This document shows positions 1-30,608 of a stretch of 30,608 bases of DNA, piece by piece (positions within the stretch are counted from its first letter, which is position 1; every line of letters begins with the position of its first letter). The stretch covers positions 1 through 30,608 of the forward strand of contig CAKZTQ010000001.1 in the NCBI GenBank assembly GCA_937921735.1, in the 5' to 3' direction. A program made the translations under genes and the position numbers. Under the pieces are notes generated by a model. The model made no database searches, was not told where the DNA came from, and worked only from the letters and a program-made list of their open reading frames with translations. The stretch is from an uncultured archaeon (GTDB taxonomy: Archaea > Hadarchaeota > Hadarchaeia > Hadarchaeales > Hadarchaeaceae).

Positions 1-14
1 TAAATTTGAATCTC

Positions 15-1274
15 TTACCTCAAACCGAGCTTGTAAAGCGCAAGCAGGAGGATGAGTCCGAGCACGGTAGTACTCCCGGCCAATAGGAACGCAGGGGCGA
101 ACGACTCGGTAATGTCGAGTAGCCGCGCGCCGATAAGACCCTTCACCGCACCCAGCCCAAAGGCGCTGAAGACCAAACCGTAATTCATCCCAAGATGCTT
201 GGTTCCAAACCCTGCTGCCACAACCACTGGAAAGAGAGCAAACGTGGCGGCATACCCTAGACCTAGGAGAAGTGAGCATACGATCAGCCGGGTCAGGCTT
301 GTAGCCAACCACGGTAGGGCCAGGAATACGGTAGCTTGGATAGCGTACACAATCACCATCACCCTGATCGTTCCAATTCGGTCAGCGAGCCACCCAGCGA
401 ATGGACGCCCTAGCCCGTTGACTAACGAATAAGCCGAGATGCTCAAGGCTGCCACGGCCGGGGGTAACTTGAGCTCTACCTCCCCATAGGAAGTCAGCAG
501 GCCAATTGCTATTAACCCACCCCCTATCACCGCAGCTAGTGCCACCCACAGCATGTAGAACATTGGGGTGCGGACGAACTTTCCAGGGGGAACATCCCCG
601 AATATCGCAGGTCTATAGGAGGTAGGGTAGGAAATACCCGTTCGTTGAGGGGCAGTCCAACCCTCGGGAGGATTGCGTACGAGCCCCGCGCCCACGAAAG
701 CACCTGCACCTGCCAAGAACGCCAACGCGAGCAGGGTTCCGTCTATCCCCCAAGCGACGACCATTATCTTCTTGAGGGGGGCAAGTACTACAGCCGCGAG
801 CCCGAAGCCCATGACCCCACAGGAGACTGCGAACCCAGGCCGATCAGGATACCACTTGCGTGCCACGGGGGCTATAACGGCGTAAGTAAAGGCGCAAGCC
901 ATCCCCACTACCAAGCCGTAACTCAGGACGAGCCATGCGGGACTGGGTATATACCGCAAAAGTGCAGCCGCGCCGTAACCCAACAGGAATAGTGTCGCTC
1001 CCGCTGCCGCCACCCTACGCGGCCCAATCCTATCCTGAAGCCGCCCTGCCGGGATCATGGCTATAGCAAATATAACTATCATCACGGTAAACGGCAGGGT
1101 GGCTTGCTCAGTGGTCCAACCCAAGTCTCGTTTCAAAGGTTCCACAAACGAACCCCACGCATAGCTCATGCCACCTACTAAAGAAAGAAGAAAACCTCCG
1201 ACCAAAACTAGCCACCGCCGGTGGCCGACCTGCTCGTTAACTAAATTGTTTTTGGCCTTCATCCATCTCGCCAT
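15..1274 (-). CDS. MFS transporter, oxalate/formate antiporter (OFA)-like
   Basis: 419 aa with about 12 hydrophobic segments. MFS motif A occurs twice (GRLQDRIGPR, GWLADRIGT). YAWG near the N-terminus, KWYPDRPGFA and FGTKHLGMNYG are typical of the OFA family. Confidence 0.85.
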   Translation of the reverse strand: MARWMKAKNNLVNEQVGHRRWLVLVGGFLLSLVGGMSYAWGSFVEPLKRDLGWTTEQATLPFTVMIVIFAIAMIPAGRLQDRIGPRRVAAAGATLFLLGYGAAALLRYIPSPAWLVLSYGLVVGMACAFTYAVIAPVARKWYPDRPGFAVSCGVMGFGLAAVVLAPLKKIMVVAWGIDGTLLALAFLAGAGAFVGAGLVRNPPEGWTAPQRTGISYPTSYRPAIFGDVPPGKFVRTPMFYMLWVALAAVIGGGLIAIGLLTSYGEVELKLPPAVAALSISAYSLVNGLGRPFAGWLADRIGTIRVMVIVYAIQATVFLALPWLATSLTRLIVCSLLLGLGYAATFALFPVVVAAGFGTKHLGMNYGLVFSAFGLGAVKGLIGARLLDITESFAPAFLLAGSTTVLGLILLLALYKLGLR

Positions 1275-1370
1275 AAGTCTTTCCTTTTGGCCGCGACGCC
1301 GATCTAATCGACGTTGACCTCCTTGACCTCATGTTCCTCGTCCGGCAGCTGGCTATCGAGCATGTTTGAG

Positions 1371-1465
1371 TGGGCCCGGAGGGATTCGAACCCTCGACCG
1401 CCCGGTTATGAGCCTCGCCCAGCCTTTAGCCGTCGGGCGCTCTAACCAAGCTGAGCTACGGGCCC
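1371..1465 (-). tRNA. tRNA-Ile2 (CAT anticodon, agmatidine type) with a 20-nt intron at 30/31 (1414-1433)
   Basis: Spliced sequence: GGGCCCG TA GCTC AGCTTGGTTA GAGC G CCCGG CTCATAA CCGGG CGGTC GAGGG TTCGAAT CCCTC CGGGCCC A (75 nt, complete cloverleaf). The GGGCCC acceptor and A73 match archaeal tRNA-Ile2 rather than tRNA-Met. CCA is not encoded. Confidence 0.92.
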
Positions 1466-1489
1466 CGTGCTATGCTATCGTCGCCTTGA

Positions 1490-1497
1490 ATTAAAAA
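1490..1497 (-). promoter_or_regulatory. Putative TATA box of tRNA-Ile2
   Basis: TTTTTAAT on the minus strand, 25-32 nt upstream of tRNA position 1, in GC-rich context. Confidence 0.55.
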
Positions 1498-1551
1498 CGC
1501 TTGTCCCACATGGGTTAAAAGGCACGGCACGAGAGTATCCTCGGTGACGAA

Positions 1552-2526
1552 GTGGCGGTCAAGATACTAGCGCACGGGGACGCCGATGGCATCTGCGCCG
1601 CAGCGCTGGCGAGGGCTAGACTGCCCGAGGCCGAGGTTTGGTTCACCAGGCCGGTGACCCTGCTTCGAGATCTCAATGAGGTCGAGCTAGGCACCGCCGT
1701 GGTGATCCTCGACGTTGCGATAAGCGAGAGCCAGAAGGTGCAGATCTTCGAGCGGATGCGCGAGCTGGCGAAGAACGACGAGGTAGTGTACATCGACCAC
1801 CACCCCTTGCCGCCGGAGACGCTGAAACGCGACATACCCGCGACGCAGCTCGTGCACTCGGTGGCCGCGAGCACCTCGGAGCTCACGTTTAAGCTCTTCC
1901 GATCCGAGCTCGACCCCGACCTCGACCGGGTGGCGATCTGGGGCGCCATCGCGGATTACATCGAGGAGACGGACTTCGTGCGCGAGGGGCTGAGCAAGTA
2001 CGACAGGAGGACGATCTACCTCGAGGCGGGTTTGCTGAGCCAAGCCCTTGCCGAGGCAGCGGGCGACTACCACTTCAAGCGAGATGTCGTGCTCAAGCTC
2101 GCGAGGGGCGTGCCGCCGTCGGAGATCTCCGAGGTGGTGGAGCGGGCGATGAAGGCCACCAGGCGAGACTGGGAGGTATGGCGCTACGTCAAGGAGCACG
2201 TGAAGCGGGAAGGCAACCTAGCCATCGTCCACAACCTGCCTTCCGGCAGCTTGGGTAAGGCCGCGCTCTACGCGCTGGGCATCACCGGCGCCGATGTGGG
2301 CATATGCACTCGCGTGAACGAGGCGGAGGTGGACATGAGCCTCCGTCGGCGCGTTGGCATAGGCTTGGACCTCAACGTCCTGCTGAGGCACATCACCGCC
2401 CGCGTGGGTGGCTCCGGCGGGGGGCACGAAGGGGCCGCTGGTGCGACGGTGCCCGTGGAGCGCTTCGACGAGTTCTTGGATACCCTCAAGAAGGAGATCT
2501 CCCCCATCGTGAGCTGGGAAGGTTAG
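1552..2526 (+). CDS. DHH/DHHA1 family phosphoesterase (RecJ/NrnA-like)
   Basis: Motifs HGDADG, ILDVA, YIDHH, STSEL, and C-terminal DHHA1 motif GGSGGGHEGAAG. Confidence 0.88.
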   Translation: MAVKILAHGDADGICAAALARARLPEAEVWFTRPVTLLRDLNEVELGTAVVILDVAISESQKVQIFERMRELAKNDEVVYIDHHPLPPETLKRDIPATQLVHSVAASTSELTFKLFRSELDPDLDRVAIWGAIADYIEETDFVREGLSKYDRRTIYLEAGLLSQALAEAAGDYHFKRDVVLKLARGVPPSEISEVVERAMKATRRDWEVWRYVKEHVKREGNLAIVHNLPSGSLGKAALYALGITGADVGICTRVNEAEVDMSLRRRVGIGLDLNVLLRHITARVGGSGGGHEGAAGATVPVERFDEFLDTLKKEISPIVSWEG

Positions 2527-2542
2527 CTGTTTTTAAAATGGG

Positions 2543-2719
2543 TGGCGCCGGGGAGAGGAATTTCGGCCGGCTCGCCGCCGGCTCTCGAACCTCTGACCAC
2601 CCGGTTGCAGCGCTCCGGCGCGTCGTTCGAGGCGATTGAGGTTCGCTCTTCATTCGCGCCGGGCTTAACAGCCGGGCACTCTACCTGCTGAGCTTTCGGG
2701 CCCTTATCGGTACCCCGGC
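2543..2719 (-). tRNA. tRNA-Asn (GTT) with three introns: 8/9 (2695-2711, 17 nt), 37/38 (2606-2665, 60 nt), 59/60 (2560-2583, 24 nt); CCA encoded
   Basis: Removing the three segments gives a 76-nt cloverleaf: GCCGGGG TA GCTC AGCAGGTA GAGT G CCCGG CTGTTAA CCGGG TGGTC AGAGG TTCGAGT CCTCT CCCCGGC G CCA. Each junction falls at the predicted cut sites of a bulge-helix-bulge motif. Confidence 0.9.
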
Positions 2720-2730
2720 ATTCCCCGGCA
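2713..2730 (-). repeat. Direct repeat TGCCGGGG, two copies 10 nt apart (leader copy and tRNA-Asn acceptor 5' strand)
   Basis: The minus strand reads TGCCGGGGAA TGCCGGGGTA. Confidence 0.9.
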
Positions 2731-2750
2731 ATACTACTTCATGTGCAGAG

Positions 2751-2763
2751 CTCTAAAAGCTTT
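2751..2763 (-). promoter_or_regulatory. Putative BRE/TATA of tRNA-Asn
   Basis: AAAGCTTTTAGAG on the minus strand. The same AAAGCTTT pattern precedes the BlaI-like gene (22531-22542). Spacing puts the start site near 2729-2731. Confidence 0.5.
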
Positions 2764-2773
2764 GGGCCGAGCT

Positions 2774-3844
2774 TCAGCCCTTCAACCCCAGCTTCTCGGG
2801 CAGGTACTCCTTGACCACGTAGTCTAGGCCGTACTTGGCGAAGGCCTGCTGCTCCGCCTTCTTGCCCAGCTCCAGCATCAGCTTGATCTCCGACTGCCAG
2901 AAGGGGGTGTTGTACCTCGGGTCCCTCTGCAGTTGCTTCAGCCGCGCGATGTCTAGCTCCCTGAGCTTGTCGGTGGGCAAGTCGTAGTTCTTTATGTCGC
3001 TCGCCGTCACGCCTATAAACTGCGCATCCGGCACCGCAAGCTCGTGGTTGATGTAGGCGAGCTTCGCGCTTCCCGAGATGATGACCATCGCGATGTGGAA
3101 GCCAAATGGATCCCCATCCGCGAAGATATAGACCGGCAGCCCTAGCTCCCCGTTCGCTCGTTTCAGGAAGCGTCTCGTCGCCCTCGCGGCCTGCCCCTTC
3201 AGCCCCACGATGAGCGCGTCGAACTTCTTCCAGGCCTCCTCCTGCACCAGCCTGTGGTACATGCCCATGGTCTCGACGGCTATCACGCGCTTGGCCCTGC
3301 ATTTAACGAACTCCACGTCGTCGATGGTCGGGGGGATGGTATAGCCGGCTCGACCCGCCTTCGTGGCGTCGATGGTGACGCCCTCCTCCCTCACCACCAG
3401 CTCGCCGTAGATGGCGGCGCCGTCCTCCTCCGGCATCAGGCCTAGGTCCTCTCGCTTTAGCGTGAAGGTCGCTTCTAGGTCCTCCACTATGGCGTCCGAC
3501 TCCCCTTGATCCCTGAACGGCCCAGCTTCCCAGCCCTCAGCGGTGTAGTACATCTCCCTCAGCGTCGCGAATTTATCGTTGGCGATGAGCTCCCTACAAA
3601 AGTCAGCCACGCACATGGTCTGCGCAAACTTCTTCACCTGCTTCATGCTGGCGGCCGAACGCACGCCGTACCTATCGCCGAGCACGAAGTAGCGATTTTT
3701 CTCGTCGTATCTTATGTTCGACGTGCTACGCGAGGGTATGCGCAGCTTGGGTGGGCGGGTCCTGAGGATGTCCTCGATGACCCCTCTCCCAAACTCCCGA
3801 AGCTTTTCCTCCGCCTTCGTCTTCCGCCCCTTTTCACGGACCAT
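2774..3844 (-). CDS. top6A: DNA topoisomerase VI subunit A
   Basis: TLREMYY with the catalytic Tyr, Toprim motifs VETMGM and DGDPFG, and C-terminal KAEQQA. Confidence 0.96.
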
Positions 3845-5405
3845 CCTTCCCGCCTCCGTCCCCGAGGCCTGCCACCTTCTTCAGTAGGGGTGTGATATCC
3901 GGCTCCTGCGTGCCCGCCAAGTTCGCGGCCTTCCTCGCTATGATCGGCAGGTATTTCTCGAATATCCCCGCGCGCTGCTGGCGCTCCCTTGCACGTATCT
4001 TGCGATATAGGTAACGCCTGAGCTCCCGCGCGACGTCCATGATCGCCTCCCTGATCTCCTTGAAGACCTCGGGCTCGTCGGCTATCGATTGCTTGCCCGC
4101 GGAGGTATAGGGCACGTAGGCCGAGACGACGTTCACGAAGAGGGTCAAGGGGGCGGTCGCGATGTCCACGCCGTACCTGCGCCAGTCTATGCTCTTCGCC
4201 GCGAGGGTTATCGCGCACCCACCTTGGTCGAACACGAGGGGCGCGCGGTTGGCGAACCTTATCAGGTCTAAGCCCTCGGCCTCGACCTCCTCTCCCCCCT
4301 CCTTCCTGCCCGCGCCGCCGCCGTAGGCTATGCCCGCCTCGACGATGAAGGGAATACCCCCGCGGTAGACCCTCGGCTGGCGGGTGACGGCGTAAACGAA
4401 CTCGGGGTTCAAGATCTGCCGCATGCCGTTTTCGATGTTCGCCGCCCCGATGGGCCTGAGGCCGCTCGTGGGAGGGGCCATGAACTTGATCTGCTTGAAG
4501 GCCGAGACTATCCTCTCCGCCTCTTCCCAGCTCAGCTCAGAGGGCTTCTTGTTGAGGTTCACTCCGGAGAGCCTCCTCGTCTCCTCCACCTTGCGCTTGG
4601 TCATCCTGGAGAGCTCCGAGATCAAGAAGCTCGCAACGCTCCTGCTCTTCGTCCTCTTGGCCAGCGCCAGCAAATCGTCTGCGGTTACCCCCCACGGGTG
4701 GGGGGACATGGGCTTCGGTCGCTCGGGCACCTCGTCGGTGGCGCGCTCGAAGACCGTCAGTTTGCCGTCGGGTTCTATAAAGGTGATCCTGGCGTGAGGA
4801 TTGGCGATCGCGGTCATGCGGAGGTAATTGTAGGGTCCATAGCGGGAGCGCTCGTACTTGACCTCCTTGAGCTCCAGCTCGACCTTAGTGCCCCGCCAGT
4901 TTCCCTTCAGCTTTTTGCCGTTCATCATCCTGCCCTCGTTTTTATCGACGTCGATCATGACGTCCGCGCACACTATCTCGCCGTTGCCCGTCGAGGTCAC
5001 CACATGCGTTGGCCTTCCGCTCGTTATCTGAGCGAACATCACAGCACCTGAGATTCCTATCCCCTGCTGTCCACGGCTTTGCATGCTGCGGTGTAGCTTG
5101 GTGCCGGCGAGCATCTTGCCGAAGACGTGTGGGATGAACTCCTCGGGTATGCCGCTCGCGTTGTCCTCTATCACCACTTTTAGGTGCTCGGGGTCCTCGT
5201 CCACCCTCTTTATCGCAACCGTGATGTCGGGCAGGATGTTCGCCTCCTCCGCGGCGTCGATCGCGTTGGTGACGCCCTCGTGCACCACCGTCGTCAAGGA
5301 CCTTATCTTACCGGTGTAGCCGAGCATGGCGGCGTTCTTCCTGAAGAACTCGCTGACGCTGTGCTCCCGAAAGTCCTTGAACAGCTCCTCCGCAAGGGTC
5401 CTCAT
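3834..5405 (-). CDS. top6B: DNA topoisomerase VI subunit B
   Basis: [13 protein letters not shown] motifs [15 protein letters not shown] and [10 protein letters not shown], plus RFANRAPL and PYTSAGKQ. Start placed at ATG 5405; the ORF extends to 5432. Confidence 0.96.
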
Positions 5406-5477
5406 CACACCCACATCCACCCAGTTCTTCACCCGAGTTTTAAATGGGTTTGGTGGAGAGGCTGCCGAAAGTGGCCA

Positions 5478-6023
5478 TCATCGCCAGATCTCCCTCTCGC
5501 GCCTCTTGGCCTCCCTCCGCTTCCGCTCGAGGAATTTATAGACCGCTGAGTGAGGGGCGCCCCTCAAAAGCATCATGACAGCTTCCCTCGCCACCGCAAG
5601 TTGTTCAGGGTCACCTATCAATGCCACCGTCTTGCCGAACACCGATACGCACGCGCCCGTGGTCTCCTCGATTATCCTCCTCGTCCTGCCACCCTCACCT
5701 ATCACCCTTCCCTTCAGCCTGACTAATGCCTTCTCGGAGCGTCCGCTGATGTCCGTGATGTCGATCACCTCGAGGTATTTATTTTCGTCGAAGAGGTGAA
5801 AGGCCCGCTCCGAGCTGAAACCTCGTGCTATCGCGTTCAACACGTCCCTAGCTCGCAACGCGCCGAGCGGATCCTCGCCCACGGACTTTATCGTTATCTC
5901 ACCCGTCTCGCTATCGAAGGTGATTTCGGTCCCCGTCCTGCGTTCGATCTCAGTTTTGACCTTCCCGCCTTGGCCTATGGCTACGCCTATCCTCTCCTTC
6001 GGCAATTTTATTCGCTGCTCCAT
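5478..6023 (-). CDS. KH-domain RNA-processing protein (Dim2/Pno1-like)
   Basis: Two KH GxxG loops (IGQGG, IGEGG), AIARGFS and GAPHSAVYKFLE. Conserved position between rio1 and top6B. ATG 6023 preferred; the ORF extends to 6035. Confidence 0.92.
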   Translation of the reverse strand: MEQRIKLPKERIGVAIGQGGKVKTEIERRTGTEITFDSETGEITIKSVGEDPLGALRARDVLNAIARGFSSERAFHLFDENKYLEVIDITDISGRSEKALVRLKGRVIGEGGRTRRIIEETTGACVSVFGKTVALIGDPEQLAVAREAVMMLLRGAPHSAVYKFLERKRREAKRREREIWR

Positions 6024-6025
6024 CT

Positions 6026-6607
6026 TTACCTGCACCCGGATTTGGGTATATCCTCAAACACCATGCTGCCGGACGGTTCGACCTTTCCAGCGTACTTACC
6101 TCCCAGCTCATCGTACCCCTTGCTCGCCGCTCTGTCCATCACGTAAAACAGCAGCTGACAGATCCTCATTCCTGGGTACAGCTTGACGGGAGAGGGATTC
6201 ATGTTCAGGATCTCCAACGTGACGGGTATCGGGCCCTTGGAACCGGACCCAGGGTTCACGTGTCCCGAGGAGATGTGGATGAATACCCCCATTCGAGCGA
6301 TGGATGATCGTCCCTCGATAGAGGCCACGAGATCGTTCGGGACCGCGATTTTCTCCATGGTGACGCCCAGCACGAGCTGCCCTGGCTGAAGGACGAAAGG
6401 CTCCCCCTTTGTATCGATCAGCTCGGTGTTCTCCTCGATGGATCTCCTGTCGTAGGGGTCGACCAGGTTCGTCGCTTTGAAGATCCTAAATTTGCTGCCT
6501 AGCCTGAGGTCTATCTGGCTTGGCCCAATCAGCCTGTCGTCGAAGGGCTCGATCAATATCTTTCCCTGTCTTATGTACTCCCGAATTCGATCGCCCGAAA
6601 GTATCAT
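6026..6607 (-). CDS. dcd: dCTP deaminase
   Basis: MILSG..I start, PSQIDLRLG, EGRSSIARMG, TLEI and PGMRICQL motifs. Confidence 0.9.
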   Translation of the reverse strand: MILSGDRIREYIRQGKILIEPFDDRLIGPSQIDLRLGSKFRIFKATNLVDPYDRRSIEENTELIDTKGEPFVLQPGQLVLGVTMEKIAVPNDLVASIEGRSSIARMGVFIHISSGHVNPGSGSKGPIPVTLEILNMNPSPVKLYPGMRICQLLFYVMDRAASKGYDELGGKYAGKVEPSGSMVFEDIPKSGCR

Positions 6608-6649
6608 TCACATCACTCCAAAAATCCTACCAGGCGCCCACCATAAAGG

Positions 6650-7441
6650 TTACCGTTCGACGTCCGATCGACCTTTGATCTCGGAAAAGAGCTCGATCGG
6701 CTCCGGGGTCTCCACCCCAAGCTTGCGGAAATAGTTGACGAGGTTGCCGAGGTCCCTCAACAAAAGCTCGTCGGACATCGGGTTGGCGATATCCGTCGCC
6801 ATCGAAAAATCTATCAACACCGGTTCGGGTCCGACCAAGATGTTGTACTCGCTCAAGTCGGAGTGGACGAGCTCGGCGTCGTGGTAGAGCTTTTCGACCG
6901 CATCGATCAACTTCTCAAACGCGGCCTCTGGATCCTCGGGTGGGGAATCCTTCATTCTGGGGTAAGGTATGCCATCCTCGCCGATGAACTCCATCGCGAG
7001 CACATTTTTGTCGAAGTCTATGGGCTTGGGAGCGGGTACTCCGGCCTTGTGGGCGCGCTGCAAGTTTTTGAACTCCCTAGAAACCCAGGTGTAAATTATC
7101 TTCCTCCGGTCGCGGCCGAAGCTCGTGAAGCGAGGATCGCCCACCAAGTATCGATACATGGTCTTGAAGTCGGAGGTCGCTATGCGGTAGATCTTGATCG
7201 CGACGTAGTTTCCCTGCTTATCCACGGCGCAAAAGATGTTTGCCTCCTTGCCCGTGCTTATGGCGCCGTAGAGCGCGTCGAACACGCCTCGATGGATCAT
7301 GTAATAAAGCGTCATCACCGTCGTGTGGTCGAAGACGCCGGCCATTATCTTGTAAAGCTCGGAGTCCTTCTCGAGCCTCTCCAGCTTTCGCCGCTCCAGC
7401 CTGCGCAGAAGGGCTTCGAAATCGGCCGGCAAACGAGCCAC
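6650..7441 (-). CDS. rio1: RIO1 family atypical Ser/Thr kinase
   Basis: ISTGKEANIF, AIKIYR, LVHSDLSEYNIL and IDFS. Confidence 0.95.
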   Translation of the reverse strand: MARLPADFEALLRRLERRKLERLEKDSELYKIMAGVFDHTTVMTLYYMIHRGVFDALYGAISTGKEANIFCAVDKQGNYVAIKIYRIATSDFKTMYRYLVGDPRFTSFGRDRRKIIYTWVSREFKNLQRAHKAGVPAPKPIDFDKNVLAMEFIGEDGIPYPRMKDSPPEDPEAAFEKLIDAVEKLYHDAELVHSDLSEYNILVGPEPVLIDFSMATDIANPMSDELLLRDLGNLVNYFRKLGVETPEPIELFSEIKGRSDVER

Positions 7442-7747
7442 CTAGCTCAAAAGCCCTCTCTTCATTAGCCACTCCACTTGGGTCTTAGTGTAGCGATAGA
7501 TGATGTCTCCCTTTTCATCGCCCTGCACTGCCCAGGGACGCACGATCACGATGTCGTTCTCGCGGATCCAAAGCCTCTTTCTAATTTTGCCAGGTATCCG
7601 GCATATCCTCGTATGGCCATCCCTGCACCTCACGCGCAGGCGATCGAAACCTACCATCTGCTCCACCGTACCCAACACCTCCCCGGCCCTGGGCAATCGT
7701 AACTTCTCAAGCTCCTCCTCCGACGTCTTTGGATCCGGGTTGGTCAC
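7442..7747 (-). CDS. eif1a: Translation initiation factor aIF-1A
   Basis: [32 protein letters not shown] and KGDIIYRY. Confidence 0.95.
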
Positions 7748-9252
7748 TCGGATCCCCCGAGCTTTCTGTCCCAGAGCAAGCGGTTGACCCCGTTCAGCAT
7801 CGCTTGCACGCTGGCCATGATGATGTCCCCGCTCGTGCCCCGCGCGGTGACGATGCGCTTGCCATCAGTCAGCTTGACGACGACGTCCACCACCGCGTCC
7901 GTTCCGCCCGAGATGGCGTCCACGTGGTACTCCTGGAGGCGGATGTTTGACATCCCCTCCACGACCTTCCTTATCGCGTTGATCGCCGCATCCACGGGTC
8001 CGACGCCCAAACCCGACTCTGTCACCTGTTTGTCCTCGAACCTCAACCTGACGGAGGCCGTGGGGGTGACCTTGTTGCCGCTCACCACCGTGAGCTCCTC
8101 GAGCTTCACTATCTCCTCAAAGGTTCGGCCCATCACCGCATCTACGATCGCGCGAAGCTCGGCGTCCGTGACCATCTTGCCTCTATCGCCCAGCTTCTTC
8201 ACCTGCTCGAATATCTCCCGAACTTGCTCCTTCGTCGGCTCCAGGCCCATGCGCCTGAGCTCGTTCTCTATCGCGTGCGAGCCGACGTGCTTACCGAACA
8301 CTAGCCTGCGGCGGTGGCCGATCATCTCCGGCGCTATGGGCTCGTAGGTGAGCGGATGCGCGAGAACGCCTGCCGTGTGGATGCCGGCCTCGTGCGAGAA
8401 CGCGTTCTCACCGACGATGGCCTTCGTAGGGGAGACCGGCATGCCCGTGTGGCGTTCCACGAGGCGTGAGATCTCATAGAGCTTTTTAAGCTGAATCCTT
8501 GTCTCCACGTCGTAAAACTGCGTGAGCGCCAACACGACTTCCTCCAGCGCGGCGTTGCCAGCTCGCTCCCCCAAACCGTTTACGGTCACGTGCACCTCCT
8601 GCGCGCCAGCCCTGACGGCGGCGACGGTGTTAGCCGTTGCCATGCCGAAGTCGTTGTGGCAATGGGCCGCTACTGGCACGTCGACCGTTTGAACGATCTC
8701 GGCGAACAGTTCGTATGCGCGCTCCGGCGTCAGGACCCCGACGGTGTCGCACACACAAACGCGGTGGGCGCCCTCCTCGATGCCGCTGAGAAAGATCTCC
8801 TTCAGGTACGTCAAATCCGAGCGGCTCGCGTCCTCGGCGGACAATTCCACGGTGAGGCCATGTTCGATCGCGTACCGCACCGCATCGAGTGCCATCTCCT
8901 TCACCTCCCCCCTGCTCTTCCTGAGCTTGTACTGTAGGTGCAGGTCGGAGGTCGGGACCACCAAGTGGACGCTGTCCACGTCGCAGGCGAGGGCCGCATC
9001 GATGTCGGAGCGTAGAGCGCGGGTGAAGCTACATATCTCGGCATTGAGGCCGGCGTTGGAGATCATCTTGATCGCCTGCCGCTCCCCCTCAGAGGTTATC
9101 GCTGATCCCGCCTCTATGATATCCACCCCCAGCTCGTCGAGGGCCTTAGCTATCTCCAGCTTTTGCTCCGGCGTAAGGGCTACACCGGGCGTTTGTTCGC
9201 CGTCGCGCAGGGTGGTGTCGAGTATTTTTATCGACCGCTTCGACATATTCAT
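7744..9252 (-). CDS. cimA: (R)-citramalate synthase (LeuA/CimA family)
   Basis: DTTLRDGEQ and HCHNDFG metal motif. [26 protein letters not shown] and ELSAED resemble archaeal CimA (recalled from the M. jannaschii enzyme). C-terminal regulatory domain with GVGPVDA. Confidence 0.8.
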
Positions 9253-9281
9253 GCCCTTTTTTCGTCCATACTTATACTCCT

Positions 9282-9308
9282 TGAAAGGTATTTTAATGTC
9301 CTACATTA
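9282..9308. promoter_or_regulatory. Divergent cimA/leuA promoter: BRE/TATA plus an overlapping inverted repeat
   Basis: GAAAGG-TATTTTAAT followed by TAATGT-CCT-ACATTA (9294-9308) in a 75-bp AT-rich intergenic region. Confidence 0.5.
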
Positions 9309-9327
9309 GAAGCTGTTTGGTGGTCGC

Positions 9328-10878
9328 GTGCCCGAAGGCATTTTCGTCAGCGATTACGCCAAACACGTAGCCAGCGAGCTGAAGTTGCCGAAGAACGTTA
9401 GGATATTCGACACCACGCTTAGGGATGGGGAGCAGACGCCTGGGGTCTCCTTCACACCCGATCAAAAAATGCTCATCGCCCGCCAGCTCGACAAGCTTGG
9501 GGTGGATACGATCGAGGCGGGCACGCCCGTGTCCTCGGAGGGCGAGAGGAAGGCCGTGACCGCCATCGCCCAAGCAGGCCTGAGCGCGGAGATATGTGCG
9601 TTAGCGAGGCCAGTTAAGGAGGACGTCGATGCGGCGCTCGACAGCGGAGTGGATTGCGTTCACATCTTCATCAGCACGTCCGATCTGCACCTCAAGCACA
9701 TGCTCAAGATGACTAGGGAGCAGGTGCTCAGGAGGGCAATGAAGTACGTGGAATACGCCAAGGATCACGGGGTAACGGTCGAGTTCTCAGCCATGGACGC
9801 GACCAGGACCGACCTTGAGTTCCTGAAAAAGATCTATCGAGCCGTGGTGGAGGCCGGGGCCGATCGCATAAACGTCCCCGACACCGTGGGCGTGATAACA
9901 CCGCGAGGCATGTACTACCTCATAAGCGAGCTGAAGCAGGTGGTGAAGGTACCCATAAGCGTGCATTGCCACGACGATTTCGGCATGGCGACCTCTAACT
10001 CGCTCGCGGCCGTTGAGGCGGGGGCGGAACAGGTGCAGGTGGCCGTCAACGGGTTGGGCGAGCGCGCGGGCAATGCTTCGCTGGAGGAGGTGGTGATGGG
10101 CCTGCGCGCGCTCTACGGGATCAAGACGAACGTGAGGACCGAGCTGCTCGTCGAGACCTCCGAGCTGGTCGAGCGCCTAACTGGCATAACGGTGCCGCCC
10201 AACAAGGCGATCGTGGGGGATAACGCGTTCGCTCATGTCTCCGGCATCCATGCCCACGGCGTGCTCGAGTTTCCGGGCACCTATGAGCCCATCTCCCCCG
10301 AGCTCGTGGGACACCGCCGCCGCATAGAGCTGGGCAAGCTCACGGGCAGGCACTCCGTCGAGAAGCAGCTCAGGGACCTAGGCGTGCGCGTGACCAAGAA
10401 ACAGCTGGCTGAGATCACCAAGCGCGTCAAGGACCTCGGGGACAAGGGTAAGGTGATCACGGACCTCGACCTGCGCGCCATAGCGGAAAGCGTGCTCGGC
10501 ACCTTGCCGCCGGAGGAGAAGGTGGTCGAGCTCAAGGAGGCGACGGTGCTCACGGGCAGCACGGTGACGCCGACCGCGTCGGTGAGGGTCCTCGTCAGGG
10601 GACAGGAGCGCATGGGCTCCGCCACCGGCGTGGGCCCCGTCGACGCCGCGATCAACGCCATTCGCAACGTGATGCAGGAGATCTCCAAGCTCAGGCTTAA
10701 GGAGTACCACCTCGACGCGATCACCGGGGGCAGCGACGCGTTGGCGGAGGTCACGGTGAAGCTGGAGGACGAGGAGGGCAACCTCTACATAGCTAAGGGC
10801 GTGCGGGAGGACGTGGTCATAGCCAGCGTCGAGGCGATGATAAATGGCATCAACCGCTACTTCGCGGGGCGGAAGTAG
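9328..10878 (+). CDS. leuA: 2-isopropylmalate synthase (LeuA-like)
   Basis: [28 protein letters not shown] and a C-terminal allosteric domain. The N-terminal extension resembles archaeal LeuA. Confidence 0.75.
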   Translation: MPEGIFVSDYAKHVASELKLPKNVRIFDTTLRDGEQTPGVSFTPDQKMLIARQLDKLGVDTIEAGTPVSSEGERKAVTAIAQAGLSAEICALARPVKEDVDAALDSGVDCVHIFISTSDLHLKHMLKMTREQVLRRAMKYVEYAKDHGVTVEFSAMDATRTDLEFLKKIYRAVVEAGADRINVPDTVGVITPRGMYYLISELKQVVKVPISVHCHDDFGMATSNSLAAVEAGAEQVQVAVNGLGERAGNASLEEVVMGLRALYGIKTNVRTELLVETSELVERLTGITVPPNKAIVGDNAFAHVSGIHAHGVLEFPGTYEPISPELVGHRRRIELGKLTGRHSVEKQLRDLGVRVTKKQLAEITKRVKDLGDKGKVITDLDLRAIAESVLGTLPPEEKVVELKEATVLTGSTVTPTASVRVLVRGQERMGSATGVGPVDAAINAIRNVMQEISKLRLKEYHLDAITGGSDALAEVTVKLEDEEGNLYIAKGVREDVVIASVEAMINGINRYFAGRK

Positions 10879-10889
10879 GGGGAGGGGGT

Positions 10890-11168
10890 TTGGAGAAACG
10901 GGAGCAGAAGATGGAGGGGAAGGAGAAGTTCCCCGTGCTTCGGCTGAGCGTGCCCAAGGATGGAGGCTACCAGGACTTCGAGATACCCATCAAGGCTAGG
11001 CTGACGATGTTTTTGCCCAAGGGCAGCCACATCCAAGCTAGGGAGAAGTTCATCGAGTACGTGCGAATTCCGATCGACGAGAGGCGGAGCGTCTTCATAA
11101 ACTTCGGGAGCAAGGGGAAGCTAGGTTTCTACGCCTCCGTCAGGGTACATGAGCGGGAAAAGACGTAG
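10890..11168 (+). CDS. Hypothetical small protein (85-92 aa)
   Basis: Follows leuA by 11 bp with a G-rich RBS (GGGGAGGGGG). Codon usage matches the neighbours. No recognised family; alternative ATG at 10911. Confidence 0.7.
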   Translation: MEKREQKMEGKEKFPVLRLSVPKDGGYQDFEIPIKARLTMFLPKGSHIQAREKFIEYVRIPIDERRSVFINFGSKGKLGFYASVRVHEREKT

Positions 11169-11338
11169 TAGCTGGCTCCCATCAAATCATCGACACTTGG
11201 CTGCTCCCGATCGAGATTATGACGATCGCTGTCGCAGCCCGATGCGCGGCCAGCGTCTTGGTTTTGAGAAGCGATCGCCGGGAGAAGAGGTCAGAGCAAA
11301 ATAACACGTGCAAACGGATGCTAAAGGAAACGCCGAGA

Positions 11339-12463
11339 TTACATCTCCCTTATTTTTTCCGCCACCGCGTCGCCAACGTCGGAGGTGCTCGATCTTCCGC
11401 CCAGGTCGTAGGTCCTGACCTTGCCCTCCTTTAAAACCTCGATCACCGCTCGCTCGACCTTCCTCGCCGCCTCGGCTTCGCCTAGGTGCTCGAGCATCAT
11501 TTGGCCAGCCAAGATCGTTGCCAGCGGGTTGGCTACGTTTTTGCCCGCGTGCCTGGGCGCTGAGCCATGGATGGGCTCGAACATGCTCACGCCTTCAGGG
11601 TTGATGTTGCCTCCCGGTGCCAACCCTAGGCCTCCCTGCAGCATCGCGCCTAAATCGGTCAAGATGTCACCGAACATGTTGGGCGTCACTACGACCTGGT
11701 ACCACTCCGGATTCTTTACGAACCACATGGCTACGGCGTCGACGAAGGCGAACTCCGTCTCGATGTCGGGGTACTCTTTTGCTACCCGCTCGAAGACCTC
11801 GCGCCAGAGGCTGTAGACGTGCGTGAGGACGTTTGCCTTGTCCACCGACGTCACGCGCCGCTTGCCCTTCGCCCTGGCTAGCTCGAACGCGTAGCGTATC
11901 ACCCGCTCAGCTCCCTTCCGGCTTATCACGCCTATCTGGTACGCGATCTCGTCGCGGTCGACGTCGATGTCCAAGCCGAACTTTGCCTCGTAGATCGAGC
12001 GCAAGACCTCCAGCTCAGCGCGAGACTTCCCGCTGGCCCGCCCGCCGATGGCGACGTAAAAGTCCTCGGTGTTCTCCCTCACGACGTAGAAGTCGATGTG
12101 CCCTGGACCCTTGCCGATGAGGGGGCACGGCACGCCAGGGTAAAGCTTGACTGGGCGAAGGTTGACGTACTGCTCGAAGTAGAAGCGCAGCCTCAGCAGG
12201 ATCCCTTGCTCCAGCACGCCCGTCGGCACCCTGGGGTCGCCGAGCGCCCCTAGGTAGATCGCGTCCATCTTCTCTAGCTGTTTTAGCCCCTCCTCGGACA
12301 CCAGCTCGCCGGTCTTGAGATAGTGCTCCGCGCCGTAGGGGAACTCCACGAACTCGAAGCTCAGCCCGGGCGTCGAGTCCTCGACCGCGTGCAGGACCTT
12401 GACGCCCTCGCGGATGACTTCAGGCCCGATGCCGTCGCCGGGTATCACGGCGATCTTATACAT
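11339..12463 (-). CDS. leuB: 3-isopropylmalate dehydrogenase (isocitrate/isopropylmalate dehydrogenase family)
   Basis: [35 protein letters not shown] and FEPIHGSAP. Start placed at ATG 12463. Confidence 0.85.
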
Positions 12464-12528
12464 CCCATCACCGAGCGGATTGCTTTTTACCCCAGTGCTC
12501 TTAAGCTTACACGTTCGAGGCATTTCCG

Positions 12529-13119
12529 ATGAAGGCGGAAGAAAAACTGAGGTTAAACAATAGGTTGACCTACTTGGCCACCATCGTCCTCACCGCTTAC
12601 TTCTTTCTGGTCTTCTTCTTCCTGATCCTGCCCAAGCTACCCCAAACCCCCTCCGAGCTAGGGGAATGGAGGGTGGCGATCACCTCTTGGAACTTGGGGG
12701 GCTCGACGATGTTTACGCTGGTGTTCAGGATCCAGCTCCTGCGGGGCGCTTTGGACAGGCTCAGCAACAGGAAGAAGAGGATGAGTGTAACCCCATGGGT
12801 ATGGTTTTGGTTTATTGGCTTGACGGTGGTCGGCTCCTTGAGCTTGATCACCGTGGCCTACAGCTATCTCTACCCCGGCATCTTCGCCTCGCAGAGGGCC
12901 ACGTTCCTCCAGAATTCCCTCACTTGGCTTTCCCTCGTGCTTTGGGTGGCGCTTATAGCCTTATCGATCTCGCTCCTGAGCGAGTGCCGTAAGTGCCCGA
13001 GCGGGCTCGAGGAGATCAAGGCAGCGCTGAGGATCCATAGGTGGTTGCTGGGACCATCGACCGCGGCCTTCTTCCTATTCTCGGTGGTCGTGGCCCCGAC
13101 TTCCTTCTTCTTCATTTGA
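12529..13119 (+). CDS. Hypothetical membrane protein (about 5 TM segments)
   Basis: 196 aa with five hydrophobic stretches and a CRKC motif. Fills the gap between leuB and leuD; AT-rich promoter-like sequence at about 12483-12508. Confidence 0.7.
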
Positions 13120-13612
13120 AGGCCCCGGGCTTCCCGCTGGTTTGTTTGAGGTAGGGAATCATGCCTCCGGCTCGAAGTATCCTCATGATGAACTCAGGCA
13201 TCGGTTGGAACTTGAACGTCTTGCCCGTGCTCAGGTTGCGCACCTCCCCGGCCTCGAGGTCGACTTCGACGATATCGCCAGACTTGAAGCCTCCCCTGAC
13301 CCCCTTGCAGACCACGGCCGGTAGCCCTTGGTTTATGGCGTTGCGGAAGAATATCCTAGCGAAGGATTCCGCCACGATCGCCGAAATCCCAGCCGCCTTC
13401 AGCGCTATCGCCGCATGCTCTCGACTCGAGCCACATCCGAAGTTGCGACCTGCGATGATGACGTCCCCTTTGCTTACCTTGCTCGCGAACTTAGGGTCGA
13501 TCGCCTCCATCACGTGCCTCGCGAGCTCTTGGGGATCGGTCTTCACTAAATAACGCCCGGCTATTATCTGGTCGGTGTCGACGTCGTCGCCGAACACCCA
13601 CGCGCGGGCCAT
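13112..13612 (-). CDS. leuD: 3-isopropylmalate dehydratase small subunit
   Basis: GDDVDTDQII, NFGCGSSREHA and SFARIFFRNAINQGLP. Confidence 0.93.
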   Translation of the reverse strand: MARAWVFGDDVDTDQIIAGRYLVKTDPQELARHVMEAIDPKFASKVSKGDVIIAGRNFGCGSSREHAAIALKAAGISAIVAESFARIFFRNAINQGLPAVVCKGVRGGFKSGDIVEVDLEAGEVRNLSTGKTFKFQPMPEFIMRILRAGGMIPYLKQTSGKPGAFK

Positions 13613-14868
13613 CAGATATCCCTCGGGTCGGCGATGGCGCCTCTAACGGCGGAGGCCGCGACGGTAGCTGGGGAGGCGAGGTAAATCTTCGCGTCCGGGC
13701 TTCCCATCCTCCCTCTGAAGTTTCGGTTGGAGGAAGATATGCAGACCTCACCAGGACCTAAGATGCCGGTGTGCCCACCCATGCAGGCGGCGCAGCAGGG
13801 CGGCTCCACTAGGGCGCCGGCCTCGACGAATATCTTCATGATACCGCGGTCGAGCGCCTGCAGGTAGACCTCCCTCGAAGCAGGTGCGACTATCATCCTC
13901 ACGCTTTTCGGGATGCGCCTTCGCTTCAGGATCTTCGCCGCTTGCAGGAGATCCTCGAACCTGCCATTGGTGCAGCTACCCAAGAAAGCTTGGTCGATCT
14001 CCACCCCCTCGACCTCCCTCACCGCGCGCACGTCGTCGACGCTATGCGGGCAGGCCACTTGTGGCTCGAGCTCGCTCGCGTCGTAGGTGAGTTCTTCGAC
14101 GTAAGTTGCGCCGCGATCGCTTTGCACCACCTTGTAGGGCTCCCTCGCCCTCCCGGCTAGGTAACGCTTGCTCTTGGCATCGGAGGGCACCATCGCCGTC
14201 TTGGCCCCCATCTCGACGGCCATGTTGCACATAGTCATCCTCCCTCCGACGCTTATGTCTCGCATGCCCTCGCCGACGAACTCGACCGAGCGGTAGCTCG
14301 CCCCATCAGCGCCGAGGTCGCCTATGATGTAGAGGATGAGGTCCTTCGCGGCCACTCGCCTGGGCAGCTTCCCTTCGATCTCTATCCTCATGCTCTCGGG
14401 CACGCGAAGCCAGAGCTTGCCGGTGGCGAAGACCGACACCATGTCCGTCGAGCCTATGCCCGTCGCGAAGCACCCGAAGGCGCCATAGGTGCAGGTATGC
14501 GAGTCTGCGCCGACTATCAAGCGCCCCGGCAGTGCAAAACCCTTCTCGGGCAGCACTTGGTGGCAGATGCCCTCGAACACATCGTAGAAGTTCTCGATCC
14601 CCTGCTCTCGCACGAACTCGCGCAGCAGGATGTGGTTTTTCGCCGCGTCGATGGAGTCGGCAGGCACTTGGTGGTCGAACACCACCACTATCTTGCTGGG
14701 ATCCCAGACCTTTTCCACGCCGACCTCCCGCAGGCCTTCGACGACCATCGGGCCAGTGATGTCGTGGACCATCGCCACGTCCACCTCGGCCTCTACGATC
14801 TCGCCGGGGGCGACGCGTTCACGCTTCGAAGCCCTGGCGAGGATCTTCTCTGCCATAGTCATGGCCAA
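13612..14868 (-). CDS. leuC: 3-isopropylmalate dehydratase large subunit
   Basis: Aconitase motifs DHQVP, GICHQV, DSHTCTYGA, GSCTNGR, CAACMG and NRNFRGRMG. Confidence 0.93.
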   Translation of the reverse strand: MAMTMAEKILARASKRERVAPGEIVEAEVDVAMVHDITGPMVVEGLREVGVEKVWDPSKIVVVFDHQVPADSIDAAKNHILLREFVREQGIENFYDVFEGICHQVLPEKGFALPGRLIVGADSHTCTYGAFGCFATGIGSTDMVSVFATGKLWLRVPESMRIEIEGKLPRRVAAKDLILYIIGDLGADGASYRSVEFVGEGMRDISVGGRMTMCNMAVEMGAKTAMVPSDAKSKRYLAGRAREPYKVVQSDRGATYVEELTYDASELEPQVACPHSVDDVRAVREVEGVEIDQAFLGSCTNGRFEDLLQAAKILKRRRIPKSVRMIVAPASREVYLQALDRGIMKIFVEAGALVEPPCCAACMGGHTGILGPGEVCISSSNRNFRGRMGSPDAKIYLASPATVAASAVRGAIADPRDI

Positions 14869-14872
14869 GCTA

Positions 14873-16531
14873 TCACCTGCAGATGGCGCCCTCGGCGGCG
14901 GAGCTCACTATCCGCGAGTAAAGGGCAAGGTATCCTTTCTTCACCCTTGGTTCAGGGGGCTTGAAGTTCTGAAGCCTCTCCTTGATCTCGGAGCTCGACA
15001 GGAGCAGCTCAAGCCTGCGTTGCTTGATGTCTATCTCTATTTCGTCGCCCTCCCTGATGACGGCTATCGGCCCCCCTTCGGCAGCTTCTGGCGAGACGTG
15101 GCCCACGCACGGTCCCCTGGTGCCTCCCGAGAATCGCCCGTCCGTCACCAGCGCGACGGACTCCGAGAGCCCCATGCCCGCGACGGCGGCGGTGGAGCTC
15201 AGCATCTCGCGCATGCCGGGTCCCCCTTTTGGCCCTTCGTAGCGTATAACGATGATGTCGCCCTTTTCGATCTTTCCGTTGAGGATGGCCTTGACCGCGT
15301 CTTCCTCCCCGTCGAACACGCGCGCGGGCCCGCGGTGTCTCATCATTCGTGGGCTCACCGCCGCGTACTTCACGACCGCGCCGCGAGGGGCGAGGCTGCC
15401 GCGCAGTATCGCTATCCCTCCCTCCTTGCGGTATGGCCTCGTTACGGCCCTGATGACCTCGGGGTCGTTGATCCTAGCGTAGCGAAGGTTGTCGCGGACC
15501 GTACGTCCGGAGACGGTCAAAGGGCTGAGGTGGATGAGCTTCCCCAGCTGTTTCATCACCGCTTGCACACCTCCCGCCCGCTCCAAGTCGAGCATCGTGT
15601 GAGGTCCACCCGGGCGAAGGTTGCATATCTGCGGGGTGCGCCTGCTGAGGCGGTCGAAGACATCTAGGCTGAGATTGATGTCGAGCTCGTGGGCGATCGC
15701 AGGCAGGTGAAGTACTGTGTTCGTCGATCCACCTAGCGCGAGGTCGACGACGATCGCGTTCTCGAACGCGGCCCTCGTCATGATGTCGCTTGGCCTTATG
15801 CCCCTGCGGAGCAGCTCGACCACTTTCCTACCGCTCTCCTTTGCCAAGCGCTTCTTCTTGGCGTCGATGGCGTGGGCGGTCGCCATGCCGGGCAGCGAGA
15901 TCCCGAGCGCCTCCGCTAGACAGGCCATGGTGTTGGCCGTGAAAAGCCCCGCACACGAGCCGCAGCCGGGGCAAGAGCGGTCCTCTATCTCCTTGGCTTC
16001 CAGTTCGCTCATCCTGCCCGCTTTCACCGCGCCAACGGCCTCGAAGGCGCTTATCACGTCCAAGCTTTGTCCTCGCCACTCGCCGGGCATCATGGGGCCC
16101 CCGGTGACGAGAATCGCCGGTATGTTGACGCGTGCGATGGCCATGAGCATACCCGGTACGATCTTGTCGCAGCTGGCCACGGCCACGACCGCGTCGAACC
16201 TATGCGCCTCGAGCACGAGTTCTAGACTATCGGCGATTATTTCTCGCGAGGGCAGGGAGTAGCACATGCCCGGTGTGCCCATCGCTATGCCATCGCATAT
16301 CGCTATGGTGTTGAATTCTAGGGGGGTCGCGCCGGCCATCCTCACGCCGGCTGCCACCGCCTCCCCGAGCTCCCGCAGGTGCACGTGCCCTGGGACGATC
16401 TGGTTGTAGGAGTTGGCGATCGCGACCAACGGACGTTTGAGGTCCTCGTCGGTCAAGCCGTCCGCCTTCAAAAGCGCCCGGCGCGGCAGGCCCTCGAGGC
16501 GGGAGACCACCTCCCTGCTTCGGAGCTTCAT
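14873..16531 (-). CDS. ilvD: Dihydroxy-acid dehydratase
   Basis: [44 protein letters not shown] and TDGRFSG. Confidence 0.96.
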
Positions 16532-16698
16532 GAATTTACCCGTGAAGCATTATTTCTGGCTCTAAATATACTTTCAGCAGCGAAAGTCAGGGGTGAAGGC
16601 AAGGCCAAATGAAGTTTTCTCTCGCCTAGCCCTCGGCAACGGTTGGCTTGGATGACCAGTAAATCCTTGTCGGAAACGATTACGAGAATCACCGAATC

Positions 16699-16742
16699 CT
16701 TTAAAAACATGATTTTTTTAAGTGGACTGGGAGGAGGTTGAT
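16699..16742 (+). promoter_or_regulatory. TATA-like element, inverted repeat and RBS upstream of the ATPase operon
   Basis: CTTTAAAAA, TTAAAAA-N7-TTTTTAA (16701-16721), and a strong RBS GGAGGAGGTTGA before ATG 16745. Confidence 0.5.
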
Positions 16743-16744
16743 AA

Positions 16745-16936
16745 ATGTCGGAGGTCAAGTCCGACTTGACGGCGGACTTGTTGAGCGAGCTTCGACATAA
16801 GTTAAACGAGCTCGAGCGCCGCCTAACTGCGATCGAGCTCGCCATGGTCAACCGCCCACCCAATTCAACTCAAGCGCCCGAGGCACGTCAAGAGGCGAGC
16901 TGGTACCTCCACCGCCTTGGCACCTCCACCGCCTAG
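16745..16936 (+). CDS. Small coiled-coil hypothetical protein
   Basis: Strong RBS and a heptad pattern (LLSELRHKLNELERRLTAIE). First gene of an apparent three-gene operon. Confidence 0.7.
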   Translation: MSEVKSDLTADLLSELRHKLNELERRLTAIELAMVNRPPNSTQAPEARQEASWYLHRLGTSTA

Positions 16937-16956
16937 CGTAGAGATGGGGGGCATGG

Positions 16957-19173
16957 ATGAAGGGGGCCCAGGTCCGAGCCTCTGGACCCCTGTGGGTGGC
17001 TGAGATAGACTGCCATGGTTGCGAGGGACTTAGCACCCTCGCCGACAAAAGGTGCAGGGCGTGCGCGTTCGGACAGCTTGGGACGGAGGCCGTTGTCGAT
17101 CGGGTGGTGTTCAAACGAGGTTATCATCGCATCTACGATTCGCGCGAGCTCTCGAAGCTCGCGAGGCTTCTGACGGCGCTTAAGCTGCTGATAGGCGATC
17201 GCACCCTTTACTCTCCTCAAGAGAGCGGGAAGTGCAGGGATTGCGTGAGCAAGCGCCAAGGTAAGATGATCGAGTGTTGGTCGAGGGTGTTGACCAGCCC
17301 ACATGATCCATCGCCCTTCGACCGCTCGCTCGCCGAGCTGGAGGGGCTCAAGGGTGAGTGTGCTAAGTGCACGGAGCAGTACTTCCTGAAACTTCTAGAC
17401 AGCGCTAAAGCCATGCTGGAGAACTTCGAGGTGCTTCGCAAGCTCACGCCAGCGAACTACGACGAGGTCTTCGAAGCAAGGACCAAGCCGTTCTTCGTGG
17501 AGGGGGTCTGGCACCCGCCGAGGGGTGAGGTCCGTCTCTTGGACACCTATGAGCTTCCCGAGGGTAGGGGGAGGGTGCGGATCTACGAGCAGCTAGATCG
17601 CCCGGTGCCCTTCTACGACCTCGACTTGCCGGAGTTCAAGTGGCCTGCCGAGCGCGTGGAGCTCTTGGACGAGGCGTTCAGGCTGGAGGTGAAGGAGGCA
17701 CCAGGCCACGCGAGGTTCGCTCATCCCACGCGCATGGCCAGCTTCGCCGAGGATTGGTACGGCGCCCTGTTGCACATGGTGCGCGAGCGCTCGAACGTCA
17801 AGATCTCCTCGCTGGAGCTGAAGGAGCTCGCCAGGCGGATGGCAAACTGGCTCGCGTACCGCGTACTTGAGCCGTTGTCTTACGACGACCGCATCACGGA
17901 CATCTACATACCTGCGCCTCCCGAGCTGCAGCCCATATACGTCGTGCACGAGCGATGGGAGACCTGCGAGACAGGTATCTATTGGACCACCCCGGAGCTG
18001 CTCGGGATGTGCGAGACGCTGGCGAGCAGGCTAGGCTCAGCGTTCGACGAAGTAAGGCCTCAGCTCGACGTGGAAATCCCCGAGCTGGGCATGAGGTTGT
18101 TCATGAGCCGCTATCCCGCTGTTTGGCCGAGGAGCGCCTCCATAGCGGTGAGAAAGCGCCGCCGTCACGCTTGGACACAACCGCTGTTTATAGCGAGAGG
18201 CACCCTCACGCCTCTCGCCAGCTCGCTTTTGGGCAGCGTCGTCAGGATGGGGGCCTCGGCGTTCATCATAGGCGAGAAGGGCTCCGCCAAGACGAGCATG
18301 GTGGAGACCCTCATCCCAGAGATGGGCCCGCACCACCGCATCGTCTGCTATCAGGACACGGAGGAGCTCCACGTGGAGGAGTTCATAGCCCACGGCTACA
18401 AGCTGGAGAACGTCCGCATCGCGAACCCGGAGCACCTGCAGAGACAGATAGACGCTTTCTTGCGCGGTGGCGAGGCATACTGGCTCATCACCGAGGTTAG
18501 GTCGGTGGAAGCGGTGAGGGCGGCCTTGGGCGCAGCCGCCCGTCAAGGGAGCCAACCGCTGGTCACGAGCTTCCACGTCAAGACCAAGCGGGAGATGTAC
18601 GATCTCATATGTCACCTCATGGGGCTGAACGAGGCGGCTTACAAGTACGTCGACTTCGTCGTCGGCACCGCTCGCTTTTCCACACCTACTGGTTCGATAC
18701 GCAGGGTGGTCGAGGTCGCGGAGGTTTTGAAGGATTGGGAGGGAAGACCGACCTACGCGGAGCTTTTCCTCGACGATCGAAAGCGAGACGTTCTAACGCC
18801 CGCGAACTTCCTGAAAGGCGATGAGGCGATGCTGGAGCGATTGAACTCTTTCGATCTCTCGAGCGTCGACCTAGCCGAGGCTTTAAAGCGCGTGGAGCTG
18901 ATTCCGCCGGAGGAAGGGGGTAGCCACTACATCCCCGCGGCGTGCGAGAGGCTGGCGGTGGAGGTGGAGGATTTTCTGGCCGAGGTGATCGCTGAGGCGA
19001 TGATGAAGTCCGACCTGTTAATGCTCGCCAGGCGCAAAGGCGATGAAAGTTATTTGGAATTGCCGTTCGTCAGCGCCGCCTACAGCGCGTACTTTGCCTT
19101 GTTGAAGAGGCATGAGAGCCCCGCGAGGGCTTTGGAGGAATGGCGGACTTGGCTGAGGGTTCGTTCGAGCTGA
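16957..19173 (+). CDS. Divergent VirB11/TadA/GspE-like secretion or pilus ATPase with a Cys-rich N-terminus
   Basis: LEPLSYDDRITDI, SIAVRK, Walker A GEKGSAKT, Asp box QDTEEL, Walker B LITEVR, His box TSFH and RRVVEVAEV. Four CxxC pairs in the N-terminal 135 aa. Confidence 0.82.
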   Translation: MKGAQVRASGPLWVAEIDCHGCEGLSTLADKRCRACAFGQLGTEAVVDRVVFKRGYHRIYDSRELSKLARLLTALKLLIGDRTLYSPQESGKCRDCVSKRQGKMIECWSRVLTSPHDPSPFDRSLAELEGLKGECAKCTEQYFLKLLDSAKAMLENFEVLRKLTPANYDEVFEARTKPFFVEGVWHPPRGEVRLLDTYELPEGRGRVRIYEQLDRPVPFYDLDLPEFKWPAERVELLDEAFRLEVKEAPGHARFAHPTRMASFAEDWYGALLHMVRERSNVKISSLELKELARRMANWLAYRVLEPLSYDDRITDIYIPAPPELQPIYVVHERWETCETGIYWTTPELLGMCETLASRLGSAFDEVRPQLDVEIPELGMRLFMSRYPAVWPRSASIAVRKRRRHAWTQPLFIARGTLTPLASSLLGSVVRMGASAFIIGEKGSAKTSMVETLIPEMGPHHRIVCYQDTEELHVEEFIAHGYKLENVRIANPEHLQRQIDAFLRGGEAYWLITEVRSVEAVRAALGAAARQGSQPLVTSFHVKTKREMYDLICHLMGLNEAAYKYVDFVVGTARFSTPTGSIRRVVEVAEVLKDWEGRPTYAELFLDDRKRDVLTPANFLKGDEAMLERLNSFDLSSVDLAEALKRVELIPPEEGGSHYIPAACERLAVEVEDFLAEVIAEAMMKSDLLMLARRKGDESYLELPFVSAAYSAYFALLKRHESPARALEEWRTWLRVRSS

Positions 19174-21125
19174 AGGAGTGGTTGCCCGTTTCCAGCGACG
19201 TCAGGCAGATATTGTCCAAGCTCGTGGAGGCCGAAAGGCGCCCTCCACGCCTCTACGAGCGCCTCTGTAGGTTTGCCGGGCGTTATCTCGGTCGATTTAT
19301 GAAGGGTAGAAAACTTAGCGAGGCGAGCCTGAAGGCGATATCCTCCGCTAAGTTGAGGGTAAGCCCGGAAGAGTGGTGGGCTGGCCTCCTCTTTTCGATT
19401 GGGGCGCCGGTCTTCTCTTGCCTCTTCATCTGGTCGCTCGCGATCTCGCTGGGCACGCGCCCGCTAGATCTTTGGTACCTGCCGTTCTTCGGCTCGGTGC
19501 TTGGAGCGCTGTTGGGCACCGTCTTCTACATCTACCCATCCTCGCTCGCCGAGATCAGGCGAAGCGAAGCCCAGAGCAAAGCGATCAACACCATTATGTT
19601 GTTGAGTTTCGAGCTTTACCAACGGCCCGACCTGAGGGGGGCGGCGATGTTCGCCGCGGACTCGAGCGAGGGCGAGCTGGCGGAGGACCTTCAGAAGGGC
19701 TTGCTCGAGTTGGACGAGAAGCGGCGCTACGAGAGCGTCCGCCACCTCCTAACGGTACTCGCCCACAGGTGGGGGGAGCTGGACGACGGCATGAGACAGG
19801 CCGTTTTCGACATCCTCCGCTCGACGGGACAAAAGGAAGAGGCAGCCCGGCTACAGGATATAGCGGAAGCGCCTAGGCGGGTGCTGGAGAGCTCCGAGGT
19901 CCAGCTGAACAAGCGCTTGAGCTCGCTGGTGGCGCCGACGATGGCCTTCATGGTCTTCGGCTCGCTCGCTATAGTTTGTGCGATAGGCCTCTCGCCGGTC
20001 TTCGGAGCGATAGGTCTTCACATCGTGGACCTCAAGTTCTTCGCCCTTGTCGCCCTCGCCTTGATCGCGGGCTTTCTGGCCTTCACCCTGTACATGGGCG
20101 GTCGCCGCCCGGCCACCATCCCCCCTCCTAAGATCCCAGCTTCCGACCCGCGCCTGCCGCCGCTGGGCAAGGTAAGGATACTTCGTCGCTTGTTCCCGCT
20201 TTGGTTGTTTCCGGCGCTCGCGTTTTTGGCCCTCGCTTGGCCCGGTTTGCTCTACCTCGCTGGATGGACGCGGGGGGCGGTCGGGTTGTCGGCGCTGAGC
20301 TTGAACACGTTTTGGCTGGTGTGGGCAACCGCCGCCGCGGTTACGGTCTACGCTTACCTGCGCTCCGCCCCATGCGCTCGCCTCCGGAAGGAGGAGCGCG
20401 AGAAGTTCGTGGATTGGGGGGTGGCTTTCAACACCATAGGCAGCAGGGTGCTCGACGGCAGGCCCATGCACGTGGCCATGGCCGAGACCGCCGACCTCAT
20501 GCCGGGTTCTGCGGTGGCAGAGCAGCTCAGGCGCATCCACGCGATCATGGACAGGCAGGCCGTTGACTTGGGGGCGGCATTGTTCGAGAGGGGCCTCGTC
20601 CGCGAGATCTACAACCCCCTCGTGACGAGCTTCTTGGAGGTGATAGCTAGGATCCGAAGGGCATCCGAGGCGGCGGCGGGGAGGGCCTGCATGGTCGCGG
20701 CGGAGTTCTTGAGCACGCTGCGTCGCGTGGAGAGAAGGTTCGAGGAGCGCATAGGCGAGGCCGTGGGCAACCTCTGGCTGGTGACGGTGGTGTTGCTCCC
20801 CACTATCTGTGCCATGTCGATCTGGATAATGGAGTTCATGTCTGGCATCTCGCTCGAGATGGCCAGGGAGGCGACCGTCGCCGGGCTGGCGCACGTGCCT
20901 TTTCTCTTCGGCGCCATGGAGGAGAGGGACCTCGCGATGCTCAAACTCTTGATGGGCTTGCTCGCCTTGGCTTTAGCACTCGTGATGGCCCGCTACATCT
21001 CGGTGATCCGCGCAGCCCACGACGAGGTGGAGCTTTGGTCCACCGTAGCGAAGACCGCGGCAGCGACGACGGTCGTGTTCACGCTCGCGTACGTAGGCTT
21101 TGAGTTCCTGAGGCTCGGCATCTGA
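19140..21125 (+). CDS. TadC/GspF/FlaJ-like membrane platform protein (two repeats)
   Basis: Multi-TM protein with two helical cytoplasmic domains, each followed by TM segments. It overlaps the 3' end of the ATPase gene, the usual arrangement for this pair. Confidence 0.72.
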   Translation: MADLAEGSFELKEWLPVSSDVRQILSKLVEAERRPPRLYERLCRFAGRYLGRFMKGRKLSEASLKAISSAKLRVSPEEWWAGLLFSIGAPVFSCLFIWSLAISLGTRPLDLWYLPFFGSVLGALLGTVFYIYPSSLAEIRRSEAQSKAINTIMLLSFELYQRPDLRGAAMFAADSSEGELAEDLQKGLLELDEKRRYESVRHLLTVLAHRWGELDDGMRQAVFDILRSTGQKEEAARLQDIAEAPRRVLESSEVQLNKRLSSLVAPTMAFMVFGSLAIVCAIGLSPVFGAIGLHIVDLKFFALVALALIAGFLAFTLYMGGRRPATIPPPKIPASDPRLPPLGKVRILRRLFPLWLFPALAFLALAWPGLLYLAGWTRGAVGLSALSLNTFWLVWATAAAVTVYAYLRSAPCARLRKEEREKFVDWGVAFNTIGSRVLDGRPMHVAMAETADLMPGSAVAEQLRRIHAIMDRQAVDLGAALFERGLVREIYNPLVTSFLEVIARIRRASEAAAGRACMVAAEFLSTLRRVERRFEERIGEAVGNLWLVTVVLLPTICAMSIWIMEFMSGISLEMAREATVAGLAHVPFLFGAMEERDLAMLKLLMGLLALALALVMARYISVIRAAHDEVELWSTVAKTAAATTVVFTLAYVGFEFLRLGI

Positions 21126-21144
21126 GCCTTCGAGGGCTCCGACC

Positions 21145-22116
21145 TCAGGTCTTGAGGCGGTCGCCGATGAGGCAGAAGTGAGCCAGAACTGCCTCGAGCT
21201 GGATGCGCTCGCTGGCCCCCTCCGTCAGCCTGAAGTCGAACTCGCCGACTTTATCGATGAGCTTAACCTTCACCTGTTCAGGCAGGTCTAGGTTGAGTAT
21301 CTCGCGATGTATCTGTTCCAAGATGTCCTCGCCAGAGAGTCCCTGGTTGATGAGCAGGTCGTTGAGCTTCCCTCTTGCCTCCTCGAACTTACCAGCGAGA
21401 GAGAGCCTCAACATCTCCCTGACGTCTTCAGGCCTGGCCATGGCGGCGACCTCGTAGACGGATTTCTCGTCCACCTTCTTCTTGATGGCCGCCGCCGCTT
21501 GCAGCAGGTTGATCGCCCGGCGCATGTCCCCCTCGCTGATATACGCTATCGCCTTTATCGCCTCGTCCGTGAGCACCAGCTTTTCAGCCCTCGCGATCCG
21601 CTTCAGCATCTGCGCGATGTGCTTCTCGCCCAGCTTCCTGAACCTGAAGATGGCGCATCGCGATTGGATGGGCTCGATGATCCGGCTGGAGTAGTTGCAG
21701 TCCAAGATGAACCTACAGGTGTGAGTGTACATCTCCATCGTCCTCCTCAGCGCGTGCTGCGCATCCGGCGTGAGCGCGTCGCTCTCGTCCAAAAGGATAA
21801 GCTTGTAGGGGACGTCGCCTATGGGCCGTGTCCTGGCGTAGTCCTTCACCTTTGTGCGGATGGTGTCTATGCCACGTTCATCGCTGGCGTTCAGCTCAAG
21901 GAAGTTCTGGCGCCAGGCGTCGCCGAAGAGCTCTCTAGCTATGCAGAGCGCAGCGGTGGTCTTGCCCGTGCCAGCGGGTCCAGCGAATAGGAGGTGGGGC
22001 AGCGATTTCTTCTCGACGAAGCCCTTAAGCCTGCTGACGATCTCGTCCTGCCCCACTATCTCGTCCAGCTTCTTCGGGCGGTACTTCTCGACCCAGATCT
22101 CTTCCGCTTCGGCCAT
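21145..22116 (-). CDS. rfcS: Replication factor C small subunit (no intein)
   Basis: [32 protein letters not shown] and GDMRRAIN. Confidence 0.96.
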
Positions 22117-22498
22117 CCTCACACCCCTTCAACTTTTCATCTATCAGCTTTCTCGTCGTCCTCTCGAACGATTCGAGCAAACTATCGAGCACCTTTCCCA
22201 CAACCTCCCGCTCGAACTTCCTACGCGAGATCTTAGGCCTGTACACGTACTTCAGCCCTCCTCGCCCTCCCCTGCTGATCCTCGCCGACAAAAGGCCTCG
22301 CTTGCATAGGGAGCTCATGACGGCATTTACGCTGGGGCGACAAATGTTGTGCTTGCTCTTGAGCCGCGCATAGACGGTCCTCGCAGTAGCGCTCTTCTCC
22401 TTCCACATTATCTCCATGATCTCGGCCTCGAGCGGGCTCAACACGGTTTCCAATCCCTGCTTATGTGGCTTGTACCCGGACCACTCGAACAAGCACAT
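22025..22498 (-). CDS. BlaI/MecI/CopY family transcriptional regulator
   Basis: [13 protein letters not shown], a winged [19 protein letters not shown] and VLDSLLESF. The C-terminal tail overlaps rfcS. Confidence 0.85.
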
Positions 22499-22530
22499 CA
22501 CCAAAAGCAATGAAGATTGAGTCGGTTGTG

Positions 22531-22580
22531 ATTTAAAGCTTTGGTCCCACGCTCGGCGAGCATTTTATAAAAAGATGCTC
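22531..22580. promoter_or_regulatory. Divergent promoters of the BlaI-like gene and ileS
   Basis: AAAGCTTTAAAT on the minus strand (22531-22542). TTTTATAA on the plus strand (22563-22570), flanked by GAGCAT...ATGCTC. Confidence 0.55.
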
Positions 22581-22602
22581 CGATAAGTTTCGGGGCGAGG
22601 TC

Positions 22603-25600
22603 ATGATCAAACCCGCCAAGAGCAGCTACGACGCGAGGAAGTTCGAGCAGGAGATCCAAGCTTGGTGGCAGGAGAACGGCATCTACGAGAAAGTTAAGCA
22701 GATGCGAGCAAATGGGCCGGTGTGGTACTTTCTGGATGGCCCTCCTTACGCCAGCGGCGCGATCCACCTGGGCACGGCTTGGAATAAAATCATAAAGGAC
22801 GTGATCCTGCGCTACAAGAGCATGCGCGGGTTCAACGTCAGAAGGCAGCCGGGCTGGGACTGTCACGGCCTACCCATAGAGGTCAAGGTGGAGGAAAAGC
22901 TGGGGATCAAATCGAAAAAGGACATCGAGCAGGTCATAGGCGTCGAGAGGTTCATCCAGGAGTGCAAGCAGTGGGCGCTCACCCACATCTCCATCATGAC
23001 CGAGCAGTTCAAGCGCTTGGGCGTGTGGATGGACTGGGACTCGCCCTACGTGACCTTCGTCAACGATTACATCGAGTCCGCCTGGTGGACCCTGAAGCGG
23101 GCCTACGAGAAGGGCCTGCTGCAGATGTCGCTACGTGTCATCCACTGGTGCCCTCGCTGCGAGACAGCGCTGGCCGAGCACGAGGTCAGGGGTGAGTATC
23201 AAGACGTCCGAGACCCCTCGCTCTTCGCCCGCTTCAAGCTCGTGGACAGACCTAACGAGTACCTGCTGATCTGGACCACCACGCCTTGGACGCTGCCGGC
23301 GAACGTCGCGGTCTGCGTGCATCCCGAGCACAGCTACGCTAGGGTGCAGGTAGGCGGCGAGTTCTACATCTTGGCCGAAGCTCTGGTGGCGAAGGTGATG
23401 GAAGAACTCGGCATCCGCGAGTACCGAGTGGCGGGCACCTCGAAGGGCAAGGAGCTCGAGGGCCTGCGCTACGAGCACCCCTTGCTCGAGGAGGTGCCGA
23501 AGCAGCGGGAGTTCCAGCGCTACCACCGCGTGATATGCGGCGAGCACGTCACGCTTGAGGAGGGCACCGGTTGCGTTCACACCGCCCCCGGCCACGGCGA
23601 GGAGGACTTCGCGGTGGGGGGCAAGTACGGGCTGCCCGTTTTCAGCCCCGTGGGGCCCGACGGTAGGTTCACGGCCGACGCCGGGAAGTACGCGGGCATG
23701 TTCGTCAAGGAGGCTGATCGCGTCATCGTGGAGGACCTCAAGCGGAGGGGAGTGTTGATGAAGTGGGGGTACATCGTCCACTCCTACCCCCACTGCTGGC
23801 GCTGCCAGACGCCCCTGATCTTCCGCGCGACGGAGCAGTGGTTCCTCAAGATCTCGGACATCAAGCCCAGAATACTCGAGCTAAATGCCGCCAACGTAAG
23901 GTGGGTGCCCGACTGGGTGGCCACGCGCTACGTGAACGGCGTGGAGTCGGTGGGCGATTGGTGCATTTCCCGCCAGCGCTACTGGGGCATCCCCCTGCCC
24001 ATCTGGATATGCTCCAGCTGCAGGGGTATGGTGGTGGTGGGCAGCGCGAGGGAGCTGGCCGAGATGGCGACCGAGCACATCGGCGAGATGGACCTGCACA
24101 GGCCCTACATCGACCGCGTCCTGCTGCGCTGCCCCAGCTGCAGGGGCGAGATGCATCGTGTGCCGGACGTGCTCGACGTGTGGTTCGACTCGGGCATAGC
24201 CTCTTGGGCGAGCCTGAACTACCCCAAGCAGGAGGAGCCCTTCGAGAGCCTTTGGCCCAGCGACTTCATCACCGAGGGCGAGGATCAAGTTACGAAGTGG
24301 TTCTACAGCCAGCAGGCGGCCTCGGTCATCGCCTTCGACAGGGTGCCTTACAAGCAGGTGCTGATGCACGGCTTCGCGCTCGACGCCCACGGCAGGAAGA
24401 TGTCGAAGTCCTTGGGCAACGTGGTGGAACCTGGCGAAGTGGTGGAGAGGTACGGCGCGGACGTGCTCCGCTTCTACATGCTCTCCGCCAACTCCCCTTG
24501 GGAGGACCTGAGGTTCAACTGGAAGGGGGTCGAGGTGGTGGGCAGGATGCTGAACGTGCTCTGGAACGTGCACGTCTTCGCCACGACCTACATGTCACTC
24601 GACGCTTTCGACCCCATGAAAGTCGACTTGGAGAAGGTCAGGGGACACCTCCTACCCGAGGACGTATGGATGATCTCCCGCATCAACAGCGTCGCGCGCG
24701 AGGTGACCCAAGCGTTCGAGGACCTCGACATCCACCTCGCAGCTCGAGCGATCTCTACGTTCGTGCTAGAGGACCTAAGCAGGTGGTACGTGCGCCTGAT
24801 CAGGGAGAGGGTTTGGATCGAGAGGGAGGACCCGAAGAAGTTGGCGGCCTACGTCGTGCTGTACCAAGCGCTTCACACGCTGATGAGGCTTCTGGCGCCC
24901 CTCATGCCCCACGTGACCGAGCTCATGTACCGCGACCTCGTGAAGGCCGTCGATCCCAAGGCGCCGGAGAGCGTGCACATGTTGCCTTGGCCGGGCTTCA
25001 GCGAGGAGGCCATCGACGAAGGGCTCGAGCGGGGCATGAGCGCGGTCCGCAGCTTAGTCGAAGCCGGCGCGGCGGCGAGGCAGAAGGCCAACCTGAAGCT
25101 CAGGTGGCCGGTGGCGAAGGCGATGGTGAGGTTCTCCTCCGAGGAGCAGGCGTCTTTAGTTCGAGGCCTGCGCGAGGTGCTGAAGAGACAACTGAACTGC
25201 AAGGAGCTGGTGCTGCTCTCGCCAGGGGAGTACTCGGCTGGCTTCCGCTTGGTGTGCAAGCCGAACGTCGAGGCCCTCGAGAGGAAATTCGGAAAGCTCG
25301 CGAGATCCATCGTCGACTCCTTGGCGGCGATGGACGCCGCTCGCTTGCGCGCGGAACTCCAGCGCTACGGCTTCGCTGGCCTGCAAGTCGATGGACGGAA
25401 GGTGAGGATCAGCGAGGAGGACGTGGGCTTCGAGGAGGTACTGCCCGACGGCTATGTGTCGGCGGAGGTGGAGGTGGGAAAGGTGATGATCGACTCCCGC
25501 CTCACGCCTGAGCTGAAAGCGGAATGCTTGGCGCGCGAGCTGGTGAGGAGGCTGCAGACGATGAGGAAGGAACTCGACTTAGCCATGGAGGAACGCGTGG

Positions 25601-25794
25601 ACGTGGAGGTAGGAATTTACGCGGAGGAACACCTAAAGCTCCTTGCGTCGCAGCAGGATTACATCGTTCGAGAGGTGAGGGTTCGAAACCTGCGCCTGTG
25701 CAGCGCTGAGCAGGTCTCCAACGCAGGCTATGTCAAGGACTGGGACATCGATGGTGACAAGTTCAAGCTACTCCTGAAGCGCCCCTCTAGCTAG
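22603..25794 (+). CDS. ileS: Isoleucine--tRNA ligase (archaeal/eukaryote-like type)
   Basis: DGPPYASGAIHLGT (HIGH), GWDCHGLP, WTTTPWTLP, GTGCVHTAPGHG, DWCISRQRYWG and KMSKS. Confidence 0.97.
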   Translation: MIKPAKSSYDARKFEQEIQAWWQENGIYEKVKQMRANGPVWYFLDGPPYASGAIHLGTAWNKIIKDVILRYKSMRGFNVRRQPGWDCHGLPIEVKVEEKLGIKSKKDIEQVIGVERFIQECKQWALTHISIMTEQFKRLGVWMDWDSPYVTFVNDYIESAWWTLKRAYEKGLLQMSLRVIHWCPRCETALAEHEVRGEYQDVRDPSLFARFKLVDRPNEYLLIWTTTPWTLPANVAVCVHPEHSYARVQVGGEFYILAEALVAKVMEELGIREYRVAGTSKGKELEGLRYEHPLLEEVPKQREFQRYHRVICGEHVTLEEGTGCVHTAPGHGEEDFAVGGKYGLPVFSPVGPDGRFTADAGKYAGMFVKEADRVIVEDLKRRGVLMKWGYIVHSYPHCWRCQTPLIFRATEQWFLKISDIKPRILELNAANVRWVPDWVATRYVNGVESVGDWCISRQRYWGIPLPIWICSSCRGMVVVGSARELAEMATEHIGEMDLHRPYIDRVLLRCPSCRGEMHRVPDVLDVWFDSGIASWASLNYPKQEEPFESLWPSDFITEGEDQVTKWFYSQQAASVIAFDRVPYKQVLMHGFALDAHGRKMSKSLGNVVEPGEVVERYGADVLRFYMLSANSPWEDLRFNWKGVEVVGRMLNVLWNVHVFATTYMSLDAFDPMKVDLEKVRGHLLPEDVWMISRINSVAREVTQAFEDLDIHLAARAISTFVLEDLSRWYVRLIRERVWIEREDPKKLAAYVVLYQALHTLMRLLAPLMPHVTELMYRDLVKAVDPKAPESVHMLPWPGFSEEAIDEGLERGMSAVRSLVEAGAAARQKANLKLRWPVAKAMVRFSSEEQASLVRGLREVLKRQLNCKELVLLSPGEYSAGFRLVCKPNVEALERKFGKLARSIVDSLAAMDAARLRAELQRYGFAGLQVDGRKVRISEEDVGFEEVLPDGYVSAEVEVGKVMIDSRLTPELKAECLARELVRRLQTMRKELDLAMEERVDVEVGIYAEEHLKLLASQQDYIVREVRVRNLRLCSAEQVSNAGYVKDWDIDGDKFKLLLKRPSS

Positions 25795-25888
25795 AGGGCT
25801 TTGCTTCGGCAGGCGCAGCCTCAGCCTTGGCAGGCGCGGCTTTGGCCTTCTTCTTTTTCGCGGCTTTCTTCCCGCATTTCTTGGCCAT
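25787..25888 (-). CDS. 33-aa Lys/Ala/Pro-rich basic microprotein (histone H1-tail-like)
   Basis: MAKKCGKKAAKKKKAKAAPAKAEAAPAEAKPSS*. Purine-rich leader GGAAGGGA, TTAAATA box at 25924-25930, and an in-frame upstream ATG at 25906. Below the ORF-track length cutoff. Confidence 0.7.
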   Translation of the reverse strand: MAKKCGKKAAKKKKAKAAPAKAEAAPAEAKPSS

Positions 25889-25960
25889 CCCGATCCCTTC
25901 CACCATAAATTAATCCGAAGTGCTATTTAACCTTCGTTGACCAATTTCCCATGGGTCGGC

Positions 25961-27232
25961 ATGTCCAAGAGCTCGAGGATCGCCGGCTTCTACAGGCTGA
26001 GCCCGGAGGAGAGGCTGAGGCTGGTGAAGGAGTTCGCCGGCCTCAGCGATGAGGAGGTGGAGATCCTCAGGAGCACCGGGGCGCTCAAGCTCGAGCAGGC
26101 CAACCGCATGATAGAGAACGTCGTGGGCACCGCGGAGCTCCCGCTGGGCATCGCGGTGAACTTCCTCATCAACGGCAGAGATTACCTCGTGCCCATGGCG
26201 ATTGAGGAGCCCAGTGTCGTCGCTGCAGCGTCGAACGCCGCGCGCATGGCGAGGGAGAGGGGAGGCTTCACGGCGAGCAGCGACGAGCCCCTGATGATAG
26301 GCCAGGTCCAGCTCACCGACGTGGGCGATCCGCTCGAGGCCAAGGAGGCGATCCTCTCGAGCAAGGAGGGGATACTCCGCGTGGCCAACGAACAGGACCC
26401 CACGCTGGTCAGGCTCGGCGGAGGCGCTAAGGGGCTCGAAGTTAGAATGCTCGGCACCGACGAAGGCGAGATGTTAGTGGTCCACCTGCTCGTCGACGTG
26501 CGCGATGCCATGGGTGCCAACGCGGTCAACGCCATGTGCGAGGCGGTCGCTCCGCTGCTGGAGGAGCTCACGGGCGGCAGGGCCTACCTCAGGATCATCT
26601 CCAACCTCGCCACCTCCCGCCTGGCCCGAGCGGAGGCGGTTTTCGCGAAGGAGGTGCTTGGGGGCGAGGAGGTCGTAGACGGCATCGTCAAGGCCTACGC
26701 GCTGGCGGCGGCCGATCCGTACAGGTGCGCGACGCACAACAAGGGCATAATGAACGGCATCGTCGCCGTGGCCTTGGCTACTGGCAACGACACCCGCGCG
26801 CTCGAGGCTGGGGCCCACGCTTACGCGGCGATGGGCGGAAGCTACAAGCCGCTCACGACTTGGCGTAAGACGGGCGAGGGAGATCTCTGGGGTAGGATAG
26901 AACTCCCGCTGGCGGTGGGCATAGTCGGCGGCGCCACGGCTAGCAACCCCGTAGCTAGGGTCTGCCTCAAGATCCTCGGCGTTAAGAGCGCACGGGAGCT
27001 GGCTGAGGTGATGGCCGCCGTGGGGCTGGCCCAAAACCTCGCCGCGCTACGCGCGCTGGTGGCGGAGGGGATAAGGAGGGGGCACATGAAGCTCCACGCC
27101 AGAAACCTCGCGATCATGGCGGGTGCGACCGGCGAACTCATAGACCGCGTCGCGGAGCAAATGGTCAAGGAGGGCAGGATAAGCTTCGACCGGGCAAGGG
27201 AAGTTTTGGAGGGGCTCCTTCGCGGCGGGTGA
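25961..27232 (+). CDS. mvaA: HMG-CoA reductase, class II
   Basis: [42 protein letters not shown] and GLAQNLAAL...[11 protein letters not shown]. Confidence 0.93.
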
Positions 27233-27259
27233 GGTCAGGCATCGACGGGCGGGACTGTT

Positions 27260-27916
27260 TTGGTCGGGAAGGATGAGCTCTCGAGGGCGTTGTTCAGGGC
27301 GGTGCTTAGGATACTCCCCCTCTGCTCCCCCTTCCTGCTCGCCGACGCCATTAGGCGCCTCGGGATCGAGAAGCTGGTGGAGCTGGGGGCGGACGACGCT
27401 CTAACCTTCTTCGGCATGACCTTGGTGGGGCTGTACTTGGTCCTCAAGCTGACGGATAGGAGGGCGCTGGTCAGGAGGTGCTCCGCCCGGGAGTTCGTCG
27501 CGGGCACGGCGACGCTTGCCTGCGCGGACTTGCTTGGTCTGCTAGCGGCGAAGCTCATCCTATTCGGCGGCGTTGCTTCCTCCGGCGGGGGCCTAGGACT
27601 GGGCTTCCTTTGGCTGGCGGTGGTCGTGGCCCCACTGGGAGAGGAGTGGTTCTTCAGGCATCTCTTGATCAGCGGGTTCAGGGAGTTGGGGCGGCGCCTC
27701 AAGCGCCGGCCGTCGAGCTACGCCTGCGTGGTCATCTCGGCCCTGATCTTCGGCTTCGCCCACCTGTTCGACCCCGTCATAAAGAGATCGCTCCAGCATA
27801 TCCCGTTCATCGCCTACTCCGGCGCCCTCTACGGCTTGGGCTACGCCGAGTATGGCCTGGCAAGTGCGGTCCTGCTCCACGCGCTGGGCAACCTCTCGGT
27901 CGCACTGCTCCTGTGA
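27260..27916 (+). CDS. CPBP (CAAX/Abi) family intramembrane metalloprotease
   Basis: EEWFFR, FGFAH and HALGN motifs in a multi-TM protein. Confidence 0.85.
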   Translation: MVGKDELSRALFRAVLRILPLCSPFLLADAIRRLGIEKLVELGADDALTFFGMTLVGLYLVLKLTDRRALVRRCSAREFVAGTATLACADLLGLLAAKLILFGGVASSGGGLGLGFLWLAVVVAPLGEEWFFRHLLISGFRELGRRLKRRPSSYACVVISALIFGFAHLFDPVIKRSLQHIPFIAYSGALYGLGYAEYGLASAVLLHALGNLSVALLL

Positions 27917-28063
27917 TAGGAATCAGGGATTCTCGCTTGGTTTTGCAATGTTGTGGAGCGCCTTTTATGATCCACGCTGACGAGGCGATCACTTTCGGCC
28001 ATCTCTCTCCAAAATCCCTTTTAAGCGGGGAGGCGCAAGTTCGGTCGGGGGGCTGGTCTAAGC

Positions 28064-30121
28064 ATGAATTTTGACGAGATGGTGCGTGAGATCCTAGAGC
28101 GCACCAAGCTCGACCACGATGAGCTGATGGCCAGGATAAAGCAGAAGCAGGACGAGCTCGCGGGCTTCGTGACGCCCGAGGGCGCGGCGATCATCGTCGG
28201 GCGCGAGCTGGGTGTCGAGCTGGTGAAGAAGGAGCTGGAGGTTAGACAGCTGAGGATAGAGGACCTCTGCCCTGGCATGTCGAACGTCGACATCGTGGGG
28301 CGAGTCGTCCGCGTCTACGAGCCGCGCAGCTTCCAGCGGGTCGACGGCTCGCAGGGAAGGGTGGCTAGCCTCTTGCTCGAGGACTCTACCGGTAGGGTGC
28401 GGTTGGTGCTCTGGAACGAAGATGTCGAGCCCATAGAGAGGGGAGAGGTGCAGAAGGGCATGGCGCTGCAGGTGAAGGGCGCCTTCGTGAGGAAGGGCTT
28501 GGACCAACAGCCAGAGCTAAATTTGGGCTCGAGGGGCTCGCTGGTGCTCAACCCGGACGACCCACGCGTGGCGGAGCTCCCCCCGATCAAGGAGGTCAAG
28601 GTCAGGGTCGCGGACCTCTCGCCGGGCATGGGCGATGTCGACCTCGTGGGAAGGGTGGTGGCTACGACCGAGCCCAGAGCATTTGAGCGCCCCGACGGCA
28701 GCTTGGGCAAGGTGTCGACGATCGTGCTCATGGACTCGACCGGTCGCGCTAGGGTCTCGCTCTGGGACGAGAAGGCCGAGGTCGCGAAAAGCCTCAGGCG
28801 GGGAGACATGGTGAAACTGGAGAACGCCTACGTCCGGCTCGGGCCCAAGGGAAAGCCCGAGCTCCACCTGGGCTGGCGAGGGAGGCTGCTGCTCAACCCT
28901 CCCGGCGCGGAGGCCGAGGCGCTGCCGGAGGTGGAGGAGAGGCTACTGAAGGTGGAGGAGATAGAGGCCGACATGCCATCCCTCGACTTCGCCGCCAAGT
29001 TGAGGAGGAAGTTCCCGCCGCATGAGTTCAAGCGCGACGACGGCAGCTTGGGCAAGGTGATGAGCGCCACGCTCGCCGACGAGACCGGCATCATCCGCGC
29101 CTCGTTCTGGGACGGCATGGTGGAGCTGGCGGAATCTTTATCGCCTGGCGATGTGCTGCTCGTGCGCGGCGCTTATACCCGCCCAGGCCTAGCGGGCAGG
29201 CCAGAGGTGCACGTCGGGGCGACGGCGAGGGTCGAGGTCAACCCGCCAGGCCTGAGCGTCGGCGATTTCGAGCCAAGCAAGCTCAAGGTGGGCGAGCTGG
29301 AGCCCGGGATGGATGGGCTGGAGGTGGTGGCGAGGGTGATCGAGGTCTCGCCGCCGAGGGAGTTCAAGAGGGCCGACGGGAGCAAGGGGCTGGTGGCGAC
29401 TCTGACGCTGGGCGATGAGACGGGCACGGTGAGGGCATCGCTCTGGCACGAGCAGGCGGAGCACGCGGGGCGCGTCAAGGTGGGCGACGTGGTGAGGTTG
29501 GTCAACTGCTACACCACGCTGGGGCTCTTCGGCCAGCCAGAGCTACAGCTGGGGAGGCAGGGCGCGCTGGAGGTCAACCCGCCCATAGCCGAACAGCTGC
29601 CGCCGGCGGACGTGCTGGAGATGGTCAAGGCGGAGCCGAAGCGAGTCGCCATAGCCTCGCTGCAGAAGGAGGGCGCTCGGGCGGAGGTGAGGGGGACCAT
29701 CGTCAGGGTCTTCCACAGGCGCCCGATCTTCGACATCTGTCCCTCCTGCGGGCGCAGCTTGGGGAGCGTCGACACCAGCTTGATGTGCGAGGAGTGCGGG
29801 AAGGTGGTGACGCCCGAGCACAGGCCGGTGCTAAGCTTCGTACTCGACGATGGCACGGGCAACATTCGAGCGGTGCTTTTCGGTCGCGTGGCGGAGAAGC
29901 TCCTGGGCATGGACGCAAAGGAGGTCTTCGAGCGATTCAGGGCTGCCCGCGACCTAGAGGAGTTCTACGCGGACCTCAAGCTGGTTGGGCGGGAGGTGAT
30001 CCTGACGGGCGTCACCCGTCACGATAAGTACTTCGACCAGCTCGAGCTCAGGGCGAGCGACGTTCAGCTGCCCGATGCCAGGCGAGAGGCGAGGGCGCTA
30101 CTGGAAGGGATAAAAGCGTGA
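28064..30121 (+). CDS. rpa: Replication protein A (five OB folds plus a zinc finger)
   Basis: Repeated F.R.DGS.G.V....L.D.TG.....W units, a C-terminal OB fold with CPSC...CEEC, and position upstream of radA. Confidence 0.92.
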
Positions 30122-30149
30122 GGGTCACAAGTTGTTTGGAGGCGCTGGT

Positions 30150-30608
30150 TTGGCCGAGGCAAAGAAGTTGAGCATCGAGAGCCTGCCTGGCGTGGGCGAG
30201 GCCACCGCCGAGAAGTTGCGCGAGGCGGGCTACACCACCATCGAATCCATAGCCGTCGCCACCGTGGCTGAGCTGAGGGAGATAGCCGAGATAGGCGAAG
30301 CTCAAGCGAAGCGGATAATCTCAGCTGCTAGGCAAGCCGCGGACATAGGCACCTTCCTCACCGCCGACAAGGTTCTAGAGCGGAGAAAGACCGTGGGCTG
30401 GATAACGACGGGCAGCAAGCAGCTCGACGCCCTCCTCGGCGGGGGCATCGAGACCAGGGCGGTGACCGAGGTCTTCGGGGAGTTCGGCTCGGGCAAGAGC
30501 CAGCTCGCGCACCAGCTCTGCGTCAACGTCCAGCTGCCGCCTGAGCGAGGTGGGCTCAACGGAAAGGCGATCTTCATTGACACCGAGAACACCTTCAGGC
30601 CGGAGAGG
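30150..30608 (+). CDS. radA: DNA repair and recombination protein RadA (truncated by the window end)
   Basis: TTG start after GGAGG. Translates to [28 protein letters not shown]...[17 protein letters not shown]...[14 protein letters not shown]...[12 protein letters not shown]. Confidence 0.95.

What the first reader, a model, noticed from the sequence alone, without database searches (positions are those of the whole stretch)
2543..2719. tRNA-Asn gene split by three BHB introns, including one at position 8/9
A 177-nt gene gives a 76-nt tRNA. Intron 1 (17 nt) folds GC-CGGG-[GT^A]-CC-GATAAG-GG-CCCG-[AA^A]-GC and joins U8 to A9. Intron 2 (60 nt, 37/38) has central helix CTGT/GCTG with one U-U mismatch and a long inner stem. 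Intron 3 (24 nt, 59/60) is a complete BHB: AGAGG-TTCG-[AG^A]-GCCGGC-GGCGA-GCCGGC-CGAA-[AT^T]-CCTCT. All six cuts follow the BHB rule and regenerate an intact cloverleaf. Triple-intron tRNAs are rare and known mainly from Thermoproteales. I do not recall 8/9 as a described site, though I cannot search to confirm this. Standard annotation probably misses or mis-calls this gene.
Basis: partly seen in the sequence, partly recalled or inferred. Interest (0 to 1): 0.88.

Follow-up and report, generated by a model that had tools for sequence, protein, structure and literature searches.

The report
Three-intron asparagine tRNA gene, confirmed
This is a real asparagine tRNA gene broken by three removable inserts in a hot-spring archaeon, and the insert near the gene's start always comes with a conserved upstream copy of the tRNA's first seven letters, which may help the cell cut that insert out.

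Summary
On the minus strand, 2719 to 2543, a 177-nt gene splits into exons of 8, 29, 22 and 17 nt and introns of 17 (8/9), 60 (37/38) and 24 nt (59/60). The script-spliced 76 nt fold as a clean tRNA-Asn(GUU). All six cuts obey the bulge-helix-bulge (BHB) rule. ARAGORN and the Rfam tRNA model miss the gene. No other tRNA-Asn was found in this 83%-complete genome.

The organism is a Hadarchaeota (Hadesarchaea) archaeon, not Thermoproteales. It has one M. jannaschii-like 182-aa EndA, plus RtcB and RNase P RNA.

Orthologues in 39 of 41 relatives carry subsets of four intron sites: 8/9 in 17 of 39, 22/23 in 10, 37/38 in 39, 59/60 in 9. Two species carry all four.

New points:
- All 23 genes with the 8/9 intron have a copy of the acceptor 5' strand 1-4 nt upstream of G1. 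Folding suggests it holds the 3' acceptor strand so the real 5' strand can build the BHB.
- The 37/38 intron holds an order-wide K-turn (box C/D-like) module and an 8-9-nt antisense to the gene's own T arm.

Multi-intron tRNAs are known, and tRNA gene disruption in Hadesarchaea is already in print. I could not establish whether 8/9 is a new site. No RNA data were available.

The parts
2751..2759 (-). TATA-like promoter element (CTTTTAGAG). It starts about 30 nt upstream of the leader copy, so transcription probably begins at or near the leader copy.
   Evidence: Sequence read. Similar T/A-rich boxes stand 27-30 nt before the leader copy in orthologues, and 30-35 nt before G1 in genes without a copy (leaders printed, distances read by eye). 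The -26 rule for archaeal TATA boxes is recalled, not tested.
2723..2729 (-). Leader copy of the acceptor 5' strand (GCCGGGG), followed by the spacer AAT (2722-2720). Proposed surrogate partner and tether for the 3' acceptor strand.
   Evidence: present in 23 of 23 genes with the 8/9 intron. Folding.
2712..2719 (-). Exon 1, tRNA positions 1-8
2695..2711 (-). Intron 1, 17 nt, between positions 8 and 9; full hBHBh' motif
2666..2694 (-). Exon 2, positions 9-37 (D arm, anticodon stem 5' strand, anticodon GTT)
2606..2665 (-). Intron 2, 60 nt, canonical 37/38 site; BHB with one U-U in the central helix, then a covarying stem, a K-turn and a T-arm antisense
2647..2653 (-). Box C-like motif AUGAAGA inside intron 2
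   Evidence: ATGA[AT]GA in 37 of 39 orthologues; alignment A1
2638..2645 (-). Antisense element CGAACCUC inside intron 2, complementary to T-arm positions 50-57 of the same gene
   Evidence: CGA[AG]CCTC in 38 of 39; covaries with position 49
2623..2626 (-). Box D-like ACGA next to the 3' strand of the intron-2 stem (K-turn partner)
   Evidence: N[CT]GA[CT] in 34 of 39; stem covariation
2584..2605 (-). Exon 3, positions 38-59 (includes the T-arm target GAGGUUCG at 2593-2586)
2560..2583 (-). Intron 3, 24 nt, between positions 59 and 60; full hBHBh' motif
2543..2559 (-). Exon 4, positions 60-76, with encoded CCA (2545-2543); a T run follows at 2538-2535

Best explanation
This is the working, and apparently only, tRNA-Asn(GUU) gene of a Hadarchaeota archaeon. 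Its precursor carries three BHB introns, at 8/9, 37/38 and 59/60. The cell's single EndA (182 aa, M. jannaschii-like, probably a homotetramer) cuts them out, RtcB joins the exons, and RNase P trims the 5' end. SHOWN: the gene structure; the BHB geometry; conservation and compensatory change of the same introns in relatives; and the presence of the enzymes. INFERRED (about 0.55): the 8/9 intron needs exon positions 1-6 to pair with the intron and with G10-C11, so those positions cannot also sit in the acceptor stem. A conserved leader copy of the acceptor 5' strand pairs with the 3' acceptor strand instead. This makes the BHB state affordable and keeps the 8-nt exon tethered to the tRNA body during cutting and joining. 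After ligation the true strand displaces the copy, and RNase P removes the leader. INFERRED (about 0.3): the 37/38 intron is also a cis-acting box C/D-like module. It has a K-turn plus an 8-9-nt antisense to the T arm and would direct a ribose methylation in the T arm, in the way the tRNA-Trp intron does elsewhere. The 0.85 confidence is for the core claim only: a real gene with three spliced BHB introns.
For: Structure and cloverleaf. BHB measures and nulls.

Only tRNA-Asn: none of the 34 ARAGORN calls in intron mode is Asn. A BLAST of the spliced form and an anticodon-arm regex find only this locus. Apart from G022, whose two matched pieces lie in one gene, each relative with a match has a single match.

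Orthologues: 39 of 41 genomes match and 39 of 39 loci parse. Exon junctions are contiguous in genes lacking a given intron.

8/9 intron: central helix 4/4 in 16 of 17, outer 2 bp in 17 of 17, inner at least 2 bp in 17 of 17, with inner helices CC/GG, CTGC/GCAG, CCGC/GCGG and CCACC/GGTGG. Phylum-wide it occurs in 23 of 66 genomes, with 0 hits to the reversed control pattern.

Enzymes in the own genome: EndA, RtcB, RNase P RNA.

Leader copy: 17 of 17 plus 6 of 6 new genes. Among the 22 genes without the intron, only 2 have an exact copy and 2 have a 6/7 match further upstream. Variants are C-to-U, which keeps a G-U pair, or lie at the last two positions.

Folding: without the leader the BHB-1 state costs +4.0 to +12.5 kcal/mol at 37 C in 17 of 17. 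With the copy the median is -1.4 or +1.1 kcal/mol at 37 C (3-nt or 10-nt trailer) and -2.3 or -0.9 at 70 C. The probability of the BHB-1 helix is 0.00 without the leader in 17 of 17, against a mean of 0.41 with the native leader and 0.11 with a shuffled one.

Intron 2: the stem has 7 of 8 pairs changed on both sides, 95% of all cells in the tested structure are paired, and 0 of 500 shuffles reach this. Motif counts and the G49/C link (13 of 16 against 0 of 23) are. Fibrillarin is present.
Against: No RNA evidence of any kind. No RNA holder was listed, and the contigs laid showed no joints.

The leader model rests on thermodynamic prediction. The two states come out near-isoenergetic, and the BHB state is favoured in only 6 to 13 of 17 genes depending on trailer length and temperature. 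The tool's own minimum-energy fold, with a 12-nt leader and a 6-nt trailer, shows the ordinary acceptor stem. Imperfect copies (L017, L022, L034) gain little. The transcription start is only guessed, and if it lies inside the copy the tether is shorter. The copy and the intron are 1-4 nt apart, so their co-occurrence could reflect joint inheritance or allele transfer. The acceptor stem is invariant among the 23 genes, so no covariation test of copy against 3' strand is possible. Co-transcriptional folding could form BHB-1 before the 3' strand exists.

For intron 2: there is no recognisable C'/D' pair. Three short introns (L026, L032, L033) lack the 3' box, as do L008 and L025 by the regex. The position opposite A49 is A, not U, in 23 of 23. 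Trm56 is present, so Cm56 needs no guide.
Confidence: 0.85

Rival explanations
1. The leader copy is a neutral by-product, for example a small tandem duplication made when the 8/9 intron arose. It travels with the intron only because the two are adjacent. BHB-1 forms co-transcriptionally, or with protein help, without it.
For: The copy and the intron are 1-4 nt apart. Intron content of tRNA-Asn is patchy even within genera: g7, g8, g9, g10 and g11 each hold genes with and without the 8/9 intron. That pattern fits allele replacement carrying both features together. The modelled energy difference with the copy is near zero rather than strongly favourable, and one minimum-energy fold shows the normal acceptor stem. 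L032 and L033 keep the copy without the intron.
Against: The 7-mer is kept in 23 of 23 genes across three families, exact in 17, while the spacer (1-4 nt, variable sequence) and the leader upstream of the copy are not conserved. The changes seen keep pairing or lie at the helix end. Without the copy the BHB state is disfavoured in 17 of 17. After cleavage an 8-nt exon held by 2 bp would be easily lost; this last point is inference.
Confidence: 0.3
2. The upstream copy is the true exon 1. The intron is then 27-31 nt long and contains the second copy, and the mature tRNA starts at the first copy.
For: The TATA-like box stands at the usual distance from the first copy rather than from G1 (read by eye). 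The central helix and outer helix of a BHB can be drawn with the first copy as well.
Against: Under this model position 8 would be A in 13, G in 6 and U in 4 of 23 genes. The second copy is exactly GCCGGGGT in all 23, whereas the first copy is imperfect in 6 of 23. Genes without the intron read GCCGGGGT followed by A/G-GC directly.
Confidence: 0.04
3. The locus is a decaying tRNA pseudogene with insertions that are not spliced out.
For: Standard finders do not call it. No RNA data exist.
Against: It is the only tRNA-Asn detected here, and no relative with a match has a second tRNA-Asn locus. Exons are nearly invariant across 39 species, while introns vary with compensatory changes. A hot-spring strain about 96% identical differs inside the gene only at three intron-2 positions.
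Confidence: 0.03
4. The conserved core of the 37/38 intron is not a methylation guide. It is a protein-binding or folding element: an L7Ae-bound K-turn that stiffens the BHB, with an antisense that holds the T arm open for another enzyme or orders the processing steps.
For: There are no C'/D' boxes. The loop between the boxes is only about 20-25 nt. The antisense sits next to box C, where a D' ruler would be needed. Five of 39 genes lack the 3' box yet keep box C and the antisense. Rfam finds no family for the intron.
Against: The 12-nt stretch after box C pairs with the target at its positions 4-11 (3-11 when position 49 is G). That is the usual geometry of an archaeal D' guide; this rule is recalled, not tested. 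Fibrillarin is present. The genome's tRNA-Trp intron shows the classic guide arrangement.
Confidence: 0.35

Closest known systems
Three-intron tRNA genes of Thermoproteales (for example P. calidifontis tRNA-Glu(UUC) and P. islandicum tRNA-Pro(UGG); passages of PMC4390854 and PMC4090602)
   Same: One canonical 37/38 intron plus two non-canonical BHB introns in a single gene. [quoted passage not shown]
   Different: The host is Hadarchaeota. It has a single EndA that is colinear with the M. jannaschii homotetramer type and lacks the crenarchaeal loop insertion seen in the A. pernix alignment. One intron lies between positions 8 and 9 and is accompanied by a conserved leader copy of the acceptor strand.
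tRNA gene disruption in Hadesarchaea noted by Kaneta et al. [quoted passage not shown]
   Same: [quoted passage not shown]
   Different: That paper gives a summary figure for one genome. In the text I could read, no gene, intron site, leader feature or intron content is described. It attributes the breadth to an 'L3' loop. I saw no extra residues relative to M. jannaschii EndA in the printed alignment, but I could not see how L3 is defined.
[quoted passage not shown]
   Same: Many non-canonical BHB introns, several per gene, missed by standard annotation and detectable by comparison with compact relatives.
   Different: A different phylum and a different EndA type. Up to five introns per gene are reported there, against three here and four in two relatives. 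Intron positions are listed only in supplements that I could not open.
Box C/D guide in the tRNA-Trp intron of Euryarchaeota (title seen in the reference list of PMC7668247; the mechanism is recalled)
   Same: A roughly 60-nt 37/38 intron with a box C-like motif, a terminal stem and a K-turn, and an antisense to the host pre-tRNA. The own genome also has the tRNA-Trp version.
   Different: The host is tRNA-Asn and the antisense targets the T arm rather than the anticodon arm. There is only one antisense, no recognisable C'/D' pair, and box D reads ACGA rather than CUGA.
Complementary leaders of split tRNA halves in Nanoarchaeum equitans (passages of PMC4390854 and PMC3218864)
   Same: Non-tRNA flanking sequence pairs so that a BHB can form and the pieces stay together for joining.
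   Different: Here the gene is in one piece. The leader pairs with the tRNA's own 3' acceptor strand by mimicking the 5' strand, not with a second transcript.

Membership tests
Archaeal BHB (EndA-spliced) tRNA intron | [quoted passage not shown] | tested here: met
   Intron 1: 4/4, bulges GUA and AAA. Intron 3: 4/4, bulges AGA and AUU. Intron 2: 3/4 with one U-U, bulges UAA and CAA. The definition is as quoted in the preprint passages.
Archaeal BHB (EndA-spliced) tRNA intron | Flanking helices h and h' of at least 2 bp | tested here: met
   (h, h') = (2, 2), (7, 2) and (5, 6) for introns 1, 2 and 3.
Archaeal BHB (EndA-spliced) tRNA intron | Removal restores a canonical cloverleaf | tested here: met
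   ARAGORN calls the script-spliced 76 nt tRNA-Asn(gtt). The junctions match genes of relatives that lack the insert.
Archaeal BHB (EndA-spliced) tRNA intron | Splicing endonuclease and RtcB ligase encoded by the host | tested here: met
   EndA at G000:C32:72420-72965. RtcB at C15:84241-85548.
Archaeal BHB (EndA-spliced) tRNA intron | Spliced RNA or excised intron observed | not testable with these tools
   No RNA holder was listed. The runs laid were contigs and showed no joints.
Multiple-intron tRNA gene (three or more) | Three separate inserts relative to compact orthologues of the same anticodon | tested here: met
   11 of 39 orthologues carry only the 37/38 insert. Others carry each extra insert alone or in combination.
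Homotetrameric (alpha4) EndA | A single catalytic-type subunit of about 180 aa, with no second subunit or fused repeat | tested here: met
   One 182-aa ORF with both Pfam domains. No paralogue by tblastn. In 39 of the 41 genomes searched there is a match; 38 have a single strong hit each and G017 has two. The ORF is colinear with 1a79 over residues 17-180. The genome is 83% complete, and the oligomeric state cannot be tested here.
Box C/D guide RNA carried in a tRNA intron | Box C (RUGAUGA) and box D (CUGA) brought together by a terminal stem to form a K-turn | tested here: inconclusive
   AUGA(A/U)GA in 37 of 39 and N(C/U)GA in 34 of 39. The stem covaries. The tandem G-A pairs can be drawn, but box D is mostly ACGA, and 5 of 39 genes lack a 3' box.
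Box C/D guide RNA carried in a tRNA intron | Internal C'/D' pair | tested here: not met
   Only about 20-25 nt lie between the boxes, and no conserved D' or C' is seen in alignment A1.
Box C/D guide RNA carried in a tRNA intron | Antisense of about 10 nt with the target at the fifth pair from box D or D' | tested here: inconclusive
   An 8-9-bp antisense to T-arm positions 49/50-57 fills positions 3/4-11 of the 12 nt after box C. That would point to A51, but there is no D' box to measure from. The rule is recalled.

The most novel reading that the evidence does not exclude
A tRNA precursor carries its own cis-acting helper. A conserved leader copy of the acceptor 5' strand pairs with the 3' acceptor strand. 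The real 5' strand is then free to build a strict BHB for an intron at the acceptor/D-arm junction, and the 8-nt exon stays tethered until RtcB has joined it. This would explain how a lineage with a plain M. jannaschii-like EndA tolerates an intron at a place where the tRNA fold itself forbids the splicing motif. It would also be a new class of processing signal in pre-tRNA leaders.
Probability: 0.45. Interest if true: 0.7.

Novelty: new variant of a known kind. Interest (0 to 1): 0.55.

Why it matters
Non-canonical and multiple tRNA introns are usually tied to endonucleases with broadened specificity. Here a lineage with a single, unembellished EndA keeps up to four introns in an essential single-copy tRNA gene. 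Each has a near-perfect BHB, and at least one seems to rely on extra RNA in the leader to make that motif possible. If the leader copy works as proposed, where an intron can persist depends not only on the enzyme but also on cheap cis-RNA adaptations of the precursor. That bears on the open question of why archaeal tRNA introns sit where they do. The case also gives a compact test system of one enzyme, one ligase and one roughly 190-nt RNA. In practice, tRNA-Asn and probably other tRNAs will be missing from automatic annotations of Hadarchaeota genomes, which will make them look less complete than they are.

Tried and rejected
RNA evidence. No RNA holder was listed. Two runs labelled metatranscriptomic (X4, X5) were laid together with X1 and X2. 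All are contigs with even cover across genes and spacers, and none shows a joint. This says nothing for or against splicing.

Earlier findings.

Rfam. At a permissive threshold no family matches any intron. The only hit of note is a sub-threshold snoU82P-like match upstream of the gene.

Intron 2 as a replacement for Trm56, as in Pyrobaculum: rejected. Trm56 is present in this genome and in 26 of the 41 genomes searched (own included), while the element is in 38-39 of 39 genes.

Permuted or split tRNA reading of the upstream repeat: rejected. The repeat has the sense of the 5' strand and is not a 3' half.

Target-site duplication: rejected. The two copies flank only a 1-4-nt spacer, not the intron.

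First copy as exon 1: rejected.

Second tRNA-Asn: none found.

Other tRNA genes of this genome with a leader copy: a scan for tandem 7-mers followed by T and a downstream complement gave 27 candidates, and only this gene is a tRNA.

Trans targets of the antisense: the 8-mer occurs 90 times in the genome, against about 32 expected by chance. Among tRNAs I saw it only in tRNA-Asn and a tRNA-Ile, so this is not informative.

The 'L3' loop named by Kaneta et al.: not visible to me in the gap-free alignment to 1a79.

First folding result. One search looked stronger than it is. With a longer trailer the acceptor-stem state wins in the tool's minimum-energy fold, so I repeated the comparison with constrained ensembles and report both.

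Prior description of an 8/9 intron. Searches and the passages read in PMC4090602, PMC4033280, PMC3218864, PMC8450103, PMC2237900 and PMC4390854 name no such site. Searches found no paper on a leader that mimics the acceptor strand. [quoted passage not shown] The site may therefore be in print.
Full report
WHAT IS THERE. The finding lies on the minus strand, 2719 down to 2543. It sits in the spacer between a 324-aa ORF on the plus strand, which ends at 2526, and a 356-aa ORF on the minus strand, which ends at 2774. ARAGORN calls the joined 76 nt tRNA-Asn(gtt) with a regular cloverleaf, G73 and an encoded CCA. On the unspliced DNA, ARAGORN and the Rfam tRNA model find nothing here, and the genome-wide Rfam and ARAGORN runs also miss it. 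tRNAscan-SE could not be run.

THE SPLICING MOTIFS. [quoted passage not shown]
- Intron 1 (8/9): central helix 4/4, outer helix 2 bp (G1-C11 and C2-G10, the most that is possible) and inner helix 2 bp.
- Intron 2 (37/38): 3/4 with one U-U, outer helix 7 bp.
- Intron 3 (59/60): 4/4, outer 5 bp and inner 6 bp.

With the boundaries fixed, shuffled introns reach these classes in 6, 543 and 152 of 20000 trials. The loose motif is frequent by chance, about 0.025 sites per nt of the window. The strength of the case therefore lies in three motifs coinciding with the only cuts that restore a tRNA, and in the comparative data.

THE ORGANISM AND ITS ENZYMES. The window is contig 1 of a 1.06-Mb assembly in 60 contigs, 83% complete, 57% G+C. 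The closest relatives of its EndA are public records titled Hadesarchaea, Hadarchaeota or Hadarchaeum. The host is therefore not one of the Thermoproteales.

The genome has one EndA gene of 182 aa carrying both Pfam domains, and tblastn finds no paralogue. A match was found in 39 of the 41 genomes searched, own genome included. 38 of them have one strong hit each and G017 has two; G010 has only a weak hit, and G001 and G040 have none. The protein's best solved relatives are the M. kandleri, ARMAN-2 and M. jannaschii enzymes. It aligns with the M. jannaschii homotetramer over residues 17-180 at nearly the same length, and without the N-terminal insertion seen in the A. pernix alignment.

RtcB, fibrillarin, Trm56 and RNase P RNA are all present.

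Kaneta et al. [quoted passage not shown] They also say the alpha4 type was previously thought to cut only strict BHB motifs.

IS IT THE ONLY tRNA-Asn? ARAGORN in intron mode tRNAs in the genome and none is Asn. A BLAST of the spliced form hits only the three larger exons of this gene (the 8-nt exon 1 gives no hit) plus short chance matches. A search for GUU anticodon arms with or without an intron finds only this locus as a tRNA. Seventeen percent of the genome is missing, so this is not proof. In the relatives each genome with a match has one locus; the two pieces in G022 belong to one gene.

RELATIVES. The 177 nt match 39 of 41 genomes of the same order. There was no match in G004 (87% complete) or G005 (79% complete). 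All 39 loci parse into the same exons.

Introns occur at four sites:
- 8/9 in 17 of 39
- 22/23 in the D arm in 10 of 39
- 37/38 in 39 of 39
- 59/60 in 9 of 39

By number of introns per gene:
- one gene (L022, genome G022) has all four
- six genes have three
- 21 genes have two
- 11 genes have only the canonical intron

Genes that lack an insert read straight through the junction that splicing would make in ours. This is motif-free evidence for the exon boundaries.

The 8/9 intron keeps a 4/4 central helix in 16 of 17 genes and an inner helix of 2-5 bp in all 17. The sequence of that inner helix changes in a compensatory way. In seven genes the intron starts with G or T, so only the 8/9 cut regenerates U8-A9 and the one-base ambiguity present in our gene disappears.

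A pattern search over all 66 genomes held for the phylum finds the 8/9 intron in 23, with no hit to the reversed control. By eye, one of the six new genes has four introns (L113, same genus as G022) and two have three.

Intron content differs within genera (g7, g8, g9, g10, g11). This points to repeated loss or to exchange of alleles.

A hot-spring strain about 96% identical keeps the gene and differs inside it only at three positions of intron 2.

THE LEADER COPY. Every gene with the 8/9 intron has a second GCCGGGG-like heptamer 1-4 nt upstream of G1.
- 17 of 17 in the first set: 14 can form 7 of 7 pairs with the 3' acceptor strand, two form 6 and one forms 5.
- 6 of 6 in the new set.
- The heptamer is exact in 17 of the 23.
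- Variants are C3-to-U, which keeps a G-U pair, or changes at the last one or two positions.
- Among the 22 genes without the intron, two have an exact copy (L032 and L033, one genus), two have a 6/7 match 6 or 13 nt away, and 18 have 5/7 or less.

The spacer and the leader upstream of the copy are not conserved. In the own genome no other tRNA shows such a repeat.

The copy is not the real exon.

HOW THE COPY MAY WORK (inference). BHB-1 needs positions 3-6 to pair with the intron and positions 1-2 to pair with G10-C11. The same bases form the G+C-rich acceptor stem. In constrained ensemble calculations the BHB-1 state costs +4.0 to +12.5 kcal/mol at 37 C, and +3.0 to +8.1 (3-nt trailer) or +2.0 to +7.9 (10-nt trailer) at 70 C, relative to the acceptor-stem state when the RNA starts at G1. 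It is favoured in 0 of 17 genes.

With the leader copy paired to positions 66-72, the medians are:

| Temperature | 3-nt trailer | 10-nt trailer |
|---|---|---|
| 37 C | -1.4 kcal/mol | +1.1 kcal/mol |
| 70 C | -2.3 kcal/mol | -0.9 kcal/mol |

The BHB state is then favoured in 13, 6, 11 and 10 of 17 genes (37 C with 3-nt and 10-nt trailer, then 70 C with 3-nt and 10-nt trailer).

Unconstrained base-pair probabilities tell the same story. The BHB-1 helix has a probability of 0.00 without the leader in 17 of 17. Its mean is 0.41 with the native 12-nt leader and 0.11 with shuffled leaders at 37 C.

The two states are thus about equal in energy, not one-sided. The tool's own minimum-energy fold with a longer trailer shows the ordinary acceptor stem, and the three imperfect copies help little.

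A second role follows from the geometry. After both cuts the 8-nt exon would hang on by 2 bp, but through the leader copy it stays bound to the tRNA body by up to 7 bp until RtcB joins it. The true strand can then displace the copy, and RNase P, whose RNA is present, can remove the leader.

In M. kandleri, end trimming precedes intron removal (PMC3695527, passages). Here the copy would force the opposite order for intron 1.

The TATA-like box starts about 30 nt before the copy (by eye), so the transcript probably begins at or close to it. This is a guess, and a start inside the copy would weaken the model.

The main rival is that copy and intron are merely inherited together.

THE 37/38 INTRON. 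It is present in all 39 genes. It is 55-64 nt long in 36 of them and 42 nt in the three genes L026, L032 and L033.

Beyond the BHB it has an 8-bp stem. Seven of its eight pairs change on both sides, 95% of all cells in the tested structure are paired, and no shuffle of 500 reaches this. At the top of the stem stand AUGA(A/U)GA on the 5' side (37 of 39) and N(C/U)GA on the 3' side (34 of 39). Together these can form a K-turn: a three-base bulge followed by tandem G-A pairs. The K-turn geometry is recalled, not tested.

One base after box C comes CGA(A/G)CCUC (38 of 39). This is the exact complement of T-arm positions 50-57 of the same tRNA. The A/G variant keeps a G-U pair with U54. The next base is C in 13 of the 16 genes with G49, and in 0 of the 23 genes with A49. 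The element therefore tracks its own T arm.

This resembles the box C/D guide in the tRNA-Trp intron (reference title seen; mechanism recalled), and this genome also has that tRNA-Trp intron. But there is no C'/D' pair, and box D is mostly ACGA. The base opposite A49 is A rather than U. The usual ruler, applied to a 12-nt spacer, would point to A51, a site I know no precedent for. Trm56 is present, so C56 needs no guide. Um at position 54 is discussed for thermophilic archaea (PMC7668247, section read). I hold the guide reading at about 0.3 and a structural or protein-binding reading at about 0.35.

COMPARISON WITH WHAT IS KNOWN. Reviews give three as the maximum number of introns in an archaeal tRNA gene and place such genes mainly in Thermoproteales (PMC4033280, PMC8450103, PMC4390854, passages). 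A 2026 preprint reports up to five in Asgard archaea and shows that tRNAscan-SE misses about 30% of such inserts. The gene is thus a new member of a known kind, in a lineage for which only a summary statement exists.

What I did not find in print is an intron between positions 8 and 9 or a leader that mimics the acceptor strand. The position catalogues were out of reach (supplements closed), so the novelty of the 8/9 site stays open.

VERDICT. The core claim, a real and essential tRNA-Asn gene with three spliced BHB introns, stands at 0.85. The leader-copy helper is the most interesting part: the association is solid at 23 of 23, but the mechanism is inferred, at about 0.45-0.55. Overall interest 0.55.

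Noticed in passing
window 1370-1465 (-): A tRNA with anticodon CAT carries a 20-nt intron in the anticodon stem (about 30/31) with a full BHB: central helix 4/4, outer 3 bp, inner 5 bp. Default ARAGORN miscalls it tRNA-Pyl(cta). In intron mode it calls tRNA-Met.
   Followed up: partly
L022 (G022:C17, about 18634-18843) and L113 (G043:C63, from 487): Two species of one genus carry tRNA-Asn genes with four introns (8/9, 22/23, 37/38, 59/60). L022 was parsed and BHB-scored by script. L113 was read by eye.
   Followed up: partly
L004, L018, L021, L022, L023, L024, L027, L030, L031, L035: A fourth intron site in tRNA-Asn lies in the D arm at 22/23. The intron is 28-31 nt, with a conserved 3' part (CUUCGCCUAA-like) and central helix 3-4 of 4.
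   Followed up: partly
L032 (G028) and L033 (G031): These two genes have the exact leader copy of the acceptor strand but no 8/9 intron. A third species of the genus (L026) has neither. This looks like intron loss with the copy left behind.
   Followed up: no
G000:C16:78626-78762 (-): tRNA-Trp has a 60-nt 37/38 intron with AUGAUGA and CUGA boxes and an antisense to its own anticodon region. This is the classic euryarchaeal arrangement (read by eye).
   Followed up: no
G000:C11:105908-106015 (+): A 108-nt tRNA-like gene was missed by ARAGORN and scores below the Rfam threshold (E 0.036). By eye it is a tRNA-Gly(GCC) with two inserts.
   Followed up: no
Own genome and 40 relatives: Trm56 was not found in 15 of the 41 genomes searched (own genome included, where it is present). 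These include all searched members of three genera: g7 0 of 3, g8 0 of 3, g10 0 of 2, with completeness 85-95%. This recalls the Pyrobaculum case, where a guide RNA makes Cm56.
   Followed up: no
window 2737-2789 (-): A sub-threshold match to a C/D snoRNA family (snoU82P, 19.7 bits against a cut-off of 42, E 0.0058) lies just upstream of the tRNA gene and overlaps its TATA-like box. It is probably chance.
   Followed up: no
own genome, ARAGORN list: No tRNA was called for Asn, Asp, Gln, Lys, Thr or Tyr. Some are probably on missing contigs. Others may be hidden by multiple introns, as tRNA-Asn is.
   Followed up: no
G000:C3:928-1133: A cluster of short direct repeats (units like CTTGCTGTA) turned up in the scan for tandem heptamers.
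   Followed up: no
window 2774-5432 (-): The two ORFs upstream of the tRNA gene on the same strand (356 and 532 aa) look like the A and B subunits of topoisomerase VI. This was judged by eye from the translations and not tested against any library.
   Followed up: no

Follow-up and report, generated by a model that had tools for sequence, protein, structure and literature searches.

The window analysed here, a stretch of 30,608 nucleotides from an uncultured archaeon of the Hadarchaeota, carries on its minus strand, from 2719 to 2543, a gene for tRNA-Asn(GTT) interrupted by three introns (8/9, 37/38 and 59/60; Table 1), with the genes for topoisomerase VI A and B and for a DHH-family protein as neighbours. 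When these three BHB introns were removed in silico, a 76-nt product was obtained that ARAGORN called as tRNA-Asn(gtt), thus restoring a canonical tRNA. The unspliced gene was seen neither by ARAGORN, nor by Rfam at the gathering threshold, nor by a run of RF00005 on the whole genome, and a permissive Rfam threshold returned, for positions 2500-2800, sub-threshold chance matches alone, the top one being snoU82P (19.7 bits vs. a cut-off of 42). No second tRNA-Asn was found in the assembly and, this gene being the sole one found, its 8/9 intron must be spliced. The genome encodes, at G000:C32:72444-72701, EndA (PF01974, 121.7 bits), whose cleavage at this locus is predicted from the presence of the gene and of the motif, as well as the RNase P RNA (201 bits). 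The sequence of the 37/38 intron is kept across the phylum; a role for it as a C/D guide that simply replaces Trm56 is improbable, as Trm56 (PF01994) occurs here too, as well as in 39 of 66 genomes.

Table 1. Elements of the tRNA-Asn(GTT) gene and of its upstream region in the window.
Feature	Coordinates	Strand	Remarks
tRNA-Asn promoter, TATA-like box TTTTAGAG	2751..2758	-	Consensus match
Leader copy (decoy), T + GCCGGGGA, positions -11 to -3	2722..2730	-	Complementary to G73 + nt 72-65
Spacer AT between decoy and tRNA +1	2720..2721	-	Two bases
Exon 1, tRNA nt 1-8	2712..2719	-	nt 1-6 engaged by the 8/9 BHB
Intron 8/9, 17 nt	2695..2711	-	hBHBh' motif, inner and outer helices 2 bp each
Exon 2, tRNA nt 9-37	2666..2694	-	Anticodon GTT; spans the D arm and the anticodon arm's 5' half
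Intron 37/38, 60 nt	2606..2665	-	Relaxed BHB: central pairs 3/4, outer helix 4 bp
Exon 3, tRNA nt 38-59	2584..2605	-	
Intron 59/60, T loop, 24 nt	2560..2583	-	Perfect hBHBh': central, inner and outer pairs all 4/4
Exon 4, tRNA nt 60-76 with encoded CCA	2543..2559	-	3' acceptor strand 66-72 = 2553-2547

All three introns conform to the hBHBh' or to the relaxed BHB definition (the hBHBh' definition is quoted in bioRxiv 10.64898/2026.10.13.758758, and the types of EndA are given in PMC5829648). In the BHB of the 8/9 intron, the outer helix is formed by nt 1-2 with nt 10-11 and the central helix by nt 3-6 with an intronic CCCG, while the bulges, GTA and AAA, have 3 nt each. A preliminary description of this DNA had proposed that this motif draws on tRNA nt 1-6, and this was confirmed both by the fit to the motif and by the pairing across 23 relatives, in which 95.2% of the cells were paired, vs. 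23.8-40.4% when the partners were slid. The inner helix reaches up to 4 pairs in these relatives, 3 of them with compensatory changes, and the local 5' hairpin is of ordinary stability (z about -0.3). The mature tRNA holds its nt 1-7 in a 7-bp G/C acceptor stem, so that, once this stem is formed, nt 1-6 are barred from the 8/9 BHB.

The element on which this work is centred lies immediately upstream. The sequence GCCGGGGA is found at 2729-2722 of the minus strand, ten bases 5' of the tRNA 5' end (2719), and it is complementary to TCCCCGGC, the 3' strand of the acceptor region (nt 65-72, 2554-2547 of the minus strand), which is followed by G73 (2546) and by the CCA (2545-2543). When T2730, opposite G73, is counted, the helix between the leader and the 3' strand attains 9 bp (2730-2722 with 2554-2546). 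The coordinates and the sequence were as had been claimed, and the two copies in the window make a near-perfect 10-nt tandem repeat. An integrase att repeat of the tRNA end, which would be a direct repeat spanning tens of bases and set apart by an inserted integrase-bearing element, was considered and rejected, since the copy measures just 8-9 nt at a distance of 2 nt from the gene, with the neighbours named above. Counting both strands, the window contains the 8-mer 4 times, vs. 2.94 expected, and the probability of a chance copy in a given 25-nt leader is roughly 1e-3; these figures are suggestive only, and the weight of the case rests on the comparative data.

The comparison among Hadarchaeota covered 56 tRNA-Asn genes. 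In all 23 that carry the 8/9 intron, the leader and the 3' strand pair over 8-12 uninterrupted bp, while 31 of the 33 devoid of it showed 3-7 bp or no recognisable copy, although these raw counts are inflated by linkage, given that intron and copy lie at most about 30 nt apart. The two remaining tRNA-Asn genes, both from genus g16 (L096 and L097), have the copy without an acceptor-proximal intron, and one further contig shows the same configuration. A scan of metagenomes keyed on the intron alone recovered the copy in 26 of 26 matches, one of which (L157) is incomplete at its 3' end. Thus, when relatives with the 8/9 intron and lacking the copy were searched for, as the preliminary description had suggested, none appeared among the 23 genome and 26 metagenome sequences of Hadarchaeota. 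Kinship was judged from GTDB genus and family labels, and both states, namely intron plus copy and neither of them, were found within each of five GTDB genera (g7, g8, g9, g10 and g11), which implies several transitions, with the copy tracking the intron each time. As for a gene-based phylogeny, topoisomerase VI B displays across the phylum intein-sized insertions, together with divergent copies, 40-44% identical, in several genomes, and no tree of this protein was used because of these insertions and copies.

The association is not restricted to tRNA-Asn. In Hadarchaeota tRNA(CAU) genes with a 9/10 intron, whose acceptor is GGGCCCG and whose strict BHB draws on nt 2-7, a leader copy giving 6-10 bp, including G.U, was present in 10 of 10 distinct genes; among intron-less tRNA(CAU) genes of the phylum, 28 of 29 gave 3-6 bp and a single one, a weak case, 7 bp. 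A tRNA-Lys(CUU) gene in one genome (G017), also with the acceptor GGGCCCG, combines a 9/10 intron with a matching leader copy, so that in each tRNA the leader matches the tRNA's own acceptor sequence. The genome of the window carries intron and copy in tRNA-Asn and neither in its tRNA(CAU), at 1371-1465, and five other genomes (G010, G003, G054, G048 and G008) show the opposite arrangement, with intron and copy in tRNA(CAU) and neither in tRNA-Asn. In the former genome, 31 of the 32 tRNAs detected by ARAGORN have a leader pairing of at most 6 bp, and its other intron-bearing tRNAs are preceded by short leaders of the usual kind, with GGT as the last bases.

Beyond the phylum, a genome-wide scan was keyed on the 9/10 intron alone and followed by a strict tally of the leader helix. 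In Bathyarchaeia, a helix of at least 7 bp was counted in 34 of 38 distinct genes with this intron, a figure that rose to 36 of 38 after the correction of two misplaced 3' ends (L240, with 9 bp, and L271, with 8 bp); in the same scan, Hadarchaeota had a helix of at least 6 bp in 17 of 17. Geothermarchaeota and Hecatella, with one such gene each, had the copy in both cases. There are also 9/10 introns without a copy: it was found in none of seven genes from Micrarchaeota, where none of the seven 3' ends reads CCA, nor in two unclassified archaeal genes (L220 and L223) and one from Bathyarchaeia (L280), and another Bathyarchaeia gene (L253) has a partial copy. Conversely, a tRNA-Asp from Bathyarchaeia (L273) bears the copy without an acceptor-proximal intron. 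The expected co-occurrence thus holds for three tRNA species and at least two phyla, in which leader complementarity accompanies acceptor-proximal introns, and not every such intron requires the copy.

Pairing of the leader was tabulated on our own register-anchored alignment of the leader copies, given that MAFFT right-aligned them and broke the register. Leader positions -1' to 7' are paired in 90-100% of the 42 distinct sequences; for -2' to -4' the share is 55-62%, so that the helix often reaches over G73-CCA. The base preceding the copy is T or C opposite G73, without exception, C-to-T changes in the copy yield G.U pairs, and copies that are short at the inner end are lengthened outward, pairing with 73-76. 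Opposite C65 the eighth leader base is never A, while opposite T65 it is A in 22 of 35 cases (Fisher p=0.003, uncorrected for phylogeny). From the start of the copy to +1 there are 8-11 nt in the relatives. Judging from these sequences, the changes in the leader mostly maintain pairing (through G.U or extension toward 73-76 or 64-65) and not identity; the 3' strand is invariant, and two-sided covariation can be assessed at nt 65 alone.

The position of the copy with respect to the promoter was also considered. The putative TATA element placed by the preliminary description at 2751-2758 does correspond to a TATA-like box. By eye, most relatives have a YTTATAGR or YTTATGR box about 26-33 nt 5' of the leader copy, and intron-less genes have a comparable one 29-35 nt 5' of +1. 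From this spacing, which would place the start to within about 3 nt, transcription would start at or just before the copy, and in family f2 the start may fall inside it. One RNA raw-read run gave 0 reads on the stretch, two other runs contained contigs of the unspliced DNA form, and a scan for bacterial promoters and terminators, whose models do not apply to archaea, returned nothing.

Energetic considerations are in keeping with a role of the leader in splicing. Constrained folding at 37 C was carried out for 42 tRNA-Asn and 10 tRNA(CAU) sequences. For tRNA-Asn without the leader, the BHB fold is costlier than the acceptor fold by a median of +11.6 kcal/mol (range 6.2 to 17.7), and with the leader helix the median difference falls to -0.5 kcal/mol; the corresponding values for tRNA(CAU) are +7.4 and -3.6 kcal/mol. 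In the case of the window, the unconstrained minimum free energy fold of the precursor has the leader copy paired to the 3' strand when the leader is included and the normal acceptor stem when it is omitted. The leader therefore offsets the energy cost of surrendering the acceptor stem, in agreement with the proposed model. The same calculations are less favourable to what should follow. After splicing, the leader helix remains, by nearest-neighbour energies, as strong as the true acceptor stem or stronger, with medians of -3.9 (Asn) and -3.5 (CAU) kcal/mol in its favour. Hence, of the strand-swap model initially advanced, in which the leader occupies the 3' strand and is displaced once the intron is gone, the first part is supported by the coupling of intron and copy and by the energy compensation, while displacement after splicing is disfavoured on these energies (median -3.9 kcal/mol in tRNA-Asn) and must rely on tertiary folding, on temperature and on the irreversible cleavage by RNase P.

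These observations can be integrated by assuming that the leader holds a cis-acting decoy, that is, a copy of the 5' acceptor strand that occupies the 3' acceptor strand during intron removal, an interpretation that we regard as probable, with some reservation. Transcription would begin at or just 5' of the decoy, and the local BHB hairpin would be the first structure to form. The 3' acceptor strand, made about 170 nt later, would then pair with the free decoy and leave the BHB uninvaded, allowing EndA and the ligase to take out the intron. The freed 5' strand, tethered beside the decoy, would subsequently swap with it to generate the true acceptor stem, and a cleavage at -1/+1, for which we infer RNase P as the enzyme, would remove the decoy permanently. 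A wider version of the proposal, for which the arguments seem to us evenly balanced, is that every intron borrowing the 5' acceptor strand would have a leader decoy, both in Hadarchaeota and in Bathyarchaeia and probably in further Thermoproteota as well. This strand-exchange device would enable splicing, enforce splicing before 5' maturation and make the gene permissive for such introns; the genus g16 genes, with the duplication only, would represent an intermediate, and DPANN archaea with an epsilon2-type endonuclease would manage without a decoy.

Other explanations were weighed against the decoy. It could be that the leader:3'-strand helix serves mainly to order or protect processing, by hiding the -1/+1 junction from RNase P and shielding the encoded CCA until the intron is spliced, the BHB being secondary. 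The frequent extension of the helix over G73-CCA, with -2' to -4' paired in 55-62% of the sequences, the few copies in genes without an acceptor-proximal intron (L096, L097 and L273) and the fact that the copy-less 9/10 introns of Micrarchaeota occur in genes whose seven 3' ends do not read CCA would fit this possibility. It leaves unexplained, however, why the copy is nearly confined to genes whose BHB takes the 5' acceptor strand and why the leaders of other multi-intron tRNAs in this genome are short and ordinary, and we consider it unlikely, if the most serious of the competitors. Somewhat less plausible still is the notion that the copy is a non-functional scar, produced by a short tandem duplication at intron gain or by replication slippage and kept by linkage. 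Such an origin would agree with the near-perfect 10-nt tandem repeat in the window, with the distance of at most 30 nt between intron and copy and with the duplication without intron in genus g16. Against it, flanks, spacers and intron loops have diverged among families, while all 42 distinct sequences retain a helix of 8-12 bp; the changes preserve pairing and not identity, with G.U pairs, outward extension to 73-76 and a base 8' that fits nt 65; intron and copy are found together again under another acceptor sequence and in a second phylum; and the copy is absent from 31 of the 33 intron-less tRNA-Asn genes.

Two further readings deny the leader copy a role as a competing RNA strand. One considers the upstream block a promoter-proximal or initiator element, derived from the ancestral +1 region and not acting as RNA, and the similarity between the copy-to-TATA distance and the +1-to-TATA distance of intron-less genes is in line with it. 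Nevertheless, initiator elements span 2-3 nt vs. the 8-12 found here, and the block differs from one tRNA to the next along with the acceptor sequence, the only changes it admits being compatible with pairing, which makes this explanation very improbable. The other takes the upstream copy for the true 5' exon, with a longer intron excised to give a leaderless tRNA, as the predicted start near the copy might suggest. T at position 8 is near-universal among tRNAs, and in that register position 8 would be A or G, while the mature product has T; in addition, the bases following the copy vary (A, G, T or C), as does the copy-to-+1 distance (8-11 nt), the inner BHB helix would have at most one pair by inspection, and it is the downstream copy that yields a canonical tRNA-Asn. 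On the grounds of position 8, variable spacing and inner-helix pairing this last reading was rejected, and we attach almost no credence to it.

How precursors adopt a BHB that is incompatible with the cloverleaf is a long-standing question for introns outside the anticodon loop. For introns adjoining the acceptor stem, the decoy would provide a concrete and testable answer, which predicts an obligatory order of processing and suggests a route for the gain and loss of such introns; the presence of the decoy in Hadarchaeota and Bathyarchaeia and its lack in Micrarchaeota offer natural contrasts. On the practical side, a simple sequence rule of this kind could improve the detection of heavily interrupted tRNA genes. 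The recurrence of intron and copy in other tRNAs and archaeal groups suggests that the maturation of tRNAs involves a hitherto undescribed helper element. The abundance of disrupted tRNA genes in Hadesarchaea had already been remarked upon (PMC5829648), their tRNA predictions are tabulated in the supplement of that work, and acceptor-stem introns are treated in Supplementary Note 3 of bioRxiv 10.64898/2026.10.13.758758. Supplements aside, no description of a leader element that frees an acceptor strand was found in the open literature on archaeal tRNA introns and split tRNAs (PMC5829648, PMC4090602, PMC4033280, PMC3218864, PMC3293823, PMC2237900 and bioRxiv 10.64898/2026.10.13.758758).

The decoy can be compared with three known arrangements. 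In most tRNAs of this genome the leader ends in GGT, immediately 5' of +1, and NCCA is encoded, allowing the ordinary pairing between leader and CCA, and several decoys retain a TGGT or TGGC block preceding the copy, as in that pairing. However, ordinary leader-CCA pairing, of positions -1 to -4 with 73-76, prolongs the true acceptor stem, whereas the decoy competes with it: in the window, -1 is T and -2 is A, leaving at most a T:G73 wobble as an extension, and the block at -11 to -3 competes with nt 1-7. Attenuators and riboswitch expression platforms likewise have a strand common to two helices that exclude each other, and the helix that forms first is set by the order in which the RNA is transcribed; the decoy differs in having neither ligand nor ribosome, the proposed trigger being the excision of the intron. 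A further parallel is that of the split tRNAs of Nanoarchaeum equitans and Caldivirga, in which a G/C-rich stretch outside the mature tRNA also pairs, permits the BHB and its cleavage by EndA, and is later discarded (PMC4090602, PMC4033280, PMC3293823). In the accounts given there, the strands of split tRNAs reside on separate transcripts, pair mutually, flank the BHB directly and are cut off by EndA (PMC4090602, PMC4033280, PMC3293823). The gene described here is, in contrast, a single contiguous one (2719-2543) with a single upstream TATA-like box, and its leader pairs not with a trailer or an intron but with exon nt 65-73, about 150 nt away, adjoins no BHB, would act by occupying the competitor strand, and would presumably be removed by RNase P.

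The doubled acceptor strand belongs to a tRNA-Asn gene lying on the minus strand, downstream of the genes for topoisomerase VI B and A, in a bin assigned to Hadarchaeota (Hadesarchaea; ~1.06 Mb, 83% complete). The gene was detected neither by ARAGORN, nor by Rfam at the gathering threshold, nor by an RF00005 search over the whole genome, and its exon/intron borders were set by reading the sequence and searching for bulge-helix-bulge (BHB) motifs. In silico removal of the three introns, named by tRNA position, yields a 76-nt tRNA-Asn(gtt) with encoded CCA and, according to ARAGORN, canonical form. No second tRNA-Asn was found in the assembly, the window gene being the sole one detected.

Segments of the tRNA-Asn gene (window coordinates)
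Feature	Position	Length	Strand	Basis
Exon 1	2719-2712		-	BHB search
Intron 8/9		17 nt	-	BHB search
Exon 2	2694-2666		-	BHB search
Intron 37/38	2606-2665	60 nt	-	BHB search
Exon 3	2605-2584		-	BHB search
Intron 59/60		24 nt	-	BHB search
Exon 4	2559-2543		-	BHB search

The 37/38 intron is conserved in sequence throughout Hadarchaeota. Its terminal stem, its bulge of 3 nt and its tandem GA/GA resemble a K-turn or a core of the box C/D-like type. A run of 8 nt within it complements the tRNA's own 5' T-stem and T-loop, and the intron may serve as a guide or folding element; an Rfam search gave no match. Trm56 was found in 39 of the 66 genomes compared, including that of the window; in genus g7 only two of 14 genomes gave matches, both weak and broken, and in genera g8 and g10 none did. 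Another conserved intron interrupts the D-loop/D-stem region in many tRNA-Asn relatives (L007, L019, L020, L022, L024, L085, L086, L089, L092 and L100); its 3' portion is CTTCGCCTAAAG or a close variant, and it is present or absent regardless of the 8/9 intron. A phylum-wide search for topoisomerase VI B (rows G010:C21, G006:C19, G023:C7 and G061:C124; also G002, G013, G020, G028, G031, G034 and G039) found matches split over open frames of ~1050 aa in several Hadarchaeota, which looks like an intein insertion; other genomes have only a version 40-44% identical.

The preliminary description held that the 8/9 BHB and the acceptor stem are mutually exclusive, and that a copy of the 5' strand 10 bases upstream might act as a strand-swap switch, freeing the true 5' strand for the BHB. 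The observation itself is confirmed, being correct to the base: the BHB, with 3-nt bulges GTA and AAA, excludes the acceptor stem, and the copy of the 5' strand, at 2729-2722, reads GCCGGGGA, the complement of TCCCCGGC at 2554-2547, in a helix of nine pairs counting T2730 opposite G73. Taken by itself, the window makes the repeat no more than mildly improbable, its 8-mer occurring four times on both strands against 2.94 expected, and the probability of a copy in one chosen 25-nt leader being ~1e-3. Regarding the BHB, 95.2% of its cells are paired across 23 sequences, versus 23.8-40.4% with the partners slid; three pairs of its inner helix changed on both sides, and its covariation score was reached by none of 500 shuffles.

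Comparison strongly supports the core of the interpretation of the copy as a decoy for the 3' acceptor strand. The tRNA-Asn was readable in 56 of the 66 Hadarchaeota genomes (G038 by eye), the other 10 having no match and many bins being incomplete. In every one of the 23 genes with the 8/9 intron, leader and 3' strand pair without interruption over 8-12 bp, and 31 of the 33 genes without it have a best helix of 3-7 bp or no recognisable copy. The two exceptions, G028 (L096) and G031 (L097), both from genus g16 of family f5, carry a copy of 10-11 bp without the intron, which is either a relic of intron loss or a state preceding intron gain. A further leader copy without the 8/9 intron was seen at a contig end. 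Because both states coexist within five genera (g7, g8, g9, g10 and g11) and three families, and the 37/38 intron is near-identical between neighboring species in either state, the 5' features must have changed on several occasions in a gene otherwise inherited vertically. A metagenome scan defined by the 8/9 intron borders only, ignoring the leader, returned 26 contigs, all with the copy (25 helices of 8-12 bp; one contig, L157, lacks its 3' end), and, applied to 185,579 species genomes, the pattern gave 22 records, from Hadarchaeota only; pooled, these searches provided 42 distinct intron-bearing tRNA-Asn sequences. The case singled out beforehand as contradicting the proposal, a relative with the intron and no copy, was found neither among the 23 genome genes nor among the 26 contigs.

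Scanning all compared loci for doubled 5' strands revealed a second case, in genome G010, where tRNA-Asn lacks both intron and copy. It is a tRNA with anticodon CAU and acceptor GGGCCCG, interrupted at 9/10 by an intron that takes nt 2-7 into its strict BHB; its leader, GGT followed by GGGCTTG, a G.U-tolerant version of the 5' strand, pairs over 10 bp with nt 66-75. The phylum was searched with this tRNA, and every GGGCCCG/CAU gene in the compared loci was classified: all 10 distinct genes with the 9/10 intron carry a leader copy (6-10 bp, at -6 to -12), and the 29 distinct genes without it have best helices of 3-7 bp, the single 7-bp case lying at -22. The tRNA-Lys(CUU) of genome G017 shows the same design. 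Which genomes have the Asn intron is independent of which have the CAU intron, and the copy tracks the intron gene by gene: the genome of the window has both in tRNA-Asn and neither in its tRNA(CAU) at 1371-1465, while G010, G003, G054, G048 and G008 show the opposite pattern. The tRNA(CAU) of the window, on the minus strand, with acceptor GGGCCCG and an intron in the anticodon-stem region, is the counterpart of the second family without the 9/10 intron, and ARAGORN names it Pyl(cta) or Met(cat) depending on the settings.

Beyond these families, species genomes were scanned for 9/10 intron borders only, giving 90 matches, of which 23 (bacterial or otherwise unassigned records, all "not tRNA-like") were left out and the 67 archaeal loci deduplicated. 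The leader helix measures at least 7 bp, and up to 14 bp, in 34 of 38 distinct Bathyarchaeia genes (36 once the 3' ends of L240, 9 bp, and L271, 8 bp, are corrected), and at least 6 bp in 17 of 17 from Hadarchaeota; single genes from Geothermarchaeota, Hecatella and an unclassified archaeon (L248) have helices of 7, 8 and 10 bp. In the Bathyarchaeia set, the copy is absent from L280 and only partial in L253; of three further loci without a detectable 3' end, L237 and L263 have a copy by eye and L199 does not. The copy is missing from two unclassified archaea (L220 and L223) and from all seven distinct Micrarchaeota genes (L198, L217, L222, L250, L256, L262 and L281), whose 9/10 introns belong to the type described, some with long inner helices (e.g., L198), and which have no CCA at the 3' end. 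On the evidence of the Micrarchaeota, the decoy is a solution found in one lineage, not one needed universally. As background, the helix is at most 6 bp in 31 of 32 ARAGORN tRNAs of the window's genome. Most tRNA leaders there end in GGT right before +1 with NCCA encoded (e.g., G000:C11:105907, C39:5711 and C4:22271), so that the leader can lengthen the acceptor stem by 3-4 pairs, and TATA spacing suggests leaders only a few bases long. A Bathyarchaeia tRNA-Asp(GTC) (L273:529-635, minus strand) has an 11-bp leader segment complementary to the 3' acceptor strand plus G73-CC, with no acceptor-proximal intron; its anticodon and variable region are interrupted by intervening sequence. Locus L197, filed under the bacterial Candidatus Acidoferrum, carries an archaeal intron-containing tRNA whose leader and 5' region equal those of Bathyarchaeota L229, and is probably a mis-binned contig.

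Anchoring the 42 tRNA-Asn leaders on the base opposite C72 showed positions -1' to 7' paired in 90-100% of sequences. The base preceding the copy, opposite G73, is always T or C, and the third position is C in 37 and T (G.U) in five. It is in copies without the last one or two G that TGGC or TGGT stands in front, pairing with G73-CCA. In 79% of sequences nt 65 has a partner in the eighth base, which lies beyond the 7-nt copy of the acceptor strand; this base is A in 0/7 sequences when nt 65 is C and in 22/35 when it is T (Fisher p=0.003, with no correction for relatedness). Two-sided covariation is not applicable to this helix since nt 66-76 are invariant, which limits the argument.

The decoy is also energetically plausible. 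With hard constraints in ViennaRNA at 37 C, the median BHB fold minus acceptor-stem fold was +11.6 kcal/mol without the leader (range 6.2 to 17.7) and -0.5 with the leader helix for tRNA-Asn (n=42), and +7.4 and -3.6 for tRNA(CAU) (n=10), with the same picture at 70 C. In the folding comparison suggested in the preliminary description, the unconstrained MFE fold of the window precursor pairs the decoy with the 3' strand and, without the leader, gives the normal acceptor stem. The local 5' hairpin is unexceptional versus shuffles. Once the intron is removed, the predicted stability of the leader helix equals or exceeds that of the true stem (median -3.9 kcal/mol for tRNA-Asn and -3.5 for tRNA(CAU)), so that secondary-structure energies alone do not explain the final strand exchange. 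Read by eye, a TATA-like box lies ~26-33 nt upstream of the copy's first base in most intron-bearing genes and ~29-35 nt upstream of +1 in intron-less ones; this spacing predicts that transcription starts at the copy or up to a few bases upstream, consistent with the start proposed earlier, and genes with an earlier predicted start have the extra TGGC or TGGT block.

In the proposed mechanism, transcription would begin at the decoy, the BHB hairpin would form locally, and the decoy would then capture the late-emerging 3' strand. The intron would be removed by the splicing endonuclease EndA, whose gene is present in the genome, and a ligase; the tethered true 5' strand would replace the decoy, and RNase P, whose RNA is present (201 bits), would make the exchange irreversible. 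Full-text searches of the open-access literature found no mention of such an element. In the portion of the literature covered, the closest known system is the complementary leader/trailer of split tRNAs, from which the decoy differs in that it acts in cis, pairs with an exon and not with a partner flank, lies outside the BHB and is presumably removed by RNase P.
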